This document shows, piece after piece, positions 1 through 53,949 of a stretch of DNA of 53,949 nucleotides. How positions within the stretch are numbered: position 1 is the stretch's first letter; every line of letters begins with the position of its first letter. The stretch is from an uncultured Gammaproteobacteria bacterium (GTDB lineage: Bacteria; Patescibacteriota; Patescibacteriia; UBA9934; GWF2-40-263). Made by a program: the position numbers and the translations under genes. A model generated the notes under the pieces. It was given only the letters and a program-made list of their open reading frames with translations, did not search any database and was not told the DNA's origin. The DNA is taken from NCBI GenBank assembly GCA_964355525.1, contig CAYHDY010000001.1, positions 1 to 53,949 on the forward strand, in the 5' to 3' direction.

Positions 1-1
1 C

Positions 2-55
2 GGAATCGTTCTCGTCGTCGGCGCGTTTGTGTTGTCACTCTTTCGACCGAAGTAA
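2..55 (+). CDS. 3' end of an upstream ORF (partial; hydrophobic C-terminus GIVLVVGAFVLSLFRPK*)
   Basis: Frame is open from the window edge to TAA at 53-55. A hairpin plus T-run follows at 91-123. Confidence 0.3.
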   Translation, partial: GIVLVVGAFVLSLFRPK

Positions 56-90
56 ACGGAACGATTGATGTGCTTGCATCTCGGCCAGCT

Positions 91-123
91 CTTACACTGC
101 GATTCTCTCGCAGTGTTTTTTTA
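91..123 (+). terminator. Intrinsic terminator (acactgcg-attctct-cgcagtgt + T7)
   Basis: 8-bp stem followed by tttttttat. Near-identical copy at 723-755. Confidence 0.6.
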
Positions 124-135
124 TGAATCACAAGA

Positions 136-164
136 TTGACAAATTGCGCAGAAGTCTGTAAAAA
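136..164 (+). promoter_or_regulatory. Sigma70-like promoter, TTGACA-17-TAAAAA, for cdd
   Basis: TTGACA at 136-141, 17-nt spacer, TAAAAA at 159-164. GAAGGAGGA RBS lies before the ATG at 197. Confidence 0.45.
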
Positions 165-196
165 AATCTCGTCTTCAACTCGAAGGAGGAACGTCT

Positions 197-673
197 ATGT
201 TGGAAGTGATTGGTTTAATCACACCGTTCGAGGAGGTCCTGTTGCAACTGATCGAGGAGGCCAAACGGATACGTCTCAATGCTTATGCGCCTTACTCGCG
301 CTTCCAGGTCGGGACGGCCATCTATACGAACCGTGAGAATATTTACGTCGGGTGCAACGTCGAGTCTGCTGATTATGATGGCACGCACGCCGAGGAATCA
401 GCAATGAGCGCGATGGTGGGCGCAGGCGAGCGTTCACCACTTATCTACGTCACCATGGGCGGACTTGAAGGTGCGGAGCCAACGCTTACGGCTGCATGCG
501 GAAAGTGTCGTCAGAAGATCATGGAGTTTGCTTCGCTCTCTGGAAGGGATGCCATAATCATTATGTCGGCACGAACGGGAGGCAGCCCCCGTCTCGTCCC
601 GATCTCGAAGCTCCTTCTCGATTCGTTCGGCCCGGCTGACATCGGGATCGACGTCGAAAAGTATCGTCGCTAG
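197..673 (+). CDS. cdd: Cytidine deaminase
   Basis: Zinc-ligand motifs H-A-E (THAEESAM) and C-x-x-C (ACGKCRQKIMEF). Size 158 aa. Strong RBS. Confidence 0.85.
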   Translation: MLEVIGLITPFEEVLLQLIEEAKRIRLNAYAPYSRFQVGTAIYTNRENIYVGCNVESADYDGTHAEESAMSAMVGAGERSPLIYVTMGGLEGAEPTLTAACGKCRQKIMEFASLSGRDAIIIMSARTGGSPRLVPISKLLLDSFGPADIGIDVEKYRR

Positions 674-722
674 ACAACCTCTGTTCCTTCAAGTCTTCTT
701 CAAAGAAGTTTAAATCCATTTC

Positions 723-755
723 CTTACACCGCAATTCTCTCGCGGTGTTTTTTTA
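723..755 (+). terminator. Intrinsic terminator of cdd (acaccgc-aattctct-gcggtgt + T7)
   Basis: Hairpin plus T-run. Paralogous to 91-123, with a compensatory stem change. Confidence 0.6.
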
Positions 756-782
756 TCGACAAGGATCATCGATCGTGATTCA

Positions 783-811
783 TTGACACTCATCTATTTC
801 CATGATTCAAT
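783..811 (+). promoter_or_regulatory. Candidate promoter TTGACA-17-TTCAAT for the Nudix gene
   Basis: TTGACA at 783-788 and TTCAAT at 806-811. This implies the real start is the ATG at 843, not the TTG at 783. Confidence 0.35.
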
Positions 812-842
812 CCTTCCGCATTTGTCACAACGGAGGAAAGCA

Positions 843-1586
843 ATGCTGATGAAACGAATCTTGGAACTCGGAACGCAGAAGCCGCACGAAAAAGAACCGC
901 CAAATGCTTGGTTGTTCCGCGTGCTTGAACTCGATCCCCTCAAACAGTCAGGACTCGAGCTTCGATCTGCGGATGGTTGTCTCTATTATGGAGAGAAGGA
1001 TAGAGTCAATCATGATTACGTGCGTCTTCGTGGCGTAGAAGAAGAAGTTCGTCTCGCTGTGGAATCGTGGATGAAGTTCGGTTTGAATCCGGATGATCTG
1101 AATCGCGCGGTTTCGATCGTAATCTGTAATGAAGATCGTACGGCGTTTCTGTTGCAACGCAAAGACGAGAAACATCCGAACGAGGCATGTCGCGGTCGAT
1201 ACTCGCTTTTCGGCGGATCGCCTCACGTGGATGAACGTTCTCGAATGGCGGCGTATCGAGAACTGCTTGAAGAAATTCGTTTCGCGGAATTACGACGGAA
1301 ATTGATTTTACTCGATCGTGTCGGCGAACTCACCCTTCCATCTGTCCAGTGGTCCGGCCAGTATCTCTGCGAGATTTCCATTCTCGCGCTCCCGAACGCC
1401 TCGTTCATGCGGTTCGTCGAGTCCATCGCGTTTCAAGACGACATCGCCGAATCGATCGGTGCAGTCATCACGCGAAAAGAATTCGAACAGATTCTCTTGC
1501 CGCAAGAAGTTGCAAACCCGGGCCGGCACTTCCTCGCCTCGCACCATGAAGCGATCCGGGTCGTTCTCGAAGGCCGCCTCATCTGA
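843..1586 (+). CDS. Nudix hydrolase family protein with an uncharacterised N-terminal region
   Basis: Nudix box GGSPHVDERSRMAAYRELLEEIRF (GX5EX7REUXEEXGU). ATG at 843 is preceded by GGAGGAAAG. Confidence 0.7.
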   Translation: MLMKRILELGTQKPHEKEPPNAWLFRVLELDPLKQSGLELRSADGCLYYGEKDRVNHDYVRLRGVEEEVRLAVESWMKFGLNPDDLNRAVSIVICNEDRTAFLLQRKDEKHPNEACRGRYSLFGGSPHVDERSRMAAYRELLEEIRFAELRRKLILLDRVGELTLPSVQWSGQYLCEISILALPNASFMRFVESIAFQDDIAESIGAVITRKEFEQILLPQEVANPGRHFLASHHEAIRVVLEGRLI

Positions 1587-1616
1587 CATCGTCATCTGTC
1601 CATCGAACGTATCGGT

Positions 1617-1658
1617 GGATTTTTTTGTTCAAATAAAAAATCCATTCGCGGGGAATGG
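1617..1658. terminator. Bidirectional terminator region between convergent genes
   Basis: Hairpins ggatttttt/aaaaaatcc and ccattc/gaatgg, with T-runs readable on both strands. Confidence 0.4.
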
Positions 1659-1659
1659 A

Positions 1660-2130
1660 TCAGCTGGGAGATTTGCTTGCGGCCGGTTCATCGGGTTTGC
1701 GAACCCAGATTTGTGCAGCACTTTCGGTGGAGAATGTTTTCAGGACACTGTGTCCCAAGTCGTGCTCGCGACTGGTCCGTCTCTCTTGTCCTGGAAGCAG
1801 GAAGGCGAGGAAGCGGTCACTCTCGGATTCCGCTTTGTGCCAGATGACGACCATCGGCTCGTCGAACGAAAGTTCTAGGAGATTGCTGGTCGGATGCACA
1901 CACAGGTGAACGATCGTGCTTTTTGGAATCGCATGGAACCAGTCTTCGAGAGGTTCTTGCAGTTCGATCGATTCCGCCGCCGGAAGATGTCGGCCAAAGT
2001 AGCCGTACTTCGCAGGACTGTTCGGATCGAACATTTCCAGTTTTCGAATCATCGTGATGAACGGAATCGTTTCGCCATGCTTGAATTGTTTGAACGCGAT
2101 CCAGACAGGATTCGTTGGCGATGTTGTCAT
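1660..2130 (-). CDS. Hypothetical protein (156 aa)
   Basis: Long ORF with normal amino-acid composition. Convergent terminator downstream. No motif recognised. Confidence 0.55.
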   Translation of the reverse strand: MTTSPTNPVWIAFKQFKHGETIPFITMIRKLEMFDPNSPAKYGYFGRHLPAAESIELQEPLEDWFHAIPKSTIVHLCVHPTSNLLELSFDEPMVVIWHKAESESDRFLAFLLPGQERRTSREHDLGHSVLKTFSTESAAQIWVRKPDEPAASKSPS

Positions 2131-2251
2131 CTCGTTCTCCTTTTTTTTCGTTGACGTTTTCGAATGGAGCGAGATGACAGTCTCATTTTATTTTGGGTTT
2201 GTCAATGAACTCGCGTAAATAAAAAATCCACTCGGCAAAGAGCGGAATGAG

Positions 2252-2746
2252 TCAGGACGATGTCGGGAGAGGGGAGAGTTCCCGTTTTTCGATCGGGGGC
2301 GGATTGCCCGGGACGAGAAAGAGATAGCCGATGATTAGGAGTATCGCGGCAATGCTGGCGTTCAAAAGGGGTAACGTTTCTTCGAAGATGCAATTGGTCA
2401 GTTGATAACACGCGACGAATTTGTAGATCCGAGCAACGCGCACCACGTACTGCGGAACCGAGTTGCCCAATCGCTCATTCAATCGATCTTGACGCTGCAC
2501 GACCCACTGAAGAAACCAGCTTAGGATGACGATGAACGCAATCAAATCTCCCATGACTGGTCTTTTTTGGATTTGCGCATGCAAGATTTCTTTGGTTGCT
2601 GCGCTGGCCGCGAAGAAAAACCAGACGACGTATCGCTGCATCGAAACCGTGAAGCCGAACTCGCGATGCAGGAAGTGCGATCCTCGCGTGATGTGCGTTT
2701 GAATCCACATGTCCGCATCGATGATGAATCGAACGAGTGATCTCAT
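2252..2746 (-). CDS. Hypothetical membrane protein (164 aa)
   Basis: Start trimmed to the ATG at 2746 (AAGGAT RBS; the promoter lies inside the longer ORF). Hydrophobic segments VVWFFFAASAA, LIAFIVILSWFL and IAAILLIIGYLFLV. Confidence 0.5.
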   Translation of the reverse strand: MRSLVRFIIDADMWIQTHITRGSHFLHREFGFTVSMQRYVVWFFFAASAATKEILHAQIQKRPVMGDLIAFIVILSWFLQWVVQRQDRLNERLGNSVPQYVVRVARIYKFVACYQLTNCIFEETLPLLNASIAAILLIIGYLFLVPGNPPPIEKRELSPLPTSS

Positions 2747-2783
2747 GTCATTCTTATCCTTCGTTCGAAGTGAACGCGTGAAA

Positions 2784-2812
2784 ACCCTATTCGATTTTTT
2801 CTTTTTTGTCAA
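2784..2812 (-). promoter_or_regulatory. Candidate promoter TTGACA-17-TAGGGT (minus strand) with an adjacent 18-nt perfect palindrome at 2812-2829
   Basis: The reverse complement reads TTGACA aaaaagaaaaaatcgaa TAGGGT. The palindrome acccggcagctgccgggt abuts the -35 element. Confidence 0.35.
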
Positions 2813-2831
2813 CCCGGCAGCTGCCGGGTCA

Positions 2832-2862
2832 ATACAAAACACCCGCCATTACTGACGGGTGC
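2832..2862 (-). terminator. Intrinsic terminator of the HU gene
   Basis: The minus strand reads cacccg-tcagtaatgg-cgggtg followed by ttttgtatt. Confidence 0.55.
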
Positions 2863-2873
2863 ACTTGTTTCGA

Positions 2874-3164
2874 TTAAATCGTGCGCTTGCCTTTCAACGT
2901 ATCTTTCAATGCTTTTCCCGCTTTAAATTTTGGGACAATTACGGATGGGATGTTGATTGGTTCGCTCGGTTTCTGTGGATTTACACCAATACGTCCTTTG
3001 CGCTCACGCGCACTGAACGTTCCGAATCCGGCGATAGTAACTTCGCCGCCTTTTGAGAGTTCACGTGTGACGATCTCTTCAAACAAGGCGATGAAATCAT
3101 CTCCCAATTTTTTTGAGATCTGCAATTTTTCCGCGATCTGCGTCGCGAGTTCAGCTTTGTTCAT
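2874..3164 (-). CDS. hup: HU family DNA-binding protein
   Basis: MNKAELATQIAEK..., GFGTFSARERKGRIGVNPQ and PKFKAGKALKD are typical HU/IHF motifs. Size 96 aa. Confidence 0.9.
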   Translation of the reverse strand: MNKAELATQIAEKLQISKKLGDDFIALFEEIVTRELSKGGEVTIAGFGTFSARERKGRIGVNPQKPSEPINIPSVIVPKFKAGKALKDTLKGKRTI

Positions 3165-3185
3165 ATTGCATTTATTCTACACGAT

Positions 3186-4745
3186 TTACCGTGCGTACTC
3201 AATAACACGTGTCTCTCGAATGATGGTGACTTTGATTTCACCTGGATAGCTGAGTTCAGATTCAATTTTATTCGCGATGTCTTTTGCAAGTTGGTATGAA
3301 GCGAGATCTGTAATTTTTTCTGGATGAATGAAGACACGCACTTCACGTCCGGCTTGAATCGCGTAGACTTTTTCCACGCCTTCAAATCCGCTCGCAGTGC
3401 GTTCCAATTCTTCCATGCGCTGAATAAAGTTTTCAAGGGATTGCTTGCGCGCTCCCGGCCGCGCACCACTGATCGCATCCGCCGCTTTCACAATCGAACC
3501 TTCGACGGTGCGTGGACGATCCTCATGATGGGCGATGGATTGATAACAAATTTCTTCCGGGAATCCGAATTTCTTCATGATGTTGTAGCCGATTTCTGGA
3601 TGTGCACCCTGCATATCGTGATCAACCGCTTTTCCAATGTCATGAAAGAGTCCTCCTTTTTTACAGACAAACACATCCGCACCGAGTTCTTCTGCCATCA
3701 TTCCCGCAAGGGTTCCAACTTCGATGGAGTGTTGCAAAGCGTTTTGTCCGTAACTGGTACGGAACTTCATGCGGCCTAAAATCGAAACGAGCTTCGGATC
3801 GATGGAAGAAACAGGAATTCCGAGTTGATACAACGCATCTTCTCCGGTCTTCTTAAGTTCTTGTGCGAGAGATTTCTTTGCCTCGGTAACAGATTCTTCG
3901 ATGCGGGCCGGATGAATGCGTCCGTCTTTGATGAGCGCATCAAGTGCGCGTTTCGCAACCTGGCGACGAATAGGGGAGAAACCGCTGATGGTAATAATCG
4001 ACGGTGTGTCATCCACAATGATTTCTGTTCCCGTCAAAAGTTCAATGGCTTTAATGTTACGTCCTTCTTTTCCGATGATGCGTCCTTTCATTTCATCGTT
4101 TGGAAGTTCAACAGCGGTTGTGGTTGTGTCGACGGACACGGACGAAGAGAATCGCGTGATCGCAAGGGAAAGTAATTTGCGTGATTTGATTTCCACTTCT
4201 TCTTCGGTGATCTCATCCATCTTACGCATGCGACTCATGAGCGCTTCTGAAGAATCCACTTCGATTTGTTTCATCAACTTTTCTTCCGCCTGTTCTTTTG
4301 TTAATTGAGCGACGGCTTGCAGTTTCAATTGTTGTTCGTGCTTCAATGTCTCGATGTTCGTTTTAACATCTTCGACTTGTTTCAATTGTTCTTCGAGACG
4401 TGTTTTCTTATCTTCAATCTCGATCAGTTTTTGATCGAACATCGTTTCACGTTTCTCTAATCGTTTCTGTTGTTCTTGGATGTCACGACGTTGAACTTGT
4501 TCTTCCTGCTTTGCGTCTTCAATGACTTTGAACGCTTTTTCTTTTGCCTCGATTAACAATTCTTGTTGCTTGCTTTTTGCCTCGTTCAGCATCTCTTGTT
4601 GTTTGGTTTTGGTCTCCGTCAGAATTTTTTCCGCCTTGTTCTCTGCGTCATCGGCCATGCGGGAGGCTTGTGCTTTTCTGTACACATACCCACCAACCGC
4701 ACCACCTCCGAGCCCGAGAACGAGCAGAAGGATCGAAATAAACAT
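3186..4745 (-). CDS. rny: Ribonuclease Y
   Basis: N-terminal TM helix, long coiled coil, KH region (GRIIGKEGRNIKAIE) and HD domain (LFHDIGKAVDH, HHEDRP). Size 519 aa. Confidence 0.9.
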   Translation of the reverse strand: MFISILLLVLGLGGGAVGGYVYRKAQASRMADDAENKAEKILTETKTKQQEMLNEAKSKQQELLIEAKEKAFKVIEDAKQEEQVQRRDIQEQQKRLEKRETMFDQKLIEIEDKKTRLEEQLKQVEDVKTNIETLKHEQQLKLQAVAQLTKEQAEEKLMKQIEVDSSEALMSRMRKMDEITEEEVEIKSRKLLSLAITRFSSSVSVDTTTTAVELPNDEMKGRIIGKEGRNIKAIELLTGTEIIVDDTPSIITISGFSPIRRQVAKRALDALIKDGRIHPARIEESVTEAKKSLAQELKKTGEDALYQLGIPVSSIDPKLVSILGRMKFRTSYGQNALQHSIEVGTLAGMMAEELGADVFVCKKGGLFHDIGKAVDHDMQGAHPEIGYNIMKKFGFPEEICYQSIAHHEDRPRTVEGSIVKAADAISGARPGARKQSLENFIQRMEELERTASGFEGVEKVYAIQAGREVRVFIHPEKITDLASYQLAKDIANKIESELSYPGEIKVTIIRETRVIEYAR

Positions 4746-4971
4746 AGATAAAAACTTCTCGAACTCCGAGAAGCTTGAAAGACGCGCTCGTCATGGACGA
4801 GGCAATGTATGTGATTGTTTGTCTAAATTATCGCAAAAACAATCCTGAAAACTTCAGGGAGTCGAGAGAAAGAGGAAACAGAAAGTTTTTTTGCAAATAA
4901 TCCATAAACAGTCAGACACAGGCGTCACAGGCTTCAAGGAAGAACAGTTACATCAATAATTACGTGTAAAC

Positions 4972-5000
4972 ACAGTATCAAAATCGAGAAGGAGTGTCAA
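4972..5000 (-). promoter_or_regulatory. Candidate rny promoter TTGACA-17-TACTGT (minus strand)
   Basis: The reverse complement of 4972-5000 reads TTGACA ctccttctcgattttga TACTGT. This implies a 5' UTR of roughly 220 nt. Confidence 0.4.
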
Positions 5001-5016
5001 AGACATGTGCACAGAA

Positions 5017-5044
5017 ATAAAAAACAGCGAATCGCTTCGCTGTT
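5017..5044 (-). terminator. Intrinsic terminator of the lemA-TPM operon
   Basis: The minus strand reads aacagcga-agcgat-tcgctgtt followed by tttttt. Confidence 0.6.
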
Positions 5045-5060
5045 GAGGAAAGAATTACTG

Positions 5061-5819
5061 TCAGTCGTCTCCGCCTCCGCCACCACCGCCGGAATCACCT
5101 CCGCCGAATCCGTCGAATGAGCTTCCGCCGGAATCACCTCCGCTGAACCATCCTCCGCCGCTTCCGCCTGATGAGTATCCACCACCTCTGTTTCTGCGCC
5201 GAGCGTCTATCCATGCGAGGAAAAAGACAACGACGATGAGCAGGATGAGGAAAACCAGAAGCCAAAGGGCAAGTGAAGTGGTTGGATCAACTTTCTTCTC
5301 TTTTGGCGTTGTGGGTCGCTGTGCCCACGGGGTGTCGCCGAGCTTTTCCATGATGGCCTGCACTCCGGCCACAACCGCTTCCGCACGTTTTTCTTGCTGA
5401 TTGAGTGGGTGCATGGCTTTCGCGATGATGTGTTTGCAATCCACATCCGTGAGCCAGCCTTGAATGCCATAACCGGTCGCGATCCACGCCTTTTTCTCGG
5501 GCGGGGGAACAACGAGGAGCAGAACGCCGTTGTCCTGACCTTGCTTGCCGATGCGCCATCGTTTCCAAATGCCCTGCGCGTAATCATTCGGTTCCTGACC
5601 TTGCAGACTCGGAACGATGAGCACGGCGATCTCGATCGATGTCGAGTCGCGGTAGATGCGGAGCGTTGCCTCGAGCTTTGCGGACATGTCCGGAGGAAGC
5701 AAGCCCGCGATGTCCGTGACCATTCCAGTCGGAAGCGGGTAGTCCGCGAACGCGGAAGGGACAACGAGGCAGGTGACGAGTGCGAGAAGCGCAATGATGT
5801 GTCGCATGGGTGACCTCAC
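5061..5819 (-). CDS. TPM-domain (YgcG-like) protein with a Gly-rich C-terminal tail
   Basis: Signal peptide. TPM-type segment VTDIAGLLPPDMSAKLEATLRIYRDSTSIEIAVLIVPSLQG. One TM helix, then a GGGYSSGGSGGGW...GGGGGGDD tail. Confidence 0.8.
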   Translation of the reverse strand: MRSPMRHIIALLALVTCLVVPSAFADYPLPTGMVTDIAGLLPPDMSAKLEATLRIYRDSTSIEIAVLIVPSLQGQEPNDYAQGIWKRWRIGKQGQDNGVLLLVVPPPEKKAWIATGYGIQGWLTDVDCKHIIAKAMHPLNQQEKRAEAVVAGVQAIMEKLGDTPWAQRPTTPKEKKVDPTTSLALWLLVFLILLIVVVFFLAWIDARRRNRGGGYSSGGSGGGWFSGGDSGGSSFDGFGGGDSGGGGGGGDD

Positions 5820-6409
5820 TTGAAGTCGATGGACGGAGCTTTCTCCGAACCGACGTCCGCTTGGAAGGGCTTGCGATCCGTTCGCCCGCCCGCGCCCATG
5901 CTTCCCGGGAACACATGGATGCTCGTGTTGTACGCGGCGACCGCATCGTTGTAGTCATGCCGCGCTTTCTGGATCCGGTTCTCGGTTCCTTCGAGCTGCG
6001 TCATGAAATCGCGATACGCTTCCGTTGCCTTCAGGTTCGGATAGTTCTCCGCGACCGCGAGCAGGCGACTCATCGAAGACTTCAGGCCGTCTTGCGCTTG
6101 CGCGAACGCCTTCATCTTCTCCGGATTGTCGAGGTCTGCGGCTTCGATCTTGATCGTGCTGATCTTGGCGCGTGCCTCCGTGATTTCCGTGAACACCTTT
6201 TCCTCGAACTGTGCCGCGCCCTTGACCGTCTTCACGAGATTCGGGATCAGATCGACGCGCCGTTGGTACGAAGTTTCGACATCGCCCCACTTGGCGCCGA
6301 CGACCTGTTCGTTTCGGACCATTGAGTTGCTGGCCGAGATCAGGACGAAGATGAAGATGATGACACCACCGATGACACCACCGATCAACCATTTTGCATT
6401 CATGAGCAT
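5816..6409 (-). CDS. lemA: LemA family protein
   Basis: N-terminal TM helix. LemA-type motifs ENYPNLKA and DYNDAVAAYNTSIHVFPG. ATGA-type overlap with the downstream TPM gene. Confidence 0.85.
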   Translation of the reverse strand: MLMNAKWLIGGVIGGVIIFIFVLISASNSMVRNEQVVGAKWGDVETSYQRRVDLIPNLVKTVKGAAQFEEKVFTEITEARAKISTIKIEAADLDNPEKMKAFAQAQDGLKSSMSRLLAVAENYPNLKATEAYRDFMTQLEGTENRIQKARHDYNDAVAAYNTSIHVFPGSMGAGGRTDRKPFQADVGSEKAPSIDFK

Positions 6410-6515
6410 CTCCTTAGGGTCGACACGTGTGTAAAACAGACCATCTGATCCACCTCACGTGTATCCAGGCATTCGTGCACTGGACGCGGAATTGTATGTT
6501 GAAAACCCCTTTGTG

Positions 6516-7220
6516 TCAAGGGAGTCGGGCGAGAAATGGTTCGATATTGATAAGATTTTTTGAAACGGAATCGGGATCAAGTTTATTGAGAATCAATGCT
6601 TCATCAACATGAAACGGTCCGATGGATGTCCGACGAAGTGTCTCAACATATCCGCCGGTTCCAAGTTTTACACCGAGATCGCGAGCGATAGATCGGATGT
6701 ATGTTCCCGAGGAACAGTGAATTGTAACTCCGATATGGGTGGGGTCTCCAGACCCCGCTTGATATTCAATCGAATAAATCGTCACATGCCGCGGCGCAAC
6801 CAACATCGGTTTCCCCTCGCGCGCAAGTTCATACAATTTTTTTCCTTGCACCTTGATCGCCGCATACGTCGGCGGCACCTGATCAATTTCTCCGACGAAT
6901 GATTTCAGTGCACTCGCCACTCCCTCCCCTGAGAGGGGGAGGGTCGGGGAGAGGGGTTGTGTAATCATTCCCGTCACATCATCCGTATCCGAACTCGCGC
7001 CCAACACAAACGTCGCTTCATATCGTTTATCAAGTCCAACCAGTTTCTGCATCTCTCGTGTCGCTTCACGCCCAACGCCAACCAAAAGCAATCCCGTTGC
7101 AAACGGATCGAGCGTGCCGGCGTGTCCGATGCGTTTCACACCCGTGATACGTCGCAATCGTGCGATCACATCGTGCGAGGTGATGCCGGCGGGTTTGTCG
7201 ATGAGAAGGAAACCGATCAT
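6516..7220 (-). CDS. truB: tRNA pseudouridine(55) synthase TruB
   Basis: GFLLIDKPAGITSHDV, HAGTLDPFATGLL and QVPPTYAAIKVQGKKLYELAREG. Start trimmed to MIGFLL. Contains a palindromic element at 6921-6956. Confidence 0.85.
   Translation of the reverse strand: MIGFLLIDKPAGITSHDVIARLRRITGVKRIGHAGTLDPFATGLLLVGVGREATREMQKLVGLDKRYEATFVLGASSDTDDVTGMITQPLSPTLPLSGEGVASALKSFVGEIDQVPPTYAAIKVQGKKLYELAREGKPMLVAPRHVTIYSIEYQAGSGDPTHIGVTIHCSSGTYIRSIARDLGVKLGTGGYVETLRRTSIGPFHVDEALILNKLDPDSVSKNLINIEPFLARLP
6921..6956. repeat. Palindromic element family C inside truB (translated on the minus strand as PLSPTLPLSGEG)
   Basis: tccctcccc-tgaga-gggggaggg-tcgg-ggagagggg. Same architecture as 24451-24486 and 32961-33030. 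Confidence 0.65.
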
Positions 7221-7227
7221 AACGTAT

Positions 7228-7253
7228 TCGTAGGGGCGGGTCTTGTGTCCGCC
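7228..7253. repeat. Hairpin element family D (tcgtaggggcggg-tcttgtgt-ccgccc)
   Basis: Shares the 5' motif TTCGTAGGGG plus a GC hairpin with 9855-9883. Confidence 0.5.
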
Positions 7254-7363
7254 CTTGTGAATGTGAATCGAATAATAATCCGATGATACGCGAGCGGGGA
7301 TCGTTTGACAAAAATGGGTGTATCGACAAGAATCATCATGCAACCAAATCATCTGGAGGTCAT

Positions 7364-7708
7364 ATGTTGCGTTTGCTCATTCTTCTGACGCTTTATCCCG
7401 AGGAAAAAAAGAGTAACCCTGATGGGTCTGTCGGGAACGGTCAAATTCAATATTCGATCGAAGGATTACTTCGTACGGTGAGGAAGGTCGTTGAAGAGAA
7501 TCTTTTGACTCTCGATCGAAAAATCCTTGACGATTTCGATTTGGTCATTCGAGAGATGCTTGAAAACGGAACGTTGAACGTTATGAACGGAACGGTTCGC
7601 ATCGCTCCTCTCGGAGAGGGTTTTCATAAACTCGAATCAAATCGGTTTTTGCGGTTTGTATGCGAACACGGGAAAGAAATTCAATTCAATGATGCTAAGA
7701 ATACGTAA
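7364..7708 (+). CDS. Hypothetical protein (114 aa)
   Basis: ATG at 7364 is preceded by GGAGG. Intrinsic terminator at 7723-7746. No motif recognised. Confidence 0.5.
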   Translation: MLRLLILLTLYPEEKKSNPDGSVGNGQIQYSIEGLLRTVRKVVEENLLTLDRKILDDFDLVIREMLENGTLNVMNGTVRIAPLGEGFHKLESNRFLRFVCEHGKEIQFNDAKNT

Positions 7709-7722
7709 TTTCATGCTTCTCA

Positions 7723-7746
7723 ATCTGCTCTCAAGCAGATTTTTTC
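7723..7746 (+). terminator. Intrinsic terminator
   Basis: atctgct-ctca-agcagat followed by ttttt. Confidence 0.6.
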
Positions 7747-7764
7747 TTTTCCAGCGGCTTTTCA

Positions 7765-7793
7765 TTGACCTCCCCGTCTTTTCCTTATATACT
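7765..7793 (+). promoter_or_regulatory. Promoter TTGACC-17-TATACT for infB (near-leaderless)
   Basis: TTGACC at 7765-7770 and TATACT at 7788-7793. The infB ATG at 7805 is only 11 nt after the -10 element, with no SD sequence. Confidence 0.5.
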
Positions 7794-7804
7794 CCCGATT
7801 AACT

Positions 7805-9847
7805 ATGAATATCACCGAACTAGCCCGACGTCTTCGTGTTCATCCAAACGAACTCCTGCTTAAATTGCCGGATCTCGGATTTGCGATTGGTGCACGTGCC
7901 ATCAAAGTGGATGACCGTCAGGCGCAAAAAATCATGGAAGCTTGGGCGGAAATGACCCGTAAGGATCGTTTGGCGCGAAAAGTGGAAATTCAAAAGGCAC
8001 AATCTGGTGTGCGTACAAGTGATGTTGCTGTTGCAGACAGAAAACCTGTCGTGCTTCCGGCGATGATGACGGTGCGAGATTTCGCGTCGCTTTTGAATCT
8101 TCCGGTTCCACGCATCATGCAAGAGTTGATGCGAAACGGAATTCTTGCGTCCATTAACGAACGCATCGATTTTGATACCGCATTGATTATCGCGGAAGAT
8201 TTAGGGTTTGCTCCAACGCTTGGAGAACAAAAACAAGCGGGTACGGAAGATACGGAAGGGATCGATAAAGTTCGTGAACGTGCGGAGAGTGAATCGAAAG
8301 ATAAAATGTTGCCGCGTCCGCCGGTTGTTGTTGTGATGGGACACGTTGATCATGGAAAAACAAAATTATTGGATGGCATTCGTAAAACAAACGTGATGGC
8401 GACGGAGGCGGGAGGAATCACACAACACATTGGTGCGTATCAAGTGGAACGTAACGGTCGTGCACTGACATTCATCGACACTCCAGGCCACGAAGCGTTT
8501 ACGGTCATGCGATCCCGCGGAGCAAAGGTTGCGGATATGGCGATTCTTGTTGTCGCAGCCGATGATGGTGTGCAGCCGCAAACACGTGAGGCCGTGAACA
8601 TTATTAAATCTGCAAACTTGCCGTTCATTGTCGCTCTCAACAAAATCGATCGCGCGGAAGCAAACATCGATCGTGTAAAAGGAGAACTCGCGGAACTTGG
8701 TTTGACTCCGGAAGATTGGGGTGGATCGACGGTTGTTGTCGGCGTCTCCGCAAAAGAGGGAACAAACATTGATGGTTTGCTCGACGTCTTGCTTTTGGTT
8801 GCGGATATTGAAAAAGACAACATCGTTGCAAATCCAAATCATCGCGCACTTGGAACCATTGTTGAATCTCATGTGGATACAACCATCGGTCCGGTCGCAA
8901 CCATGCTTGTTCAAAGCGGAACACTTCATGTCGGTGATGTTCTTGGTGTTCGTGGAACATTGTACGGACGTGTTCGTGCGATGAAAGATTGGAAAGGCGA
9001 TGCGGTTATCGATGCAACTCCATCTACTCCTGTTGAAATTATCGGCTGGAAAATCGCTCCTGCGGTTGGAGATGTTATGGATGTTCCTCTCGATGCAAAA
9101 GCATTGAAGCGCATTAAATCCACAGACAGCTCGATGAAAGCAACAGAATCGATGGCAATTCATCACGTGCAAACAGCTGTCGAAACGGAAGCAGAAGGGG
9201 ATCACAAGAAACGAACGCTTACACTGATCATTCGCGCCGACGTGCTCGGATCACTTGAAGCGATTCTCGGCATGATCGATAAAATCAAACACGATGAAGT
9301 TCAGGTGAAGGTGATGAAGAAAGGACTTGGAAACATTACGGACACCGATATTGGCGATGCGGAAGCGGCGGGTGCAATGGTCATGGCGTTTAACACACGC
9401 GTTGTTCCACGCGCAGAAGAACTCGCACGCGAAAAACATGTTACCGTTCGACGTTACGAGATTATCTATCGTTTGTTTGATGACGTCGTTGAAGAATTGC
9501 GTAAGTTGTTGCCGGCTGAATTGATTATTACAGAGCTCGGACAGTTTGAAATCATGAAAGTGTTTCGCAAGTCGGATCACGGTTGGATTGTCGGTGGTCG
9601 CGTAAAGAAATCCAAAATTTTACCAAAAGCAAAATTGCGTTTGAGTCGCAACGGTGAATATATCGGCGAAGGAGAAATTCTTGCACTTCAACTTGGTCCC
9701 GGAGAATTGAAAGAAGGACAACCCGGTCAAGAAATCGGATTGAGTTACAGAGGAAAAGTAAAACCAGAGGAAAAGGATATTTTCGAAGCCTACACGGAAG
9801 AAAAAATTACCAAGTTGTTCAAGCTCGAAGGAATTGAAACACGATAA
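7805..9847 (+). CDS. infB: Translation initiation factor IF-2
   Basis: IF2_N-like N-terminus. G-domain motifs [20 protein letters not shown] and NKID. Size 680 aa. Confidence 0.95.
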   Translation: MNITELARRLRVHPNELLLKLPDLGFAIGARAIKVDDRQAQKIMEAWAEMTRKDRLARKVEIQKAQSGVRTSDVAVADRKPVVLPAMMTVRDFASLLNLPVPRIMQELMRNGILASINERIDFDTALIIAEDLGFAPTLGEQKQAGTEDTEGIDKVRERAESESKDKMLPRPPVVVVMGHVDHGKTKLLDGIRKTNVMATEAGGITQHIGAYQVERNGRALTFIDTPGHEAFTVMRSRGAKVADMAILVVAADDGVQPQTREAVNIIKSANLPFIVALNKIDRAEANIDRVKGELAELGLTPEDWGGSTVVVGVSAKEGTNIDGLLDVLLLVADIEKDNIVANPNHRALGTIVESHVDTTIGPVATMLVQSGTLHVGDVLGVRGTLYGRVRAMKDWKGDAVIDATPSTPVEIIGWKIAPAVGDVMDVPLDAKALKRIKSTDSSMKATESMAIHHVQTAVETEAEGDHKKRTLTLIIRADVLGSLEAILGMIDKIKHDEVQVKVMKKGLGNITDTDIGDAEAAGAMVMAFNTRVVPRAEELAREKHVTVRRYEIIYRLFDDVVEELRKLLPAELIITELGQFEIMKVFRKSDHGWIVGGRVKKSKILPKAKLRLSRNGEYIGEGEILALQLGPGELKEGQPGQEIGLSYRGKVKPEEKDIFEAYTEEKITKLFKLEGIETR

Positions 9848-9854
9848 TTTATTT

Positions 9855-9883
9855 CGTAGGGGACGGTTGTGACCGTCCCTCGC
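9855..9883. repeat. Hairpin element family D (cgtaggggacgg-ttgtga-ccgtccctcgc)
   Basis: Located between infB and trxA. Sibling of 7228-7253. Confidence 0.5.
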
Positions 9884-9891
9884 ATCTATTT

Positions 9892-10212
9892 ATGTCCGAA
9901 TTGATTTTAACCGAAGAGAATTTTGACGCGTCCGTTTTGCAAGCCGACGGGCTTGTGCTCGTAGATTTTTGGGCGCCGTGGTGCGGACCGTGCCGAATGA
10001 TGGCTCCGATCATTGAAGAACTCGCACATGAACTTGAAGGAGTCATCATTGCAAAGTTGAACGTGGATGAGCATTCATCCATTGCACAGAGATTTAACAT
10101 TCTCTCCATCCCAACATTCATTTTATTTAAAAAAGGTCAGGTCGTTGATCAGTTCTCGGGCGGTATGGCAAAGGAAGCGTTTAAGGCACATATTCAAAAA
10201 CATCTTTCCTAA
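9892..10212 (+). CDS. trxA: Thioredoxin
   Basis: Active site WAPWCGPCR. Size 106 aa. Confidence 0.95.
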   Translation: MSELILTEENFDASVLQADGLVLVDFWAPWCGPCRMMAPIIEELAHELEGVIIAKLNVDEHSSIAQRFNILSIPTFILFKKGQVVDQFSGGMAKEAFKAHIQKHLS

Positions 10213-10214
10213 TT

Positions 10215-11153
10215 ATGGCAACCGAGAATCTCATCATCATTGGTTCCGGTCCTGCCGGATACACGGCCGCGATTTATGCAGCGCGTGCGGAATTGAAACC
10301 GGTGATGTTTGAAGGACAGTCGACGGGCGGACAACCGGGCGGACAGTTGATGCTCACGACAGATGTTGAAAACTTTCCTGGATTTCCAGAAGGGATTCAA
10401 GGGCCGGAACTCATGGAACAAATGAAAAAACAGGCTGTGCGTTTCGGAACAACGATTGTTTCGAAAGACGTAACGTTTGTGGATTTTTCCGTGAAGCCGT
10501 TTATTGTTCGAACAGGCGAGGAAGAATATTTTGCGAATAGTGTGATCGTCACAACTGGTGCGCAAGCAAAGTGGCTTGGCGTTCCCGGCGAACAAACGTA
10601 TCAAGGTCGTGGCGTTTCCGCGTGTGCAACCTGTGATGGATTTTTTTTCAAAGAGAAACATGTGGTCGTTGTCGGCGGGGGAGACGCAGCGATGGAAGAA
10701 GCGAATTTTCTGACACGCTTTGCATTGAAGTTGACGCTCCTTGTTCGATCGGACGCACTTCGCGCTTCGAAAATTATGCAGGATCGTGTAAAAGCAAATC
10801 CGAAAATTGAAATTCTGTGGAACACGGAAGTCGCGGAAGTTGTCGGTAATACTTCGAAGATGACCGGACTTACATTGAAAAATAATAAGACCGGTGAAAT
10901 GACGAACATGCAAGCAGATGGATTGTTCGTTGCCATCGGACACAAACCAAACACGGAAATTTTTGCGGGACAATTGGAACTCGATCCCGTCGGATATATC
11001 GTCACGAAAGATCATTCGTCGGCAACAAGCGTTGAGGGAGTCTTCGCAGGCGGAGACGTTGCGGATCACGTGTACCGTCAAGCGATCAGTGCTGCGGGAA
11101 CGGGATGTATGGCCGCGCTTGATGCGGAACGATATTTATCGAGACAATCATAA
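10215..11153 (+). CDS. trxB: Thioredoxin-disulfide reductase
   Basis: GSGPAGYTAAIYA FAD motif, redox centre CATCDG, GGGDAAMEEA NADPH motif, and GDV...QAISAAGTGCMAA. Confidence 0.95.
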   Translation: MATENLIIIGSGPAGYTAAIYAARAELKPVMFEGQSTGGQPGGQLMLTTDVENFPGFPEGIQGPELMEQMKKQAVRFGTTIVSKDVTFVDFSVKPFIVRTGEEEYFANSVIVTTGAQAKWLGVPGEQTYQGRGVSACATCDGFFFKEKHVVVVGGGDAAMEEANFLTRFALKLTLLVRSDALRASKIMQDRVKANPKIEILWNTEVAEVVGNTSKMTGLTLKNNKTGEMTNMQADGLFVAIGHKPNTEIFAGQLELDPVGYIVTKDHSSATSVEGVFAGGDVADHVYRQAISAAGTGCMAALDAERYLSRQS

Positions 11154-11166
11154 AATTTCAAATCGA

Positions 11167-11208
11167 AAAATCCCAACTTCCAAATTATTGGCGGTTGGGA
11201 TTTTTTAT
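11167..11208 (+). terminator. Intrinsic terminator of trxB
   Basis: aaatcccaac ... gttgggattt followed by a T-run. Confidence 0.55.
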
Positions 11209-11220
11209 TTGATGCATTTG

Positions 11221-11252
11221 AAAATAAAAAAGATACCTGTCGAAAGGTATCA
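11221..11252 (-). terminator. Intrinsic terminator of the 294-aa orphan gene
   Basis: The minus strand reads gatacct-ttcgac-aggtatc followed by ttttttatttt. Confidence 0.55.
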
Positions 11253-11258
11253 GTGTGT

Positions 11259-12143
11259 TCAGGCAGCCGCGTCTTTCTTTGGTTGAAGAGCCGCTTCGCC
11301 ACGAGTGAGGAAATCCTTGATGATGCGCAGATCTTGCGGATAGAAGCTGAAGTCGATTGCCTCACCGTTCGTCTGTCCGACAATTGCGCGACATGGAACG
11401 AATTCTTCTTTGAACGCTGTGTTGAACTGTTGCGTTCCGCCGTAGATGGCTCGACGAGAGATCGTGCCAAGACTCGGATCGTTCGAGCGGGGACACTTGT
11501 GTACTTGCTCGATGTAGAACGCTCCGTTCTGTTTTCCTGGATTGACGGTCACACACAGGTTGTAGCCGGTTTCGGTGATGACGATCAGATCCATGTTCCA
11601 GTTCATGTTTTCTTCCACGCTCGGAAGGAACACATAACAATTTGTTGCGGAGAGGAAATTGACGATCGTACGGGCACGCGAGGATGCGTCCGTCACGGAT
11701 TTTTTCCACAGGCGAACGCTTGTTGCGTTTCCATGGCCGAGCGCGAAAATTTCCATCCCGTCCCTTGGATCGAGATCCAAGAAAAAACGGGTGAGGCGAT
11801 GTTGTAGCATTGTGCCGATCACTTCGATCATCCATTGCTCTTTCACGGACGTGTTCGGGTGATAGAGCTGACTTTGCAACTTGTACAGGGCGAGGATGGT
11901 GCAGACTTCGCGTTCGATCGGAGAGATTTGCGCGAAGTAACTTGAAAGCGCTGAACGCACCTGCAGCTCGATCGCGTGCACAGCCATCACGATATCTTTC
12001 GACAGATCGAACAGATATGGATGAAGCTTCGCGACTGGATAGCGTGCGAACTCTTGGATGCGTTTCCGTTCATCTTCCGACAAGCGGATTCGTTTGCTGT
12101 CGACTTGAATTTCCCGATGTTCTTCAAACAATCGATCCCACAT
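11259..12143 (-). CDS. Hypothetical protein (294 aa), orphan
   Basis: Start trimmed to MWDRLFEEH (GGAGG RBS on the minus strand at 12150-12154). It has its own terminator. No motif recognised. Confidence 0.55.
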   Translation of the reverse strand: MWDRLFEEHREIQVDSKRIRLSEDERKRIQEFARYPVAKLHPYLFDLSKDIVMAVHAIELQVRSALSSYFAQISPIEREVCTILALYKLQSQLYHPNTSVKEQWMIEVIGTMLQHRLTRFFLDLDPRDGMEIFALGHGNATSVRLWKKSVTDASSRARTIVNFLSATNCYVFLPSVEENMNWNMDLIVITETGYNLCVTVNPGKQNGAFYIEQVHKCPRSNDPSLGTISRRAIYGGTQQFNTAFKEEFVPCRAIVGQTNGEAIDFSFYPQDLRIIKDFLTRGEAALQPKKDAAA

Positions 12144-12261
12144 GGTGAACCTCCTCTGGTGGTACCAGTGAGAGAATCTATCAGAGATTCTGAGATTCGT
12201 CAAGGTTATCTTCCTCTTTTTCTCGACGAGTTTGCCTATCCTTTGATAGGATACGGTCACT

Positions 12262-15200
12262 ATGAGTTACAATCATCAAGAAATTGAAAAGAAATGGCAG
12301 GCTCGATGGGAAGCCGACCAACACGGGCGTGTCGTCGAAACTGATTCGAACGAAAATGCCTTGTATTACCTCATCATGTTTCCGTATCCGTCCGGATCCG
12401 GTCTGCATGTAGGCCACGTGGAATCGCAAGCCGCGATTGATATTTTGGCACGCATGGAGCGTATGCGCGGAAAAAATGTGTTGTGTCCGATCGGATACGA
12501 TGCGTTTGGTTTGCCTGCGGAGAATTACGCGATTAAGACGGGTGTGCATCCTTCGGTCACAACGAAACAAGCGATTGAGAATTTTCACAAACAGATGCAA
12601 TCCCTCGGCCTCTCGTTCGATTGGTCACGCGAAATTTCTACGGCGGATCCGGAATACTACAAATGGACACAATGGTTGTTTCTCTTGTTTTATAAAAACG
12701 GTTTGGCATACAGAAAAAAATCTCCCGTGAACTGGTGTGACGGTTGTCATACCGTTCTCGCAAACGAACAAGTCGTCGCCGGCGCCTGCGAACGTTGCGG
12801 CACCATTGTGATCCAAAAAGATTTGGAACAATGGTTTTTCAATATCACAAAATACGCGGATCGTTTACTCGCAGGTCTCGACACAATCGATTGGCCGGAG
12901 AAGATTAAGTCGATGCAGCGGAATTGGATTGGCAAATCGGTTGGAGCGGAAGTCATCTTTCAACTCGCTGATGCGTCATCCCGAGCGAAGTCCGACGAAG
13001 TCGAGGGATCTTCGATTCGCATGGAAGTTGTATTCGCATCGAACAATAAAGCGAAGAAGGCGCGTATGCAGAAATTGGTTGATGCCGCTGGACTCTCGAT
13101 TCAACTGAAGACGCCCGAGGAAATCGGTATTCTTGATTTCGATGTTGTAGAGGATGGTTTGACACTCACGGAGAATTCGGAAAAGAAAGCGCGAGCGCTT
13201 TCGCATCTCACGTCACTGCCGATTCTTGCAGATGATTCCGGATTTTTTATTGAGAACAGTAAATTGGATCCGGTGAAGGTAAAACGAAATGCTCTCGACG
13301 GCGTTGACGAAAAAGAATTTTCAACGGAAGAGATCGGAAACAAGATGCTCACATATTATCAACGCATCGCCACAGATCATGGCGGTCGTGTGGATGCGGA
13401 ATGGCGAAGTTCTTTGTGTTTGATGTCGTCCGCGAAGATATTGAAACAAGAAGAAGCAATCAGACCGACGATTCTGACGAACGAACCGCACGGCATCATG
13501 GATCCGTTTATGCCGCTTCGTCCATTGTATATTTCGAAAGATACAAATAAATACGTTCTCGATCAGACGGATGAAGAAGAATTGATCGAGTTAAAACCGA
13601 TCATGGACGCACTCACACGTTTGTTCCGTCCATCGATTCGTGTTTTTACGACGCGCCCCGACACACTCTTCGGTGCAACGTATCTTGTTCTCGCACCTGA
13701 ACATCAACTTGTTGATTCAATCGTGACCGTTGAACATCGCGCAGAAGTCGAGGTGTATCGCGTCGCTGCGTCGAAGAAATCCGCGCTTGAGCGAACGGAA
13801 TTGCAGAAAGAAAAGACCGGTGTGTTTACGGGTGCGTATGCAATCAATCCTGTGAACGGTGAAGCGATTCCTGTTTGGATCGCAGATTATGTCATCACGA
13901 CATACGGAACCGGAGCGATCATGGCCGTCCCAGCACACGATGAACGAGATTTTGAATTCGCAAAAAAATATCAGTTGCCGACGAAGATTGTTGTCGCATC
14001 AAAAAGTGGGGAAGAGATCGAAGGTTTTTTTGAAGAGGGAGTCGCTGTCCATTCCGAATTTCTTAGTGGACTTTCGACAAGCGGAGCAAAACAAAAAATG
14101 ATTCAGTGGCTCGAGGAGAATCATGTCGGAAATGCGAAGACGACATTTCGTTTGCGCGATTGGCTCGTTTCACGACAACGTTACTGGGGAGCGCCGATTC
14201 CAATTATTTGGTGTGAGGAACATGGGGCACAGGCCGTCGAAGAATCACAACTTCCTGTCGAACTTCCGACCGATGTCGACTTCAAACCGACCGGCGAATC
14301 GCCACTTGTCGATTCAAAAACATTTCACGATGTGAAATGTCCGAAGTGTGGCAAAGATGCGCGTCGCGAGTCTGACACGATGGATACGTTCGTCGACTCG
14401 TCGTGGTACTACTTGCGCTATACAGATCCGCACAACGCGAAGGCGTTCGCGGATAAATCGAAAATCGATTATTGGTGTCCGGTGGATTTGTATCTCGGCG
14501 GCGCGGAACACGCGGTCATGCATTTGTTGTACGCACGCTTTTTCGCATACGCACTTCACGATCTCGGCTATCTGAATTTCTCCGCCAGAGGCGGATCCGC
14601 CTCTGGCGGAGAAGAGCCATTCTTAAAATTGAAAAATCAGGGACTCATCCTCGGACCCGACGGAGACAAGATGTCGAAGTCAAAAGGGAACGTCGTGAAT
14701 CCGGATGAAATCGTTTCCGAGTACGGGGCGGATTCGATTCGTCTCTATGAAATGTTCATGGGGCCGCTTGAAGATGCAAAACCATGGGACACAAAAGGAG
14801 TCGTCGGCGTTCGTCGTTTTCTCGATAAGGTTTGGAAATTGAAAGAAAAAGTCGCCGCCTCTGCGTCATCCCGAGCGCAGCGAAGCGAAGCCGAGGGATC
14901 TTCGAGCGAGGGGGAGATCCTTCGGGTACCTCAGGATGACGCATATGTGAACCGTCTCCTTCACAAAACCATCAAGAAAGTCACGAAGGATCTTGAAGAT
15001 CTGAAATTCAACACGGCGATCTCACAACTCATGATCGCGACGAATGAATTTTCGAGTGTGACATCGATCGAAGAGCAATCACTCGAATCATTGTTGAAAT
15101 TGCTCGCACCGTTCGCGCCGCACATTGCGGAAGAACTCTGGGGACAACTTGGACACACAACATCGATCTTCAAAGAATCATGGCCGACGTTTGATCCGAC

Positions 15201-15402
15201 ACTCATTGTCGACGACGTCATTGAAATGGGTGTGCAAGTGAATGGAAAAGTTCGCGCGACGATTCACATCGCACCGAATGCGGATGAAGCGTCGGCAAAA
15301 GAACTCGCGTTGTCTGAACCGAATGTTTTGAAATGGATTGAAGGAAAAGACATTGTAAAAATTATTTACGTTCCGGGGAAAATTTTTAACATTGTTGTAT
15401 GA
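12262..15402 (+). CDS. leuS: Leucine--tRNA ligase carrying an in-frame Ham1/RdgB-like insertion and three palindromic-element insertions
   Basis: HIGH (GLHVGHVES), Zn module CDGC...CERCG, QRNWIGKS, CP1 editing motifs TTRPDTLFGATY and GTGAIMAVPAHDERD, and KMSKS. At 1046 aa it is much longer than typical bacterial LeuRS. Confidence 0.9.
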   Translation: MSYNHQEIEKKWQARWEADQHGRVVETDSNENALYYLIMFPYPSGSGLHVGHVESQAAIDILARMERMRGKNVLCPIGYDAFGLPAENYAIKTGVHPSVTTKQAIENFHKQMQSLGLSFDWSREISTADPEYYKWTQWLFLLFYKNGLAYRKKSPVNWCDGCHTVLANEQVVAGACERCGTIVIQKDLEQWFFNITKYADRLLAGLDTIDWPEKIKSMQRNWIGKSVGAEVIFQLADASSRAKSDEVEGSSIRMEVVFASNNKAKKARMQKLVDAAGLSIQLKTPEEIGILDFDVVEDGLTLTENSEKKARALSHLTSLPILADDSGFFIENSKLDPVKVKRNALDGVDEKEFSTEEIGNKMLTYYQRIATDHGGRVDAEWRSSLCLMSSAKILKQEEAIRPTILTNEPHGIMDPFMPLRPLYISKDTNKYVLDQTDEEELIELKPIMDALTRLFRPSIRVFTTRPDTLFGATYLVLAPEHQLVDSIVTVEHRAEVEVYRVAASKKSALERTELQKEKTGVFTGAYAINPVNGEAIPVWIADYVITTYGTGAIMAVPAHDERDFEFAKKYQLPTKIVVASKSGEEIEGFFEEGVAVHSEFLSGLSTSGAKQKMIQWLEENHVGNAKTTFRLRDWLVSRQRYWGAPIPIIWCEEHGAQAVEESQLPVELPTDVDFKPTGESPLVDSKTFHDVKCPKCGKDARRESDTMDTFVDSSWYYLRYTDPHNAKAFADKSKIDYWCPVDLYLGGAEHAVMHLLYARFFAYALHDLGYLNFSARGGSASGGEEPFLKLKNQGLILGPDGDKMSKSKGNVVNPDEIVSEYGADSIRLYEMFMGPLEDAKPWDTKGVVGVRRFLDKVWKLKEKVAASASSRAQRSEAEGSSSEGEILRVPQDDAYVNRLLHKTIKKVTKDLEDLKFNTAISQLMIATNEFSSVTSIEEQSLESLLKLLAPFAPHIAEELWGQLGHTTSIFKESWPTFDPTLIVDDVIEMGVQVNGKVRATIHIAPNADEASAKELALSEPNVLKWIEGKDIVKIIYVPGKIFNIVV
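12972..13014. repeat. Palindromic element family A, left-half copy inside leuS (translated as ASSRAKSDEVEGSS)
   Basis: tgcgtcatcccgagcgaag...gagggatcttcg matches the left ends of the copies at 14862 and 28016. Confidence 0.6.
14581..14610. repeat. Palindromic element family B: 30-nt perfect palindrome tccgccagaggcggatccgcctctggcgga inside leuS
   Basis: Perfect self-complementarity. Identical copy at 39646-39675. Exactly 10 codons (SARGGSASGG). Confidence 0.9.
14862..14943. repeat. Palindromic element family A, full copy inside leuS
   Basis: Termini tgcgtcatcccgag / ctcaggatgacgca are inverted repeats (one mismatch). Internal gagggatcttcg / gagatccttcg arms. Translated as SASSRAQRSEAEGSSSEGEILRVPQDDA. 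Confidence 0.8.
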
Positions 15403-16724
15403 ACATCGTGATCATCGGCACGGGATACGTGGGACTGACATCGGGGATTGGATATGCGAAATTGGGGAATCGTGTCGCGTGTGTTGATATCGATGCGGAA
15501 AAAATTGCAAAGCTTGATTTGGGTCAGGTGCCGTTTTTCGAAGCTGGGATGACGGAAGCGCTGCATCAAGAACAAGAAATGGGTTCGATCGTTTTTACGA
15601 CGGATCTCTCATCTGTCCTCGGTGAAGCGGAGGTGATCTTGCTCGCGGTTGGAACGCCGTCGAATTCAAGCGGGGAAGCGAATCTTTCTTTTTTATTTCA
15701 AGCAGCAAAACAAATCGGACAACATCTTGATCACGAAGTTGTGATTGTTACGAAAAGTACGGTGCCGGTCGGAACGAATCGTCGTGTCCTTGCTGCGATT
15801 CAAGAATCGATGGTCGTATCGGGGCGATCGGATCTCACGAGTTTGATTCAGATCGCAAGCGTGCCGGAATTTTTGCGAGAGGGAAGCGCGTTGAGAGATT
15901 TCATGGAACCGGAACGGATCGTGGTTGGAGCGGAAGATGAAATTGTTTTTGCGGTTGTCGAAGCAATGCATCACGGGATTAAAACAACGTGGGTGAAAAC
16001 ATCAATCGAGACAGCCGAGCTCACAAAGTACGCGGCGAACGCGATGCTTGCGACAAAGATTTCGTTCATCAATGAGATTGCAAACATCGCGGATCGCACG
16101 GGTGCGAATGTGCGCGACATTGCGTACGCGATCGGGCTCGACTCGCGGATCGGTCCGCATTTTTTGCAGGCAGGCATCGGATACGGAGGATCGTGTTTTC
16201 CGAAAGACGTTTCTGCATTGCATCAAATCGCCGGCACAAACGGATATGATTTCAAATTATTGACCGCAGTGATCGAAGTGAATAATCGTCAGCGCGATGT
16301 GTTTATCAAAAAAATTCAGGATGTACTCGGCACGTTGAAGGGGCGACGGATTGCTGTGTGGGGACTTGCGTTTAAAGCGGGAACGGATGATGTCAGAGAG
16401 TCTGCATCGATCGATATTGTTCGCCGATTGTACGCACTTGGTGCCGACATTTGTGCATTTGATCCGAAGGCGGAAGTTTCTGCGAAACGTCTATTGCCGG
16501 ACGCTCTTTCATTCGCGTCGACCGCGATCGATGCAGCGGATGGGGCGGAAGCCCTTGTTGTACTCACAGAGTGGCCGGAGTTTCGCGACGTTTCGTTTTC
16601 AACTGTGAAAGCACGCATGCTCGATCCGATTATTTTTGACGGACGCAATCATCTCGCAGATTTATCACTCGCGAAATTTGGATTTCAGTATCACGGCATC
16701 GGTGTATGTTCTTCCGATCGATAA
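15399..16724 (+). CDS. ugd: UDP-glucose 6-dehydrogenase
   Basis: GTGYVGL Rossmann motif and catalytic GGSCFPKD. Size 441 aa. ATGA overlap with leuS. Confidence 0.9.
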   Translation: MNIVIIGTGYVGLTSGIGYAKLGNRVACVDIDAEKIAKLDLGQVPFFEAGMTEALHQEQEMGSIVFTTDLSSVLGEAEVILLAVGTPSNSSGEANLSFLFQAAKQIGQHLDHEVVIVTKSTVPVGTNRRVLAAIQESMVVSGRSDLTSLIQIASVPEFLREGSALRDFMEPERIVVGAEDEIVFAVVEAMHHGIKTTWVKTSIETAELTKYAANAMLATKISFINEIANIADRTGANVRDIAYAIGLDSRIGPHFLQAGIGYGGSCFPKDVSALHQIAGTNGYDFKLLTAVIEVNNRQRDVFIKKIQDVLGTLKGRRIAVWGLAFKAGTDDVRESASIDIVRRLYALGADICAFDPKAEVSAKRLLPDALSFASTAIDAADGAEALVVLTEWPEFRDVSFSTVKARMLDPIIFDGRNHLADLSLAKFGFQYHGIGVCSSDR

Positions 16725-18196
16725 TGGTATCGCCGTCAAAAACATTCGCCGCCCTCGCGGCGATGTTTTGTTTTGGTATTCTCCTCGGTCCATTGTTCAT
16801 TTCTGTTCCGACGAATGTGTACCTCGTTCTTCTGATCGTTTGCGTTTTAATCGTTTCGTTCTCCCCTCCTTCACAAGGAGGGGTAGATGGTGGTCGCGCA
16901 AAGTGGTTCGGTCTTTTTATCCTGATGTTCATCTTCGGATTATTTCGTTACGCACAAAGCGAGATCCCAAAAAATATTCCGACCGTGCGAGAACGCACCG
17001 GTTCGATGCTTCGCATTGAAGGAGATGTGATTGCCGAACCAGCCATCAGTTCGAAATCGCAACAAGTCACGATTGGTCATGTACGTGTTGTCGATGAGTC
17101 TCTTTTTGGAAACGTTCTCGTTTCCATTTCGAAAGATCAATCGATCGTGTACGGGGATCACCTCACGTTCGCGTGCTCGATGCAGATTCCTCGACCGTTC
17201 AGCGGATTTGCTTACGATCGATTTCTTCAAGCGAAAGGTGTCTTTGCTCTTTGTCGATTTCCGCACAATCTTGATCGTGTTGCGTCGAAACAGTTCTCAA
17301 TCGCCGGATCGATTCTTTCTTTCAAACATCAAATCATCACAAAAATGAAACAGATTTTTCCCGAACCGCACGCGTCGTTTCTCTTCGGTCTCGTGTTCGG
17401 CGGAAACATCGGACTCGATAAAGATATTCAAAATGATTTTGCGAAGACAGGAACATCGCACATTCTTGCCGCATCCGGTTTCAATGTTTCGTTGTTTACG
17501 TTCGTCTTCTTCGGCTGGGTGATTCAATATCTCGGTCGAAAGCGCGGAGCGATCGCGACACTCATTCTTCTCGGTGCATATGTGATCATGGCTGGTGCGA
17601 CGGCGGCTGTCGTTCGAGCTGCTGTGTTTGGAGTCGTACTGCTTACTGGTTCTGTGATCGGTCGGCGTGCACATGTTTTGAATGCATTATTGTTCACAGC
17701 ATCGCTCATGTTGTTTTACAATCCGCGTTGGCTTCTTGATGATGTTGGGTTTCAACTTTCTTTCGTTGCCTTCGCGGCAATCATGTTTGTCGCACCGCGA
17801 ATCGAAGAGCGACTCGAATTTATTCCTGATCGATTCGGAATCCGCGATGCACTCGCCGGTTCTCTCTCGGCGATTCTCCTCACGCTTCCGATCATGCTCT
17901 GGCAATTCGGTTCCGTCTCGCTCACCGCCCCGTTTGCAAACGTTTTCGTTTTGCCGCTCCTTCCGTTTCTGATGTTGTATACGATCGCGATTCTTCCGAT
18001 CGCATGGATCTCAACGATCGTCGGAACATACATTGCCCTTCCGTCACTCATCGGATCTAGATACGTTCTTACGATCATTGGGATTTTCGCGTCACCGACA
18101 TTCGCCTACGTTCCCGTTCCGTTTGCGCATGCCGCCGCGATCATCTCAGCGATCGCAATCATCATCGGATGCGTTGTCTTTTTTCGACGGTCGTGA
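16724..18196 (+). CDS. comEC: ComEC/Rec2-family competence channel protein (no metallo-beta-lactamase domain)
   Basis: Polytopic membrane protein. Competence-domain segment FAKTGTSHILAASGFNVS. TAATG overlap with ugd. Element at 16861-16896 lies in an early loop. Confidence 0.75.
   Translation: MVSPSKTFAALAAMFCFGILLGPLFISVPTNVYLVLLIVCVLIVSFSPPSQGGVDGGRAKWFGLFILMFIFGLFRYAQSEIPKNIPTVRERTGSMLRIEGDVIAEPAISSKSQQVTIGHVRVVDESLFGNVLVSISKDQSIVYGDHLTFACSMQIPRPFSGFAYDRFLQAKGVFALCRFPHNLDRVASKQFSIAGSILSFKHQIITKMKQIFPEPHASFLFGLVFGGNIGLDKDIQNDFAKTGTSHILAASGFNVSLFTFVFFGWVIQYLGRKRGAIATLILLGAYVIMAGATAAVVRAAVFGVVLLTGSVIGRRAHVLNALLFTASLMLFYNPRWLLDDVGFQLSFVAFAAIMFVAPRIEERLEFIPDRFGIRDALAGSLSAILLTLPIMLWQFGSVSLTAPFANVFVLPLLPFLMLYTIAILPIAWISTIVGTYIALPSLIGSRYVLTIIGIFASPTFAYVPVPFAHAAAIISAIAIIIGCVVFFRRS
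16861..16896. repeat. Palindromic element family C' inside comEC (translated as SPPSQGGVDGGR)
   Basis: ctcccctcctt-caca-aggagggg...ggtggtcg. Sibling at 18733-18769 with the same ggtggtcg tail. Confidence 0.7.
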
Positions 18197-18226
18197 TATC
18201 TTTTTCTCGAATTAACATATTTTCTT

Positions 18227-18685
18227 ATGGCTGACGTACAACGCACCCTCGTTCTTCTGAAACCGGACGCCCTTCAGCGCGATTTACTCGGAGAGATCCT
18301 TACACGCTTTGAACGCAAAGGTCTTAAGATCATCGGACTCAAATTGTTTCAACTCTCAGACGAGCAACTCGATGTTCATTACGCCCACCTCACAGAAAAA
18401 TCTTTCTTCGGCGACTTGAAAAAATTCATGAAGCACACACCAGTCGTTGGAATCGTGCTTGAAGGTATGGAAGCGGTCGCGGAAGTTCGCAAGATGATTG
18501 GATCGACAAATCCATTGCAAGCAGATGCAGGAACGGTTCGTGCAGATTTTTCGATGAATGTTTCTTCGAACTTGGTGCACGCATCTGATTCACTCGAGAA
18601 TGCAGCTGCGGAAGTGAAACGATTTTTCAAAGACGATGAATTGTTCTCCTACGCAAAAATCACAGATCAATATATTTTCGGCTAA
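18227..18685 (+). CDS. ndk: Nucleoside-diphosphate kinase
   Basis: RTLVLLKPDA, GSTNPLQADAGTVRADF and NLVHASDS (active-site His). Confidence 0.95.
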   Translation: MADVQRTLVLLKPDALQRDLLGEILTRFERKGLKIIGLKLFQLSDEQLDVHYAHLTEKSFFGDLKKFMKHTPVVGIVLEGMEAVAEVRKMIGSTNPLQADAGTVRADFSMNVSSNLVHASDSLENAAAEVKRFFKDDELFSYAKITDQYIFG

Positions 18686-18693
18686 CGATTTGA

Positions 18694-18720
18694 AACAGCC
18701 TCCGAACGAGGCTGTTTTTG
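18694..18720 (+). terminator. Intrinsic terminator of ndk
   Basis: aacagcctc-cgaac-gaggctgtt followed by tttg ttttt. Confidence 0.65.
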
Positions 18721-18732
18721 TTTTTCGAGGAA

Positions 18733-18769
18733 CCCCCTCCTTCTTTGAGGAGGGAGCAGGGGGTGGTCG
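18733..18769. repeat. Palindromic element family C', intergenic copy
   Basis: ccccctcctt-cttt-gaggaggg-agcaggg-ggtggtcg. Confidence 0.7.
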
Positions 18770-18910
18770 TTTTGTAGCCGCTTCGATGGAAAAGATGAGA
18801 TACATCGGTAACACTCCAAGATTCGGAAAAGAAATCCGGTGCGAGGGTTGCAAGTTAATCGAACACATCTTAAGGACGTTTGTGCAACGAAGCACATCGT
18901 CCTTTTTTCT

Positions 18911-18938
18911 TTGACAAACTCGTTCAATCTGCTACTCT
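18911..18938 (+). promoter_or_regulatory. Promoter TTGACA-16-TACTCT for the RSH-like gene
   Basis: TTGACA at 18911-18916 and TACTCT at 18933-18938. It lies inside the longer 18880 ORF, which argues for the ATG at 18997. Confidence 0.45.
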
Positions 18939-18996
18939 GCACATTCCATTCAGTAGGAATGGATATCCGAAACCAACAGAACACGCAGGAGGCGCG

Positions 18997-20142
18997 ATGA
19001 TTCCTTGGAAGATGTTTCTTGAGTGGCAGCATGATTGGCTTGAGATTGATCCGAAAGCCATCGAACGGCGAAGAACGTTTCTCAAGCAAGTTCCGTTTCT
19101 TCGACAAGTGCAGTTCAAACATGCACTTGATACAGTTCGTTTCGGTCGGCGAGCGCTTGTGAAAGATTATGCGTATGCATACGCGGCGCAACTCGCGCTT
19201 GATTCATCGGTCGCAACCACTCCGCATCGTAAGCGATTGCTTGATCTTGCCGAAACACACGAAGAAGGAGAGTTGCCGGATCGACAGCGGTGGTTCGAAT
19301 GTTTGAGTCTGTTTGATCAGGCCATCGTCATTGCGTACATCGAAGCGTATGATCCGGTGGAGACGATCAGCGCGGACATTAATCAGATGATTACATTTCT
19401 CAAAGCTCGATTGTTCGTCGGGGGATTCCGGCGAATCGAGGCGTATTCCTATCACGATCCGAAAAACGGGTATGTCGTGACGAAAGAGAATGTGTCCATT
19501 GATCGTACGCTCCATCGATTGGGACTCGACGAACGTGTAACGCCGTTCACGTGTCGACAAATCGCTGGCGATGGATTTACGTACATGGATCATCGCATCA
19601 AAGATCCGTTCGAAGTGTTTTTGAAGGTTTGTCGTCAGGTGGAAGAAGATCTACTGGAAGATCCTTTTATCATTTTCGATCGCTGCGGTCTCGTGTTTGC
19701 TGCCGAATCGTTCGATGAGATGTATCATTTTGCGAATCGTCTCACGGATGCGCTGGTGGCAGACGGAGCAGAGGTCATCTTACCGCTTCGATGGAATAAA
19801 ACGGATTCAACCATGAATCCCACGAATCGTTCCTCCTCTCCTAATTACAAGGCGGCGAAAACGTTGATCATGTGGCGCGGACGTGCGTTTGAATTCCAAT
19901 TCGTCACGATCGCGGATTTTCTGAACGGATCTCTTTCGCTCACGGATGCGAATCACGAATTGTATAAACTGCGTCAAGCGGAAACGTATTCGTTGCCGCT
20001 CCTGTGGCCGGATACTCTGTACGGGATCCGTTGGAGTGACCCGGCAATCAGTGATCGATTGCGTGTGTGCAAAGAATCACAACTCGGGTGGCGCGTGCAG
20101 CGGCAAGAAGTGAAGACGTCTGTGTTTGACGCGAATGGTTGA
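18997..20142 (+). CDS. Divergent RelA/SpoT-like (small-alarmone-synthetase fold) nucleotidyltransferase with an unknown N-terminal half
   Basis: By-eye match to SAS motifs: HRIKDPFEVFLKV (cf. HRVKSPESIKEKM), IFDRCGLVF (cf. DIAGIRV), NYKAAKTLIMW...AFEFQFVTIADFLN...NHELYK (cf. GYRSYH...VEIQIRT...FWA..H..YK). GCAGGAGG RBS. Confidence 0.45.
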   Translation: MIPWKMFLEWQHDWLEIDPKAIERRRTFLKQVPFLRQVQFKHALDTVRFGRRALVKDYAYAYAAQLALDSSVATTPHRKRLLDLAETHEEGELPDRQRWFECLSLFDQAIVIAYIEAYDPVETISADINQMITFLKARLFVGGFRRIEAYSYHDPKNGYVVTKENVSIDRTLHRLGLDERVTPFTCRQIAGDGFTYMDHRIKDPFEVFLKVCRQVEEDLLEDPFIIFDRCGLVFAAESFDEMYHFANRLTDALVADGAEVILPLRWNKTDSTMNPTNRSSSPNYKAAKTLIMWRGRAFEFQFVTIADFLNGSLSLTDANHELYKLRQAETYSLPLLWPDTLYGIRWSDPAISDRLRVCKESQLGWRVQRQEVKTSVFDANG

Positions 20143-20167
20143 CAGGAGACCATTCATCCATTATATT
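20139..20167 (+). promoter_or_regulatory. Promoter TTGACA-17-TATATT
   Basis: TTGACA at 20139-20144 overlaps the upstream stop codon. TATATT at 20162-20167. Confidence 0.45.
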
Positions 20168-20244
20168 CACCGTTGCGTTTCCGACCGTGTCGGATTCGGT
20201 CCTGTCAGATTTTCTGACGCATCTTCCACAAAGAGGCTTACAAC

Positions 20245-20730
20245 ATGCCCACCGTTCCAATGTTAATGAAGTTTTACGAGGGGTTCCATGCTCTCAGGCC
20301 CAAGGGGAAAAAGCTTTTTCTCGCGGGTCATGTCACGTTCTCCGAAGCGCAGCAGTTCTCCGCGTTTTCGAAGCCGGAGAAAAAGCGCGCGAAGACGCAG
20401 CTCCATCAGATGCATCTCCGCCGGCACAGTCCGATCTTGCGCGAACATGAGAATATCGGCGAGCCCGTGGAATCGATCTACGCGTTCGGCGAAGAACTCG
20501 ACGCCATGCCTGTGCACATCTCGCATCAGGTCCTCGAGGGGTCGATGACGCTCATCCAGGCTCGGTTCGCGAAGCAGCGTCAGTTCGGCAAGAAGCCGGT
20601 GATGGAACTCTGTCGCGCGAATGTGCCGAAGGTTCCCAACCGCGATCGCATGCGCCCCGCGTCCTCTGAAGTGTCGGTGCACGCGGTGAATGTCCGTGTC
20701 CGTCCCAGTCTCCCATCCCCGCGTCGCTGA
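20245..20730 (+). CDS. Hypothetical basic protein (161 aa)
   Basis: It has its own promoter (20139-20167) and terminator (20741-20770). The antisense 252-aa ORF is R/H-rich shadow. Confidence 0.55.
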   Translation: MPTVPMLMKFYEGFHALRPKGKKLFLAGHVTFSEAQQFSAFSKPEKKRAKTQLHQMHLRRHSPILREHENIGEPVESIYAFGEELDAMPVHISHQVLEGSMTLIQARFAKQRQFGKKPVMELCRANVPKVPNRDRMRPASSEVSVHAVNVRVRPSLPSPRR

Positions 20731-20740
20731 CGCGTCTCTG

Positions 20741-20770
20741 ACCTCTTTATCCACAAGAGGTTTTTTATTT
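20741..20770 (+). terminator. Intrinsic terminator
   Basis: acctctt-tatccac-aagaggt followed by tttttatt. Confidence 0.6.
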
Positions 20771-20776
20771 GATCTT

Positions 20777-20814
20777 TGAAATGATTTGACAATCATTTCA
20801 AGACCCGATACTCT
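20777..20814 (+). promoter_or_regulatory. Promoter TTGACA-17-TACTCT with a 24-nt palindromic operator over the -35 element
   Basis: TGAAATGATT-TGAC-AATCATTTCA (20777-20800) has perfect 10-bp arms. TTGACA at 20786-20791 and TACTCT at 20809-20814. Confidence 0.5.
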
Positions 20815-20824
20815 CAATAAAGAT

Positions 20825-20932
20825 ATGCAAACATTTTCTGCCACCACGATTACAAGTACATATACACAGATTTGGCTCTGTGTTGTTTTGTTTATGTTGC
20901 TTGCGCTCTCGGTGGTTTTTACGTGTTCATGA
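20825..20932 (+). CDS. Candidate leaderless micro-ORF, 35-aa hydrophobic peptide MQTFSATTITSTYTQIWLCVVLFMLLALSVVFTCS
   Basis: ATG lies 10 nt after the -10 element, with no SD. A single predicted TM segment. Terminator at 20962-20991. It could equally be a non-coding sRNA. Confidence 0.35.
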   Translation: MQTFSATTITSTYTQIWLCVVLFMLLALSVVFTCS

Positions 20933-20961
20933 TTGAACATTCTTTGAAAAAAGATTTTGTA

Positions 20962-20991
20962 AACCACCCTGAATTTCACGGGTGGTTTTTT
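20962..20991 (+). terminator. Intrinsic terminator of the micro-gene
   Basis: ccaccc-tgaatttcac-gggtgg followed by tttttt. Confidence 0.6.
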
Positions 20992-21004
20992 GTGAAGCTG
21001 TTTT

Positions 21005-21037
21005 TTCATGATTCGAAACACAAGATCGAATCATGAA
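21005..21037. promoter_or_regulatory. 12-bp perfect inverted repeat ttcatgattcga-N9-tcgaatcatgaa
   Basis: Seen directly in the sequence. It lies about 60 nt upstream of the ATG at 21097. It may be an operator or an RNA hairpin. Confidence 0.35.
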
Positions 21038-21096
21038 TCACTGCTTCACGACGACGTTTTCAGACGTTTGACGCAAGCCTTAACAAGGAGAATGCC

Positions 21097-22239
21097 ATGC
21101 CCTTTTCCGTTATCGCACGCACCGATCTATCTCTGCACAATCTTCATGCGATGTATCGTTCTGGCGGATCGGTTATGAAAACGCCGCATGTCGGCAACAT
21201 CTATCCCTGTAATTTGGGTGTCGCCCAGGTCGGAATCCCGATGGTATTCTATGATCGTACGTTTGGAAGTCGCGATCGCAATTTTCATCCGCACGGGGTG
21301 ATTCGCGGCGGGAAGTTTGAAGTGCTTTCTGAAGATCATTTGCTCACGACGCATGCAACGTCACAGCAAATGTCTTCTCTTGCGCCGGAATGGTTTTCTG
21401 TCGGCGCTTCGATGAAGCATGGACATATGCGTGCATTGCGCGCAGCGATTCCGGATATGGAAGGTGACCTGTACACGGATATTCTGCTCAAACAGGCAAA
21501 TGATTTGCTTCCGATGCTCGAAATCGCGTTTCGTGCGATGCCGTCTTTGTGGGAACGTGCGGTGAGTGAAGATGGGATCGTGGAATCTGTCTCGTTTGAT
21601 ACGTGGGATACACTTCTCAAGACCGGTATTTTTGGAGTGACGCATCCGAATGCGGGAGTGCTCATTCCGAACACGCTCAACATTCTCCTTCTTACCATTC
21701 TGGATGCGAAGGAGAAGGGGATTGTGGAAGCGTATCATTTGTCAGGCCCTGACATGATCACGTACATCAATCGTCTCGAGAAAGATCTACACTTTTTGTA
21801 TGACACGATTCGTTTGGCATTGTCTGATTGGCGGTTGCCGGAAACGCTTTCGTTGCACATCGTGCCGGTTGCGGACATGCGTTTTGCTGTGGTGAAGACT
21901 CGACAGAATGCACTCGATACGCTCGTGGACGCCTATCTTGCCTACACGAACAACAATCGCTTGCACGGTGAACGGATGCGAAGCGCGTCTGCGACCGATC
22001 AAGCGCGTGTAAAGTCGGAAGTCGTGCTTTTGCGACGGGCGGAGCGCGAACATCTCATCCGTGCCGTGCACGAATGCCCGGACGTGCTTTACAGCATCTA
22101 TGATCGCAACGCGCCATCGCAATATGATGTGCTCGATGCGGGCGGGTTGTATGTACATCCATGGGCCATTCACGCTCAGATGAGTGAACTCATGGCGGCG
22201 ATGCGTCAATTTGAACGCTTCGCAACCGTTTCTTTGTGA
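21097..22239 (+). CDS. Hypothetical protein (380 aa), orphan
   Basis: AAGGAG RBS 7 nt before the ATG. Balanced composition. No motif recognised. Confidence 0.6.
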   Translation: MPFSVIARTDLSLHNLHAMYRSGGSVMKTPHVGNIYPCNLGVAQVGIPMVFYDRTFGSRDRNFHPHGVIRGGKFEVLSEDHLLTTHATSQQMSSLAPEWFSVGASMKHGHMRALRAAIPDMEGDLYTDILLKQANDLLPMLEIAFRAMPSLWERAVSEDGIVESVSFDTWDTLLKTGIFGVTHPNAGVLIPNTLNILLLTILDAKEKGIVEAYHLSGPDMITYINRLEKDLHFLYDTIRLALSDWRLPETLSLHIVPVADMRFAVVKTRQNALDTLVDAYLAYTNNNRLHGERMRSASATDQARVKSEVVLLRRAEREHLIRAVHECPDVLYSIYDRNAPSQYDVLDAGGLYVHPWAIHAQMSELMAAMRQFERFATVSL

Positions 22240-22289
22240 GAGCTTGTTTGATAACAGGCAAGCTCTCACTCTTTTTTAAAAAAAAATCT

Positions 22290-23255
22290 ATGTTCATATA
22301 TTCATTTCCCATTATCGATCTGCATCAAGATCTTTTATTGCACCTGACGCGTCGGGATTTTTTTCCTGACCAATCGTTACAAACCAGTTTTGAAATGATT
22401 CAAAAAAATAATTTTAAGTTGGTGGTTTCAACAGCATTTCCGGTTCCACCAAAAGAGAATTATTTTGATCCGATTTCGAATCACATGATCGAACAAGAAT
22501 TTTTAACGTATCAACAAAAGACGATTGATGATCCATCATGGACTCTTGTTAAAACCGCACGAGACGTCGATCGTGTCTTGTCAGAGAATCAACAACATGG
22601 ACTTTTGTTGCATATTGAAGGGTTGAATGTATTTCCGGAAGATGGATTTGCAACGTTGGATCGATGGTATGACATCGGCCTGAGATCGCTTGGTATTGTT
22701 TGGAATTTGACGAATCAACTTGGCGGAGGAACAAAAGATCCATCGCAGGGACTCACAGCACTTGGGGCGGATGTGATTGAATGGTGTAAAGAAAAAAACG
22801 TCGTGACGGATTTTGCCCACATGAATGAACCGACGTTTTGGGATGTCGCGAAGCTCGTAAAAAAACCCATTTACATCAGTCATGGAAACTGCCGATCTCT
22901 TTGTGAAAGTCCGCGTAACTATTCGGACGCACAATTGCGAGCTGTTGCAGAAACAAATGGCGTCGTTGGAATGATGTTTGCAAAAACGTATGTCACAGGA
23001 AGGGAACTCACGGGAACAATTACAGACGTCATTCAACACGTTGATCATCTTGTTCAAACGATCGGTGAGGATCACATCGCTCTTGGGACAGATTTGGGTG
23101 GAGTTATTACGGGGTTTGTAACCGGACTTGAATCGATTGATAAGCTTGCTTCATTTTTCGATGCACTGCATGCACATGGATATTCTGATGCCATGATTGA
23201 AAAACTTTGTTACAAAAATGCGGCGCGCGTTATAAAAGAACATTTACCTGTATGA
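22290..23255 (+). CDS. Membrane dipeptidase (peptidase M19 family)-like
   Basis: IIDLHQDLL, LRSLGIVWN, FAHMNEPTFWD and HGNCR resemble renal-dipeptidase family blocks. Start trimmed to MFIYSFPIIDLH. Confidence 0.6.
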   Translation: MFIYSFPIIDLHQDLLLHLTRRDFFPDQSLQTSFEMIQKNNFKLVVSTAFPVPPKENYFDPISNHMIEQEFLTYQQKTIDDPSWTLVKTARDVDRVLSENQQHGLLLHIEGLNVFPEDGFATLDRWYDIGLRSLGIVWNLTNQLGGGTKDPSQGLTALGADVIEWCKEKNVVTDFAHMNEPTFWDVAKLVKKPIYISHGNCRSLCESPRNYSDAQLRAVAETNGVVGMMFAKTYVTGRELTGTITDVIQHVDHLVQTIGEDHIALGTDLGGVITGFVTGLESIDKLASFFDALHAHGYSDAMIEKLCYKNAARVIKEHLPV

Positions 23256-24013
23256 TTGGAATTTTTGACTCTGGAGTCGGAGGTTTAAACGTTGCTTCCG
23301 CGATTCGGAAACATGCACCGCGTGCAGATTTTGTGTACTTTGGAGATTTGGCAAATGCTCCGTTTGGTCCAAAATCATCCGATGAATTATTTGGAATCAC
23401 TCTTCGTGCCATGCAATTTTTGCGTGAGCAAGGTGCAGATGAAATCGTTGCAGCATGTAACAGTGTTTCCGTTTCTGTCATTCGTCCGCTCATGGATGCC
23501 TTTGGAATTCAAGGGACGAAGGTGATCGAAATGGTCGGACCGGCTGCGCGCGCTCTCGCATACCAACATCCAAAAAAGATCTTAGTGATTGCGACAGAAG
23601 CGACCGTGCGATCCGGGATGTATGAACAGACATTTCATCGTCATGCCTTGAAACCAACAATGATGGCAATTCCGGATCTTGCGAGCGCGATTGAACAGGG
23701 GAAACCTCTCACCGATATTCAACAGATGATTGCTCCGGTCGTAGATCGTATCGTCGCAGAACAATTCGACACGCTTGTGTTTGGATGTACACATTATCCG
23801 TTTGTGCGAGACGTATTTGATTCCGCACTTCTTTCTTGCGGAGTACACGTGAATTTATTTGATCCATCGGATGCGGTTGCAATGGATGTTGTTTCTTCTT
23901 TTTTTGTTCAAGGACATGGCGCACAAACATTTTTTGTTTCGAAACCATCCGATGTTTTTGATCATCATGTGCGATCTTTTTTTGGATCCTCACAATCCAT
24001 TCAGATTGTTTAA
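23252..24013 (+). CDS. murI: Glutamate racemase
   Basis: IGIFDSGVGGL, ACNSVS and FGCTHYP. ATGA overlap with the upstream gene. Confidence 0.9.
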   Translation: MIGIFDSGVGGLNVASAIRKHAPRADFVYFGDLANAPFGPKSSDELFGITLRAMQFLREQGADEIVAACNSVSVSVIRPLMDAFGIQGTKVIEMVGPAARALAYQHPKKILVIATEATVRSGMYEQTFHRHALKPTMMAIPDLASAIEQGKPLTDIQQMIAPVVDRIVAEQFDTLVFGCTHYPFVRDVFDSALLSCGVHVNLFDPSDAVAMDVVSSFFVQGHGAQTFFVSKPSDVFDHHVRSFFGSSQSIQIV

Positions 24014-24034
24014 CCTCACGTGTGGATACTTTAC

Positions 24035-24063
24035 TTGACTAAAGTATTTCAATCCTGTATCCT
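24035..24063 (+). promoter_or_regulatory. Promoter TTGACT-17-TATCCT placing the TSS on the ATG at 24070 (leaderless)
   Basis: TTGACT at 24035-24040 and TATCCT at 24058-24063. The ATG starts 7 nt after the -10 element. Confidence 0.45.
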
Positions 24064-24069
24064 TCCTGT

Positions 24070-24381
24070 ATGAACCTGAATACTCGCGATATCACCGATT
24101 TGTTTGAGACGATTCTTTCACTCGTTTCGCTTCCCGAAGCGAAAGCATTTTTTCGGGATTTGCTGACAGAAACAGAGATTCGCGAGTTTAGTCTTCGTTT
24201 TAAAGCGGCACGCATGCTCGAACTCGGCATCCCGTATGTCGAGATTCAAAAACAAACAGGATTAAGTTCAACAACCGTCGCTCGTATTTCTAAATGGCTC
24301 ACTTCCGGTATGAAAGGATATAAAATCATGATCAATCGCAGCGCACATACACACCCTTCAACCAAGAAGGTGCGGTCTTAA
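24070..24381 (+). CDS. TrpR-like YerC/YecD family DNA-binding protein
   Basis: FFRDLLTETEIREFSLRFKAARML and QKQTGLSSTTVARISKWL (HTH motif). Size 103 aa. Confidence 0.75.
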   Translation: MNLNTRDITDLFETILSLVSLPEAKAFFRDLLTETEIREFSLRFKAARMLELGIPYVEIQKQTGLSSTTVARISKWLTSGMKGYKIMINRSAHTHPSTKKVRS

Positions 24382-24402
24382 CGTTTCATTTTTCGAAGCA
24401 AG

Positions 24403-24432
24403 ACACCCTTCTCGGTTGAAGGGTGTTTTTTT
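24403..24432 (+). terminator. Intrinsic terminator
   Basis: acaccctt-ctcggttg-aagggtgt followed by tttttt. Confidence 0.65.
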
Positions 24433-24450
24433 AATTTTAATTCCCTACGC

Positions 24451-24486
24451 TCCCTCCCCATGGACACAGGGGGAGTCGGAGGGGGA
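24451..24486. repeat. Palindromic element family C, intergenic copy
   Basis: tccctcccc-atggacaca-gggggag-tcgg-aggggga. Same architecture as 6921-6956. Confidence 0.65.
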
Positions 24487-24496
24487 CGTGAATCAT

Positions 24497-25183
24497 ATGA
24501 AAAAGAAAATTTTATTTATCGGAGCAACACATGGAGACGAACCGATCGGTGTTCGTACGCTTGAATCGTTGGAGAAAAGACGAACGGACTTTGATTGGAT
24601 TGTGGGAAATGTTCCAGCATTTGAGCGTGGAACGCGCTGTTTCGAAGGCGACTTAAATCGCAGTGCACCCGGAAACATCGAAGCGACAACCTATACATCT
24701 CGTCGCGCTGCGGAAATTCTCGTGCAGTCGAAACGATACGATGTCACCATCGATTTGCACGGCGCGATTCAGAACACGGGAATCTTTTTAATCGTTACGA
24801 ATCCAAAAAAAGAAAATGTGGCGCTTGCAAAAACATTGGACGTGCGTCGTGTCGTCGTGTGGCCGAGTTTTTCTCCGGAGCTTTCGGGGCCAATGAGTGA
24901 ATTCTTTCCGTGCGGATTCGAGATCGAATGCGGACCGAAGAATGATCCGAATGTGCAAGCGGAACTCGAGTGTGTCCTTGCGAATTTTCTCGATGGAGTT
25001 TCGTTGAGTGAACCGCAAGAGTGGTTCGAAGTGTATGGTGCACTTCGTGAATCGACGGATATCACATTGAAAGAATTCGAAGAAGCAATCGTGAACGGGG
25101 AAACATTTTTTCCGTTGCTTGTCGGAACGTATACGGAAATGAATGGAGTGGTCTGTTACAAAATGCGTTGCACTTCGAAATAA
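24497..25183 (+). CDS. AstE/AspA (succinylglutamate desuccinylase/aspartoacylase)-like zinc carboxypeptidase-fold protein
   Basis: ILFIGATHGDEPIG (H-x-x-E zinc motif), DLNR and DLHG. Start trimmed to MKKKILF, past the repeat element. Confidence 0.6.
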   Translation: MKKKILFIGATHGDEPIGVRTLESLEKRRTDFDWIVGNVPAFERGTRCFEGDLNRSAPGNIEATTYTSRRAAEILVQSKRYDVTIDLHGAIQNTGIFLIVTNPKKENVALAKTLDVRRVVVWPSFSPELSGPMSEFFPCGFEIECGPKNDPNVQAELECVLANFLDGVSLSEPQEWFEVYGALRESTDITLKEFEEAIVNGETFFPLLVGTYTEMNGVVCYKMRCTSK

Positions 25184-25251
25184 TTGTGAATTCCTCTCTC
25201 GCGTTTTATTGACGCGAGCATGGAGCGCGCAACAGCTCCCGCAGGTGTGTC

Positions 25252-25836
25252 ATGAACATTCGCCGGTTTCGAATGAGGGACATGAAAGAAACGATCACAC
25301 TCTATCAAAAGTGTTTCGCCGAGGCGCCGTGGTTCGAAGTGTTTGACCCGAAAGAACTGAGCGATGATTTTTGGGTGAAAATGAGAGATTCGACGGGAGT
25401 TTTTCTCGTGTGCGAACGTGACGGAAAGATTGTCGGGGGAGCGATCGGGTTCGATCTTGTCTGCAAAGAAGATGTTCGGATGCGTCTCATCGATTATTCA
25501 ATCGATCATCACTCCTTCGAGATTTCGACGGGGCATGCGTTCTACATCGCCGAGTTGTTCGTCGATTCGTCCTTGCGCGGACAGGGAATTGCGAAACGGA
25601 TGGCTGGAGTGTGTTTGGAATTTGCGCGTGACAATGGATATCGCATGGCGGTCGTCCGCACGTCGCTCGAGCAAACGATCATCCAGCATCTCTTCATCGA
25701 CGGATTCGGTTTCAAGCCCGTTGCGCGTCAGGCGATCCTCGCAACGAAGTGCATCGATGGTGTGACCGAGGAATTGGCGTATACGAGTGTCATCATGGCC
25801 GGAGCGATCGCTTCGAAATCCATGTGCGAACACTGA
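25252..25836 (+). CDS. GNAT family N-acetyltransferase
   Basis: Acetyl-CoA motif LFVDSSLRGQGIAKRM. Confidence 0.75.
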   Translation: MNIRRFRMRDMKETITLYQKCFAEAPWFEVFDPKELSDDFWVKMRDSTGVFLVCERDGKIVGGAIGFDLVCKEDVRMRLIDYSIDHHSFEISTGHAFYIAELFVDSSLRGQGIAKRMAGVCLEFARDNGYRMAVVRTSLEQTIIQHLFIDGFGFKPVARQAILATKCIDGVTEELAYTSVIMAGAIASKSMCEH

Positions 25837-25842
25837 TCTCTT

Positions 25843-25873
25843 ACAGACACAACTTTATGTGTCTGTTTTTTTG
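25843..25873 (+). terminator. Intrinsic terminator
   Basis: acagacac-aactttat-gtgtctgt followed by ttttttt. Confidence 0.65.
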
Positions 25874-25988
25874 TTAGTACTATTTTTTTTGCGAACAACC
25901 CTCCGTAGCCGTAGCGAAGGACGGGTATGAATCGATTTAGTAGCAAAAAGACCCGAATCGACGTATACTGACGCAAACGTTGAATTCT

Positions 25989-26402
25989 ATGAAATATCGC
26001 CAAGAAGAGAATCGGAATCCATGGATGATCGTGCGGCACCTTGCGTCCGCGCCGTTTATTTACGCGCAAATCATCCCGCTCGTTGTGTTCGATGTGTTTC
26101 TCGAAGTGTATCATCGCATTTGTTTTCCATTATACGGATTGCCATGCATTCGACGTCGGGATTATATTCGCATCGATCGTCAAAAGCTGTCGTACTTGCG
26201 ATGGTATGAAAAAATTAATTGCATGTATTGCGGGTATGCAAACGGATGGATGCATTACGCGTCGACGATTGCAGGCGAGACGGAAAAATATTGGTGCGGG
26301 ATCATGCACAAAAAAGACAACGGATTCAAACCGTCGAAACACCATAAAGATTTTTTGCCGTATGGTGATGAAAAAGCGTTTGATGAATTCGTAAACAAAT
26401 AA
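25989..26402 (+). CDS. Hypothetical membrane protein with Cys/His-rich segment (CMYCGYANGWMHY...YWCGIMH)
   Basis: ORF with one hydrophobic helix and a putative metal-binding pattern. No family assigned. Confidence 0.5.
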   Translation: MKYRQEENRNPWMIVRHLASAPFIYAQIIPLVVFDVFLEVYHRICFPLYGLPCIRRRDYIRIDRQKLSYLRWYEKINCMYCGYANGWMHYASTIAGETEKYWCGIMHKKDNGFKPSKHHKDFLPYGDEKAFDEFVNK

Positions 26403-26403
26403 T

Positions 26404-26703
26404 ATGGATCGAGAAAAACCTCCGTATGTTCCGCCGATGAGCGGGGAAGAAGCGTTCGCCATGTTTGGTGATCGTCGTTTGCTTACGCTTGAAGAGCAAC
26501 TTGTGCGACTGCAACATCAAATGAAAGATCTGACGAATCGTATTGCAGAAGCGGAATCGAATCCAGATCAGGATCCAGAAGAAACAGAAAAGATGCGATT
26601 GGAATGGAACGTTGTTCATGAAATGATGAAGGAACACAATAAAATTATTCGTAGATCGCAAAAAGAATTCGGAGAAAAACGCGGACCGGTCACCTTGCAT
26701 TAA
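26404..26703 (+). CDS. Hypothetical coiled-coil protein (99 aa)
   Basis: Its start directly follows the previous stop codon. Charged helical sequence. Confidence 0.45.
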   Translation: MDREKPPYVPPMSGEEAFAMFGDRRLLTLEEQLVRLQHQMKDLTNRIAEAESNPDQDPEETEKMRLEWNVVHEMMKEHNKIIRRSQKEFGEKRGPVTLH

Positions 26704-26712
26704 TTTTTTGCT

Positions 26713-28011
26713 ATGGATGTATTCAAGATCACGGGAGGGAAACCTCTTCGCGGAGAAATTGCTGTGTCTGGTGCAAAGAATGCTGCATCAAAAATGATGA
26801 TTGCAAGTTTGCTCACGGCAGATCCGGTTATTCTTAAAAATGTTCCTCGACAACAAGAGACCGCCATCACGGAAGAAATCATTACCGATGTCGGCGCAAA
26901 GCCCATCTGGTTGGATGAACATACGCTCTCGACGCAAACGTCCGAAATTATTTCCACGAACGTTTCTTCTCTCACCAGAAAAAATCGCATCAGCATTCTT
27001 GCACTCGCGCCGATGTTGCATCGCCGGGGTGAAGCATTCGTTCCCCGTGTCGGCGGAGATTTGATCGGACCGCGTCCGACGAATTTTCATATTGATGCGC
27101 TTCGAAAAATGGGAGCGTTGATCGAAGAAACGAATGAAGGCTATCGCGCGACCGTGAAGAATCGATTGAAAGGTGCATTGATCGAATTACCATATCCATC
27201 TGTCGGTGCAACAGAGACAGCGATTCTTGCAGGTGTTCTTGCAGATGGTCGGACAACGATTCGCAATGCGGCCGGCGAGCCGGAAGTGAAAGCGCTCATC
27301 ATGATGTTGCAAAACATGGGGGCGATCATTCAAGTTAATTCCGGAAGATCGATTGAAATTTTCGGCGTGGAAAAATTGCATGGCACAACCGCAACGGTGA
27401 TGCCAGATCGCATCGAAGCGGCATCATATGGATCGATGGCGATCGGAACGCGTGGGGAAATTTTTGTGCGCGGCGCGCAACATCAACAGATGATGACGTT
27501 CCTGAACGCGGTGCGTCGCATCGGTGGAGAATACGAAGTACGCGAAGACGGAATTTTGTTTCGAGGAACTCGTCCGCTTAAAGGTATTGAACTTGAAACG
27601 GAACCGCATCCTGGATTTATGACAGACTGGCAACAACCATTCGTTGTCGTGTTGACTCAAGCCGAGGGAACATCCGTTGTACACGAAACAGTTTACGAAG
27701 AACGATTCGGGTATACGGAGGCGTTGAAAAAAATGGGTGCGGACATTACCTTGTTTTCGAACTGTCTTGGTGAAACGGAATGTCGATTCAAAGGTCAAAA
27801 TTATAAACACTCCGCCGTCATCAACGGTCCGAAACAATTGCACGCGGCGGATGTGGAAGTTCCGGACATTCGCGCCGGTCTCGCATTCGTTGTTGCCGCG
27901 CTTGTTGCGGATGGTGTTTCGACATTGTCCGGAATCGAACATCTTGATCGCGGATACGAAAATTTGGAAGCGAAGTTAAAAGGAGTCGGTGCGGATATTA
28001 AACGCGAATAA
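26713..28011 (+). CDS. murA: UDP-N-acetylglucosamine 1-carboxyvinyltransferase
   Basis: ITGGKPLRGEIAVSGAKNAA, RPTNFHIDALRKMGA and DIRAGLAFVVAAL. Size 432 aa. Confidence 0.9.
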   Translation: MDVFKITGGKPLRGEIAVSGAKNAASKMMIASLLTADPVILKNVPRQQETAITEEIITDVGAKPIWLDEHTLSTQTSEIISTNVSSLTRKNRISILALAPMLHRRGEAFVPRVGGDLIGPRPTNFHIDALRKMGALIEETNEGYRATVKNRLKGALIELPYPSVGATETAILAGVLADGRTTIRNAAGEPEVKALIMMLQNMGAIIQVNSGRSIEIFGVEKLHGTTATVMPDRIEAASYGSMAIGTRGEIFVRGAQHQQMMTFLNAVRRIGGEYEVREDGILFRGTRPLKGIELETEPHPGFMTDWQQPFVVVLTQAEGTSVVHETVYEERFGYTEALKKMGADITLFSNCLGETECRFKGQNYKHSAVINGPKQLHAADVEVPDIRAGLAFVVAALVADGVSTLSGIEHLDRGYENLEAKLKGVGADIKRE

Positions 28012-28015
28012 AAAT

Positions 28016-28121
28016 TGCGTCATCCTGAACGAAGGTTGGTGATCTGTCACAACCGAAGCTGAAGGATCTCTGTGCGAATTCGATTCGCCCGAAGATCCTT
28101 CGGCAAGCTCAGGATGACGCA
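28016..28121. repeat. Palindromic element family A, full-length intergenic copy (106 nt)
   Basis: Termini tgcgtcatcctgaacgaagg / ...caagctcaggatgacgca. Internal gaaggatct / agatccttc arms. Confidence 0.8.
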
Positions 28122-28132
28122 TGTAAAAAATT

Positions 28133-28816
28133 ATGTTCCTAACGTTATTATTTTCCTCCCTCCCTCTCGCTCTCGCCTGGATCATCGCGATTCTCTTTTC
28201 GCTTTCCGCACATGAATTTTCGCACGGGCTCATTGCAAAATTTCGCGGCGATCCGACCGCTGAGCGCGAAGGACGATTGACACTTAATCCGCTCGCGCAC
28301 TTGGATCTGTTCGGATTCATTCCGCTTTTGCTTTTCGGATTCGGTTGGGCGAAACCGGTTCCATTTAATCCGTATAATCTAAAAAATCCGAAATGGGATT
28401 CTGTTTTGATCGCGCTTGCAGGACCATTTGCAAACTTGATCATCGCAACCATTTCGGCAATCGCGTTTCGATTTCTTGTTGTGAACGGATCTCTCCCTGC
28501 AGATAATTTGCTCACGGCATTTTTATTTTTTCTCATCCTCCTCAATTTATTTCTCATGCTTTTCAACGTCATCCCGATCGCTCCGCTTGATGGATCAAAA
28601 TTATTCTTTGCGCTCTTCGATGCACCGAAGTATGAAGATCTTCGCCGTTTCGTTGCCATTCGTGGTCCGCAAATTCTGATGTTCGCGGTCCTAATTTCTC
28701 TTTTTACAAACTTTGACATCTTCTTCTTTATCAGTCGACCGGCTTATGCGGTGTGTCACGCACTGTCCGGAACAAGTTGTGAAGCCTATCAAAGTTTGTT
28801 GTTCTCTTCATTGTAA
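28133..28816 (+). CDS. Site-2 protease (peptidase M50) family protein
   Basis: HEFSHGL zinc motif, LNPLAHLD and NLIPIAPLDGSK-like NVIPIAPLDGSK. Multi-pass membrane protein. Confidence 0.85.
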   Translation: MFLTLLFSSLPLALAWIIAILFSLSAHEFSHGLIAKFRGDPTAEREGRLTLNPLAHLDLFGFIPLLLFGFGWAKPVPFNPYNLKNPKWDSVLIALAGPFANLIIATISAIAFRFLVVNGSLPADNLLTAFLFFLILLNLFLMLFNVIPIAPLDGSKLFFALFDAPKYEDLRRFVAIRGPQILMFAVLISLFTNFDIFFFISRPAYAVCHALSGTSCEAYQSLLFSSL

Positions 28817-28892
28817 TTTATAACTGTTTTAACTCGTGATATAATCTTTGAATGATTCAACCTGGTCTTGTATTTACTGGTCGTTTAATTAA

Positions 28893-29225
28893 GTGAAGAA
28901 GTATTATATGATGGAAAATAGGGGATGGATGCCGAGTTCTTTCAAAAAAGTTCTCATGGGACTTGGTGCTATTACGGCGATAACACATGGAGCACACGAA
29001 ATACAAGAAAGAAATGCCGATCAGTGGATGGCAGAACATCCTATTGATAAAGATCCAGATTTTCAAAAATTCCTCGCAAAGGAAATCAAGAGAGAAATTG
29101 AAAATAAGGAAACGGTTGAGGAAAATCCAGATCTTAGAATAAGATCTCTTCTCTACAAATTTTACATGGAAAAAGCACAGTTTTTTGACGAGCAAGCAAA
29201 AAAGTTAAATGCCAAAAAAGAATAA
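28893..29225 (+). CDS. Hypothetical protein (about 105-110 aa) in an AT-rich pocket
   Basis: ORF with one hydrophobic helix. Terminator at 29255-29283. Start uncertain (GTG 28893 or ATG 28908). Confidence 0.4.
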   Translation: MKKYYMMENRGWMPSSFKKVLMGLGAITAITHGAHEIQERNADQWMAEHPIDKDPDFQKFLAKEIKREIENKETVEENPDLRIRSLLYKFYMEKAQFFDEQAKKLNAKKE

Positions 29226-29254
29226 GGTTCTTGTAGATTAGATGAATCAAAAAA

Positions 29255-29283
29255 CTGAACATTACCAATGTTCGGTTTTTTGA
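29255..29283 (+). terminator. Intrinsic terminator
   Basis: ctgaacatt-acc-aatgttcgg followed by tttttt. Confidence 0.6.
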
Positions 29284-29314
29284 TTGAAAAATGCAGAATT
29301 ATCCTTTAAAACAC

Positions 29315-29343
29315 TTGACAAAATCGCATTTTTGTGGTATTGT
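29315..29343 (+). promoter_or_regulatory. Promoter TTGACA-17-TATTGT (with TGg extended -10) for the helicase gene
   Basis: TTGACA at 29315-29320 and TATTGT at 29338-29343. Confidence 0.5.
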
Positions 29344-29423
29344 GCTCCGTCAAAAATAAGGCGAAGTCCGCCTTGTTTTTCGGCGATTGCTCAATACAAT
29401 CGAATGTTCAATGTATGCGTTGC

Positions 29424-29454
29424 GAGGAGATTCTTCGCTGCGTTCAGAATGACA
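29424..29454. repeat. Family A-related right-half fragment (gagattcttcgctgcgttcagaatgaca)
   Basis: Aligns to gagatccttcgggtacctcaggatgacgca of the 14862 copy, with several substitutions. Confidence 0.4.
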
Positions 29455-29476
29455 ATCAAAGAAGGAAGGAGTTGAA

Positions 29477-32400
29477 ATGAAAAACGGAATCACAGTGAAA
29501 AATAATCGCATCTTCGACGAAGTGGGTTGTGACATCACAGATCATGTTCTGTTGATCAATTCGATGTTGCCCGAGGATAAGCGGCACTTGCCGTTCGTCG
29601 ATTCGGGCGTTGAGTTCATCCGCCTTGTTGCGGAGAACCCGGTCATCATTGTCTCCGCCGAACCCGGCACGGGGAAGTCGACCATGGCTCCGCTCGCTCT
29701 GTTGCGTGCAGGATTCGGCGATCGTCGCAGGATTGCGGTGACTGAACCTCGCCGCATGGCCGCGACGCTCCTGTCGCACTGGGTTTCACAATTGAATGAC
29801 TCAGCTCTCGGAGATGATGTCGGCTATCACATCGGAAAAGAACGGGAACTGTCGGATGCGACAAGACTCGTTTACATGACGGAAGGTGTGTTGCTTCGGC
29901 AACTGCAATCCGATCCGATGCTGATGAATTACGACGTCATTGTCGTCGATGAAGCGCACGAACGCGGATTGCTGCAAGATCTGCTGCTCGCGTTTCTGAA
30001 AGAGATACTCGCAAAGCGGTCCGATCTCAAAGTCGTGATTACTTCGGCGACGATCGACGAGGAGAAGTTCTCGATGTTCTTCGACGGCGCTCCGGTGCTC
30101 AAGATTCCCGGACGGATGTTTCCGGTCGATGTGTATTATGCGGAAGTGACGCCGGACGACATGAATGTTGCGGCGGTGATGCAGATTGATGCATTGTTGG
30201 CCGCCGGCGAGCGCGGGGATTTCCTCGTGTTCATGCCGGACCAAGTGTCTATCCAGACCGTGATTCGCGGGCTCGAAAAACAATTGGGGAATCGCGCAAA
30301 AGATCTGCGTATCTTGCCGCTCTACGGCACACAGACCAAGGAAGAACAGTCGGAAGCATTCAAGCGCGACGGACGTCAACGCATCATTGTGGCGACGAAC
30401 ATCGCGGAGACATCGGTGACAATCGACGGCGTTCAATGCGTCATCGATTCGGGTCTCATCAAGGTTTCGGTGCGTGTGGACTCATCGGTGTCCGCATTGC
30501 AAGTGGTCGAACACTCGCGTGCCGGTTGCGATCAGCGCAAAGGGCGTGCGGGACGGACACAAGCCGGAAAGTGCTATCGGCTGTACAGTCAGAAAGATTA
30601 CGAAAATCGAGACGCATTCTTGCTGCCGGAAATTCTGCGCGTCTCGCTTGACCAGACTCTGCTGAATTTGCGGTGCAAGGGTTATCCGATGGAGAACGTG
30701 ATCAAACTCGATCTGCCGGACAAGCCGGAGAAAGAGCAGTGGGTGGAAGCGCAATCGCGTCTGCAATTGCTCGGAGCTCTGACAAAGACGGGGAAGGTTA
30801 CGCAAGACGGCGCAAAGATGGATCGGTTCCACATGGACCCGATGCTCGGGCGCATGATTCTGGAAGGCATCAAGCATGAATGCTTGGACGAAACAGTGAT
30901 CATCGCGGCATGCCTTTCGGTGACGCGGCCCATCTTCGTTCGTCCGACGGCGAAAGCGGAAGAAGCGGACGCGTCGAAACTGCGGTTCAATAAGGATTCT
31001 TCCGACCTGATCGCTCTGTTTTCCGCGTGGGAAGGTTGGTACAAATCGGACATGGATTATCGGTGGGCACACGATAACTTTCTTTCCTCGCGCGCGCTTA
31101 CGCAGGTCGATCGCATCCGCGGCGATCTGCTCGATTACTTCTTTCGTGAGGGGATCGAGATTACGCGCTCGCAAGACATGACGGCCATTCGAAAAGCGGT
31201 TGCTTCCGGGTTGATGATCAATCTTGCGCGGTTGCAGGGTGAGTACAACTACTTCTGCAATGATCGTACGACGTTCATTTATCCGGGTTCGGTCATGATG
31301 AAAGTGGTGCCACCGCTTGCGGTGTGCACGAAGATCGTTCAGTCAAGCAGAGAGGTCGATGGCAAGTACGGAAAAAAGATCATCACCCGATCGTTCATGC
31401 ATGGTGTGCACGCGATCGAGGAGTCGTGGCTTCCGGAACTCGTGCCTGCGGATGCGTGTAAGGTTACGTACACGATCGAGAAAGACTATGATACGCAGCA
31501 ATGCAATCTGGTTACGACTCGCACGTGGAACGGAGTCTTCATCGAGCGGAAATGTTCGAAGACGATTTCGGAAACGGAAATGGCACATGTGAACGCGCTT
31601 ATCGCAAGTCAAATTGCGAATGAGTACGATCAGGTGAGTATGCACGCCCCCTCGCTTCATGTGTTGTGGGAGAAATTGGTTCCGGAAAACGTGCGATACG
31701 CGTACGGAGAGGAACGTCTCACGATGACAGCACCGCTTCGCGAGAAGTTTGCTGCCGCCATCGCAAAGAAAACCGCGGGCTTGTCCACGATCGAACAGGT
31801 GTTCGAAGTGATCGGGGTCATGACCGTGGAAGATGTTCTGATCGGCGAGGAACTCGAGATCTTCAAGACAATGGAAATCGAAAAAGCCAGACAGGAAGCG
31901 GAAAAACGTGCGCGCGAGACGGAACGAGATGCGACGTATCGTGCGACGATGGAAGCGGAAACGGAAGCGCGTCGAAAGAGGAATGAAGTGTATCTTCAAC
32001 AGGAAGCGCTTCGTCAGGCCGAACAGGCTCCGCTTCGCGCAGAACTTGCCGAGCTCAAAGTACGAGAACGCGCATTCCTTGCGGCTGGTAGTTATTCGAA
32101 AGCTTCCGATGTGGAATACAAGTTCAGTTACGGAACAACAGCAGAAATTCAGGCGAGTCTTGACTCGTATCGCTTTCATGTCGAACGGACGGAACGCGAA
32201 AACGAATCGAAGTTCGAGATGGCACGGAAAATCTACGCGGACGTGCTCGAGCAAGTCCCCGTGTGTCCGCTTTGCAGCGGCATATGGAATGACGCGTTCG
32301 TGTGCGACGGCGTGCATGATCTGAATCGTCTGATTGCAAAGGGCACGAAGAGTATGCGGCAATTGATCGAATTTCGAACCAACAAGGACGAGCAGGTCGC

Positions 32401-32908
32401 CGAGGTTCTCGTGAAAGGGAACCGAATCGAATTGCAATTCCGTGTCGGGAAGAACAGTCCGTGGATGTACGGTGCGTTCAAGTCGATCGTTCGCACAACA
32501 CACGTCACGATTTTGCCGGAAGCGCTTGCAGAGAATCGCGAGATGATCCTCGGATTTCTCGCGGAACTCGACAACGTGAAGAAAGCACTCGAGACCGAAC
32601 TTGCGTGGGTGGAAACGCTCAAGCAAGGTGTGGCGAGCGGCGAAATCATTCGTCTGACGTTCAAAGCCAATGCTCGCACAGGACTCTCCTATGCCGAGTA
32701 CAACAAGGAAGAGATCAAAGCGCCCTCCGACGATCTCAGTCGGTATCCGGAAGATGGTCAGTCCTGGTGGTGTCATGTGATTCCGGGAAATGGTCCGACC
32801 AAAATCGCTCTTTGCCGCAAGGTGGGAACGACGACGATCGACATCGACCAAACGGTCGCGGACATCCTCGACCTCTTCCCGGATCTCCCACGCCAGCTCC
32901 TTCAGTAA
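29477..32908 (+). CDS. DEAH-box ATP-dependent helicase, HrpA-like, with an approximately 500-aa C-terminal extension
   Basis: Motif I AEPGTGKST, II VDEAHER, III SATID, V TNIAETSVTIDG, VI QRKGRAGR. HA2-like LGALTKTGKVTQDGAKMDRFHMDPMLGRM. AGGAG RBS. Confidence 0.8.
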   Translation: MKNGITVKNNRIFDEVGCDITDHVLLINSMLPEDKRHLPFVDSGVEFIRLVAENPVIIVSAEPGTGKSTMAPLALLRAGFGDRRRIAVTEPRRMAATLLSHWVSQLNDSALGDDVGYHIGKERELSDATRLVYMTEGVLLRQLQSDPMLMNYDVIVVDEAHERGLLQDLLLAFLKEILAKRSDLKVVITSATIDEEKFSMFFDGAPVLKIPGRMFPVDVYYAEVTPDDMNVAAVMQIDALLAAGERGDFLVFMPDQVSIQTVIRGLEKQLGNRAKDLRILPLYGTQTKEEQSEAFKRDGRQRIIVATNIAETSVTIDGVQCVIDSGLIKVSVRVDSSVSALQVVEHSRAGCDQRKGRAGRTQAGKCYRLYSQKDYENRDAFLLPEILRVSLDQTLLNLRCKGYPMENVIKLDLPDKPEKEQWVEAQSRLQLLGALTKTGKVTQDGAKMDRFHMDPMLGRMILEGIKHECLDETVIIAACLSVTRPIFVRPTAKAEEADASKLRFNKDSSDLIALFSAWEGWYKSDMDYRWAHDNFLSSRALTQVDRIRGDLLDYFFREGIEITRSQDMTAIRKAVASGLMINLARLQGEYNYFCNDRTTFIYPGSVMMKVVPPLAVCTKIVQSSREVDGKYGKKIITRSFMHGVHAIEESWLPELVPADACKVTYTIEKDYDTQQCNLVTTRTWNGVFIERKCSKTISETEMAHVNALIASQIANEYDQVSMHAPSLHVLWEKLVPENVRYAYGEERLTMTAPLREKFAAAIAKKTAGLSTIEQVFEVIGVMTVEDVLIGEELEIFKTMEIEKARQEAEKRARETERDATYRATMEAETEARRKRNEVYLQQEALRQAEQAPLRAELAELKVRERAFLAAGSYSKASDVEYKFSYGTTAEIQASLDSYRFHVERTERENESKFEMARKIYADVLEQVPVCPLCSGIWNDAFVCDGVHDLNRLIAKGTKSMRQLIEFRTNKDEQVAEVLVKGNRIELQFRVGKNSPWMYGAFKSIVRTTHVTILPEALAENREMILGFLAELDNVKKALETELAWVETLKQGVASGEIIRLTFKANARTGLSYAEYNKEEIKAPSDDLSRYPEDGQSWWCHVIPGNGPTKIALCRKVGTTTIDIDQTVADILDLFPDLPRQLLQ

Positions 32909-32915
32909 GTTTCTC

Positions 32916-32950
32916 AGCCCCGAGCGTCTTCCACGCCCGGGGCTTTTTCT
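32916..32950 (+). terminator. Intrinsic terminator of the helicase gene
   Basis: agccccg-agcgtcttccacgc-ccggggct followed by ttttc ttttt. Confidence 0.6.
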
Positions 32951-32960
32951 TTTTACGTGT

Positions 32961-33030
32961 TCCTCCCTCTCCCTTCGAGGGAGAGGGTCGGCCTGCCCTC
33001 CGAAGCCTAGGCGAAGGCGGGGGAGAGGGG
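32961..33030. repeat. Palindromic element family C, composite copy with a nested insertion
   Basis: tcctccctctccc-ttcga-gggagaggg-tcgg-[cctgccctccgaagcctaggcgaaggcgg]-gggagagggg. Confidence 0.65.
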
Positions 33031-33044
33031 TCTCGCCTGTTTCA

Positions 33045-33073
33045 TTGACGATTCACATAGATTCGCGTAGTTT
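33045..33073 (+). promoter_or_regulatory. Promoter TTGACG-17-TAGTTT
   Basis: TTGACG at 33045-33050 and TAGTTT at 33068-33073. GGAGG RBS before the ATG at 33112. Confidence 0.4.
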
Positions 33074-33111
33074 GTCGAAACATTCGCAATGCAGCGAATC
33101 GGAGGTCAGCA

Positions 33112-33978
33112 ATGTTGGTGATGGATTTCGATGGCAATGTGACGAGCGTGGATGAAGAAGCGGGACCGTACACGGAAGGGTGGTTGAAAGATCTCGCTGT
33201 GCTTCTCGGAGTTCCGATCGAGGTCGTACGGGAACGCGCCCGCGTGACGTACGAAGAAATCGCCAAAGATCCGGCGAAGTACGGCTGGCGGTTCGGCGGA
33301 GAAAACATGGCGCCGTCGACCGTGGATCCGTATCTGCGGGCGAATGCAATTGGACGGAAATTGCTCTGTGAAGATTCTGGTCTCATTTCGGATGCATTTT
33401 TCGATCGGTTGTCGCAGGTTCTTTACGCACACCACTACCAGAAAACGCTCGACGCACCGAAGCCGGGACTCGAAGCGTTTCTGACAAATTGCTTTGTGGA
33501 CAACATTCAAGTTCGTTTCGTGACGAATTCGGGCACGGATCCTGTCTGCAAGAAAATTCAACGCGTTTTGCACGGGCGACCGGGCATACAAGACTGGTGG
33601 AATGCTCGTGTGATTGGGAATGCTCGAAAGTATGATCCGAATGGCAATGATGAGGGTGTTCTGTGGCCATTCATCCGACCCGCACGGACTCGTTTCGATG
33701 ATTTTCCCCGAGATACTGTGCTCAAGCGCCCGCACTACCTCAAGATTTTGAATGATCTGCAAGTTAACTGGGCGCGGAAACATTGCTTGGTCGTCGGCGA
33801 CATCTTCGAACTCGACCTTGCCTTGCCGCTCTGGCTCGGCTGTCACATCGGCCTCATGGTGAACGAACACACACCCGCATGGGAAATCAAGTTCGTTACC
33901 GAACATCCTCGCGGCCGCATCCTCCACTCAGTCGACGAAGTCCTCCCGTACTACGAGCAGGTTCAGACCCAAACTTGA
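33112..33978 (+). CDS. HAD-superfamily hydrolase-like protein
   Basis: Motif I MDFDGNVT (DxDxT/V), motif II VTNSG, motif IV VVGDIFELD. Confidence 0.55.
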   Translation: MLVMDFDGNVTSVDEEAGPYTEGWLKDLAVLLGVPIEVVRERARVTYEEIAKDPAKYGWRFGGENMAPSTVDPYLRANAIGRKLLCEDSGLISDAFFDRLSQVLYAHHYQKTLDAPKPGLEAFLTNCFVDNIQVRFVTNSGTDPVCKKIQRVLHGRPGIQDWWNARVIGNARKYDPNGNDEGVLWPFIRPARTRFDDFPRDTVLKRPHYLKILNDLQVNWARKHCLVVGDIFELDLALPLWLGCHIGLMVNEHTPAWEIKFVTEHPRGRILHSVDEVLPYYEQVQTQT

Positions 33979-33984
33979 TCCTTG

Positions 33985-34009
33985 CCGCCTTTCTGAAAGG
34001 CGGTTTTTC
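33985..34009 (+). terminator. Intrinsic terminator
   Basis: ccgccttt-ctg-aaaggcgg followed by ttttt. Confidence 0.65.
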
Positions 34010-34024
34010 TTTTCCCCCGATTTC

Positions 34025-34053
34025 TTGACGCTTTTCCCCTCACATGTTATCTT
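34025..34053 (+). promoter_or_regulatory. Promoter TTGACG-17-TATCTT for the str operon
   Basis: TTGACG at 34025-34030 and TATCTT at 34048-34053. Confidence 0.45.
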
Positions 34054-34164
34054 TTTGTCACATAAAACGCTGCTCGCACAAGTCAAAAGAGGACCCGACG
34101 AAATCAAGCGTTTTTTATTTTACCCCTAACTACGAACTGCTAACTTCGAACTACTTCGATTCTT

Positions 34165-34593
34165 ATGCCAACGATCAATCAATTGATTCGCAAACCGCGA
34201 ACAACCAAGAAAGCAAAATCAAAGTCACCTGCCATGCAGTTCACTTTGGATTCTCTTCATCGCAAAAAAACCATCTTCCGAAAAGGAAGTCCGTTTAAAC
34301 GCGGCGTGTGTGTAAAAGTTGCAACCATGACCCCAAAGAAACCGAACTCTGCTATTCGTAAGATTGCTCGTGTTCGTCTTTCAAATGGAATGGAAGTCAA
34401 CGCATACATCTGTGGAGAAGGACACAACTTGCAAGAGCACTCAATCGTCATGATCCGCGGTGGTCGTGTGAAAGATCTTCCGGGTGTGCGTTATCACATC
34501 GTTCGCGGTGTGTACGATACACAAGGAGTTTCCGGCCGCATGCAAAGTCGTTCAAAGTACGGAGCGAAGCGTCCAAAGGCAAAGAAAAAATAA
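34165..34593 (+). CDS. rpsL: 30S ribosomal protein S12
   Basis: [22 protein letters not shown] and [17 protein letters not shown]. Confidence 0.97.
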
Positions 34594-34719
34594 AGATCAA
34601 CAGAAATAACCCGCGTGTAAAAACGTCGGTTCTTTCTTTTATCGAAACATCTTATTTATGAGCGGAGTACCTCGTGTTATCGCGGGGGAAGAAAATCCGT
34701 TCGATAACGTCATAACACT

Positions 34720-35187
34720 ATGCGCGGAAAAAAAGCGGTTAAACGAGAAATTACCCCAGACCCAAAGTTCGCAAGTGCAACGGTTGCAAAATTCATCAAC
34801 TACATCATGTTGAACGGAAAGAAAACGGTTGCGCAAGGAATTGTGTACGATGCGTTTGAATTGATGAACAAAAAAACAAAAGAAGATCCAATGGAAACAT
34901 TTGAAAAAGCATTGAAGAACGTCATGCCTTCTTTGGAAGTGAAGAGTAAACGCGTCGGAGGAGCCAACTATCAAGTTCCAATGCCAGTTCGTGGCGATCG
35001 CCGTTACGTTTTGACATTTCGTTGGATTATCAATGCGGCTCGATCAAAAAAGGGTCGTCGTATGGCGGAAAAATTGTCGGATGAATTATGTGCAGCGGCA
35101 ATCGGAGAAGGGGATGCGGTGAAAAAGAAATTGGATGTTCAACGCATGGCCGAGGCAAACCGTGCATTTGCTCACTTCGCAAAGTAG
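34720..35187 (+). CDS. rpsG: 30S ribosomal protein S7
   Basis: PDPKFASATVAKFINYIMLNGKK and GGANYQVPMPV. Confidence 0.95.
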   Translation: MRGKKAVKREITPDPKFASATVAKFINYIMLNGKKTVAQGIVYDAFELMNKKTKEDPMETFEKALKNVMPSLEVKSKRVGGANYQVPMPVRGDRRYVLTFRWIINAARSKKGRRMAEKLSDELCAAAIGEGDAVKKKLDVQRMAEANRAFAHFAK

Positions 35188-35217
35188 TTCTTTTCACTCT
35201 TTACCCATTTACATTTT

Positions 35218-37320
35218 ATGTCCCGAGAATACCCAATAGAAAAAATTCGTAACTTTGGAATTTTTGCCCACATCGATGCGGGAAAAACAACGGTGTCCGA
35301 GCGTGTGCTTTTTTACACGGGAAAGAAACACAAGATTGGTGAAGTGCACGAGGGTGCGGCAACCATGGACTGGATGGAACAAGAAAAGGAACGCGGAATC
35401 ACCATCACAGCCGCAGCGACAACCTGTTTTTGGAAAGATCACCAAATGAACTTGATCGATACTCCGGGTCACATCGACTTTACCGTTGAGGTAAAGCGTT
35501 CGATGCGTGTGCTTGATGGAGGAGTCGCCGTGTTCGATGGTGTTGCGGGAGTGGAACCACAGTCTGAAACCAACTGGCGTTATGCGGATGACTTTAAAGT
35601 TCCTCGCATCGTATTTATCAACAAATTAGATCGAACGGGTGCAGATTTTTATAAAGATCTTCTTTCGATTCACACACGTCTCACAAAAAAGGCTTACTGT
35701 ATTCAATTGCCAATCGGAACAGAAGGTGGATTCAACGGAATCATCGATCTTTTGCGCATGAAAGCTTTCATGTATCGAGATGATCTTGGACGTGATGTCG
35801 AAGAAATCGAAATTCCTGAAGAGTATAAAGCAAAAGCAAACGAGTATCACCTCAAAATGATTGAAGCGATCTGTGAGAACGATGAAAAATTGATGGAGAA
35901 ATATCTCGGCGGAGAAGAGCCAAGCATTGAGGAATTGAAACCAGTTATTCGTCGCGCAACGATCTCGAACGATTTTATTCCGGTGATGTGCGGTTCCGCG
36001 CTCAAAAATAAAGGTGTTCAATTATTGCTCGACGCGATCGTTGATTTTCTTCCAAGCCCAGTCGAGATGCCTCACATTACAGGAATGGATCCAGATGATC
36101 ACGATAAAGTTCTTGAGCGTGAAGCTTCTGATGAGGCTCCGTTCGCAGCACTTGCATTTAAGATCGCGGCGGATCCGTTCGTTGGAAAGCTCGCCTTCTT
36201 TCGTGTGTATTCCGGAACGGTGAAAGCAGGATCTTACATTTTGAACTCTTCTACCGGTGGAAAAGAACGTGTCAGCCGCATCGTGCGTTTGCATGCAAAC
36301 ATCCGTGAAGAAATTCAAGAAGTTCATGCAGGAGAAATCGCGGCGATGGTTGGACTCAAAGAAACATTTACCGGTCACACACTTTGTGATCCTGAAAACC
36401 CAATCATTCTTGAATCCATTGTCTTCCCAGAACCGGTTATCTCGATCGCGATCGAACCAAAGACAAAAGTGGATCAAGAAAAAATGGGTGTTGCTTTGCA
36501 AAAACTTGCAGAAGAAGATCCAACCTTCCGTGTGCGCACGGATGAAGAAACAAACCAAATTATTATTTCCGGAATGGGAGAACTTCACCTCGACATTATC
36601 GTCGATCGTATGAAACGCGAGTTCTCTGTGGAATGTAATGTTGGAACACCACAAGTTTCTTACCGTGAAACAATCAAAGCCCAAACAGCAGACGGAGAAG
36701 GAAAGTACATCCGTCAAACAGGTGGAAAAGGTCAGTATGGTCACTGTGTCCTTACGATCGAAAAACTTCCTCCTGGAACCGGTGTCGAATTTGAAGAAAA
36801 AGTTAAAGGTGGAACCGTTCCAAAAGAATATTTCAACCCAATCGAAAAAGGATGTCGCGAAGCCGCAGAACGCGGAGTCCTCGCAGGATATCCATTGCTC
36901 GATGTTAAAATTACTCTTACAGACGGAAGCTATCATGAAGTCGACTCCTCTGAAGCGGCATTTAAAATCGCCGGTTCGATGGCCTTCCAAGATGCGGCAA
37001 AGAAAGCCGGACTTGAATTGCTTGAGCCTGTCATGAAAGTAGAATCTGTAACACCAGAAGAATTTATGGGATCCGTGGTTGGAGACTTGAACGCAAAACG
37101 CGGACAAATCCAAAGCATGGAAGACCGTTCCGGTGCAAAGGTTATTACCGCATACGTTCCGCTCGCCGAAATGTTCGGCTACGCAACAACATTGCGTTCG
37201 ATGACCCAAGGTCGCGCAAGTTACTCCATGGAATTCATTCATTACGATGCGGTTCCAAGTAACGTCGCAAAAGAAATCATTGAAAAACGCGGAGGTCAAA
37301 CACGTCGCGTGGGGGCTTAA
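35218..37320 (+). CDS. fusA: Elongation factor G
   Basis: [24 protein letters not shown] and NKLDR. Size 700 aa. Confidence 0.97.
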
Positions 37321-37336
37321 GCGAATTGAAAAGAAA

Positions 37337-37366
37337 AATCACTGGCACTGTGCCGGTGATTTTTTG
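37337..37366 (+). terminator. Intrinsic terminator after fusA
   Basis: aatcactggca-ctg-tgccggtgatt followed by ttttt. Confidence 0.65.
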
Positions 37367-37377
37367 TTGCGTCATTA

Positions 37378-37406
37378 TTGACAACAACCCCGTTTTTGTT
37401 TAGAGT
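37378..37406 (+). promoter_or_regulatory. Promoter TTGACA-17-TAGAGT
   Basis: TTGACA at 37378-37383 and TAGAGT at 37401-37406. It lies inside the long ORF prediction, so the start moves to the ATG at 37465. Confidence 0.45.
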
Positions 37407-37464
37407 CTTTTCTTGCCATGAAGGGGTCTTGGCAAAGAACGTTCATTTTATTGCGGGGGTCACG

Positions 37465-38457
37465 ATGAAAAGTACATCCATTCGAACCATCGAGCGTCAG
37501 GCTCAAGTGAGTGTTCGGAAACAGATCTGGGTGAGTCGACGAAGTGAATTACGAAAGGCTGTTCGAGGTGCCATTGATGAATCCGTAGCATCATTTGCTC
37601 CTCTTGGTATCATTGGTTTTTTGGTTATGGGCTTCATTCGTTGGTTGGCTTGGTCGGAGGAATTCAATTCTGCGAAATGGCCGCCCCAACATCTTCTGCC
37701 TGTTCCGAATTGGTTTGTCTATACCAGTTACGGTTTCATAGGACTCTACGTGTTACTCGTTTCTACGCATCTTGTGAAATTTGTTTTCCGAAGCTACAAG
37801 AAGGCAATGGCAACTTCTTTGAAAAGCTTCAACATGGAACCAAGTCATATCATCCCAAAGTTTTTGGAAGAACAACTTCTGGCAGTCGAAGCGGAGTATC
37901 TTGGAGATGTATCTGTGTTCGCGATCGATAAACAATTTGTTCTAGATGAGTTGAGGGGTTCACGTGTTTTGTCCGAACGCATCCGCTTTCACAGAATACA
38001 TCAGTACGGTCTTAAGCCGGGGCAAGGTCCTGATTATCTGACTGAAGCACAGGAAATGCTCGATGCATCTATCCAGAAATTGGAATTGATGCGGGCAGAA
38101 TCTGAAGGATTTGAAGCACGTGTCCGCGCGAGCTTGTGTGAATGTCGTACGTACGTTGAAAAACTCCTTCCGTCGCTCAAGGATATTGAGTTGATTCGGG
38201 AAGTTCACGCTCGTGTCAAACGAGCGAATGCTCTCGAGAGTGTCATCTACACCCATCTTGATCAGTCGATTGCGAACTTTGGACAATCTCTTGCGAACTT
38301 ACATGCGGAAGTGGCGGCACATCAAAACGCACGAGCACTCACCGTTGTCCGTCTTGCGGATTCAGGAAACGTGTTGCGAGATTTGGGAATGATTGATTCG
38401 ACATTCAGTGTCGTGGCAAATCAACAGGTGGTACTTGAACAAACCAAGCAGTCTTGA
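37465..38457 (+). CDS. Hypothetical membrane protein: two TM helices plus a long coiled-coil (330 aa)
   Basis: TM segments FAPLGIIGFLVMGFIRWLAW and FVYTSYGFIGLYVLLVSTHLV. Helical C-terminal half. No family recognised. Confidence 0.55.
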   Translation: MKSTSIRTIERQAQVSVRKQIWVSRRSELRKAVRGAIDESVASFAPLGIIGFLVMGFIRWLAWSEEFNSAKWPPQHLLPVPNWFVYTSYGFIGLYVLLVSTHLVKFVFRSYKKAMATSLKSFNMEPSHIIPKFLEEQLLAVEAEYLGDVSVFAIDKQFVLDELRGSRVLSERIRFHRIHQYGLKPGQGPDYLTEAQEMLDASIQKLELMRAESEGFEARVRASLCECRTYVEKLLPSLKDIELIREVHARVKRANALESVIYTHLDQSIANFGQSLANLHAEVAAHQNARALTVVRLADSGNVLRDLGMIDSTFSVVANQQVVLEQTKQS

Positions 38458-38484
38458 GTCGAAATTTCTTCGACTCTTTTTTTA
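38456..38484. terminator. Intrinsic terminator between convergent genes
   Basis: gagtcgaa-atttc-ttcgactc followed by ttttttt on the plus strand. Confidence 0.6.
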
Positions 38485-39027
38485 TTAAGTTTTGATATAT
38501 AATCGCGTATTTTCAATCGTTTTTTCTGGTTTCCAATTTGGAAACTTAAATCCATGTGCAACGACGCGAGTGCCAACCGGAAGTTCTTCAAGAAGTTTTT
38601 TCTCGAGGTGTTTCATGGCGTAAGAAATTTGATAGAGCGTCACAATGGTTGCGTTTGAAACATCTGCGTGCCAAAATGATTTGTGATGAATGTGAATTTT
38701 ATTTTCGAGATGAGCGTTTCGAGCGAGTCGTCGCGACAATCGAACGAGTCCGGGATGAATTTCAAAACCAATCGCTTCATGTGCACCTGCTTGTACGGCT
38801 GCGATAAGTAATCTTCCATCGCCGGAACCAAGATCTATCATTCTATCTTTCGGTTTGATCGAGGCAAGTTCCATGACGGTTTTGATATGATGTTTTGGGA
38901 TTGGGACATAGGGGCCGCCTCCTGCAAAAAATGAAAGAAGGATGTGCGCCACCCACCATAGTAACCATACGTTGATAACAATAAGTGTGGCGGCAACAAT
39001 CAACAAGAAAAAGATAGCGTATTCCAT
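38485..39027 (-). CDS. Class I SAM-dependent methyltransferase with an N-terminal membrane anchor
   Basis: TM helix, then PYVP and the SAM motif I MIDLGSGDGRLL. Confidence 0.65.
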   Translation of the reverse strand: MEYAIFFLLIVAATLIVINVWLLWWVAHILLSFFAGGGPYVPIPKHHIKTVMELASIKPKDRMIDLGSGDGRLLIAAVQAGAHEAIGFEIHPGLVRLSRRLARNAHLENKIHIHHKSFWHADVSNATIVTLYQISYAMKHLEKKLLEELPVGTRVVAHGFKFPNWKPEKTIENTRLYIKT

Positions 39028-39033
39028 ATTATT

Positions 39034-40086
39034 ATGAAAAAAGATTTGATTCCAAAAAAAGTTTTAGCAGCATTTGGTTTATCTTCACCACGATCTGTAA
39101 TCATGATTGCATCCGGTTTGATTCACCAAACGTATTGTGTTGATTCGGGCAAAGATAAGTATATCATCCAGCGATTACATCCCGTCCTTGCAAGCGAGGA
39201 AATCGCGGAGGATTTTCTTGCGGTGACAAAATTTTTACACGAACAAAAATTTTTAGCGCCACAGTGCGTTCTGTCAAAAAATGGGAGCGTGTTGGTGCAT
39301 ATTAATGATTTTTCTTGGCGTGCGCAAACATTTATCGCGGGGAAAACGGTTCATCGATTGAAAAATGTGGCGATGGCAAAAGAAGCAGGAATGATTTATG
39401 CGCAATTTCATAAAACGCTTGCAGTGATTCCATATCAATTCAAATCAAAAAAAGTTTTGCACGATACGGAAAAAATTTTTGACACATTTCGAAAAACAGT
39501 TGATTCATACCGTGATTCTGAATTAATGACGGAGGTTCATTCGGAAGTTGAATTTCTTTTAAAACAGACGCCAAAGTATTTTTTACCAAAGTCACTGCCT
39601 CTCCGTGTGATTCACGGTGATCCGAAAATATCGAACATTCTTTTTTCCGCCAGAGGCGGATCCGCCTCTGGCGGAGATCGAAATGGAAAAGCGAAAGCGA
39701 TTGTTGATCTCGATACATGCAATCGACGTCCACTTCTTGTTGAACTCGGCGATGCATTTCGGTCGTGGTGTGGAGGTGTTGAGGACGATTCAAAAAATAC
39801 ATTTTCGATTCCATTATTTCGTGCTGCATGGAAAGGGTATGAATCGATTGCGAAATCATTGATAACAAAAAAAGAAAAACAACAGGTTCCGAAAAGTATC
39901 GGAACGATTACGCTTGAACTCGCATGTCGATTTATGACAGATTATTTTGCGGATACATATTTCGGTTGGGATTCAACAAGATATTCATCGCGTCGTTTGC
40001 AGAATCTTGCGCGTGTACGAGGACAGATTGCGGAGTTCAAAGATTATCAAAAAAAACAGAAGGAGATCCAAAAGATTGTTTCTTGA
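39034..40086 (+). CDS. Phosphotransferase (APH/choline-kinase family) protein carrying the family B palindrome
   Basis: Catalytic loop VIHGDPKISNILF and metal loop AIVDLDT. Confidence 0.65.
   Translation: MKKDLIPKKVLAAFGLSSPRSVIMIASGLIHQTYCVDSGKDKYIIQRLHPVLASEEIAEDFLAVTKFLHEQKFLAPQCVLSKNGSVLVHINDFSWRAQTFIAGKTVHRLKNVAMAKEAGMIYAQFHKTLAVIPYQFKSKKVLHDTEKIFDTFRKTVDSYRDSELMTEVHSEVEFLLKQTPKYFLPKSLPLRVIHGDPKISNILFSARGGSASGGDRNGKAKAIVDLDTCNRRPLLVELGDAFRSWCGGVEDDSKNTFSIPLFRAAWKGYESIAKSLITKKEKQQVPKSIGTITLELACRFMTDYFADTYFGWDSTRYSSRRLQNLARVRGQIAEFKDYQKKQKEIQKIVS
39646..39675. repeat. Palindromic element family B: identical 30-nt perfect palindrome inside the kinase gene
   Basis: tccgccagaggcggatccgcctctggcgga, 30/30 identical to 14581-14610. 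Same reading frame (SARGGSASGG). Confidence 0.9.
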
Positions 40087-40110
40087 CATGAGTCCAAAAT
40101 CCGCTAAAAT
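40083..40110 (+). promoter_or_regulatory. Promoter TTGACA-16-TAAAAT placing the TSS within about 3 nt of the ATG at 40120
   Basis: TTGACA at 40083-40088 overlaps the kinase stop codon. TAAAAT at 40105-40110. Confidence 0.45.
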
Positions 40111-40119
40111 GCCAGCACT

Positions 40120-40620
40120 ATGATCGATCAGATGAAACGTATTTTGAAACTGGTTCGTCGCACAGGCGATACCATGGTTGTCACAGATCCAAATGGAGAG
40201 GATGTTTATGTTGTCATGAATCTGGATCAGTACGAAAATCTGCTTGGTCTTAATGAATTATCTTCGGAACAGGAAGAATCAGACAGGTTCAATGAAAAAA
40301 ATGAGGACTTTTCATGGATGGAATCTGAAATTTCAAATAAATCAGAGATATCCACAGATTCTGCACCGGACATTTGGGAAACAATGAAACCAGCTGGAGA
40401 AGTGGGGGAAACATGGGATACTTCAATCATGTCTGAGGAAGAACTGGCTAATCTGGAACGACAATACAAAGAATTCGCAGAAAAATCGATTTCAGACGTA
40501 ATTTCAAGTGCTCCAGATTCAAACATTGATCAAAAGCCGGAAGAACCAAAAATACCAGAAATAAAGGCAAATGATGATGATTTTGGAGAGGAACAGTTTT
40601 ATCTCGAGCCAATCGACTAA
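40120..40620 (+). CDS. Acidic protein with a Phd/YefM-antitoxin-like N-terminal segment (166 aa)
   Basis: TMVVTDPNGEDVYVVMNLDQYENLL resembles the Phd/YefM core. The remainder is a highly acidic, probably disordered tail. Confidence 0.45.
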   Translation: MIDQMKRILKLVRRTGDTMVVTDPNGEDVYVVMNLDQYENLLGLNELSSEQEESDRFNEKNEDFSWMESEISNKSEISTDSAPDIWETMKPAGEVGETWDTSIMSEEELANLERQYKEFAEKSISDVISSAPDSNIDQKPEEPKIPEIKANDDDFGEEQFYLEPID

Positions 40621-40634
40621 CGACGAACGAACAC

Positions 40635-40663
40635 TTGCGTAATTTCAAGGGGTTTGCTATACT
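40635..40663 (+). promoter_or_regulatory. Promoter TTGCGT-17-TATACT (TGc extended -10) for tuf
   Basis: TTGCGT at 40635-40640 and TATACT at 40658-40663. Confidence 0.45.
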
Positions 40664-40741
40664 TTCGCGGTCTCGAAAGATCATATCAATCGATAAAAAT
40701 AAATTAATTTTTGGGCACTCTCGCCCTCGATCATTTTTCAT

Positions 40742-41935
40742 ATGGCTGAAGCATTTATTCGCAACAAACCGCACGTCAACGTCGGTACAATCGGTCACGT
40801 TGACCACGGAAAGACCACGACAACAGCTGCTCTTCTTGCCGTTTTGAACGCGCACGGAATGACCGCTCAAAAGAAGGGTATTGATGATTTGGACAACGCT
40901 CCAGAGTCAAAATCCCGTGGAATTACAATCGCGACAGCTCACTGTGAATATGAGTCTGAAAAGCGTCACTATGCTCACGTTGACTGTCCAGGACACGCCG
41001 ATTACATCAAAAACATGATCACAGGTGCCGCTCAGATGGACGGTGCGATCTTGGTTGTATCTGCAACAGACGGTCCGATGCCACAAACACGTGAACATAT
41101 TTTGCTCGCTCACCAAGTTGGTGTGAACGCAATCGTTGTGTTTTTGAACAAAGTTGACATGGTGGATGATCCAGAACTTATTGACCTCGTTGAAGAAGAA
41201 GTTCGCGATCTTTTGAAAAAATACAAATTCCCTGGAGACGAAGTGCCTGTGATTCGCGGATCTGCGCTCAAAGCTCTTCAAAATCCTTCGGATCCAGCTG
41301 CATCAAAATGTATCTTGGATATCGTGGATGCTCTTGATAACTACATCCCGGAACCTGTTCGTGATACAGACAAACCACTCCTTTTGCCTATTGAAGACGT
41401 CTTCTCTATTGAAGGTCGTGGAACAGTGGTAACAGGCCGTATCGAACGTGGAATTGTCCATGTAAACGATGAAGTCATGTTGGTCGGTATTCATGAAGAA
41501 CCAACAAAAACAGTCGTTACAGGAATCGAAATGTTTAACAAATCATTGGACGAAGGTCGTGCTGGTGATAACGCAGGTATCTTGCTCCGCGGAGTTAAAA
41601 AAGAAGATGTTGAGCGTGGAATGGTCCTTGCAAAACCTGGATCCATTACTCCTCACACAGAATTCGAAGCAGAAGTTTACGCCCTCACAAAAGAAGAAGG
41701 AGGACGTCACAAACCATTCTTCAAAGGGTATAAACCACAATTCTACATTCGTACGACAGATGTAACAGGTGAAGTCATTTTGCCAGAAGGTGTTGAAATG
41801 GTGATGCCTGGAGATACACTTACAGTAACAATCAAATTGATTCAGCCTGTTGCTCTCGAAGAAAAGATGAACTTCGCAATTCGTGAAGGTGGAAAAACAG
41901 TTGGTGCCGGAATCGCAACAAAAATCATTAAATAA
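40742..41935 (+). CDS. tuf: Elongation factor Tu
   Basis: [17 protein letters not shown] and NKVD. Size 397 aa. Confidence 0.98.
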
Positions 41936-41967
41936 TTATTGATTCCAATCGTTCTTTCTTCATCCTT

Positions 41968-42306
41968 GTGACTGATACAACAACAAAAAAAGAACAGGAA
42001 GATAAGCCACGTCTTCGTATCAAGATTCGTGCGTACGATAGCAAGATCATTGATCAAGCTACGGAAACAATCTTGAAAACAGTTGAGCGTTCCGGTGCGA
42101 AAGTGATTGGTCCGATTCCTCTTCCAACAGAGAAGAAAAAATACACGGTCAATCGTTCAACCTTCGTTCATAAAGATTCACGTGATCAGTTTGAAATGCG
42201 CGTTCATAAGCGCATCATCGACATTACGGAAACAACCGACAAAACAATTGATGCTCTTATGAGTCTCAATTTGCCAGCGGGTGTGGATGTGGAAATCAAA
42301 ACATAA
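41968..42306 (+). CDS. rpsJ: 30S ribosomal protein S10
   Basis: [30 protein letters not shown] and [18 protein letters not shown] start and a short N-terminal extension. Confidence 0.9.
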
Positions 42307-42314
42307 ATAATAGA

Positions 42315-42370
42315 TGTGGGACGGATCGCAGACGATAGAAAATCTTCTCTCGTGTGTGATCCGTCCCACA
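42315..42370 (+). ncRNA. Strong stem-loop (13-bp perfect stem tgtgggacggatc / gatccgtcccaca, 30-nt loop) in the rpsJ-rplC spacer
   Basis: Perfect inverted repeat seen directly in the sequence. No T-run follows it, so it is not a classical terminator. Confidence 0.4.
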
Positions 42371-42534
42371 AAACACAATTTAAGGAACAGAGAAGAAAGA
42401 TCTGCGCATAACAGTTGCATCTTGAAGAAAACCTTCTCTCGGCTTCCAAAAATTGTCACGGAGATTACTTACATCATTGATTCATTTACCTTTGTAACAA
42501 GTTAATCCTCATTCGAGGAAATTTTGTAACATAG

Positions 42535-42588
42535 GCTAGAAGCTGCTTGCGATTCAGTATTCATCGCGATCAACTTCTAGCTTTTGTG
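42535..42588 (+). promoter_or_regulatory. Terminator/attenuator-like hairpin immediately upstream of rplC
   Basis: gctagaag ... (inner gcgat/atcgc stem) ... cttctagc followed by ttttgtg. It ends 17 nt before the rplC ATG. Confidence 0.4.
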
Positions 42589-42604
42589 CTAGTTGATAGA
42601 AAAT

Positions 42605-43234
42605 ATGCCATTTATCATCGGACGAAAAATTGAAATGACACAACAGTTTAAGGAAGACGGAACCGTCGTTCCTGTTACGCTTATCAAAGCGGAACCAAAC
42701 GTTGTTACCCAAATTCGCGACGAAGCCTGTGATGGTTACATTGCTGTGCAAGTCGGATCTGAAACCCCAAAACATCTCACAAAAAGTGAAGTGGGGCACC
42801 TTCATGATTTACCGCAAGTGAAAACACTGCGCGAATTTCGTGTCGCAAGTGTTCCTGCTGAATTAACACGAGGAGCAACTATTCTTGTAACGGATTTTAT
42901 TCCGGGAACAAAAGTGGATGTTGTTGGTGATTCTAAAGGACGTGGATTTGCTGGTGTGATGAAACGTCATCATTTTAAATGTGGCCAAGCAACACACGGA
43001 AACAAAGACCAACAACGTATGGGTGGATCTATTGGATCACAGCGTCAAGGAAAGGTTATCAAGGGTCAGCGCATGGGTGGTCATATGGGTGACGAACGTG
43101 TAACTGTGAAAAACCTTGAAGTTGTTTCTGTTGATTTGGAAAATAATATCATTGCCGTCAAAGGAGCTGTTCCGGGTGCACGCGGTGGTTTGATTTTGAT
43201 TCGTTCACATGAGAGAAAACAATTATGGCATTAA
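42605..43234 (+). CDS. rplC: 50S ribosomal protein L3
   Basis: IIGRKIEMTQ, GKGFAGVMKRH-like GRGFAGVMKRHHF. Start is the ATG at 42605 (alternative TTG at 42593). Confidence 0.93.
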   Translation: MPFIIGRKIEMTQQFKEDGTVVPVTLIKAEPNVVTQIRDEACDGYIAVQVGSETPKHLTKSEVGHLHDLPQVKTLREFRVASVPAELTRGATILVTDFIPGTKVDVVGDSKGRGFAGVMKRHHFKCGQATHGNKDQQRMGGSIGSQRQGKVIKGQRMGGHMGDERVTVKNLEVVSVDLENNIIAVKGAVPGARGGLILIRSHERKQLWH

Positions 43235-43869
43235 TTTCCGTCTACAACATGCAAGGCGATAAAGTCGGATCTCTTGAACTTTCAAAGAGTTTGTTCGATG
43301 TGCCTGTTAATGATGCATTGATTCATGAAGCTGTCACTGCACAACAAGCAAATTCTCGTGAAGCAATTGCTCACACAAAAACACGTGGAGAAGTTGCTGG
43401 ATCAAGCAAGAAACCATGGAAACAAAAGGGAACAGGTCGTGCACGTCACGGATCCACAAAATCACCGATTTGGATTGGTGGAGGAATCACGTTCGGACCA
43501 AGAAATGATCGTAACTTTACATTGAAGATTAACAAGAAAGCAAAACGCAAAGCTCTTGCAATGGTCTTGTCAGATAAAGTTGCTAACGATCGTTTCATTG
43601 CTATCGATGATTTCCGTCTTACAGATGGAAAAACAAAAGAATTGATACGTATTTTGAAAAAATTGCCTTCCCCAACAAAAAAATCTGGAAAAACACTCAT
43701 TATTTTGCCTCCTGATGAAAAGGTTATTGCAAAGGCTGCAAAGAACTTGAGTGGAATTGAAACCATGCCAGCAAATACACTGAACGTGGTTGATCTTCTG
43801 AAGATGGACACGATCCTGGTCTCAAAAGCTGCTATTGAAATGATCATGCAAACTTACAAGCGAGCATAG
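43225..43869 (+). CDS. rplD: 50S ribosomal protein L4
   Basis: KKPWKQKGTGRARHGS and GGGITFGP. Confidence 0.95.
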   Translation: MALISVYNMQGDKVGSLELSKSLFDVPVNDALIHEAVTAQQANSREAIAHTKTRGEVAGSSKKPWKQKGTGRARHGSTKSPIWIGGGITFGPRNDRNFTLKINKKAKRKALAMVLSDKVANDRFIAIDDFRLTDGKTKELIRILKKLPSPTKKSGKTLIILPPDEKVIAKAAKNLSGIETMPANTLNVVDLLKMDTILVSKAAIEMIMQTYKRA

Positions 43870-43873
43870 TCCT

Positions 43874-44251
43874 ATGGGAATTTTTAAAAAGAAAAATTTA
43901 ACGGCAAAGTCGGAAACCAAAGTGGAATCAAAAAGCGTAAATGTTTCTAAAGAAACAAAGAGCGTTGCTTTTGTTCCCTCCGTCATTGTCAAACCACTCG
44001 TTACCGAAAAGAGCGCAATTCTTGCTTCAAAGAATATGTACGTCTTTGTGGTAAAGAACGATGCAAATAGTATCCAGGTTTCTGCGGCTGTACAGAAGAT
44101 GTATGACGTGAAACCGCTTTCTGTAAACATGATCAATGTTCGCGGGAAAATCGTTCGACGTGGGCGTGTGTCCGGAAAACGAAAGGCTTGGAAAAAAGCG
44201 ATCGTCACACTTCCAAAAGGTAAATCCTTGAATATCTACGAAGGGGTATAA
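43874..44251 (+). CDS. rplW: 50S ribosomal protein L23 (with an approximately 25-aa N-terminal extension)
   Basis: [24 protein letters not shown] and KKAIVTL. Confidence 0.9.
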
Positions 44252-44252
44252 T

Positions 44253-45104
44253 ATGCCAGTTAAACGATATAAACCAACGACTAACGGCCGCCGCATCTCG
44301 AGTGTGGATACGTTTGAAGATATAACATCTTCAACGCCTTTGAAATCTCTCACGATTCACAAAAAGAAATTTGCTGGTCGTAACAATCAAGGGAAAATCA
44401 CGGTGCGTCACCAAGGCGGTGGAGCAAAACAGCGTATTCGTATGATCGACGCCAAGCGTGATAAATTCGATGTTCCAGCGAAAGTCGCAACACTCGAATA
44501 TGATCCAAATCGTGGTGCTCGCATTGCACTTCTCTATTACAAGGACGGAGAAAAACGTTACATGATTGCACCGATTGGCCTCAAAGTTGGAGATTCTGTT
44601 GTTTCTTCAAAGCAAAAAGGAGAAATTCAATTGGGAAATCGATTCTGTCTTGAACATATTCCCGTTGGAATGCAAATCTACGATCTCGAACTTCAACCAG
44701 GAAAGGGTGCTCAGATGGTTCGTGGAGCAGGAGCAACAGCTCAATTGATGGCTGTTGAAGGTCCTTACGCTACTGTTAAACTTCCTTCTGGTGAAATTCG
44801 TCTTCTCTTTAAACAGTGCATGGCAACAATCGGTCAGTCATCCAATCCGGATCGTAGATTGATTCGTTGGGGAAAGGCCGGACGTTCACGTCATCGTGGT
44901 ATTCGTCCAACGGTTCGTGGAAAAGCGATGAACCCAGTGGATCACCCACACGGAGGTGGAGAAGGAAGAAACTCAATCGGTCTTAAACATCCAAAAACTC
45001 CAACAGGAAAACCAGCGCTCGGTGTGAAAACACGTCGAAAACAGGCATCCGATCGCATGATTATTCAACGTCGCAAGAAGGGACGATTTGTCGGAGGTAA
45101 ATAA
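44253..45104 (+). CDS. rplB: 50S ribosomal protein L2
   Basis: [16 protein letters not shown] and [13 protein letters not shown]. Confidence 0.97.
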
Positions 45105-45106
45105 TT

Positions 45107-45442
45107 ATGTCACGAAGTCTTAAAAAAGGTCACTACGTTCATCCAAAACTCTTGAAAAAGATTGGAAAGATGAAAGCAGGGGATCTCACACCAATTAAAA
45201 CTTGGGCACGCGCCTCTACAATCACTCCGGAAATGGTCGGCTTCAATTTCGCTGTACATAACGGAAAGGATTTCATCAAAGTGCGGGCCGTTGAAAACAT
45301 GGTTGGACATAAACTCGGTGAATTTTCTCCTACGCGTCGATTTGTTCGTCATGGTGGAAAGCTTCAGAAAGAAGCGGAAACAGGTTCTGCGTCTTCTTCC
45401 GCTTCGAAACCAGCGACAAAATCGGCTCCGAAAAAGAAATAG
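45107..45442 (+). CDS. rpsS: 30S ribosomal protein S19 (Ser/Ala/Lys-rich C-terminal tail)
   Basis: [19 protein letters not shown] and [11 protein letters not shown]. Confidence 0.95.
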
Positions 45443-45456
45443 TCAATTGAAAATGT

Positions 45457-45873
45457 ATGCAAGTAAAAGCTAAAGCTCGCTTTATCCGTATGTCTGCTCG
45501 AAAAGTTCGACTCGTAATCGATCTTATTCGCGGAGCACATGTCTTAAAAGCGCAAACACAATTACGTTTTGCTAACAAAGCGGCCGCAGAGCCTGTGCTG
45601 AAGCTTTTAAATTCTGCGATTGCGAATGCTACAAACAATTTTCATTTGAATAAGGATGACCTCATGATCACATCAATCATGGCAGATGAAGGTCCAACAT
45701 TGGACCGATTCCATCCTCGTGCTCATGGTCGTGCTATGCCGATCAGAAAACGATCCACACATATCTCTATCATCCTTGAAAATATTGAACCGAAGGAGAC
45801 AATAAAAGAAAAGGTTGAAACAGAGGTGAAGACAAAAAAAGCAAAAAAAATTGTAACTGCTAAGACCAACTAA
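45457..45873 (+). CDS. rplV: 50S ribosomal protein L22
   Basis: ARFIRMSARKVRLVIDLIRG and RAHGRAMPIRKRSTHI. Confidence 0.95.
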   Translation: MQVKAKARFIRMSARKVRLVIDLIRGAHVLKAQTQLRFANKAAAEPVLKLLNSAIANATNNFHLNKDDLMITSIMADEGPTLDRFHPRAHGRAMPIRKRSTHISIILENIEPKETIKEKVETEVKTKKAKKIVTAKTN

Positions 45874-45882
45874 TTCTCACCT

Positions 45883-46539
45883 ATGGGACGAAAGGTACAT
45901 CCAATTGGATTCAGAATTGCAGTCACCCGCGGGTGGGATAGTCTTTGGTATGCGGATCCGAAACGCTTTACTGCGCTGCTTGAGGAGGATGTAAAAATTC
46001 GATCCTTTCTCAAGACACTCTTGAAAGAAGCTCTCATTGATCGTGTTGAGATAGATCGTACACGTCAGGAGCTTAAGATCTTGATTCATTCTGCAAAACC
46101 AGGTATCATTATTGGTCGTGGTGGAACAGGAATTGAGGATCTTTCGAAAAAGATCAAGACCAAATTTTTTCCTGGTAAGCGCGTCAAACTTTCGATTAAT
46201 GTGAAAGAGGTGCAAAATGCATCACTCAGCGCACATGTCGTTGGATTGCAAGTTGCAGCAGATATTGAAAAACGTATGCCATTTCGTCGTGTGATGAAGG
46301 GGACAATCGAACGCGTTTTGAAAGCTGGTGCACTTGGAGTCAAAGTTTCTATCAGTGGACGCTTAAACGGTTCAGAAATTGCAAGACGAGAAATGATTGC
46401 AAGTGGAAAAATTCCGCTGCATACACTTCGTTCCGATATCGACTTCGCTTCCGTTACAGCTCGAACTATTTGGGGAGCGATCGGAATTAAAGTGTGGATT
46501 AATCGTGGTGAGGTTTTCGACAAAGAGAAAAAAGCATAA
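45883..46539 (+). CDS. rpsC: 30S ribosomal protein S3
   Basis: [21 protein letters not shown] and [10 protein letters not shown]. Confidence 0.97.
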
Positions 46540-46541
46540 AT

Positions 46542-46961
46542 ATGTTGATGCCTAAAAAAGTAAAACATCGCAAGTCACATAAAGGTCGTGGACGCGGAAA
46601 ACGTGTCGCAACCCGTATGACAACGATTGCCTTTGGTGATTATGCGATTAAAGCGACAACAGAAGCGTGGGTCACATCCCGTCAGATTGAGGCTGCTCGT
46701 CGCGCGATGACTCGTGCGATTAAACGTGGTGGAAAAGTCTGGATTCGTATTTTCCCAGACAAACCAGTCACGTCAAAAGGTTCGGAAATGCCTATGGGAA
46801 AAGGAAAAGGAGCTGTGGATCATTATGTTGCTGTTATTCGTCCTGGAACTGTCATGTTTGAAATGGGTGGAATTTCGAAAGAACTCGCTCATCTTGCACT
46901 GACACTTGCCGCACATAAGCTTCCGGTTAAAACGAAAATCGTTTCTCGCGAATTCGAATAA
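46542..46961 (+). CDS. rplP: 50S ribosomal protein L16
   Basis: [23 protein letters not shown] and MGKGKG. Confidence 0.97.
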
Positions 46962-46966
46962 ATCTT

Positions 46967-47158
46967 ATGGATATTCAGACTCTTAAGCAGCAAACACCTG
47001 ATGATCTTAAACGAGATCTTCGAGAATCCATGGATCAATTGAAAGCGCTTGAATTTAAGCTTTCTTCACATCAAGTAAAAAATGTGAGAGAAGTTCGCCT
47101 TCTTAAAAAGACTATTGCACGCATTCAAACACTTCTTCAAACAAAACCTTCCGTATAA
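46967..47158 (+). CDS. rpmC: 50S ribosomal protein L29
   Basis: Operon position. Size 63 aa. LKALEFKLSSHQVKNVREVRLLKKTIARI. Confidence 0.9.
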   Translation: MDIQTLKQQTPDDLKRDLRESMDQLKALEFKLSSHQVKNVREVRLLKKTIARIQTLLQTKPSV

Positions 47159-47161
47159 AAT

Positions 47162-47404
47162 ATGAAAACTTCTGAACGAACAATTCGACGAACATTCACT
47201 GGAATTGTTGAATCCAATAAAATGGAAAAAACAATCGTTGTTCGTGTTGATCGCACACTCGTGCATCCAAAATATGGAAAGCGTTATGTGCGTAGTCACA
47301 AGTTTCATGTGCATACGGAAGGAAAACATGAAATCGGCGACAAGGTCACGTTTCGTGAATGTCGACCCTTTTCTAAAACGGTTCGTTGGATCGTTGCTAA
47401 GTAA
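47162..47404 (+). CDS. rpsQ: 30S ribosomal protein S17
   Basis: FTGIVESNKMEKTIVVRV, HPKYGK and KFHVH. Confidence 0.95.
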   Translation: MKTSERTIRRTFTGIVESNKMEKTIVVRVDRTLVHPKYGKRYVRSHKFHVHTEGKHEIGDKVTFRECRPFSKTVRWIVAK

Positions 47405-47434
47405 TCACGACGCGATCAAACTTTAACTTTCCAT

Positions 47435-47806
47435 ATGGTTCAAGAACAATCAATGCTCAAGGTGGCCGATAATTCTGGGGCAAAAAAGCTCATGGTTATT
47501 CGAGTACTCGGTGGCTATCAAAAACGCTATGCGTTTTTGGGCGAGCTTGTTGTATGTGCAGTGAAAGAAGCCGTTCCTCATGCTGTTGTGAAAAAGAGTG
47601 ATGTGGTAACAGCTGTTCTTGTTCGAACACACAAGGAAACACGTCGAAAGGACGGAACATACATTCGTTTCGATGAAAACGCAGCTGTGATCGTTGATAA
47701 AAAAACAAAAGAACCAAAAGGAACACGTATTTTCGGGCCAGTGGCTCGCGAATTACGTGCGGCAGGATATACAAAAATTATTTCACTCGCTCCGGAAGTT
47801 TTATAA
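47435..47806 (+). CDS. rplN: 50S ribosomal protein L14
   Basis: [11 protein letters not shown]. Size 123 aa. Confidence 0.97.
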
Positions 47807-47813
47807 GACTTTT

Positions 47814-48137
47814 ATGAAAATCAAAACAGGTGACAATATCCGCGTGATCGCGGGAAAAGACAAGGGTAAAGAAGGAAAAGTCCTTCAAGTTTTTCCTGTC
47901 CTCGAACGTGTGGTTGTAGAAGGGTTAAACCTAATGACCAAACATTTGAAGAAACACGGATCACAACCTGGGCAAAAAATTCAATTTCCATCTCCGCTCC
48001 ATATTTCAAATGTCCAACTGATCTCTTCTAAGACGGGAACAAAAGGACGTGTGGGATATAAGGTGATAGAAAATGAAGGAGTCAAATCTAAAATTCGCGT
48101 AATGCGAAAAAAAGGTGCAGTTGAGGATATTGAATAA
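47814..48137 (+). CDS. rplX: 50S ribosomal protein L24
   Basis: KIKTGDNIRVIAGKDKGKEGKVLQV. Start trimmed to the ATG at 47814, after the rplN stop. Confidence 0.93.
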   Translation: MKIKTGDNIRVIAGKDKGKEGKVLQVFPVLERVVVEGLNLMTKHLKKHGSQPGQKIQFPSPLHISNVQLISSKTGTKGRVGYKVIENEGVKSKIRVMRKKGAVEDIE

Positions 48138-48142
48138 AACTT

Positions 48143-48685
48143 ATGTCACTTAAGGAAACATACAAAACAACCGTTATTCCAGAACTGATGAAAGAGTTCG
48201 GATATAAAAATGTGAATGCTGTACCAATAGTACAGACAATCACGTTGAATATTGGAATTGGTCCTGGAATAAAGGATGCAAAGTTTTTGGAAACGGCGCA
48301 AAATACATTGAAGCGGATAACAGGTCAAAGACCTGTTACAACAAAAGCGCGTAAGGCCATTGCTGGATTTAAAATTCGTCAAGGGAATGTGGTCGGAGTG
48401 ATGGTGACCTTGCGCGGAAAGCGAATGTGGGACTTTCTTGAAAAGCTGATTTACATCTCTCTTCCACGAGTTCGTGATTTTCGCGGATTAGCACCTTCCT
48501 CATTTGATGGAAATGGAAATTATTCCATCGGATTCAAAGAGCATATGGCTTTTCCAGAAATTTCAAGTGAAGAGATGGAATTAACACATGGAGTTCAGGT
48601 GACCATCTCAACTTCGGCAAAAACTGATAGTGAAGCAAAGGCTCTCCTTACACACTTGAGACTTCCACTCAAAAAAGACGTATAA
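48143..48685 (+). CDS. rplE: 50S ribosomal protein L5
   Basis: GQRPVTTKARKAIAGFKIRQG, RDFRGL and GNYSIGFKE. Confidence 0.97.
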   Translation: MSLKETYKTTVIPELMKEFGYKNVNAVPIVQTITLNIGIGPGIKDAKFLETAQNTLKRITGQRPVTTKARKAIAGFKIRQGNVVGVMVTLRGKRMWDFLEKLIYISLPRVRDFRGLAPSSFDGNGNYSIGFKEHMAFPEISSEEMELTHGVQVTISTSAKTDSEAKALLTHLRLPLKKDV

Positions 48686-48687
48686 AT

Positions 48688-48873
48688 ATGGCAACAGAAA
48701 ATCAAATTGCGAAATCGAAAAAGCGAGCGAAGTTTACCACGCGTGTGGTTCGTCGTTGCTGGCGCTGTGGAAGAACCCGCGGCTTTATGCGTGCATTTAA
48801 TATGTGCCGTATCTGTTTTCGAGAGCTCGCCAACCGAGGGGAAATTCCCGGAATAAGAAAATCAAGCTGGTAA
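48688..48873 (+). CDS. rpsZ: 30S ribosomal protein S14, type Z (zinc-binding)
   Basis: 61 aa. CWRCGRTRGF...CRICFRE (CxxC...CxxC). Confidence 0.95.
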   Translation: MATENQIAKSKKRAKFTTRVVRRCWRCGRTRGFMRAFNMCRICFRELANRGEIPGIRKSSW

Positions 48874-48874
48874 T

Positions 48875-49267
48875 ATGATGACTGATCCAATCTCAGACAT
48901 GCTCACACGCATCCGCAATGCACAGGCCGTTAAAAAGGCTGAGCTTGCTTTGCCATACTCGCGTGTGAAGTTTGCTCTCGCAAAAATTCTTGAAAAAGAA
49001 GGTTTTGTGGAACGTGTAACACAGGTTACAGAAACGAAATTTCCAACGATTCAAATCGTTCTGAAATACAACAATCATCTCCCAGCCATTCAATCTATTC
49101 AACGTATAAGTACTCCTGGTAGACGTGTCTATTCAAAATCAGAGGATCTTCGATCTGTTCTTTCTGGTCTTGGAATTTCAATTCTTTCGACGTCGAATGG
49201 ACTTATGACGAACAAGGAAGCACACATGCGTCATCTGGGTGGAGAAATCCTTTGTCAAGTCTATTAA
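48875..49267 (+). CDS. rpsH: 30S ribosomal protein S8
   Basis: DPISDMLTRIRNA and GGEILCQVY. Confidence 0.97.
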   Translation: MMTDPISDMLTRIRNAQAVKKAELALPYSRVKFALAKILEKEGFVERVTQVTETKFPTIQIVLKYNNHLPAIQSIQRISTPGRRVYSKSEDLRSVLSGLGISILSTSNGLMTNKEAHMRHLGGEILCQVY

Positions 49268-49276
49268 AAAAACGAT

Positions 49277-49834
49277 ATGTCACGTGTAGGAAAAAAACTT
49301 ATTAACATTCCACAGGGCGTTGAAGTCAATCTTATTGGCCAAGTTGTTGAAGTTCGCGGACCAAAAGGAATGTTGTCTGCGACTATGCATCCGCTCGTGG
49401 CTGTTCATGCAACAGAAGATGCTGAAGGAAAACATCTTTCCGTTTCTGTTGAAGATGAGGAAGAAAAGGTGAATCGTTCACAGTGGGGAACGGCTCGCAC
49501 TCTTATTGCTAACATGATTATGGGAGTTACTCAAGGTTTTTCAAAAAAACTTGAAGTGAATGGAGTCGGTTATCGTGTGAATCTTTCCGGACGAAACTTG
49601 AATTTAATTGTTGGTTATTCACATGATGTTGTTTATCCTCTTCCAGAAGGAATTGATGCACTGGTTGAAGGAAATACCATCACGATCATGGGACGTGATA
49701 ACCAATTGGTTGGAGAAGTTGCTGCTCAGATCCGAAAAGTACGCAAACCTGAACCGTATAAAGGAAAAGGAATTAAATATAGCAATGAAGTTATTCGTCG
49801 TAAGGCTGGTAAATCACAAAAGGCTGCCGCTTAA
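49277..49834 (+). CDS. rplF: 50S ribosomal protein L6
   Basis: MSRVGKK, LEVNGVGYR and PEPYKGKGIKY. Confidence 0.97.
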   Translation: MSRVGKKLINIPQGVEVNLIGQVVEVRGPKGMLSATMHPLVAVHATEDAEGKHLSVSVEDEEEKVNRSQWGTARTLIANMIMGVTQGFSKKLEVNGVGYRVNLSGRNLNLIVGYSHDVVYPLPEGIDALVEGNTITIMGRDNQLVGEVAAQIRKVRKPEPYKGKGIKYSNEVIRRKAGKSQKAAA

Positions 49835-49843
49835 GACTCACGT

Positions 49844-50194
49844 ATGAACGCTATCAAAAAACAATTGGGACGTGCACGACGTGCACACCGTACACGCATT
49901 AACATGCATGGGACTGCAGTGAAGCCTCGTTTGAGTGTTGCACGTAGTTTGAAACATATTTATGCTCAACTCATTAATGATGAGAAAGGTGTTACGATCG
50001 CTTCCGCTTCCGACAAGGATGTGAAAACTGATTCTAAACCTCTTGAGACAGCTCATGAGGTTGGAAAAATTCTTGCCGAAAAAGCGAAAGCTGTCGGTGT
50101 TGAAACGGTTGTGTTCGATCGCGGATCTTTTAGATATCATGGTCGCGTCGCATCCCTTGCGGAAGGCGCGCGTGAAGGCGGTTTGAAGTTTTAA
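49844..50194 (+). CDS. rplR: 50S ribosomal protein L18
   Basis: [28 protein letters not shown] and [12 protein letters not shown]. Confidence 0.97.
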
Positions 50195-50202
50195 TCTTTG
50201 CT

Positions 50203-50793
50203 ATGACTAACGCACAGACACAATCACGACCTAAAACACCTTCCGGAGATACACGGAAACCTGGCTCATCTGCTGGAAAATCTTTTGGTTCAAAAGATGG
50301 CGCACGCGGTGGTCGTGGTGGAAAGAAACCCGGAAAACAGGAAGTTGTTCGTGAATTCGAACAAAAAATTCTTGATCTTGCACGTGTCACACGTGTGACA
50401 GCTGGTGGAAAACGCATGTCGTTTCGCTGTGCGCTTATCATCGGAGATCGTAAGGGTCGTGTTGGACTCGGTGTAGCAAAAGGAGCAGACGTTCAGATTG
50501 CTGTTGATAAAGCTTACCGTCAAGCAAAAAAGAATTTGGTGATTGTTCCGATTGTGGATGAAACATTTCCGCATGCAACAAGCATGAAATTTGGTTCCGC
50601 AATGGTTATTTTGAAACCAGCTCCAAAAGGAACTGGGTTGAAATCAGGTGGAGCAATGCGTGTCGTCTTGGAATATGCTGGAGTTCCCAATGCTGTTACA
50701 AAAATTCTCAATTCAAATAATAAAATCAACATTGCTCAAGCGACATTGAACGCAATTGCACACTTGAACGATGTTAAAAAGAAAACAGCTTAA
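50203..50793 (+). CDS. rpsE: 30S ribosomal protein S5 (basic N-terminal extension)
   Basis: RVTRVTAGGKRMSFRCALIIGDRKGRVGLGVAKG. Confidence 0.95.
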   Translation: MTNAQTQSRPKTPSGDTRKPGSSAGKSFGSKDGARGGRGGKKPGKQEVVREFEQKILDLARVTRVTAGGKRMSFRCALIIGDRKGRVGLGVAKGADVQIAVDKAYRQAKKNLVIVPIVDETFPHATSMKFGSAMVILKPAPKGTGLKSGGAMRVVLEYAGVPNAVTKILNSNNKINIAQATLNAIAHLNDVKKKTA

Positions 50794-50804
50794 TACTCGC
50801 CTGT

Positions 50805-51239
50805 ATGTCTCTTTCTCTTCACACCCTTAAACCAAGTAAACACTCCAAAAAAGGCAAAAAACGTGTCGGTCGTGGTTTGGGTTCAAAAGGAACTTATTCC
50901 GGTCGTGGAGTTAAAGGACAAGGTGCCCGTTCTGGTATTTCTGGTTTGAAATTGAAAGGATTTCGCAAAATTTTGCTTTCCACTCCAAAGAATCGTGGAT
51001 TTAAAAGTTTGAATGAAAAACCACAAATTGTTCAGATTGGTGATTTAGGAACACATTTTGTTGATGGATCTAAAGTGACTCCAAAACAACTTTTCAAAAA
51101 ACAATTGATCGCAAGCGAGACATCTGAGGTCAAGATTTTATCGATGGGAGATATCTCTGTTAAAATCATCCTTTCTGGTTGTCTTGTTTCTGCAGCAGCA
51201 AAGGAAAAAATCGAGAAAGCAGGCGGATCCGTCGTCTAA
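50805..51239 (+). CDS. rplO: 50S ribosomal protein L15
   Basis: LHTLKPSKHSKKGKKRVGRGLGS and GRGVKGQGARSG. Confidence 0.95.
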   Translation: MSLSLHTLKPSKHSKKGKKRVGRGLGSKGTYSGRGVKGQGARSGISGLKLKGFRKILLSTPKNRGFKSLNEKPQIVQIGDLGTHFVDGSKVTPKQLFKKQLIASETSEVKILSMGDISVKIILSGCLVSAAAKEKIEKAGGSVV

Positions 51240-51278
51240 TTTTCGCGGGTATCCGCAGGGGGCACCCCTACAATCATT

Positions 51279-52541
51279 ATGAATACCCTTCTTCGCATTT
51301 GGAAAACAAAAGAATTGCGCAACAGTTTGCTTTTCGTTCTCCTCATGCTTGTGATTTTTCGTATCGCTGCACATATTCCAGCTCCTGGTATTGATGCAAA
51401 AGCACTAGAGACAGTGTTCTCTAAAAATCAATTTCTGGGACTTTTGAATATTTTTTCTGGTGGAACATTGAAAAACTTTTCCGTTGTTGCGATGGGGGTC
51501 ATGCCATACATCACTTCTTCCATTATTTTTCAGTTGCTTGGAATGATTGTTCCTTCTCTTGAAGAGATGCAAAAGGAAGAATCTGGACGACAAAAAATTA
51601 ATCAATGGACACGTTTACTTACGGTTCCACTTGGATTTTTTCAAGCGTACGGTCTCATTTTGCTTCTTTCCCGCCAAGGACAATTTTTTGTCGGATCACA
51701 AACATCTACGATTTTGTTCGCTATGGTTAGTATGACCGCAGGAACAGTTTTTCTTATGTGGCTCGGTGAATTGATTTCCGAAAAAAAAGTTGGAAATGGA
51801 GTTTCTATTTTGATTCTTGCCGGAATCGTTGCGGGACTCCCAACGACACTTAGTCAGTCACTTGCTGTTTATGACAAAAGTCAGATGGTAACATTGATTT
51901 TGTTTGTTGCAGTTGTGATTGCAACAGTGATTGGTATCGTTATCATGAATGAGGCACAGCGCAACGTTCCCGTGCAGTACGCGCGTCATAATCAGGGATC
52001 TAGACTAGGTGCTGGATCATCCACTCATATTCCTCTTCGTCTTAATATGGGCGGAGTGATTCCGATCATCTTTGCTATCTCGATCATTTTGTTTCCAACC
52101 GTTCTTGCACAGTTTTTTATCAATGCAAAAACACCCTTTTTGAGACAAGCTGCAACAATGATCTTACAACTTTTTCAAAACCAATTGTTCTACGGTATCG
52201 CGTACTTTGTCTTGGTTTTTCTCTTCACCTATTTCTATTCCGCTGTAATCTTCCATCCAGAACAGGTTGCAGAAAACATTCAGAAACAAGGTGGATTTAT
52301 CCCAGGAATCAGACCGGGTAAACATACGGCAGACTTCCTTGCCTGGGTCACGAATCGTTTACTTCTCCTCGGAGCATCATTTCTCTCGATTATCGCCGTG
52401 CTTCCGCTTCTCGTTCAGCACTTTACAGGTAACGCCAGTCTCGTGATTGGCGGAACGTCCGTTCTCATTATCGTCGCGGTTGTGATCGATAGTGTAAAGC
52501 AGATCGAGGCACAGTTGACTATGCGTGAATACGACCTCTAA
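51279..52541 (+). CDS. secY: Preprotein translocase subunit SecY
   Basis: LRNSLLFVLLMLVIFRI, MGVMPYITSSIIFQLL, GISILI-like GVSILILAGI and GGFIPGIRPG. Confidence 0.97.
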   Translation: MNTLLRIWKTKELRNSLLFVLLMLVIFRIAAHIPAPGIDAKALETVFSKNQFLGLLNIFSGGTLKNFSVVAMGVMPYITSSIIFQLLGMIVPSLEEMQKEESGRQKINQWTRLLTVPLGFFQAYGLILLLSRQGQFFVGSQTSTILFAMVSMTAGTVFLMWLGELISEKKVGNGVSILILAGIVAGLPTTLSQSLAVYDKSQMVTLILFVAVVIATVIGIVIMNEAQRNVPVQYARHNQGSRLGAGSSTHIPLRLNMGGVIPIIFAISIILFPTVLAQFFINAKTPFLRQAATMILQLFQNQLFYGIAYFVLVFLFTYFYSAVIFHPEQVAENIQKQGGFIPGIRPGKHTADFLAWVTNRLLLLGASFLSIIAVLPLLVQHFTGNASLVIGGTSVLIIVAVVIDSVKQIEAQLTMREYDL

Positions 52542-52550
52542 ACAAACAAA

Positions 52551-52575
52551 AAGAACCCATTACTGGGTTCTTTTG
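52551..52575 (+). terminator. Intrinsic terminator after secY
   Basis: agaaccca-ttac-tgggttct followed by ttt. Confidence 0.5.
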
Positions 52576-52607
52576 AATTAAGGCTTAACTTGCTATACTC
52601 TGTGCGT

Positions 52608-53285
52608 ATGATGCATCAACTCACTGCAAAACCCTACAAGGTGATTTTGTTCGGTCCACAAGGAAGTGGAAAGGGAACTCAAGCACATCTTCTCGCCGAA
52701 GCATTTGGAATTCCGACATTCAGTATGGGTCAGTTGATTCGTGATGAGATTGCAACGGGATCGGATATGGGGAAACGATTTGCTCCGATTGTCGCAGAAG
52801 GGAAATTGATTGGGGATGCGGATGCAGCCGCACTTTTAAAAAGACGATTATCTAGTTTAGACGTAAAAGATGGATACATTCTTGATGGTTTTCCACGTGA
52901 TCGTGCACAAGCAAAGGCTTTTGATTTTGATCGTCCAACGCATTTGATCATCATCCATATTCCACACGATGAATCTCTTTCACGATTGAAAGGTCGTTTG
53001 ACCGATGATAAAACCGGAAAGATTTACAGTATGAAAGATGGTCATGTCGCCGGCGAAAAAATTCCGGAAGGTGGAACATTGTTTGTTCGTGCGGATGATG
53101 TGCCAGAAGCAATCGAAAAACGATTGCAAATTTACCAAACAGAGACGTTTGCTGTCGTTGATGAATATGTGAGCACGGGTATTCCTATCTGTCATGTCGA
53201 TGGAGTGGGTTCTGTGGAACAAGTTCATGAACGTTTAGTCAATGCCGTTGAATCTTTTTGCTATGTCCCTCGTGAAAACACCTAA
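52608..53285 (+). CDS. adk: Adenylate kinase
   Basis: P-loop GPQGSGKGTQ, DGFPR and a long LID without Cys ligands. Start is the ATG at 52608, since TATACT at 52594-52599 lies inside the longer ORF. Confidence 0.9.
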   Translation: MMHQLTAKPYKVILFGPQGSGKGTQAHLLAEAFGIPTFSMGQLIRDEIATGSDMGKRFAPIVAEGKLIGDADAAALLKRRLSSLDVKDGYILDGFPRDRAQAKAFDFDRPTHLIIIHIPHDESLSRLKGRLTDDKTGKIYSMKDGHVAGEKIPEGGTLFVRADDVPEAIEKRLQIYQTETFAVVDEYVSTGIPICHVDGVGSVEQVHERLVNAVESFCYVPRENT

Positions 53286-53949
53286 AGAAATTGATGCGAT
53301 GCGCGAAGGTGGTCACATTCTTTCGCGAGCGTTGAAAGCAGCGGTTGATTCGATTCGTCCGGGTATCACGCTTCGTGAGATTGATGCGATTGGTGAAGCA
53401 AGTATGCGAGCTGAGGGTGCGACGCCATCGTTCTTGCATTACAAATCCTCGCCATCGGATACGCCGTTTCCAAGCACGATTTGTCTTTCGGTTAATGAAG
53501 AAATCGTACATGGACTTGGTAATCGCGATCGTATACTTCACGAAGGCGATGTTCTTGGACTCGACATCGGATGTTGGTACAAAGGATTGTGTACGGACAT
53601 GGCCGTAAGCGTTTATGTCGGTTCGAATTGTCCGCCGAAAATAAAACAGTTACTCGGGGTTACAAAAGAAGCGTTGCTCGCAGGAGTTGCAGCGGCTCAT
53701 GTCGGAGGTGACGTTCGAGATATCAGCAAGGCAATCGAAGAAGTCGTCACACCGTACAAATATGGAAATGTCCGTGCACTCGTCGGGCACGGCGTCGGCC
53801 ACGAGGTTCACGAAAACCCGCACGTTCCGAATTACACCGACCCGCGATACCCATCCGTCAAACTCGTTGATGGAATGTGTCTTGCTCTCGAGCCAATGTT
53901 CGGACTCGGCGGAGATTATCATGTCGACACCGCACCGGACGGTTGGGCG
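53263..53949 (+). CDS. map: Methionine aminopeptidase type I (partial; runs off the window)
   Basis: Not in the ORF track because no stop is reached. Translation from the ATG at 53263 reads MSLVKTPKEIDAMREGG...GDVLGLDIG...HGVGHEVHE...LALEPM. Confidence 0.9.
   Translation, partial: MSLVKTPKEIDAMREGGHILSRALKAAVDSIRPGITLREIDAIGEASMRAEGATPSFLHYKSSPSDTPFPSTICLSVNEEIVHGLGNRDRILHEGDVLGLDIGCWYKGLCTDMAVSVYVGSNCPPKIKQLLGVTKEALLAGVAAAHVGGDVRDISKAIEEVVTPYKYGNVRALVGHGVGHEVHENPHVPNYTDPRYPSVKLVDGMCLALEPMFGLGGDYHVDTAPDGWA

Follow-up and report, generated by a model that had tools for sequence, protein, structure and literature searches.

A putative pyrophosphokinase of the RSH superfamily with an altered acceptor site in Uhrbacteria and other Patescibacteria

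RelA/SpoT-homolog (RSH) enzymes, the bacterial alarmone (ppGpp) synthetases among them, hold a central place in the signalling of stress and growth rate in bacteria. In a 53,949-nt stretch of DNA from an uncultured member of the Patescibacteria (hereafter the window, meaning the whole stretch that was analysed), we have examined a 381-aa protein whose gene lies between ndk and cell-wall genes, as an initial annotation had placed it. We hold with great confidence that this protein (hereafter the target) is a homolog of the RSH-superfamily synthetases with a constrained active site, and it is best read as a putative housekeeping pyrophosphokinase, still active, in which the acceptor site has been altered. 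The initial annotation, made from the sequence alone, had described the gene as an orphan. This description did not survive the search for relatives, which returned at least 269 clusters of family members (clustered at 50% identity), specific to Candidatus Uhrbacteria and related Patescibacteria. Judged by its sequence, the family is a very divergent and previously undescribed relative of the RSH enzymes; literature searches brought up neither a description of it nor a clear statement on the RSH content of Uhrbacteria.

Gene model and homology to RSH synthetases

The target ORF is real and intact and has the coordinates given in the initial annotation, and all the peptides quoted there were found in its translation. 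The earliest in-frame start codon is a TTG at position 18880; we placed the start at the ATG at 18997, which has an AGGAGG just upstream and agrees with the N-termini of all homologs. An AF2 model of the protein reached a pLDDT of 89.7 and a pTM of 0.85. The coordinates of the gene, of its motifs and of the neighbouring features are collected in Table 1.

Table 1. Features of the target gene and its surroundings (positions in the window; aa, residues of the target protein)
Feature	Position	Strand	Remarks
ndk (nucleoside diphosphate kinase)	18227..18685	+	Pfam NDK, E 1.4e-49; universally conserved upstream neighbour
Intrinsic terminator of ndk	18692..18718	+	11-bp stem and T-run
Promoter-like element of target	18911..18938	+	-35 TTGACA 18911-18916, 16-nt spacer, -10-like TACTCT 18933-18938
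Shine-Dalgarno AGGAGG of target	18987..18992	+	Relatives carry GGAGG-type sites before the start
RSH-like protein CDS (target)	18997..20142	+	381 aa; identical product called in NCBI/ENA/Logan
N-terminal all-helical domain, aa 1-138	18997..19410	+	Family-specific; predicted secondary structure
Extra β-hairpin region, aa 139-189, before the canonical core	19411..19563	+	Strands E140-153 and E178-189; contains R187
RSH synthetase-homologous core, aa 184-324	19546..19968	+	hhalign, Foldseek, family HMM
ATP-triphosphate motif R200-x-K202-x7-K210-x2-R213	19594..19635	+	Equivalents RelP R78, K80, K88, R91
D228-R-C-G231-L-V233	19678..19695	+	Mg2+ Asp; Val replaces the adenine-stacking Arg (RelP R112)
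Remodelled acceptor ("G-loop") N277-x2-S280-S281-x2-Y284-K285-x2-K288	19825..19860	+	Family conservation
E299-F-Q301-F-V303-T304	19891..19908	+	Catalytic/Mg2+ Glu and Gln; QIRT Arg replaced
N319-H320-E-L-Y323-K324	19951..19968	+	Equivalent of RelP H190 ribose contact; H..YK motif
Near-consensus promoter of orf161	20139..20167	+	TTGACA-17-TATATT, 11/12; overlaps target stop codon
orf161, fast-evolving small protein	20245..20730	+	Basic, pI 10.5; own terminator 20740-20762
orf380, variable insert travelling with M19 dipeptidase	21097..22239	+	Not in target unit; L004/L005 and L014

Structural and profile searches concurred in assigning the C-terminal half of the protein to the RSH/small-alarmone-synthetase fold, as had been proposed. 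When the model was compared with the PDB by Foldseek, the top ~25 matches were all RSH synthetases (probability ~1.0, E values from 1e-3 to 1e-1), and the comparison matched Rel, RelP, RelQ, RelA, SpoT, CapRel and FaRel2. Alignment of the family profile with a RelA profile by hhalign gave a probability of 96.9% (E 2e-10), and column-shuffled and reversed decoys did not exceed 1.3%, so that the pairing with the RelA motifs lies far beyond chance. A broad family HMM run against PDB sequences retrieved B. subtilis Rel (E 5.7e-6), RelSeq (5.5e-5), M. tuberculosis Rel (1.6e-4) and RelQ (7e-3), RSH proteins making up 13 of its 19 matches, and a RelA-only HMM gave weak matches to family members (~2e-4 in a 170-sequence database). 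Pfam PF04607 matched 5 of the 83 distant family members with a best E value of 3.8e-5; the scores of 19-20 bits lie under the 27-bit gathering threshold. Of the two kinds of search that the initial annotation had recommended, the fold comparison thus recovered RSH proteins, and the Pfam search came back empty for the target protein itself, which matched neither PF04607 at E ≤ 1 nor the NCBIfam RelA_SpoT model.

A chance likeness of motifs in an unrelated protein, of nucleotidyltransferase fold or otherwise, would be in keeping with the outcome of the less sensitive searches: phmmer with the single target sequence gave no RSH match in the PDB, and a narrow profile of 21 sequences (A1) returned only noise from the PDB, missed its RSH chains and reached a probability of 0.2% when aligned by hhalign with a single RelA sequence. 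The homology is seen only when a 160-sequence family profile is set against an RSH profile. However, four independent methods point to RSH and to nothing else, with clean decoys, and we give chance very little credence and count it as already refuted.

The part of the protein without RSH homology comprises ~185 aa and consists of the helical domain (residues 1-138) and the extra β-hairpin (140-189). An N-terminal half of 230 aa had been reported as lacking any recognisable relative; the lack of relatives stands, and the extent has to be reduced. The helical domain is retained in distant family members, and R187 in the hairpin is conserved in 88% of the family. No Pfam or NCBIfam model matched the N-terminal domain, Pfam HD_4 included, and a model of residues 1-145 (pLDDT 82) found in the PDB a best Foldseek match with an E value of 0.16 and a probability of 0.15, and no HD fold. 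Foldseek had aligned 333 columns with the RelSeq NTD, which raised the idea that the helical half might be a degenerate HD hydrolase. This possibility was ruled out, given that the N-terminal-only model did not retrieve an HD fold and that the profile of the N-terminal half had no match to the RSH profile. The helical domain may have a regulatory or sensing role.

Active-site residues and the acceptor pocket

In the profile-profile alignment, the peptides of the target pair with RelA motifs in the way that the initial annotation had mapped them onto RSH, with some ambiguity of register in the acceptor loop: HRIK..K falls opposite GRPK..K, FDRCGLV opposite FDVRAVR, FEFQFVT opposite VEIQIRT and NHELYK opposite AHWKYK. 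The two Arg-to-Val substitutions that it had pointed out were also recovered, V233 being aligned with the Arg of the G-I-R motif and V303 with the Arg of QIRT. The roles of the ATP-triphosphate, Mg2+, ribose and adenine-stacking residues were taken from RelP (PMC5794853). Results showed that, among 159 family sequences, K202 and D228 are conserved in 100%, E299 in 99%, Y323 in 98%, K210 in 96%, R200 in 94%, H320 in 93% and Q301 in 75%, and that most members carry R or K at position 213 and G or A at position 231. The position of the G-I-R Arg (233) varies, with R or K in ~45% of the relatives, so that its loss is specific to the subclade of the target and not to the whole family. At the position of the QIRT Arg, no Arg was found in any of the 159 members.

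These data bear on the proposal that the protein is a pseudo-enzyme, that is, an inactive protein that only binds nucleotide and acts as a sensor or scaffold. The two canonical arginines missing from the target, the Phe that replaces the G-loop Tyr equivalent in ~40% of the family and the lack of a Pfam-level match could all be read in this sense. However, the Mg2+ carboxylates (100% and 99%) and the triphosphate-binding Arg and Lys residues (94-100%) have been kept among sequences that are otherwise ~20% identical, a degree of conservation typical of catalysis and not of binding alone, and the variation at position 233 indicates that the family tolerates the loss of this Arg while the rest of the site stays conserved. 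Because the catalytic residues are conserved over 159 relatives, we consider a dead enzyme quite unlikely.

On the acceptor side the site has been rebuilt. In place of the canonical K-x-N-G-Y-x-S-x-H, the family carries the pattern N-x2-S-S-x2-[YF]-[KR]-x2-K, in which N277 (92%), S280 (87%), the aromatic residue Y/F284 (~82%) and K288 (~74%) are conserved. The register between both patterns is ambiguous by at least one residue: hhalign sets the G-loop Tyr of RelA, the residue that stacks on the base of the acceptor in canonical enzymes, against N283 or S279, whereas the conserved aromatic residue is Y/F284. Since the G-loop is replaced and no family member retains the QIRT Arg, the acceptor would probably not be held as GDP or GTP is in the canonical enzymes, and of the two options raised in the initial annotation, a pseudo-enzyme or a different acceptor, we favour the latter. 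V233, which replaces the second of two adenine-stacking arginines, the absent QIRT Arg and the Y/F of the G-loop could also each point to another donor, another chemistry or a weakly active enzyme.

Genomic context and the downstream genes

The spacer between ndk and the target consists of a terminator, a promoter and a Shine-Dalgarno sequence, an arrangement conserved among relatives, most of which show the hairpin and T-run layout. The promoter of the target was read from the sequence and lies under the 9/12 cut-off of the promoter scan. A TTGACA right after the ndk terminator recurs at loci L003, L007, L008, L009, L012, L013, L014, L018 and others, and this conserved terminator-TTGACA-Shine-Dalgarno layout bears out the earlier claim that the gene has its own promoter. 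Rfam scans of the spacers gave no match at the gathering threshold and a single noise match by E value, with no riboswitch or known RNA among them. The gene order LeuRS-UGDH-ComEC-ndk-X was found in ~18 loci and persists down to ~20% target identity; ndk immediately precedes the target in ~18 loci and also in L027, at ~20% target identity. The target forms a transcription unit by itself, inherited vertically in a fixed slot after ndk, with a conserved, predicted σ70-type promoter of its own. Such a housekeeping slot and vertical inheritance argue for a physiological role, in growth or nucleotide-pool signalling, and not for a toxin or a defence function. Note that adjacency to ndk does not speak specifically for a nucleotide-pool function, because synteny extends over the whole block and most genomes have a terminator between the two genes; for the same reasons, functional coupling with ndk was down-weighted.

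The initial annotation had also grouped the target with the genes that follow it (18997-22239) as a possible toxin-antitoxin or defence module, and had suggested that conservation of the neighbourhood be compared in relatives. A conserved block was indeed found, but it is the housekeeping block described above and does not include the proposed partners. Homologs of orf161 are limited to the clade of the target (the window, L001/2 and L007-L012), and the gene is absent from L003-5, L013-L022 and L027, where murI or murA follows the target directly. A search of 5.8 billion proteins with orf161 returned only itself, a local iterative search added copies in L007-L012 and nowhere else, and Pfam, PADLOC and PHROG gave no match. 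This gene is possibly a lineage-specific accessory and not an obligate partner. As for orf380, its occurrence is restricted to L004/L005 (two paralogs) and L014, where M19 is always its neighbour, and it had no family or PDB match.

A toxSAS-type toxin with orf161 as its antitoxin would agree with the RSH fold shared with FaRel2 and CapRel, with the retention of the small downstream gene in the window's own clade (L007-L012) and with the faster evolution of the target compared to its neighbours (38-66% identity versus 68-94% for NDK). However, toxSAS are recognised through bicistronic operons that are conserved and whose genes often overlap (PMC7229694), and orf161 has a near-consensus promoter and a terminator of its own and is missing from most of the family. 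Moreover, even relatives with ~20% identity keep the target in a single fixed chromosomal slot, a vertical pattern that is neither patchy nor mobile, its catalytic half is acidic by bulk pI, no relatives of it were found in 2.9 million viral contigs, and PADLOC and PHROG scans gave no matches. We therefore reject the idea of a module whose members are conserved together, and regard a toxSAS-type toxin at this locus as very unlikely.

Proposed activity and comparison with known systems

We propose that the target protein would bind ATP-Mg2+ and move the β,γ-pyrophosphate to the 3′-OH of an acceptor ribose. Strong purifying selection has kept the residues that serve this purpose in RelP, RelQ and Rel: R200, K202, K210 and R/K213 would bind the triphosphate of ATP, D228 and E299, together with Q301, the catalytic Mg2+, and H320 the ribose of the donor. 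A free nucleotide is favoured over tRNA as the acceptor, which would give an alarmone-like (pp)pNpp product; this preference is based on the acidic catalytic half, on the lack of a co-conserved antitoxin and on the fusion to a NUDIX hydrolase found in 2 of the 83 distant members (P0116 and P0150). The pairing of a synthetase with a NUDIX nucleotide hydrolase would echo bifunctional Rel. An HD_3/YfbR-like neighbour of another distant member, P0090, was considered as an alarmone hydrolase and set aside, since the enzymes known to hydrolyse (p)ppApp/(p)ppGpp are HD enzymes of the SAH type. The full statement, catalytic activity on a free-nucleotide acceptor included, has in our estimation an even chance of being correct.

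Alternatively, the protein could be a pyrophosphokinase of RNA or tRNA 3′-ends with a housekeeping regulatory role, performing toxSAS chemistry outside a toxin-antitoxin arrangement. A conserved catalytic core next to a rebuilt acceptor loop would suit such an enzyme, a surface that binds macromolecules could be made up of the β-hairpin and the helical domain, and tRNA-modifying and nucleotide-making SAS have no clear sequence signature that separates them (bioRxiv 10.1101/2021.04.30.441581). On the other hand, the target is acidic, with a pI of 6.0 overall and 5.6 in the catalytic half (bulk pI being a rough guide to whether a surface binds tRNA), whereas toxSAS have a deep, highly basic CCA groove (PMC11559606). 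Besides, a small nucleotide as the product agrees better with the NUDIX fusions, and a core gene for an uncontrolled tRNA-inactivating enzyme would be difficult to keep if no antidote came with it. An RNA acceptor thus seems improbable to us, and a free nucleotide is the acceptor that we prefer.

The RSH census, which was built by HMM detection, counts 30 SAS, 11 SAH and 13 long-RSH subfamilies (PMC7229694). The CPR-restricted family of the target lies under the Pfam RelA_SpoT threshold and would enlarge the sequence space covered by the superfamily. It would also provide a natural experiment on the dispensability of the "invariant" arginines and a concrete handle on the growth regulation of genome-reduced, episymbiotic Patescibacteria. 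Its significance would be lower if the enzyme simply makes (p)ppGpp. A more speculative extension, which we find rather unlikely, is that Uhrbacteria and related ultra-small Patescibacteria have in this family their resident, and possibly sole, synthetase of the alarmone type. It would use the rebuilt acceptor pocket to make a non-canonical pyrophosphorylated nucleotide messenger, under the control of the structurally novel N-terminal domain as a sensor, and NUDIX enzymes, fused to it in some lineages, would be the matching hydrolase. In that case the CPR bacteria would have a parallel branch of stringent-response-like signalling that has so far gone unseen.

Among known systems, the target shares its α/β fold with the SYNTH domain of long RSH enzymes (B. 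subtilis Rel 8ACU/6YXA, RelSeq 1VJ7, S. aureus Rel 7OIW, RelA 5IQR), which are also its best sequence-profile matches and have in common with it R-x-K...K, D-x-x-G, E-x-Q-x-x-T and H-x-x-Y-K. In contrast to long RSH, it has neither an HD hydrolase domain, its helical domain having no HD-like fold match, nor C-terminal TGS/ACT domains, since its chain stops ~40 aa past the synthetase core and Pfam gave no match. It also differs from them in the arginines, the QIRT Arg being absent from the family and the G-I-R Arg from the target, in the rebuilt G-loop and in the β-hairpin with R187.

Like RelP and RelQ (6EWZ, 6FGX, 5DED), with target-normalised Foldseek TM scores of 0.38-0.47, it is a stand-alone synthetase without a hydrolase, and the equivalents of RelP R78, K80, K88, R91, D107, E174 and H190 are conserved in its family. 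Unlike these enzymes, it is ~170 aa longer, carries the novel N-terminal helical domain, has Val at the position of the adenine-stacking R112 of RelP and does not conserve the G-loop context around Tyr151. Finally, toxSAS (FaRel2 8PU4, CapRel 7ZTB, PhRel2) and the (p)ppApp-making Tas1/Apk resemble the target in having a divergent RSH fold, with Foldseek scores weaker (E 0.08-0.6) than those to Rel or RelP. In contrast to toxSAS, the target has no conserved antitoxin or immunity gene and no mobile, phage or secretion-system context, is inherited vertically in a core slot and is acidic, not basic, as far as bulk pI indicates. Nevertheless, toxSAS and Tas1/Apk provide the precedent for the same chemistry with an altered acceptor.

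Homology of the C-terminal half to RSH synthetases

Searches with the single sequence of the 381-aa RSH-like protein (RSH, RelA/SpoT homolog) returned no match to Pfam RelA_SpoT at E ≤ 1, to NCBIfam or to PDB. Thus, profile and fold comparisons were used to test the RSH relationship proposed in the initial annotation. With a 21-sequence alignment as input, AlphaFold2 gave a confident model (pLDDT 89.7, pTM 0.85). When it was compared with PDB by Foldseek, the top ~25 matches were exclusively RSH synthetases, including S. aureus Rel, RelP, RelQ, RelSeq, RelA, SpoT and an exported Streptomyces small alarmone synthetase (SAS), with probabilities of ~1.0, E-values of 1e-3 to 1e-1 and target-normalised TM-scores up to 0.47; CapRel and FaRel2 came lower in the list. 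Alignment with hhalign of a 162-sequence family profile (residues 130-365) to a 78-sequence RelA synthetase profile gave 96.9% probability (E 2e-10, 123 columns), while decoys made by reversal or column shuffling, and a query with the N-terminal half, gave ≤1.3%; we regard a chance resemblance as excluded. A broad HMM of 83 diverse members, run against PDB sequences, matched RSH proteins in 13 of 19 cases, among them B. subtilis Rel (5.7e-6), RelSeq (5.5e-5), M. tuberculosis Rel (1.6e-4), RelA and RelQ. In addition, five of the 83 distant members individually matched PF04607 (best 3.8e-5) at 19-20 bits, under the 27-bit gathering score, and the family lies under the Pfam RelA_SpoT threshold. 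These four independent lines therefore bear out the RSH synthetase fold, and the C-terminal half is very probably an RSH-superfamily synthetase homolog with an intact, strongly constrained donor/Mg2+ site.

Active site and N-terminal domain

hhalign paired H199-R200-I-K202...K210 with G-R-P-K...K of RSH, F-D228-R-C-G231-L-V233 with F-D-V-R-A-V-R, F-E299-F-Q301-F-V303-T304 with V-E-I-Q-I-R-T, and N319-H320-E-L-Y323-K324 with A-H-W-K-Y-K. Because this alignment places V233 and V303 opposite RSH arginines, both arginine substitutions reported initially are real. Arg at position 303 occurred in none of 159 family members; position 233 was R or K in about 45%, and loss of Arg there is, judging from these sequences, a subclade feature, not a family-wide one.

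Residues of S. aureus RelP (PMC5794853), their counterparts and family conservation (159 sequences)
RelP	Role in RelP	RSH-like protein	Conservation
R78	stacks on ATP adenine	R200	94%
R112	stacks on ATP adenine	V233	
K80	binds phosphate	K202	100%
S84	binds phosphate	E206	
K88	binds phosphate	K210	96%
R91	binds phosphate	R213	
D107	holds Mg2+	D228	100%
E174	holds Mg2+	E299	99%
H190	contacts ribose	H320	93%

Y323 was conserved in 98% of the sequences. From the substituted arginines, the initial annotation had considered an inactive pseudo-enzyme. The conservation pattern of the donor and Mg2+ residues, with K202, D228 and E299 practically invariant, stands against this reading, which we disfavour as unlikely.

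On the acceptor side, where Y151 of RelP is the G-loop Tyr stacking on the acceptor (PMC5794853), the family loop was rebuilt as N277-x2-S280-S281-x2-[YF]284-[KR]285-x2-K288. Against K-x-N-G-Y-x-S-x-H the register is ambiguous, as either N283 or S279 faces the RelA Tyr in hhalign, and the earlier equation of NYKA.K with GYRS.H is a plausible proposal. Further family-specific conserved residues were R187 (88%), in an extra beta-hairpin preceding the canonical first strand, P338 and W346.

Residues 1-138 of the model are all-helical and 140-189 add beta-strands, with RSH homology beginning at about residue 184 in hhalign. Since a Foldseek match to a RelSeq N-terminal fragment spanned 333 columns, a degenerate HD domain was considered; it was rejected, as the N-terminal-only model (pLDDT 82) matched no HD fold and Foldseek returned nothing significant for it (best E 0.16, probability 0.15). 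The domain is kept in the most distant family members; it is family-specific and presumably regulatory.

Distribution and genomic context

The ORF is intact. Its product from the ATG is identical to the NCBI, ENA and Logan calls, its N-terminus lines up with those of all relatives (M-I/V-x-W), and every peptide quoted initially was found in it. A word-seeded search gave 22 full-length relatives (36-67% identity, about 375 aa), all of them unnamed and lacking Pfam domains. An exhaustive profile search then brought the family to 269 clusters (50% identity; 141 at E ≤ 1e-10, 58 at E ≤ 1e-30), including 400-740-aa forms matching mainly the C-terminal two thirds. The protein is thus unannotated yet not the orphan it was taken for. 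A genome-collection scan placed the family in Candidatus Uhrbacteria and other Patescibacteria (CPR) MAGs. TPA MAG records L007, L010, L013, L015-L018 and L021 are titled 'uncultured Gammaproteobacteria bacterium'; they show the Uhrbacteria-type order LeuRS-UGDH-ComEC-ndk-X (X, the RSH-like gene), with 60-90% identity of the housekeeping proteins, and these labels are probably wrong.

Coordinates of features in the window and in loci of relatives
Feature	Position (strand)	Remark
LeuRS	12262-15402 (+)	1046 aa
ndk-RSH-like gene spacer	18686-18996	311 nt
ndk terminator	18692-18718	
Second GC-rich hairpin	about 18727-18768	
First in-frame start	18880	TTG
TTGACA	18911-18916	
AGGAGG	18987-18992	5′ of ATG 18997
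RSH-like gene	18997-20142 (+)	381 aa
orf161	20245-20730	pI 10.5; own 11/12 promoter and terminator
Stretch 5′ of orf380	20763-21096	
Hydrophobic peptide ORF	20786-20932	48 aa
Hydrophobic peptide ORF	20872-21036	54 aa
RcsR1 match	20913-20991	noise-level, E 0.29
orf380	21097-22239	380 aa, uncharacterised
orf380 paralogs, L004/L005	9433-10575 (+), 12874-14094 (-)	one genome
Insertion ORF, L010	4961-5881	306 aa
P0150 gene, L024	6001-8220	811-kb scaffold, away from ndk
HD_3/YfbR-like gene, L030	2096-2671 (-)	191 aa

By tblastn of the window neighbours against the 22 loci, the order LeuRS-UGDH-ComEC-ndk-RSH-like gene was found in essentially every locus with enough flank, and also around a distant member (P0085) only ~20% identical. 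The RSH-like protein evolves faster than its neighbours (38-66% identity versus 68-94% for NDK). In most genomes the spacer after ndk measures about 100-110 nt and follows a fixed layout, namely the ndk intrinsic terminator (hairpin and T-run), an adjoining TTGACA, a -10-like box, SD and start; L004 is the only genome with a gap of 11 nt. Therefore, the gene forms a transcription unit of its own, and it adjoins ndk as part of a stable core block rather than of an operon. The promoter assigned to it initially is supported by the TTGACA and -10-like element 3′ of the ndk terminator, and known RNA families gave no match at the locus. These data show a vertically inherited core gene.

The fixed layout was noted for L003, L007-L009, L012-L014, L016-L018 and L020, with TTGACA inside the terminator hairpin in L013, L014 and L018. 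In two Uhrbacteria genomes (L010, L011), ndk and the RSH-like gene are separated by a 1.3-kb insertion; it encodes a predicted membrane protein, whose gene has a TTGACA promoter of its own. The window LeuRS is about 250 aa longer than its relatives and contains, after the N-terminal catalytic part and ahead of the editing domain, a Ham1/ITPase-like domain (PF01725, aa 256-390, E 1.1e-10, 42 bits versus a 22.5 threshold), unusual as a non-canonical-NTP pyrophosphatase domain within an aminoacyl-tRNA synthetase; in L003, L004 and L008 the insert is absent and the flanking segments are contiguous.

The 3′ side varies among loci, murI or murA being directly next outside carriers of orf161 or orf380. 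Homologs of orf161 are confined to the clade of the window (L007-L012, 29-46% identity), and a large protein database returned only itself. Relatives of orf380, which has no Pfam or PDB match, were found only in L004/L005 and L014, always adjoining an M19 dipeptidase; this gene may be part of a cell-wall/dipeptide module rather than a companion of the RSH-like gene. Where present, it also lies beside murI. Between the orf161 terminator and orf380, in a stretch that no independent locus covers, are the 'tiny hydrophobic peptide' ORFs; the sole RNA-family match there was RcsR1, at noise level. Viral contigs held no relatives of the RSH-like protein, and PADLOC and PHROG gave no match for it, orf161 or orf380. 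The toxin-antitoxin or defence module suggested by the initial annotation hence fails on co-conservation, mobility and library searches, and is very improbable: of the neighbourhood, the 5′ block is conserved and the proposed partners orf161 and orf380 are not.

Proposed activity and comparison with known RSH enzymes

In two distant members of about 738 aa (P0116, P0150), the RSH-like domain (about aa 184-422) is joined to a NUDIX hydrolase at the C-terminus (aa ~604-722, E 1.3e-10). The P0150 gene is flanked by photolyase and pyruvate kinase genes, and the gene of P0090, a distant 467-aa member, adjoins an opposite-strand HD-domain phosphohydrolase gene. The window and the loci retrieved from relatives encode no canonical RSH; among CPR lineages, (p)ppGpp synthesis is reported for at least some (Saccharibacteria; PMC6031116).

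The protein would be an active ATP-dependent pyrophosphokinase binding its acceptor otherwise than canonical RSH enzymes bind GDP/GTP. A housekeeping tRNA/RNA pyrophosphokinase is the alternative; the CCA groove of tRNA-modifying toxSAS (toxin SAS) is deep and highly basic (PMC11559606), whereas this protein is acidic by bulk pI (6.0 overall, 5.6 for the catalytic half), and we consider that role rather unlikely. A free nucleotide would be the likelier acceptor, giving an alarmone-like product. To the reading of an active RSH-type pyrophosphokinase with a free-nucleotide acceptor, taken as a whole, we assign even chances.

The published RSH census is HMM-based (PMC7229694), and no description of this family was found in the literature searched; it would be of value to those who study RSH enzymes or CPR bacteria. 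The protein shares the RSH superfamily and probably its chemistry, and our results show that it combines a reshaped acceptor side with a new N-terminal domain. Compared with known RSH enzymes, the family differs in acceptor loop and domain architecture, the protein lacks two 'invariant' arginines, one of them lost family-wide, and the family is limited to CPR bacteria.

Follow-up and report, generated by a model that had tools for sequence, protein, structure and literature searches.

In the window, here meaning the whole 53,949-nucleotide stretch of DNA analysed, a micro-ORF and the intrinsic terminator that follows it quite probably constitute a ribosome-mediated leader-peptide transcription attenuator that gates an operon encoding a 380-aa orphan protein, an M19 dipeptidase and a racemase. 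The stretch would come out blank in routine annotation, or as a toxin gene on the first reading; the locus would instead be a switch that reports when an operon otherwise hard to interpret is expressed. The coordinates of all features are given in Table 1.

Table 1. Features of the leader region and of the genes downstream of it, in window coordinates.
Feature	Position	Strand	Description	Remark
Intrinsic terminator of the upstream 161-aa gene	20740..20770	+	hairpin GACCTCTT/AAGAGGTT and T run	
Inverted repeat, candidate operator	20776..20801	.	perfect 11+11, TTGAAATGATT-TGAC-AATCATTTCAA, centred on the -35	lineage-specific
Promoter	20786..20814 (-35 20786-20791; -10 20809-20814)	+	TTGACA, 17-nt spacer, TACTCT	read directly
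Leader ORF	20825..20932 (ATG 20825; TGA 20930-20932)	+	35 codons, encodes MQTFSATTITSTYTQIWLCVVLFMLLALSVVFTCS	ATG 10 nt past the -10
Segment 1, predicted anti-antiterminator	20840..20845	+	GCCACC, codons 6-7	pairs with segment 2 in the untranslated RNA (minimum-free-energy folds)
ORF-internal hairpin	20864..20883	+	ACACAGA-TTTGGC-TCTGTGT, then a U-rich tract; Trp codon in the loop	folds
Segment 2, predicted antiterminator 5' strand	20911..20918	+	GGTGGTTT, codons 29-32	ends 12 nt before the stop codon
Intrinsic terminator, predicted attenuator	20961..20991	+	segment 3 AAACCACCC (20961-69), 10-nt loop, segment 4 GGGTGGTTT (20980-88), T run	-15.1 kcal/mol
Second stem-loop	20994..21047	+	core arms TTCATGATTCGA (21005-16) and TCGAATCATGAA (21026-37), no T run	conserved part of the leader
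Shine-Dalgarno and 380-aa orphan gene	21085..22239	+	AAGGAG (21085-90), ATG 21097; first regulated gene (predicted)	Patescibacteria only
M19 membrane-type dipeptidase gene	22236..23255	+	start overlaps the stop of the 380-aa gene	PF01244, E = 8e-72
Asp/Glu racemase family gene	23252..24013	+	start overlaps the dipeptidase stop	PF01177, E = 2.7e-14

The upstream 161-aa gene ends in a terminator of its own, and the leader promoter thus marks the start of a new transcription unit. This promoter is present as the earlier note described it, and both hexamers keep their positions in the two nearest relatives, L036 and L038 (TTGACA-16/17-TAC(T/G)CT); the form TTGAC(A/G/C/T)-16/18-TAnnnT is found in about 33 other loci. 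With three of six consensus positions matched, the -10 is weak, which is why the promoter is unlisted by a consensus scan. A 10+10 inverted repeat had also been noticed here (TGAAATGATT-TGAC-AATCATTTCA, 20777-20800); it extends by one more base pair on each side, to a perfect 11+11, and overlaps a core promoter element, the -35. The genome has 266 perfect inverted repeats whose arms reach 10 bases or more, as against about 7 in shuffles, and most of the 266 look like terminators. A genome-wide search at three or fewer mismatches gave no second copy of the palindrome save one chance site (three mismatches, in a coding region), and its half-sites occur in the genome at chance level. The palindrome is missing in L036 and L038 and in 35 other leaders, so that tight repression through it, as first proposed, stays a guess; as read from the sequence, it may add repressor control in this genome only. 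Two candidate cognate DNA-binding proteins are encoded nearby, a TrpR/YerC-like protein (24070-24381) and the 161-aa basic protein (20245-20730).

The 35-codon ORF begins, as had been observed, without a Shine-Dalgarno sequence upstream of its ATG, and a strong terminator follows it. Given this absence and the placement of the ATG 10 nt past the -10, the mRNA is probably leaderless, with a predicted transcription start site (TSS) about 3-4 nt before the ATG. Long ORFs in the same genome show a peak of ATGs 8-13 nt past a strict -10, which fits leaderless use, and across 36 related loci a strict Shine-Dalgarno precedes none of the leader ATGs versus 29 of the 36 downstream main genes.

Folding of the 172-nt leader RNA yields -49.9 kcal/mol, with z = -4.37 relative to shuffles. 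In the window's minimum-free-energy fold 20840-45 pairs with 20911-16, and the duplex of segments 1 and 2 (1:2) amounts to -10.8 kcal/mol. Segment 2 (20911-18), which falls in the last third of the ORF, also complements the terminator's 5' arm (AAACCACC, 20961-68), and its duplex with 20958-72 is worth -12.2 kcal/mol. Folding the RNA under ribosome masks reproduced a three-state attenuator: the 2:3 pairing forms when the mask ends anywhere from 20862 to 20905, and is lost when it reaches at least 20920. In equilibrium terms the terminator (-15.1 kcal/mol) would win over the antiterminator (-12.2 kcal/mol), and read-through would therefore rest on co-transcriptional kinetics. The hairpin within the ORF, in which an outer A-T pair of the window is replaced by G-C in L036 and L038, is in structural terms a possible transcription pause hairpin. 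The terminator keeps its arms and varies in its loop in L036 and L038, as does the second stem-loop in close relatives.

The mechanism that we propose runs as follows. If the leader were untranslated, the 1:2 pair would allow the terminator to form and transcription would stop at about 20991. A ribosome proceeding unhindered to the stop codon would cover segment 2, and the terminator would again form. A ribosome stalled at about codons 3-24 would instead mask segment 1 and leave segment 2 free to pair with segment 3 while segment 4 is still to be transcribed, and the polymerase would read on into the operon. An amino-acid-scavenging symbiont would, we infer, turn on its dipeptidase operon in this way under translation starvation.

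Searching 40 relatives for the intergenic DNA turned up no more than two short chance matches, and homologous leaders were therefore reached by synteny, via the 380-aa protein. Upstream of homologues of its gene, about 37 loci in other Patescibacteria have the same layout as the window: a TTGACA-type promoter, an ATG 9-17 nt past the -10 and without a Shine-Dalgarno, an ORF of 23-45 codons, an intrinsic terminator, a second stem-loop, and then a Shine-Dalgarno and the main gene. These loci span several groups (records labelled Uhr-, Kaiser- and Campbellbacteria, among others). The terminator lies between leader ORF and gene in 36 of 37 leaders, and a stable hairpin separates terminator from Shine-Dalgarno in 26 of 27 (z < -2, mean z -4.3). 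A scan of the window's genome for promoter, short ORF and terminator returned this locus and two unconvincing matches only.

ORF and terminator co-vary across the family. Each ORF's pairing with its own terminator (5' arm and loop) has a mean z of -2.96 against shuffles, and most ORFs rank within the best few of 36 when all are compared against a given locus's own terminator. In a swap test the own pairs sum to -480.8 kcal/mol versus -319.5 +/- 14.6 for swapped pairs (z = -11), with none of 20,000 permutations as good as the own pairs; the reverse-complement control gives z = -0.6. A stalled-ribosome mask lets the antiterminator form in 35 of 36 loci, and a mask at the stop codon in none of the 36; the antiterminator strand always lies inside the leader ORF, near its end. 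Only about 10 of 36 loci have a predicted 1:2 pairing, so most members of the family would be two-state switches.

These results bear directly on the earlier interpretation of the locus as a self-contained type I toxin or small membrane regulator, repressed at the palindrome and ended by its own terminator, which we now regard as very unlikely. The window peptide does have a polar head followed by a hydrophobic stretch of about 17 residues, and the unit has its own promoter, a strong terminator and a perfect 11+11 palindrome on the -35. The leader is not independent, however: in each of about 37 loci it immediately precedes the 380-aa gene in the same orientation, with the M19 gene next wherever examined. 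The transmembrane-like character proposed for the peptide stands for the window and fails as a family trait, such segments being present in 9 of 30 homologous leader peptides, with 21 not hydrophobic. A consensus scan of 20000-21800 found no minus-strand promoter-like site from which an antisense RNA might start, Pfam gave no match, and relatives lack the palindrome. The ORF's 3' part and the terminator's 5' arm co-vary, which is the mark of a leader-peptide attenuator and not of a type I toxin.

The reading frame itself is under selection, as sequence comparison shows: it is open in all 28 non-redundant loci (P ~1e-21.6, optimistic like all the family P values because loci from related lineages are only partly independent), and in close relatives every indel falls outside the leader ORF or at its stop codon. 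In-frame stops number zero in the 28 ORFs, whereas the remaining frames have 46 and 23. The earlier note had raised the case of relatives that keep the RNA structure and lose the frame, and this is not what the 28 loci show; the comparison of peptide with RNA that it had suggested finds the open frame and the RNA pairing conserved, and the peptide sequence not. The leader could still be an untranslated regulatory RNA (a riboswitch, or a protein- or tRNA-dependent antiterminator) in which a ligand decides and the ORF is incidental. The strong structure of the RNA (z = -4.37), the conserved second hairpin without an assigned role and the want of a clear regulatory codon run would all suit such a leader, and close relatives conserve the nucleotides of the leader's 3' half more than those of the ORF's 5' half. 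We nevertheless judge it unlikely: the ORF is open in every locus and the other frames are not, the ATG sits at a fixed place beside the -10, and the antiterminator strand is always within the ORF, by the stop codon. The family's leader RNAs moreover resist alignment, which leaves no conserved aptamer-like core, and an Rfam search at a permissive threshold gave nothing better than E = 0.34 and nothing near a gathering score; its best match, RcsR1, reached 21 bits where 60 is the gathering score.

A further alternative is that the ORF product is a functional small protein—a membrane peptide, a partner of the operon's enzymes or a precursor peptide—instead of or besides a role in cis. The C-terminal half (LC.V.FMLL...VVFTCS) is kept in the window, L036 and L038, the transmembrane-like segment occurs in the window clade and a few other loci (the 9 of 30 above), and a trans-acting leader peptide has a precedent in peTrpL of Sinorhizobium (PMC7298713). 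The conserved C-terminal codons are, on the other hand, also RNA elements (the internal hairpin, segment 2 and a stop-codon hairpin), and across related loci the peptides vary widely in length and sequence, the majority not being hydrophobic. Lineages in which the 380-aa gene follows proS lack the small ORF. We consider such a functional protein unlikely. A RiPP precursor was considered and dropped, given the ORF-terminator co-variation and the missing ORF in the proS-linked loci.

Attenuation could also be the source of a trans-acting small RNA, the terminated transcript of about 170 nt, which would be compatible with the attenuator. The predicted product is stable, structured and terminator-ended, and rnTrpL of Sinorhizobium offers a precedent (PMC6614838); the RNA is without a known target, however, and no nucleotide conservation was seen beyond close relatives, so that we consider this role highly improbable.

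For the attenuator, the stall signal is likely, judging by codon content, a shortage of charged tRNA. No single-amino-acid run is common to the related leaders. Tyr occurs in codons -7 to -3 before the antiterminator strand in 14 of 28 loci (7.4 expected, P = 0.009) and Trp in 10 of 28 (5.0 expected, P = 0.009). The excess of Trp, His and aromatic residues across the family is modest and partly compositional; TGG is found 25 times in frame 0 versus 16 and 19 times in the other frames. Codons 3-14 of the window ORF hold six Thr, with Tyr at codon 13 and Trp at codon 17 (TGG, 20873-75); the latter two lie 15 and 11 codons before segment 2, outside the enriched interval. The best candidates for stalling in the window would be the six Thr codons, which overlap or follow segment 1, together with Tyr13 and Trp17.

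The first gene downstream encodes a protein with five Trp residues, 79 homologues and an AlphaFold2 model of pLDDT 95.6. Pfam, NCBIfam and a per-member Pfam scan gave no consistent match, a profile search against the PDB was empty, and a structure search gave no match at E < 1e-3. A synthetase-like fold was considered for this protein. The best Foldseek matches were ArgRS and pantothenate synthetase (E ~0.1, TM ~0.2), and hhalign against the genome's two PF00579 (TrpRS/TyrRS-family) synthetases aligned 8-13 residues around PHVGN/LHIGN with a probability below 1%; with matches this weak, such a fold is not established. The M19 gene follows the 380-aa gene in seven loci of other genomes (L005-L008, L035, L036 and L038), and the order 380-aa gene, M19 and racemase is the same in L035-L038. 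The racemase gene is likely the last gene of the operon.

A broader reading, which we offer tentatively and think doubtful as a whole, is that the leader would be an amino-acid-charging sensor (Tyr/Trp family-wide; Thr, Tyr and Trp here) for an undescribed salvage module of ultra-small symbionts, made up of the M19 dipeptidase, the racemase and an orphan 380-aa enzyme whose fold would be new or strongly diverged. In this genome a lineage-specific repressor would in addition act on the 11+11 palindrome; the TrpR/YerC-like protein, whose gene lies 3 kb downstream, could be that repressor. If both sensor and repressor were true, the arrangement would mirror the repressor-plus-attenuator logic of E. 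coli trp in a bacterium that makes no amino acids.

Leader-peptide attenuation is a known kind of control, and the mechanism is textbook; the surprise to a specialist is accordingly moderate. The locus makes a well-supported case for classical ribosome-sensed attenuation, acting on transcripts that lack a Shine-Dalgarno, in ultra-small uncultured bacteria, a case for Patescibacteria that rests on the roughly 37 loci and their strong co-variation; a literature search found no report of such attenuation in this group. It also gives a functional handle on a Patescibacteria-only orphan protein family, by tying its expression to translation stress or amino-acid supply.

The classical leader-peptide attenuators are those of proteobacterial amino-acid operons, such as thrL, trpL, hisL and pheL of E. 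coli. Like these, the window leader has a short ORF and then an intrinsic terminator before the first structural gene, its 1:2, 2:3 and 3:4 pairings are mutually exclusive, and segment 2 lies in or near the end of the ORF; the Thr-rich stretch with Ile is reminiscent of thrL. Unlike them, the ORF has no Shine-Dalgarno and begins about 3-4 nt from the predicted TSS, the family has no tandem run of one amino acid, most members are without a predicted 1:2 pairing, and there is no match to Rfam leader models. The predicted targets also differ, being genes for an orphan protein, a dipeptidase and a racemase where the classical systems control a biosynthetic pathway.

Type I toxin-antitoxin systems include hok/sok, tisB/istR and ibs/sib, and the window peptide resembles their toxins in being small, hydrophobic and encoded by a gene under annotation thresholds. 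It differs in that no antisense RNA promoter was found, the unit is dependent, the peptide is not conserved and the ORF overlaps an antiterminator.

Further parallels are found in the Actinobacteria. Stalling at hungry codons in mycobacterial polycysteine leaderless short ORFs alters downstream RNA structure (bioRxiv 10.1101/834739), and the trpE, leuA, ilvB and aroF leader peptides of Corynebacterium have a possible role in transcription attenuation (PMC3890552). There, as in the window, the operon has a regulatory short ORF as its first cistron, and the mycobacterial ones are on leaderless mRNAs. The mycobacterial Cys short ORFs act on translation, by exposing a ribosome-binding site, whereas the output in the window is an intrinsic terminator; they also carry obvious Cys runs, of which the window family has none, and belong to a different phylum.

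Term-seq work by Dar et al. (Science, 2016) reportedly found antibiotic-responsive attenuators that depend on ribosome stalling. Those control resistance genes (ABC-F and erm, for example), and nothing at the window locus suggests resistance. Both consist of an upstream ORF, an antiterminator and a terminator, and in both any stall would lead to read-through, which is the two-state logic predicted for most members of the family described here.

The leader that precedes the 380-aa orphan gene recurs at homologues of this gene in four other genera. The order is the same: a TTGACA-16/17-TAnnnT promoter, a near ATG, a short ORF, an intrinsic terminator, a hairpin, a Shine-Dalgarno sequence and the gene. 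With scans of further contigs, genomic and metagenomic, the loci with this layout came to about 37, and as judged by sequence comparison the promoter, short ORF and terminator are the conserved leader of the 380-aa gene. The palindrome, promoter, ORF and terminator described in the earlier note are all present in the sequence, and its leaderless micro-gene survives as a cis-acting leader peptide without a Shine-Dalgarno sequence but not as an independently terminated, self-contained unit, the series being kept ahead of 380-aa gene homologues throughout these loci.

Coordinates of features in and around the leader of the 380-aa gene
Feature	Position	Sequence or remark
Terminator of upstream gene	20740-20762	Found by consensus scan
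Inverted repeat	20777-20800	TGAAATGATT-TGAC-AATCATTTCA; extends to perfect 11+11 at 20776-20801
Promoter -35	20786-20791	TTGACA; read in sequence; 17-nt spacer
Promoter -10	20809-20814	TACTCT
Leader ORF, 35 codons	20825-20932	ATG 20825, 10 nt past -10; TGA 20930-20932
Segment 1	20840-20845	GCCACC
Hairpin within leader ORF	20864-20883	Followed by TGTTTTGTTT, 20864-20893 in all; flagged terminator-like
Segment 2	20911-20918	GGTGGTTT
Segment 3 (terminator 5' arm)	20961-20969	AAACCACCC; 10-nt loop follows
Segment 4 (terminator 3' arm)	20980-20988	GGGTGGTTT; T run to 20991
Second stem-loop	20994-21047	Between terminator and Shine-Dalgarno; without T run
380-aa gene	21097-22239	Shine-Dalgarno AAGGAG ahead
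M19 dipeptidase	22236-23255	Start overlaps 380-aa gene stop
Asp/Glu racemase	23252-24013
TrpR/YerC-like gene	24070-24381	PF01371, E = 9e-17

A 161-aa basic protein is encoded upstream of the leader, and because the upstream gene has its own terminator, a new transcription unit plausibly begins at the leader promoter. This promoter is missing from the consensus-scan list since its -10 matches just three of six consensus positions. The leader RNA (about 20821-20992, 172 nt) has a predicted fold of -49.9 kcal/mol (z = -4.37). The second stem-loop, which stands between the attenuator and the Shine-Dalgarno sequence, is predicted to be stable in 26 of 27 related loci with a mean z of -4.3; at one locus, L040, its stem of about 27 bp is perfectly paired.

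The leader peptides are 23 to 45 residues long and mostly unalignable across the family. All 28 non-redundant leader ORFs are open, for which the chance estimate of about 1e-21.6 is optimistic, the lineages being related; there are no stops in frame, against 46 and 23 in the two other frames. The start codon is ATG throughout, usually 9-10 nt from the -10, and GGAG or GAGG is found upstream of none of 36 leader ORFs versus 29 of 36 main genes. In the window's genome, long ORFs behind strict promoters likewise cluster at a distance of 8-13 nt from the -10, consistent with leaderless mRNAs being in use. The earlier note had set conservation of the peptide against that of the RNA structure; in the two nearest relatives, whose 380-aa proteins are 75% and 73% identical to that of the window, the leader frame is free of indels, which fall in the spacer and loops, and the hairpin arms are kept as well, with variable loops. 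In one of the two the stop codon has moved by one codon; in both, the outermost A-T pair of the internal hairpin is replaced by G-C. The pattern of sequence change indicates that the ORF is under selection for openness, not for peptide sequence.

At every locus the 5' arm of the terminator, with or without part of its loop, has a complementary segment within the ORF of the same locus (mean z of -2.96 against shuffles). This segment lies in the ORF's last third and stops 3-29 nt short of the ORF end. When ORFs and terminators were swapped among 28 loci, the summed duplex energy was -480.8 kcal/mol for own partners versus -319.5 +/- 14.6 kcal/mol for swapped ones (z = -11; 0 of 20,000 permutations equally good), and the reverse-complement control gave z = -0.6. 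The ORF segment and the terminator arm thus co-vary across unalignable sequences. This pairing of the ORF with its own terminator, together with a TM-like hydrophobic stretch in just 9 of 30 leader peptides, speaks against the type I toxin proposed in the earlier note.

The states of the leader were modeled as equilibrium folds with ribosome masks. In the unmasked nascent RNA, segments 1 and 2 are predicted to pair around the internal hairpin, so that an untranslated leader would leave segment 3 free to form the terminator. With a mask ending between 20862 and 20905 segments 2 and 3 pair; a stalled ribosome would in this way free segment 2 and allow read-through. With a mask to 20920 or beyond no antiterminator forms, and a ribosome at the stop codon would accordingly restore termination. 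Across the family, the stalled-ribosome mask yields an antiterminator at 35 of 36 loci and the stop-codon mask at none of them. Only about 10 of 36 loci have a predicted 1:2 pairing. Most members therefore resemble two-state switches, in which termination would require a ribosome that completes the ORF. The hairpin within the ORF may make RNA polymerase pause and so synchronize it with the ribosome.

Relative to the proteome, the leader peptides are rich in Trp, His, Tyr and Phe and poor in Asp and Glu, a bias that is in large part compositional, as other frames give similar counts. A positional signal lies at codons -7 to -3 relative to the antiterminator strand, where a stalled ribosome would only just leave segment 2 uncovered: 14 of 28 loci have Tyr there versus 7.4 expected (P = 0.009), and 10 have Trp versus 5.0 expected (P = 0.009). 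The window's ORF has Val, Leu, Phe, Met and Leu there; it carries six Thr within codons 3-14, a stretch that overlaps segment 1 and continues past it, as well as Tyr13 and Trp17. In its two close relatives codon 22, 4-5 codons ahead of segment 2, is Trp. What is sensed is the least firm part of the case, and we claim no more than a stall in the first two thirds of the ORF, probably through scarce charged tRNA; our best guess for the amino acid sensed is Thr in the window and Tyr or Trp across the family.

The palindrome over the -35 is unlikely to be there by chance. Block shuffles lead one to expect about 7 perfect inverted repeats per genome with arms of 10 bases or more and a spacer no longer than 8. 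The window's genome (1.03 Mb, 46% GC) is nonetheless rich in them, with 266, of which about 110 are terminator-like and 64 AT-rich. No second copy was found in the genome, and half-site counts are at chance level. The palindrome is missing in the nearest relatives, though their promoters otherwise align, and in 35 other leaders. The promoter of the TrpR/YerC-like gene has only a 7-mer in common with it. We regard it as a possible operator. The TrpR/YerC-like gene itself has its ATG 7 nt past a TTGACT-17-TATCCT promoter, and its position holds no gene in the syntenic contigs L035-L038.

The 380-aa protein has 79 homologues, found only in Patescibacteria, and no match in Pfam or NCBIfam searches. 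AlphaFold2 gives a model of very high confidence (pLDDT 95.6, pTM 0.91), with no PDB match at E < 1e-3 (best ArgRS and pantothenate synthetase, E ~0.1). Invariant residues include His31, Gly33, Asp53, Asp60, His110 and Ser-Gly-Pro-Asp-Met at 216-220. In the model a PHVGN motif follows a beta strand and appears to resemble the HIGH motif; no significant similarity to Trp- or Tyr-tRNA synthetases was detected. About 12 further loci (L014, L016, L025, L043-L045, L048, L056, L061, L066, L067 and L069) form a second set, in which the homologue starts a few bases past the stop of a gene called by eye, from the frame ending just upstream, as an archaeal-type prolyl-tRNA synthetase; no promoter, leader or small ORF precedes the homologue there. 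This adjacency suggests that the 380-aa gene is linked to translation or aminoacylation. The M19 dipeptidase gene comes after the 380-aa gene in all loci checked. Relatives of the window's genome are labeled Candidatus Uhrbacteria or Patescibacteria; neither gene was found in the seven same-genus genomes searched, and the two occur together in four other genera, so the leader and these two genes together behave like an accessory cassette.

The sequence evidence supports a cis-acting leader-peptide attenuator of known design, which would give a regulatory handle on an orphan operon of an uncultured phylum. A full-text literature search that combined Patescibacteria with leader peptides found each mentioned in passing only. 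In mycobacteria, short regulatory ORFs on leaderless transcripts have been documented that act at the level of translation (bioRxiv 10.1101/834739), and leader peptides possibly involved in transcription attenuation have been reported in Corynebacterium (PMC3890552). The window's leader is like the classical thr- and trp-type attenuators in design, but differs from them in that its transcript lacks a Shine-Dalgarno sequence and is probably leaderless.

Follow-up and report, generated by a model that had tools for sequence, protein, structure and literature searches.

The locus and its palindrome

The DNA analysed here is a stretch of 53,949 nucleotides (the window) in which a gene for an APH-fold kinase carries, in frame, a short palindrome that is found again in the gene for leucyl-tRNA synthetase. 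The features at both places are the following:

12262-15402, + strand: host of the second copy, leucyl-tRNA synthetase (leuS), by domain annotation of the ORF
14581-14610, no strand assigned: second identical copy (exact match), in frame in leuS between ...LGYLNF and EEPFLKL...
39034-40086, + strand: host gene, NahK-like APH-fold kinase of 350 aa (340 aa without the insert), by PF01636, Foldseek and phmmer
39613-39636, + strand: catalytic loop HGDPKISN (H194-N201), with H194, G195, D196, P197, K198 and N201 invariant in 120 homologs
39643-39645, + strand: left target flank TTT (Phe204), also present in the empty allele, from comparison with locus L115 and the flank composition of 118 copies
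39646-39675, no strand assigned: canonical double-hairpin element, a 30-bp perfect palindrome, in frame, kinase residues 205-214, with the empty site in L115
39646-39660, no strand assigned: putative hairpin unit 1, TCCGCC-AGA-GGCGGA, 6-bp stem and 3-nt loop, from folding and from compensatory changes within this half in family variants
39661-39675, no strand assigned: putative hairpin unit 2, TCCGCC-TCT-GGCGGA, reverse complement of unit 1, from variants of the family
39676-39678, + strand: right target flank GAT (Asp215; Asp205 in the empty allele), from comparison with L115
39706-39714, + strand: DLD (D225-D227), equivalent of the metal-binding motif, with D225 and D227 invariant in 120 homologs

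The sequence TCCGCCAGAGGCGGATCCGCCTCTGGCGGA at 39646-39675 equals its own reverse complement and is therefore a perfect 30-nt palindrome, with a BamHI site at its centre. It is the same on both strands, has a length that is a multiple of 3 and is free of stops in all six frames. When up to 3 mismatches were allowed, only two matches were found in the window, this one and the one at 14581-14610, while 100 shuffles gave an expectation of 0. Both copies lie in phase 0 of long ORFs and both encode SARGGSASGG, which confirms the preliminary description of this DNA, where the palindrome was said to equal the leuS copy at 30 of 30 positions and to share its frame and peptide. The protein context quoted there, VIHGDPKISNILF[SARGGSASGG]DRNGKAKAIVDLDT, was also found as given.

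The leuS copy is absent from all 14 aligned LeuS homologs. A search of the window for tRNA and tmRNA returned none, and no Rfam family matched the window at gathering thresholds. A HIP1-like sequence, GCGATCGC, was considered and put aside, its enrichment being weak (6 observed versus 2.2 expected, with 4 of 100 shuffles reaching 6).

The host kinase and the position of the insert

Membership of the host gene in the APH/NahK-like kinases is well met, with a match to Pfam PF01636 (E 1.7e-17), the motifs HGDxxxxN and DxD, and the APH fold. Foldseek retrieved the N-acetylhexosamine 1-kinase 4wh3 (TM 0.86) and phmmer retrieved 4ocu (E 4e-26). NahK, as seen in these two PDB entries, and the host kinase share the fold at 27% identity, with HxDxxxxN and DxD in register; the substrate of the latter remains unassigned. 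A short hairpin turn is present in NahK and in most homologs, whereas in the window kinase this turn is lengthened by the insert.

Without the insert, 10 residues separate F204 from the DLD aspartate, the same spacing as in 97 of 120 homologs and in the solved NahK structures, in agreement with the earlier statement that the HGD..N to DxD distance is otherwise the usual one. A loop of 9-10 residues stands at this position in 111 of the 120 homologous kinases, hence the objection foreseen in the preliminary description, that a Gly-rich loop might be general among homologs, is not fulfilled. In the AlphaFold model of the kinase (pLDDT 94.3), strands 202-204 and 220-223 border the insert, which lies at the tip of the beta-hairpin joining HGDxxxxN and DLD, and residues 208-214 are the sole segment with pLDDT <50.

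Other GC-rich inserts of hairpin type, rich in Gly, Pro and Arg, occupy this same loop in 9 of the 120 homologs. Because of these, the loop between HGDxxxxN and DLD is, on sequence evidence, a recurrent permissive hot spot for inserts. The same loop expansions, together with a site between the catalytic and the metal-binding motifs, could also be taken to mean that the decapeptide is an adaptive addition, recruited by selection as a regulatory or interaction loop that tunes the kinase beside its active site. We consider this very improbable, as an identical peptide is found in unrelated proteins (rpoB, aaRSs, helicases), is predicted to be disordered and is lacking in a 96%-identical ortholog. 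Moreover, the inserts that recur at this position are distinct mobile GC-rich DNA elements, which indicates permissiveness rather than function.

Empty, filled and decayed alleles

An insert-free allele was found. The kinase ortholog P0001 (DNA of locus L115), at 96% identity, is shorter by exactly 10 aa, and its DNA is without exactly these 30 nt. The empty allele reads ...ATTCTTTTT followed directly by GATCTAAAC..., such that TTT meets GAT with no target-site duplication, and its two flanks are 92.6% and 98.2% identical to those of the filled window. This comparison demonstrates a genuine and recent insertion, its exact boundaries and its polymorphism, and along with the AlphaFold model it upholds the earlier view of a discrete insertion in the hairpin between the active-site strands. 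A recombination breakpoint at the insert was also considered and rejected, the rise in identity to L115 being gradual within the kinase (94% versus 97%) and without a sharp break.

The filled allele was recovered from an independent assembly as well (ENA ERZ4201063 NODE_4966, 99.98% identity over 6.2 kb), which speaks against an assembly artefact, even though the reads were not inspected. An origin in assembly, library preparation or adapters could be suspected, as the palindrome is perfect, has a BamHI site at its centre and looks like a synthetic linker; with 30 nt and no stop, it would also be "in frame" wherever it is placed. Nevertheless, we find it hardly credible. In addition to its presence in that second assembly of the same population, the element is found in MAGs of many laboratories, assemblers and years; it is limited to particular phyla and absent from INPHARED phages (2.3 Gb), PLSDB plasmids (7.3 Gb) and E. 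coli genomes (28 Gb); and its flanks show a non-random preference and its reading frames a bias, orthologous copies exist between flanks that have diverged, and one copy has decayed.

The decayed copy belongs to a helicase site of Omnitrophota that was found in three states, perfect (L068), with 4 of 30 nt changed (L126) and empty (L127), between flanks that are 83-93% identical. The decay of the L126 copy equals the divergence of its flanks, and the comparison of empty and filled states shows no target-site duplication here either. Another pair of orthologous copies, L014 and L031, has flanks 81% identical; this pair was left out as evidence of selection, given that both loci had been picked by exact match to the element.

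Range of the family and its host genes

The exact 24-nt core of the element was detected in at least 114 stretches in a scan of genome_contigs. The records come from about 20 named CPR lineages, from Omnitrophota and from a few other labels, and from many studies and assemblers; the Omnitrophota host is supported by named homologs with 78-86% identity. The family documented in this way is, judging from the sequence records, large and cross-phylum, which had not been part of the preliminary description. Literature searches on the peptide, on the central 12-mer and on palindromic, in-frame or MITE elements of CPR retrieved nothing relevant, the matches to the 12-mer being cloning primers, and the family seems not to have been described before.

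Perfect copies make up 110 of the 129 found in 941 kb, where only 5 lone 15-nt units accompany the ~129 doublets. Density is low, with 2 copies in the 54-kb window and approximately one extra copy per ~70 kb in the fetched loci. The host genes include rpoB, class I aaRSs, uvrD/addA-like genes, recG, recJ, pnp, asnB, atpA/B, dus and tsaD. The loops of the canonical element come in a polar order, AGA before TCT; the permuted palindrome exists but is rare, with 3 stretches in the whole set of JGI metagenome contigs.

At five loci, the 30-mer forms the internal stem of an intergenic unit of ~200 nt, which had been considered as a "master copy". A nhmmer search with this unit found it in those five loci only, and Rfam gave no match to them at E <= 0.01. 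Viral contigs of IMG/VR contained 0 canonical cores and only 2 loop variants; on these counts, and with no match in INPHARED, a phage vector was rejected.

Reading frame and target flanks

ORFs of at least 120 aa contain 76 of 118 copies, a coding fraction of 64% that falls below the expected 81% (p = 2e-5). The 76 coding copies are distributed over the three phases as 67, 5 and 4, compared to 43, 20 and 38% expected from flank preference (chi-square p = 1e-14), and the Ser/Gly/Ala frame is used by 88% of them versus 43% expected. The expected split was derived from the flanks of the same sites, and its bias towards phase 0 makes the test conservative. A frame filter is demonstrated by these counts, the coding copies being strongly filtered for one reading frame. 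Whether such elements are neutral passengers, a question posed in the preliminary description, is partly answered by this filter and by the Omnitrophota copy that decayed no slower or faster than its flanks.

A flank preference is equally evident. Of the 118 copies, 79% have T at -2 and 65% have it at -1, and TT on the 5′ side or AA on the 3′ side borders 104 of 116 copies (90%), the background frequency of TT being 10.6%. The TT and AA sides are negatively associated (Fisher p = 1.4e-4), yet many copies have T at -2 and many have A at +2. A loose TT^AA target would explain this pattern no worse than strand-specific insertion 3' of a fixed tetra- or pentanucleotide, the behaviour of IS200/IS605-derived MITEs (PATE).

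Two short hairpins or one long hairpin

The most stable fold of the canonical 30-mer is a single long hairpin (-17.5 kcal/mol for DNA, -28 for RNA), and hairpin unit 1 folded alone reaches -5.9 kcal/mol (DNA). When the variants found by similarity were fitted to a two-hairpin model, 97.4% of cells were paired, with 6 covarying pairs, and 0 of 500 shuffles were as good; the model of a single long hairpin left 88.9% paired, and 30 of 500 shuffles were as good. The observed covariation is the only support, on a small set of variants, for the inference that the conserved structure would be two 15-nt hairpins and not one long palindrome. The long hairpin was rejected as the conserved structure, being weaker on the variants, though the canonical copy has its minimum free energy in this fold. 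Further non-canonical double hairpins amount to ~30 in 876 kb versus 2-4 in shuffles.

A hairpin of this strength could be a DNA or RNA signal useful to the host (an uptake sequence, a protein-binding site or an mRNA hairpin) with its identity kept by selection and the decapeptide as a side effect. Such a role would agree with the exact identity across very distant lineages, with the polar loop order and the rarity of the permuted form, and with the 30-mer being a stem inside the five intergenic ~200-nt units. Yet copies are polymorphic between close relatives and their positions are not conserved, the decayed copy changed at the rate of its flanks, and 2 copies per 54 kb is a low density. Furthermore, uptake sequences arise by point mutation and not by clean 30-nt insertions, and an intrinsic terminator was rejected because the T-run lies 5′ and the A-run 3′ of the hairpin on both strands, the wrong orientation. 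We give a host signal only a small chance.

Insertion could also take place without a dedicated transposase, by templated repair or replication in which a conserved source sequence is copied by fold-back synthesis or by template switching, or through ligation of hairpin oligonucleotides at T/A-rich breaks. Fold-back copying of a 15-nt unit would give a perfect palindrome, single 15-nt units do occur, no target is duplicated and no transposase was seen near the copies. However, a 30-mer that recurs unchanged at >100 unrelated sites in many phyla calls for a constant donor, and no such donor was found; the covariation within each half points instead to heritable lineages of elements selected for their hairpins, as is typical of elements recognised by an enzyme. 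The prospects of a transposase-free origin are accordingly slim in our opinion.

Relation to known repeat systems

The palindromic elements of Rickettsia (RPE) were reportedly described by Ogata et al. in 2000 and 2002, lying in frame in many unrelated, often essential, genes. RPE are translated, tend towards protein surfaces and are polymorphic between relatives; with ~100-150 bp, they form the families RPE-1 to RPE-8, are confined to Rickettsia and relatives, and have diverged copies. The element resembles RPE as a palindromic repeat in frame in diverse coding genes, with 67 of 76 coding copies in one frame. Unlike RPE of ~100-150 bp from Rickettsiales, it has 30 bp, is mostly perfect and stop-free in six frames, and is found in CPR and Omnitrophota; sequence similarity to RPE would not be expected.

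Small dispersed repeats (SDR) of heterocystous cyanobacteria are said to have been reported by Elhai et al. in 2008, with 21-27 nt and some of them palindromic. They are likewise tiny mobile repeats whose mobility is shown by empty orthologous sites, but they belong to cyanobacteria and lie mostly between genes or inside other repeats. We know of no SDR acting as a six-frame-open, in-frame coding insert. Mitochondrial double-hairpin elements (DHE) were, reportedly, the subject of work by Paquin et al. in 2000. As with DHE and mitochondrial GC clusters, the element is very short and GC-rich, is made of two adjacent hairpins, invades AT-richer genomes, sometimes in coding sequence, and its mobilising activity is unknown. 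The likeness is architectural only, as those repeats are organellar, eukaryotic and of other sequences, whereas the element is bacterial and chromosomal. Such GC clusters, DHE and repetitive hairpin-forming elements are known from the mitochondria of fungi and sponges (e.g. PMC2800124).

REPINs are doublets of REP sequences that form hairpins and are mobilised by RAYT transposases (Bertels & Rainey 2011, PMC3116915, where SDR of cyanobacteria are also mentioned). They fold into a stable long hairpin or a "clover", the clover being proposed as the form recognised by a dimeric IS200-like enzyme (PMC3116915). The element is similar in being an inverted doublet of a short hairpin unit, in having two alternative folds and in having fewer singlets than doublets. 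REPINs are extragenic, whereas 64% of element copies are inside ORFs of at least 120 aa; and REPINs are ~70-110 bp long with a spacer, species-specific and near a RAYT gene, whereas the element has no spacer and is identical across phyla. REP elements bear a GTAG/CGTC tag at one end (PMC3733652), while the element starts with TCCG, ends with CGGA and has T-rich and A-rich flanks.

IS200/IS605-derived MITEs (PATE) are comparable in the lack of target-site duplication, as seen at the kinase and Omnitrophota helicase sites, yet they possess subterminal hairpins with guides next to them and derive from a full-length parent with tnpA, whereas the hairpins of the element abut its ends and leave no room for guides. 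Classical DDE-type MITEs carry a target-site duplication on both sides of their terminal inverted repeats; the element has inverted ends only trivially, and no duplication was seen at either empty/filled comparison.

Proposed explanation

We interpret the 30 bp as a copy of a mobile, translated and near-neutral insertion, with a probability of roughly 0.75; translation is inferred from the frame bias, and the activity of the kinase is untested. A very small non-autonomous selfish DNA element, an inverted doublet of a 15-nt GC-rich hairpin, would have inserted recently at the boundary between the codons TTT and GAT of a NahK-like kinase gene in a Candidatus Uhrbacteria genome, without target-site duplication. 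Transcribed and translated with this gene, it would add a flexible Ser/Ala/Arg/Gly decapeptide where the beta-hairpin between HGDxxxxN and DLD is exposed to solvent at its tip, and it may be tolerated there as a near-neutral passenger. Genic copies would persist only in the benign reading frame and in permissive loops, and after insertion they would decay at about the neutral rate or disappear.

How the element moves is only inferred. By analogy with REPIN/RAYT and IS200/IS605, it might move as ssDNA folded in two hairpins, cut and pasted in trans by an HUH/Y1-type enzyme, a mechanism that we hold to be unlikely though worth keeping in mind. Against it, ends of 15 nt leave no room for the guide sequences of IS200/IS605 TnpA, and the GTAG/CGTC tag of REP is absent. 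REP-like elements are species-specific. The identity of the 30-mer across phyla requires frequent horizontal spread or a shared conserved source, neither of which has been shown.

Perhaps, and we propose this tentatively and at somewhat less than even odds, there exists an undescribed superfamily of 30-nt "coding-safe" mobile double hairpins, spreading horizontally among lineages of ultra-small bacteria that are not related to each other (CPR/Patescibacteria, Omnitrophota and possibly others), which would depend on a new or repurposed hairpin-specific ssDNA enzyme and would continuously seed flexible loops into essential proteins.

Significance

To our knowledge, in-frame palindromic elements are textbook material for Rickettsia only. 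Here, a far smaller element displays the same behaviour in a radiation that contains much of bacterial diversity, and also outside it. For the study of protein tolerance, it amounts to a replicated natural insertional scan, with one decapeptide placed in dozens of essential enzymes and with filled, decayed and empty alleles open to comparison; among the sharpest cases is the copy in the kinase, next to the active site. Some of the short insertions rich in Gly, Ser, Pro and Arg that have been puzzling in CPR proteins are explained by the element, which also adds noise systematically to the alignment and annotation of MAGs. The cross-phylum identity of the 30-mer implies that uncultivated symbiotic bacteria widely share some mobilising activity or vector that has yet to be identified, and the element could serve to mark recent gene flow and population structure at the strain level. 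If the superfamily proposed above is real, the element would be a major source of lineage-specific insertions in CPR proteins.

Identical copies in two genes

The element at 39646-39675, TCCGCCAGAGGCGGATCCGCCTCTGGCGGA, is its own reverse complement and, with up to 3 mismatches allowed, has only one other match in the window, where none is expected by chance:

39646-39675, in ORF 39034-40086 (+), APH phosphotransferase family, 350 aa
14581-14610, in leuS 12262-15402 (+)

The match search and the ORF phases confirmed the claim of the preliminary description that both copies are identical, share the codon phase and encode the same peptide, SARGGSASGG. In both hosts, the codon 5′ of the insert encodes Phe (TTT, TTC) and the codon 3′ an acidic residue (GAT, GAA). 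Direct reading of the 30-mer reveals no stop codon in any frame, a property that extends to all six frames because the element is palindromic, and a stop is likewise impossible in the hybrid codons formed at either edge.

leuS holds three small elements, the 30-mer and two copies of a second GC-rich in-frame insert family that starts with GCGTCATCCCGAGCG and gives 5 matches at up to 2 mismatches (0.07 expected). This family was located at:

12973-13015, in leuS
14863-14943, in leuS
28017-28120
28566-28580

The longer leuS copy has the terminal inverted repeat GGATGACGC and the peptide SSRAQRSEAEGSSSEGEILRVPQDD. One more perfect double hairpin, 2 x 15 nt and unrelated in sequence, is nested in the 28017-28120 copy (28074-28103, GCGAAT-TCG-ATTCGC CCGAAG-ATC-CTTCGG). 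A Ham1p-like domain (ITPase, PF01725, E 1e-10) is also inserted within leuS at 13027-13431 (residues 256-390), upstream of the editing domain.

Insertion into the kinase

A protein search returned 514 homologs of the kinase, assigned, where named, to Candidatus Uhrbacteria. The top match (P0001, 96% identity) is exactly ten residues shorter, the gap being SARGGSASGG. In its DNA (locus L115, from a sequencing run different from that of the window) ATTCTTTTT is directly followed by GATCTAAAC, at which the window has ATTCTTTTT, the 30 nt and GATCGAAAT, with flank identities of 92.6% and 98.2%. The comparison of empty and filled alleles therefore makes the insert boundaries unambiguous, with no duplication and no loss. 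This allele with exactly 30 nt fewer supports the earlier proposal of an insertion, which the wider family described below extends. The filled allele was found in an independent assembly as well (ENA ERZ4201063, contig NODE_4966; 99.98% identity with the window over 6.2 kb), and the leuS copy is missing from 14/14 aligned LeuS homologs, between NF and (D/E)EPF. Sequence comparison shows the insertion into the kinase to be recent and clean.

In an AlphaFold2 model built from a 120-sequence alignment (mean pLDDT 94.3), strands 202-204 and 220-223 flank the insert, which forms the tip of the hairpin that links HGDPKISN (194-201) to DLD (225-227), motifs invariant across the kinase family; the suggested location between active-site motifs is thus borne out. 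Residues 208-214 are the sole segment below 50, and the nearest solved fold is N-acetylhexosamine 1-kinase 4wh3 (TM 0.86, 27% identity). The segment from F204 to the DLD aspartate counts 10 residues in 97 of the 120 homologs, 9 in 14 and 17-21 in nine, and the short turn is also seen in solved NahK structures, so that the insert-free spacing is indeed the typical one. That homologous kinases generally carry a Gly-rich loop of such length can be dismissed, since 111/120 have 9-10 residues. The nine long-loop homologs carry different GC-rich inserts at the same turn (PPARGGARGGG, SPPAKGGLGG and others), encoded by hairpin DNA of the C7-N7-G7-CTA-G7 type, which is an independent element family striking the same loop:

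L116, about 1501-2556, and L117, 579-1661 (P0022, P0036)
also P0017, P0023, P0034, P0071, P0074 and P0077

The variety of these inserts therefore points to a recurrent permissive landing site rather than a conserved Gly-rich loop, and the kinase copy is a young insert, probably a near-neutral passenger, in a hairpin turn that tolerates additions next to the active site. Short G-run/C-run islands (e.g. CCCCTGAGAGGGGGAGGGTCGGGGAGAGGGG) resembling the C7/G7 inserts in style occur in the window at 6926-6956 and 32917-33039.

Distribution and hosts

Exact matches to the 24-nt core were found in at least 114 stretches of bacterial contigs (one genome per species), in records stemming from many studies and assemblers. 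Their labels include Saccharibacteria, Doudna-, Nomura-, Uhr-, Falkow-, Buchanan-, Komeili-, Peri-, Lipton-, Davies-, Azam-, Moran-, Zambryski-, Yanofsky-, Kaiser-, Portnoy- and Paceibacteria, six Omnitrophota MAGs and a few others (unverified). One Omnitrophota copy has its host phylum confirmed by named relatives of the protein that carries it (78-86% identity). The exact element also lies in records labelled Bathyarchaeia archaeon or "uncultured Gammaproteobacteria" (L101, DATGZC010000033.1; L006, L027, L037, L046, L092, L104, L112), labels that are unverified and may be wrong, may reflect mis-binning or may mean that the element truly extends to those groups.

Perfect copies account for 110/129 in 941 kb of fetched DNA, and about 95% of copies end in TCC and GGA. 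Host genes comprise rpoB (twice), Ile/Val/Leu/Cys-tRNA synthetases, UvrD/AddA-like helicases, RecG (three times), RecJ, PNPase, asparagine synthase, an ATP synthase subunit, Dus and TsaD. The 30-mer had no match in PLSDB plasmids, INPHARED phages or 5,426 E. coli genomes, and the canonical core was not found in IMG/VR. Loop variants AAA/TCA and AGA/CAA are present on IMG/VR contigs (L124 4886-4915, L125 390-419) classed as viral, with 53-55% GC, which could be CPR phages or misclassified cellular contigs.

Paired copies with identical flanks, 410 and 345 bp apart, in L053 (2160, 2570) and L054 (2134, 2479) are tandem duplications of an element-containing unit. In five loci, the 30-mer is moreover an internal stem within a conserved unit, roughly 200 nt long, located between genes:

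L025 3980-4215
L067 938-1172
L055 6450-6665
L047 4640-4850 (-)
L023 7690-7910 (-)

This unit occurs twice each in two of three MAGs and once in the third, always between unrelated genes; several more stems, some with covariation, were predicted by RNAalifold, and no Rfam match was found. The unit may represent a larger repeat or a small RNA gene.

Target and reading frame

In symmetrised flanks, T occupies -2 in 79%, -1 in 65% and -3 in 52%, with matching A on the 3′ side. Left TT or right AA adjoins 104 of 116 non-redundant copies (background 10.6%), the two being negatively associated (Fisher p = 1.4e-4), a pattern consistent with two kinds of target, a loose TT^AA site cut mid-way or a one-sided need for TT on one strand. 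DDE-type transposition is disfavoured because target duplication is absent, an absence which we infer to be compatible with HUH/Y1-type or recombinase-type insertion.

Within ORFs of at least 120 aa lie 76 of 118 copies, 67 of them in the SARGGSASGG phase and five and four in the remaining two (PPEADPPLA, RQRRIRLWR). Taking all possible insertion points in the same ORFs, weighted by flank preference, phases of 43/20/38% were expected (chi-square p = 1e-14); this test is conservative, as the flank profile was learnt from the same mostly phase-0 sites. The coding fraction, 64%, falls below the predicted 81% (p = 2e-5). Most simply, these biases mean that the insert is translated and persists in proteins only as the small, flexible Ser/Ala/Gly version; the frame bias is evidence against RNA-level removal of the insert too.

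Two hairpins rather than one

Variants gathered by sequence similarity (up to six mismatches) show compensating paired changes inside each 15-nt half, as in CCCGCC-GGA-GGCGGG TCTGCC-TCT-GGCAGA and TGCGCC-AGA-GGCGCA TCAGCC-TAG-GGCTGA. The canonical copy can alternatively fold into a single 13-bp hairpin (-17.5 kcal/mol as DNA, -28 as RNA), and across 16 distinct sequences the pairs altered on both sides number 5 for one long hairpin and 6 for two; the two-hairpin model pairs 97.4% of cells against 88.9%, and of 500 shuffles 0 match its observed pairing, against 30 for the long hairpin. A structural scan of 876 kb found about 30 more non-canonical elements of 2 x (6-bp stem + 3-nt loop), such as TCACCC-AAA-GGGTGA CCAACC-TCT-GGTTGG and TCCCCC-TTC-GGGGAA TCCCCC-GCA-GGGGGA (SPFGESPAGG), against 2-4 in shuffles. 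As hairpins are kept while the peptide varies, the constraint is on the nucleic acid. Loop order is polar, purine-rich first; the permuted palindrome is limited to three stretches, in two contexts, within the JGI metagenome collection.

Fate after insertion

An Omnitrophota UvrD-like helicase site, following HDFIF, is found in three states, with 300-nt flanks 83-93% identical:

L068, canonical copy
L126, TCCGCCGGAGGCGGACACGCCTCTGGCGTA, 4/30 nt changed, peptide SAGGGHASGV
L127, empty, flank TTT/AAA

The decayed L126 copy and its flanks have diverged to a similar extent, therefore no purifying selection on peptide or hairpin is detectable after insertion. The surplus of perfect copies thus reflects recent, ongoing insertion, not conservation. 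Flank identity groups the empty allele with the decayed one, so the site was either struck twice or precisely lost its copy, which cannot be distinguished. Repeated insertion of a similar kind is seen in TsaD, whose site GHTEL(I/V)LM/KN is filled in two different lineages (L005, L059). L059 carries six double-hairpin elements within 3 kb (4611-7570), the canonical one, an AAA-loop variant and four other sequences; two lie in tsaD (SAKGGSASGG, SPFGESPAGG) and one in a class I aminoacyl-tRNA synthetase.

Mechanism and relation to known systems

The element inserts as 30 bp beside TT/AA without duplication, is polymorphic, is filtered by frame and evolves as two hairpins. We infer that it is a selfish element, non-autonomous and mobilised in trans. 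The most plausible mobile form would be folded single-stranded DNA handled by a hairpin-recognising HUH/Y1-type enzyme, by analogy with REPIN/RAYT or IS200/IS605, although no such gene was examined. Against such an enzyme, the GTAG/CGTC tag is absent, guide sequences have no room and the cross-phylum sequence identity is unlike REPs; such identity calls for horizontal transfer or a common source, neither of which was identified.

Like Rickettsia palindromic elements, the 30-mer is in-frame, by inference translated and in surface loops, yet it fails their length and taxon. It is an inverted doublet of hairpin units like REPINs, for which a stable hairpin and a two-unit "clover" were described, the clover being proposed as the transposition-competent form (PMC3116915), and it shares their dual folding as one long hairpin or two unit hairpins; however, the extragenic location and tag of REPs are missing. 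Mitochondrial double-hairpin elements or GC clusters and cyanobacterial small dispersed repeats behave alike, whereas classical MITEs differ by their target-site duplication. A full-text literature search, not covering most subscription journals, found no description of the element. This family of mobile double hairpins is widespread, coding-compatible and apparently undescribed, and the main value of the kinase copy is as an entry point to it.
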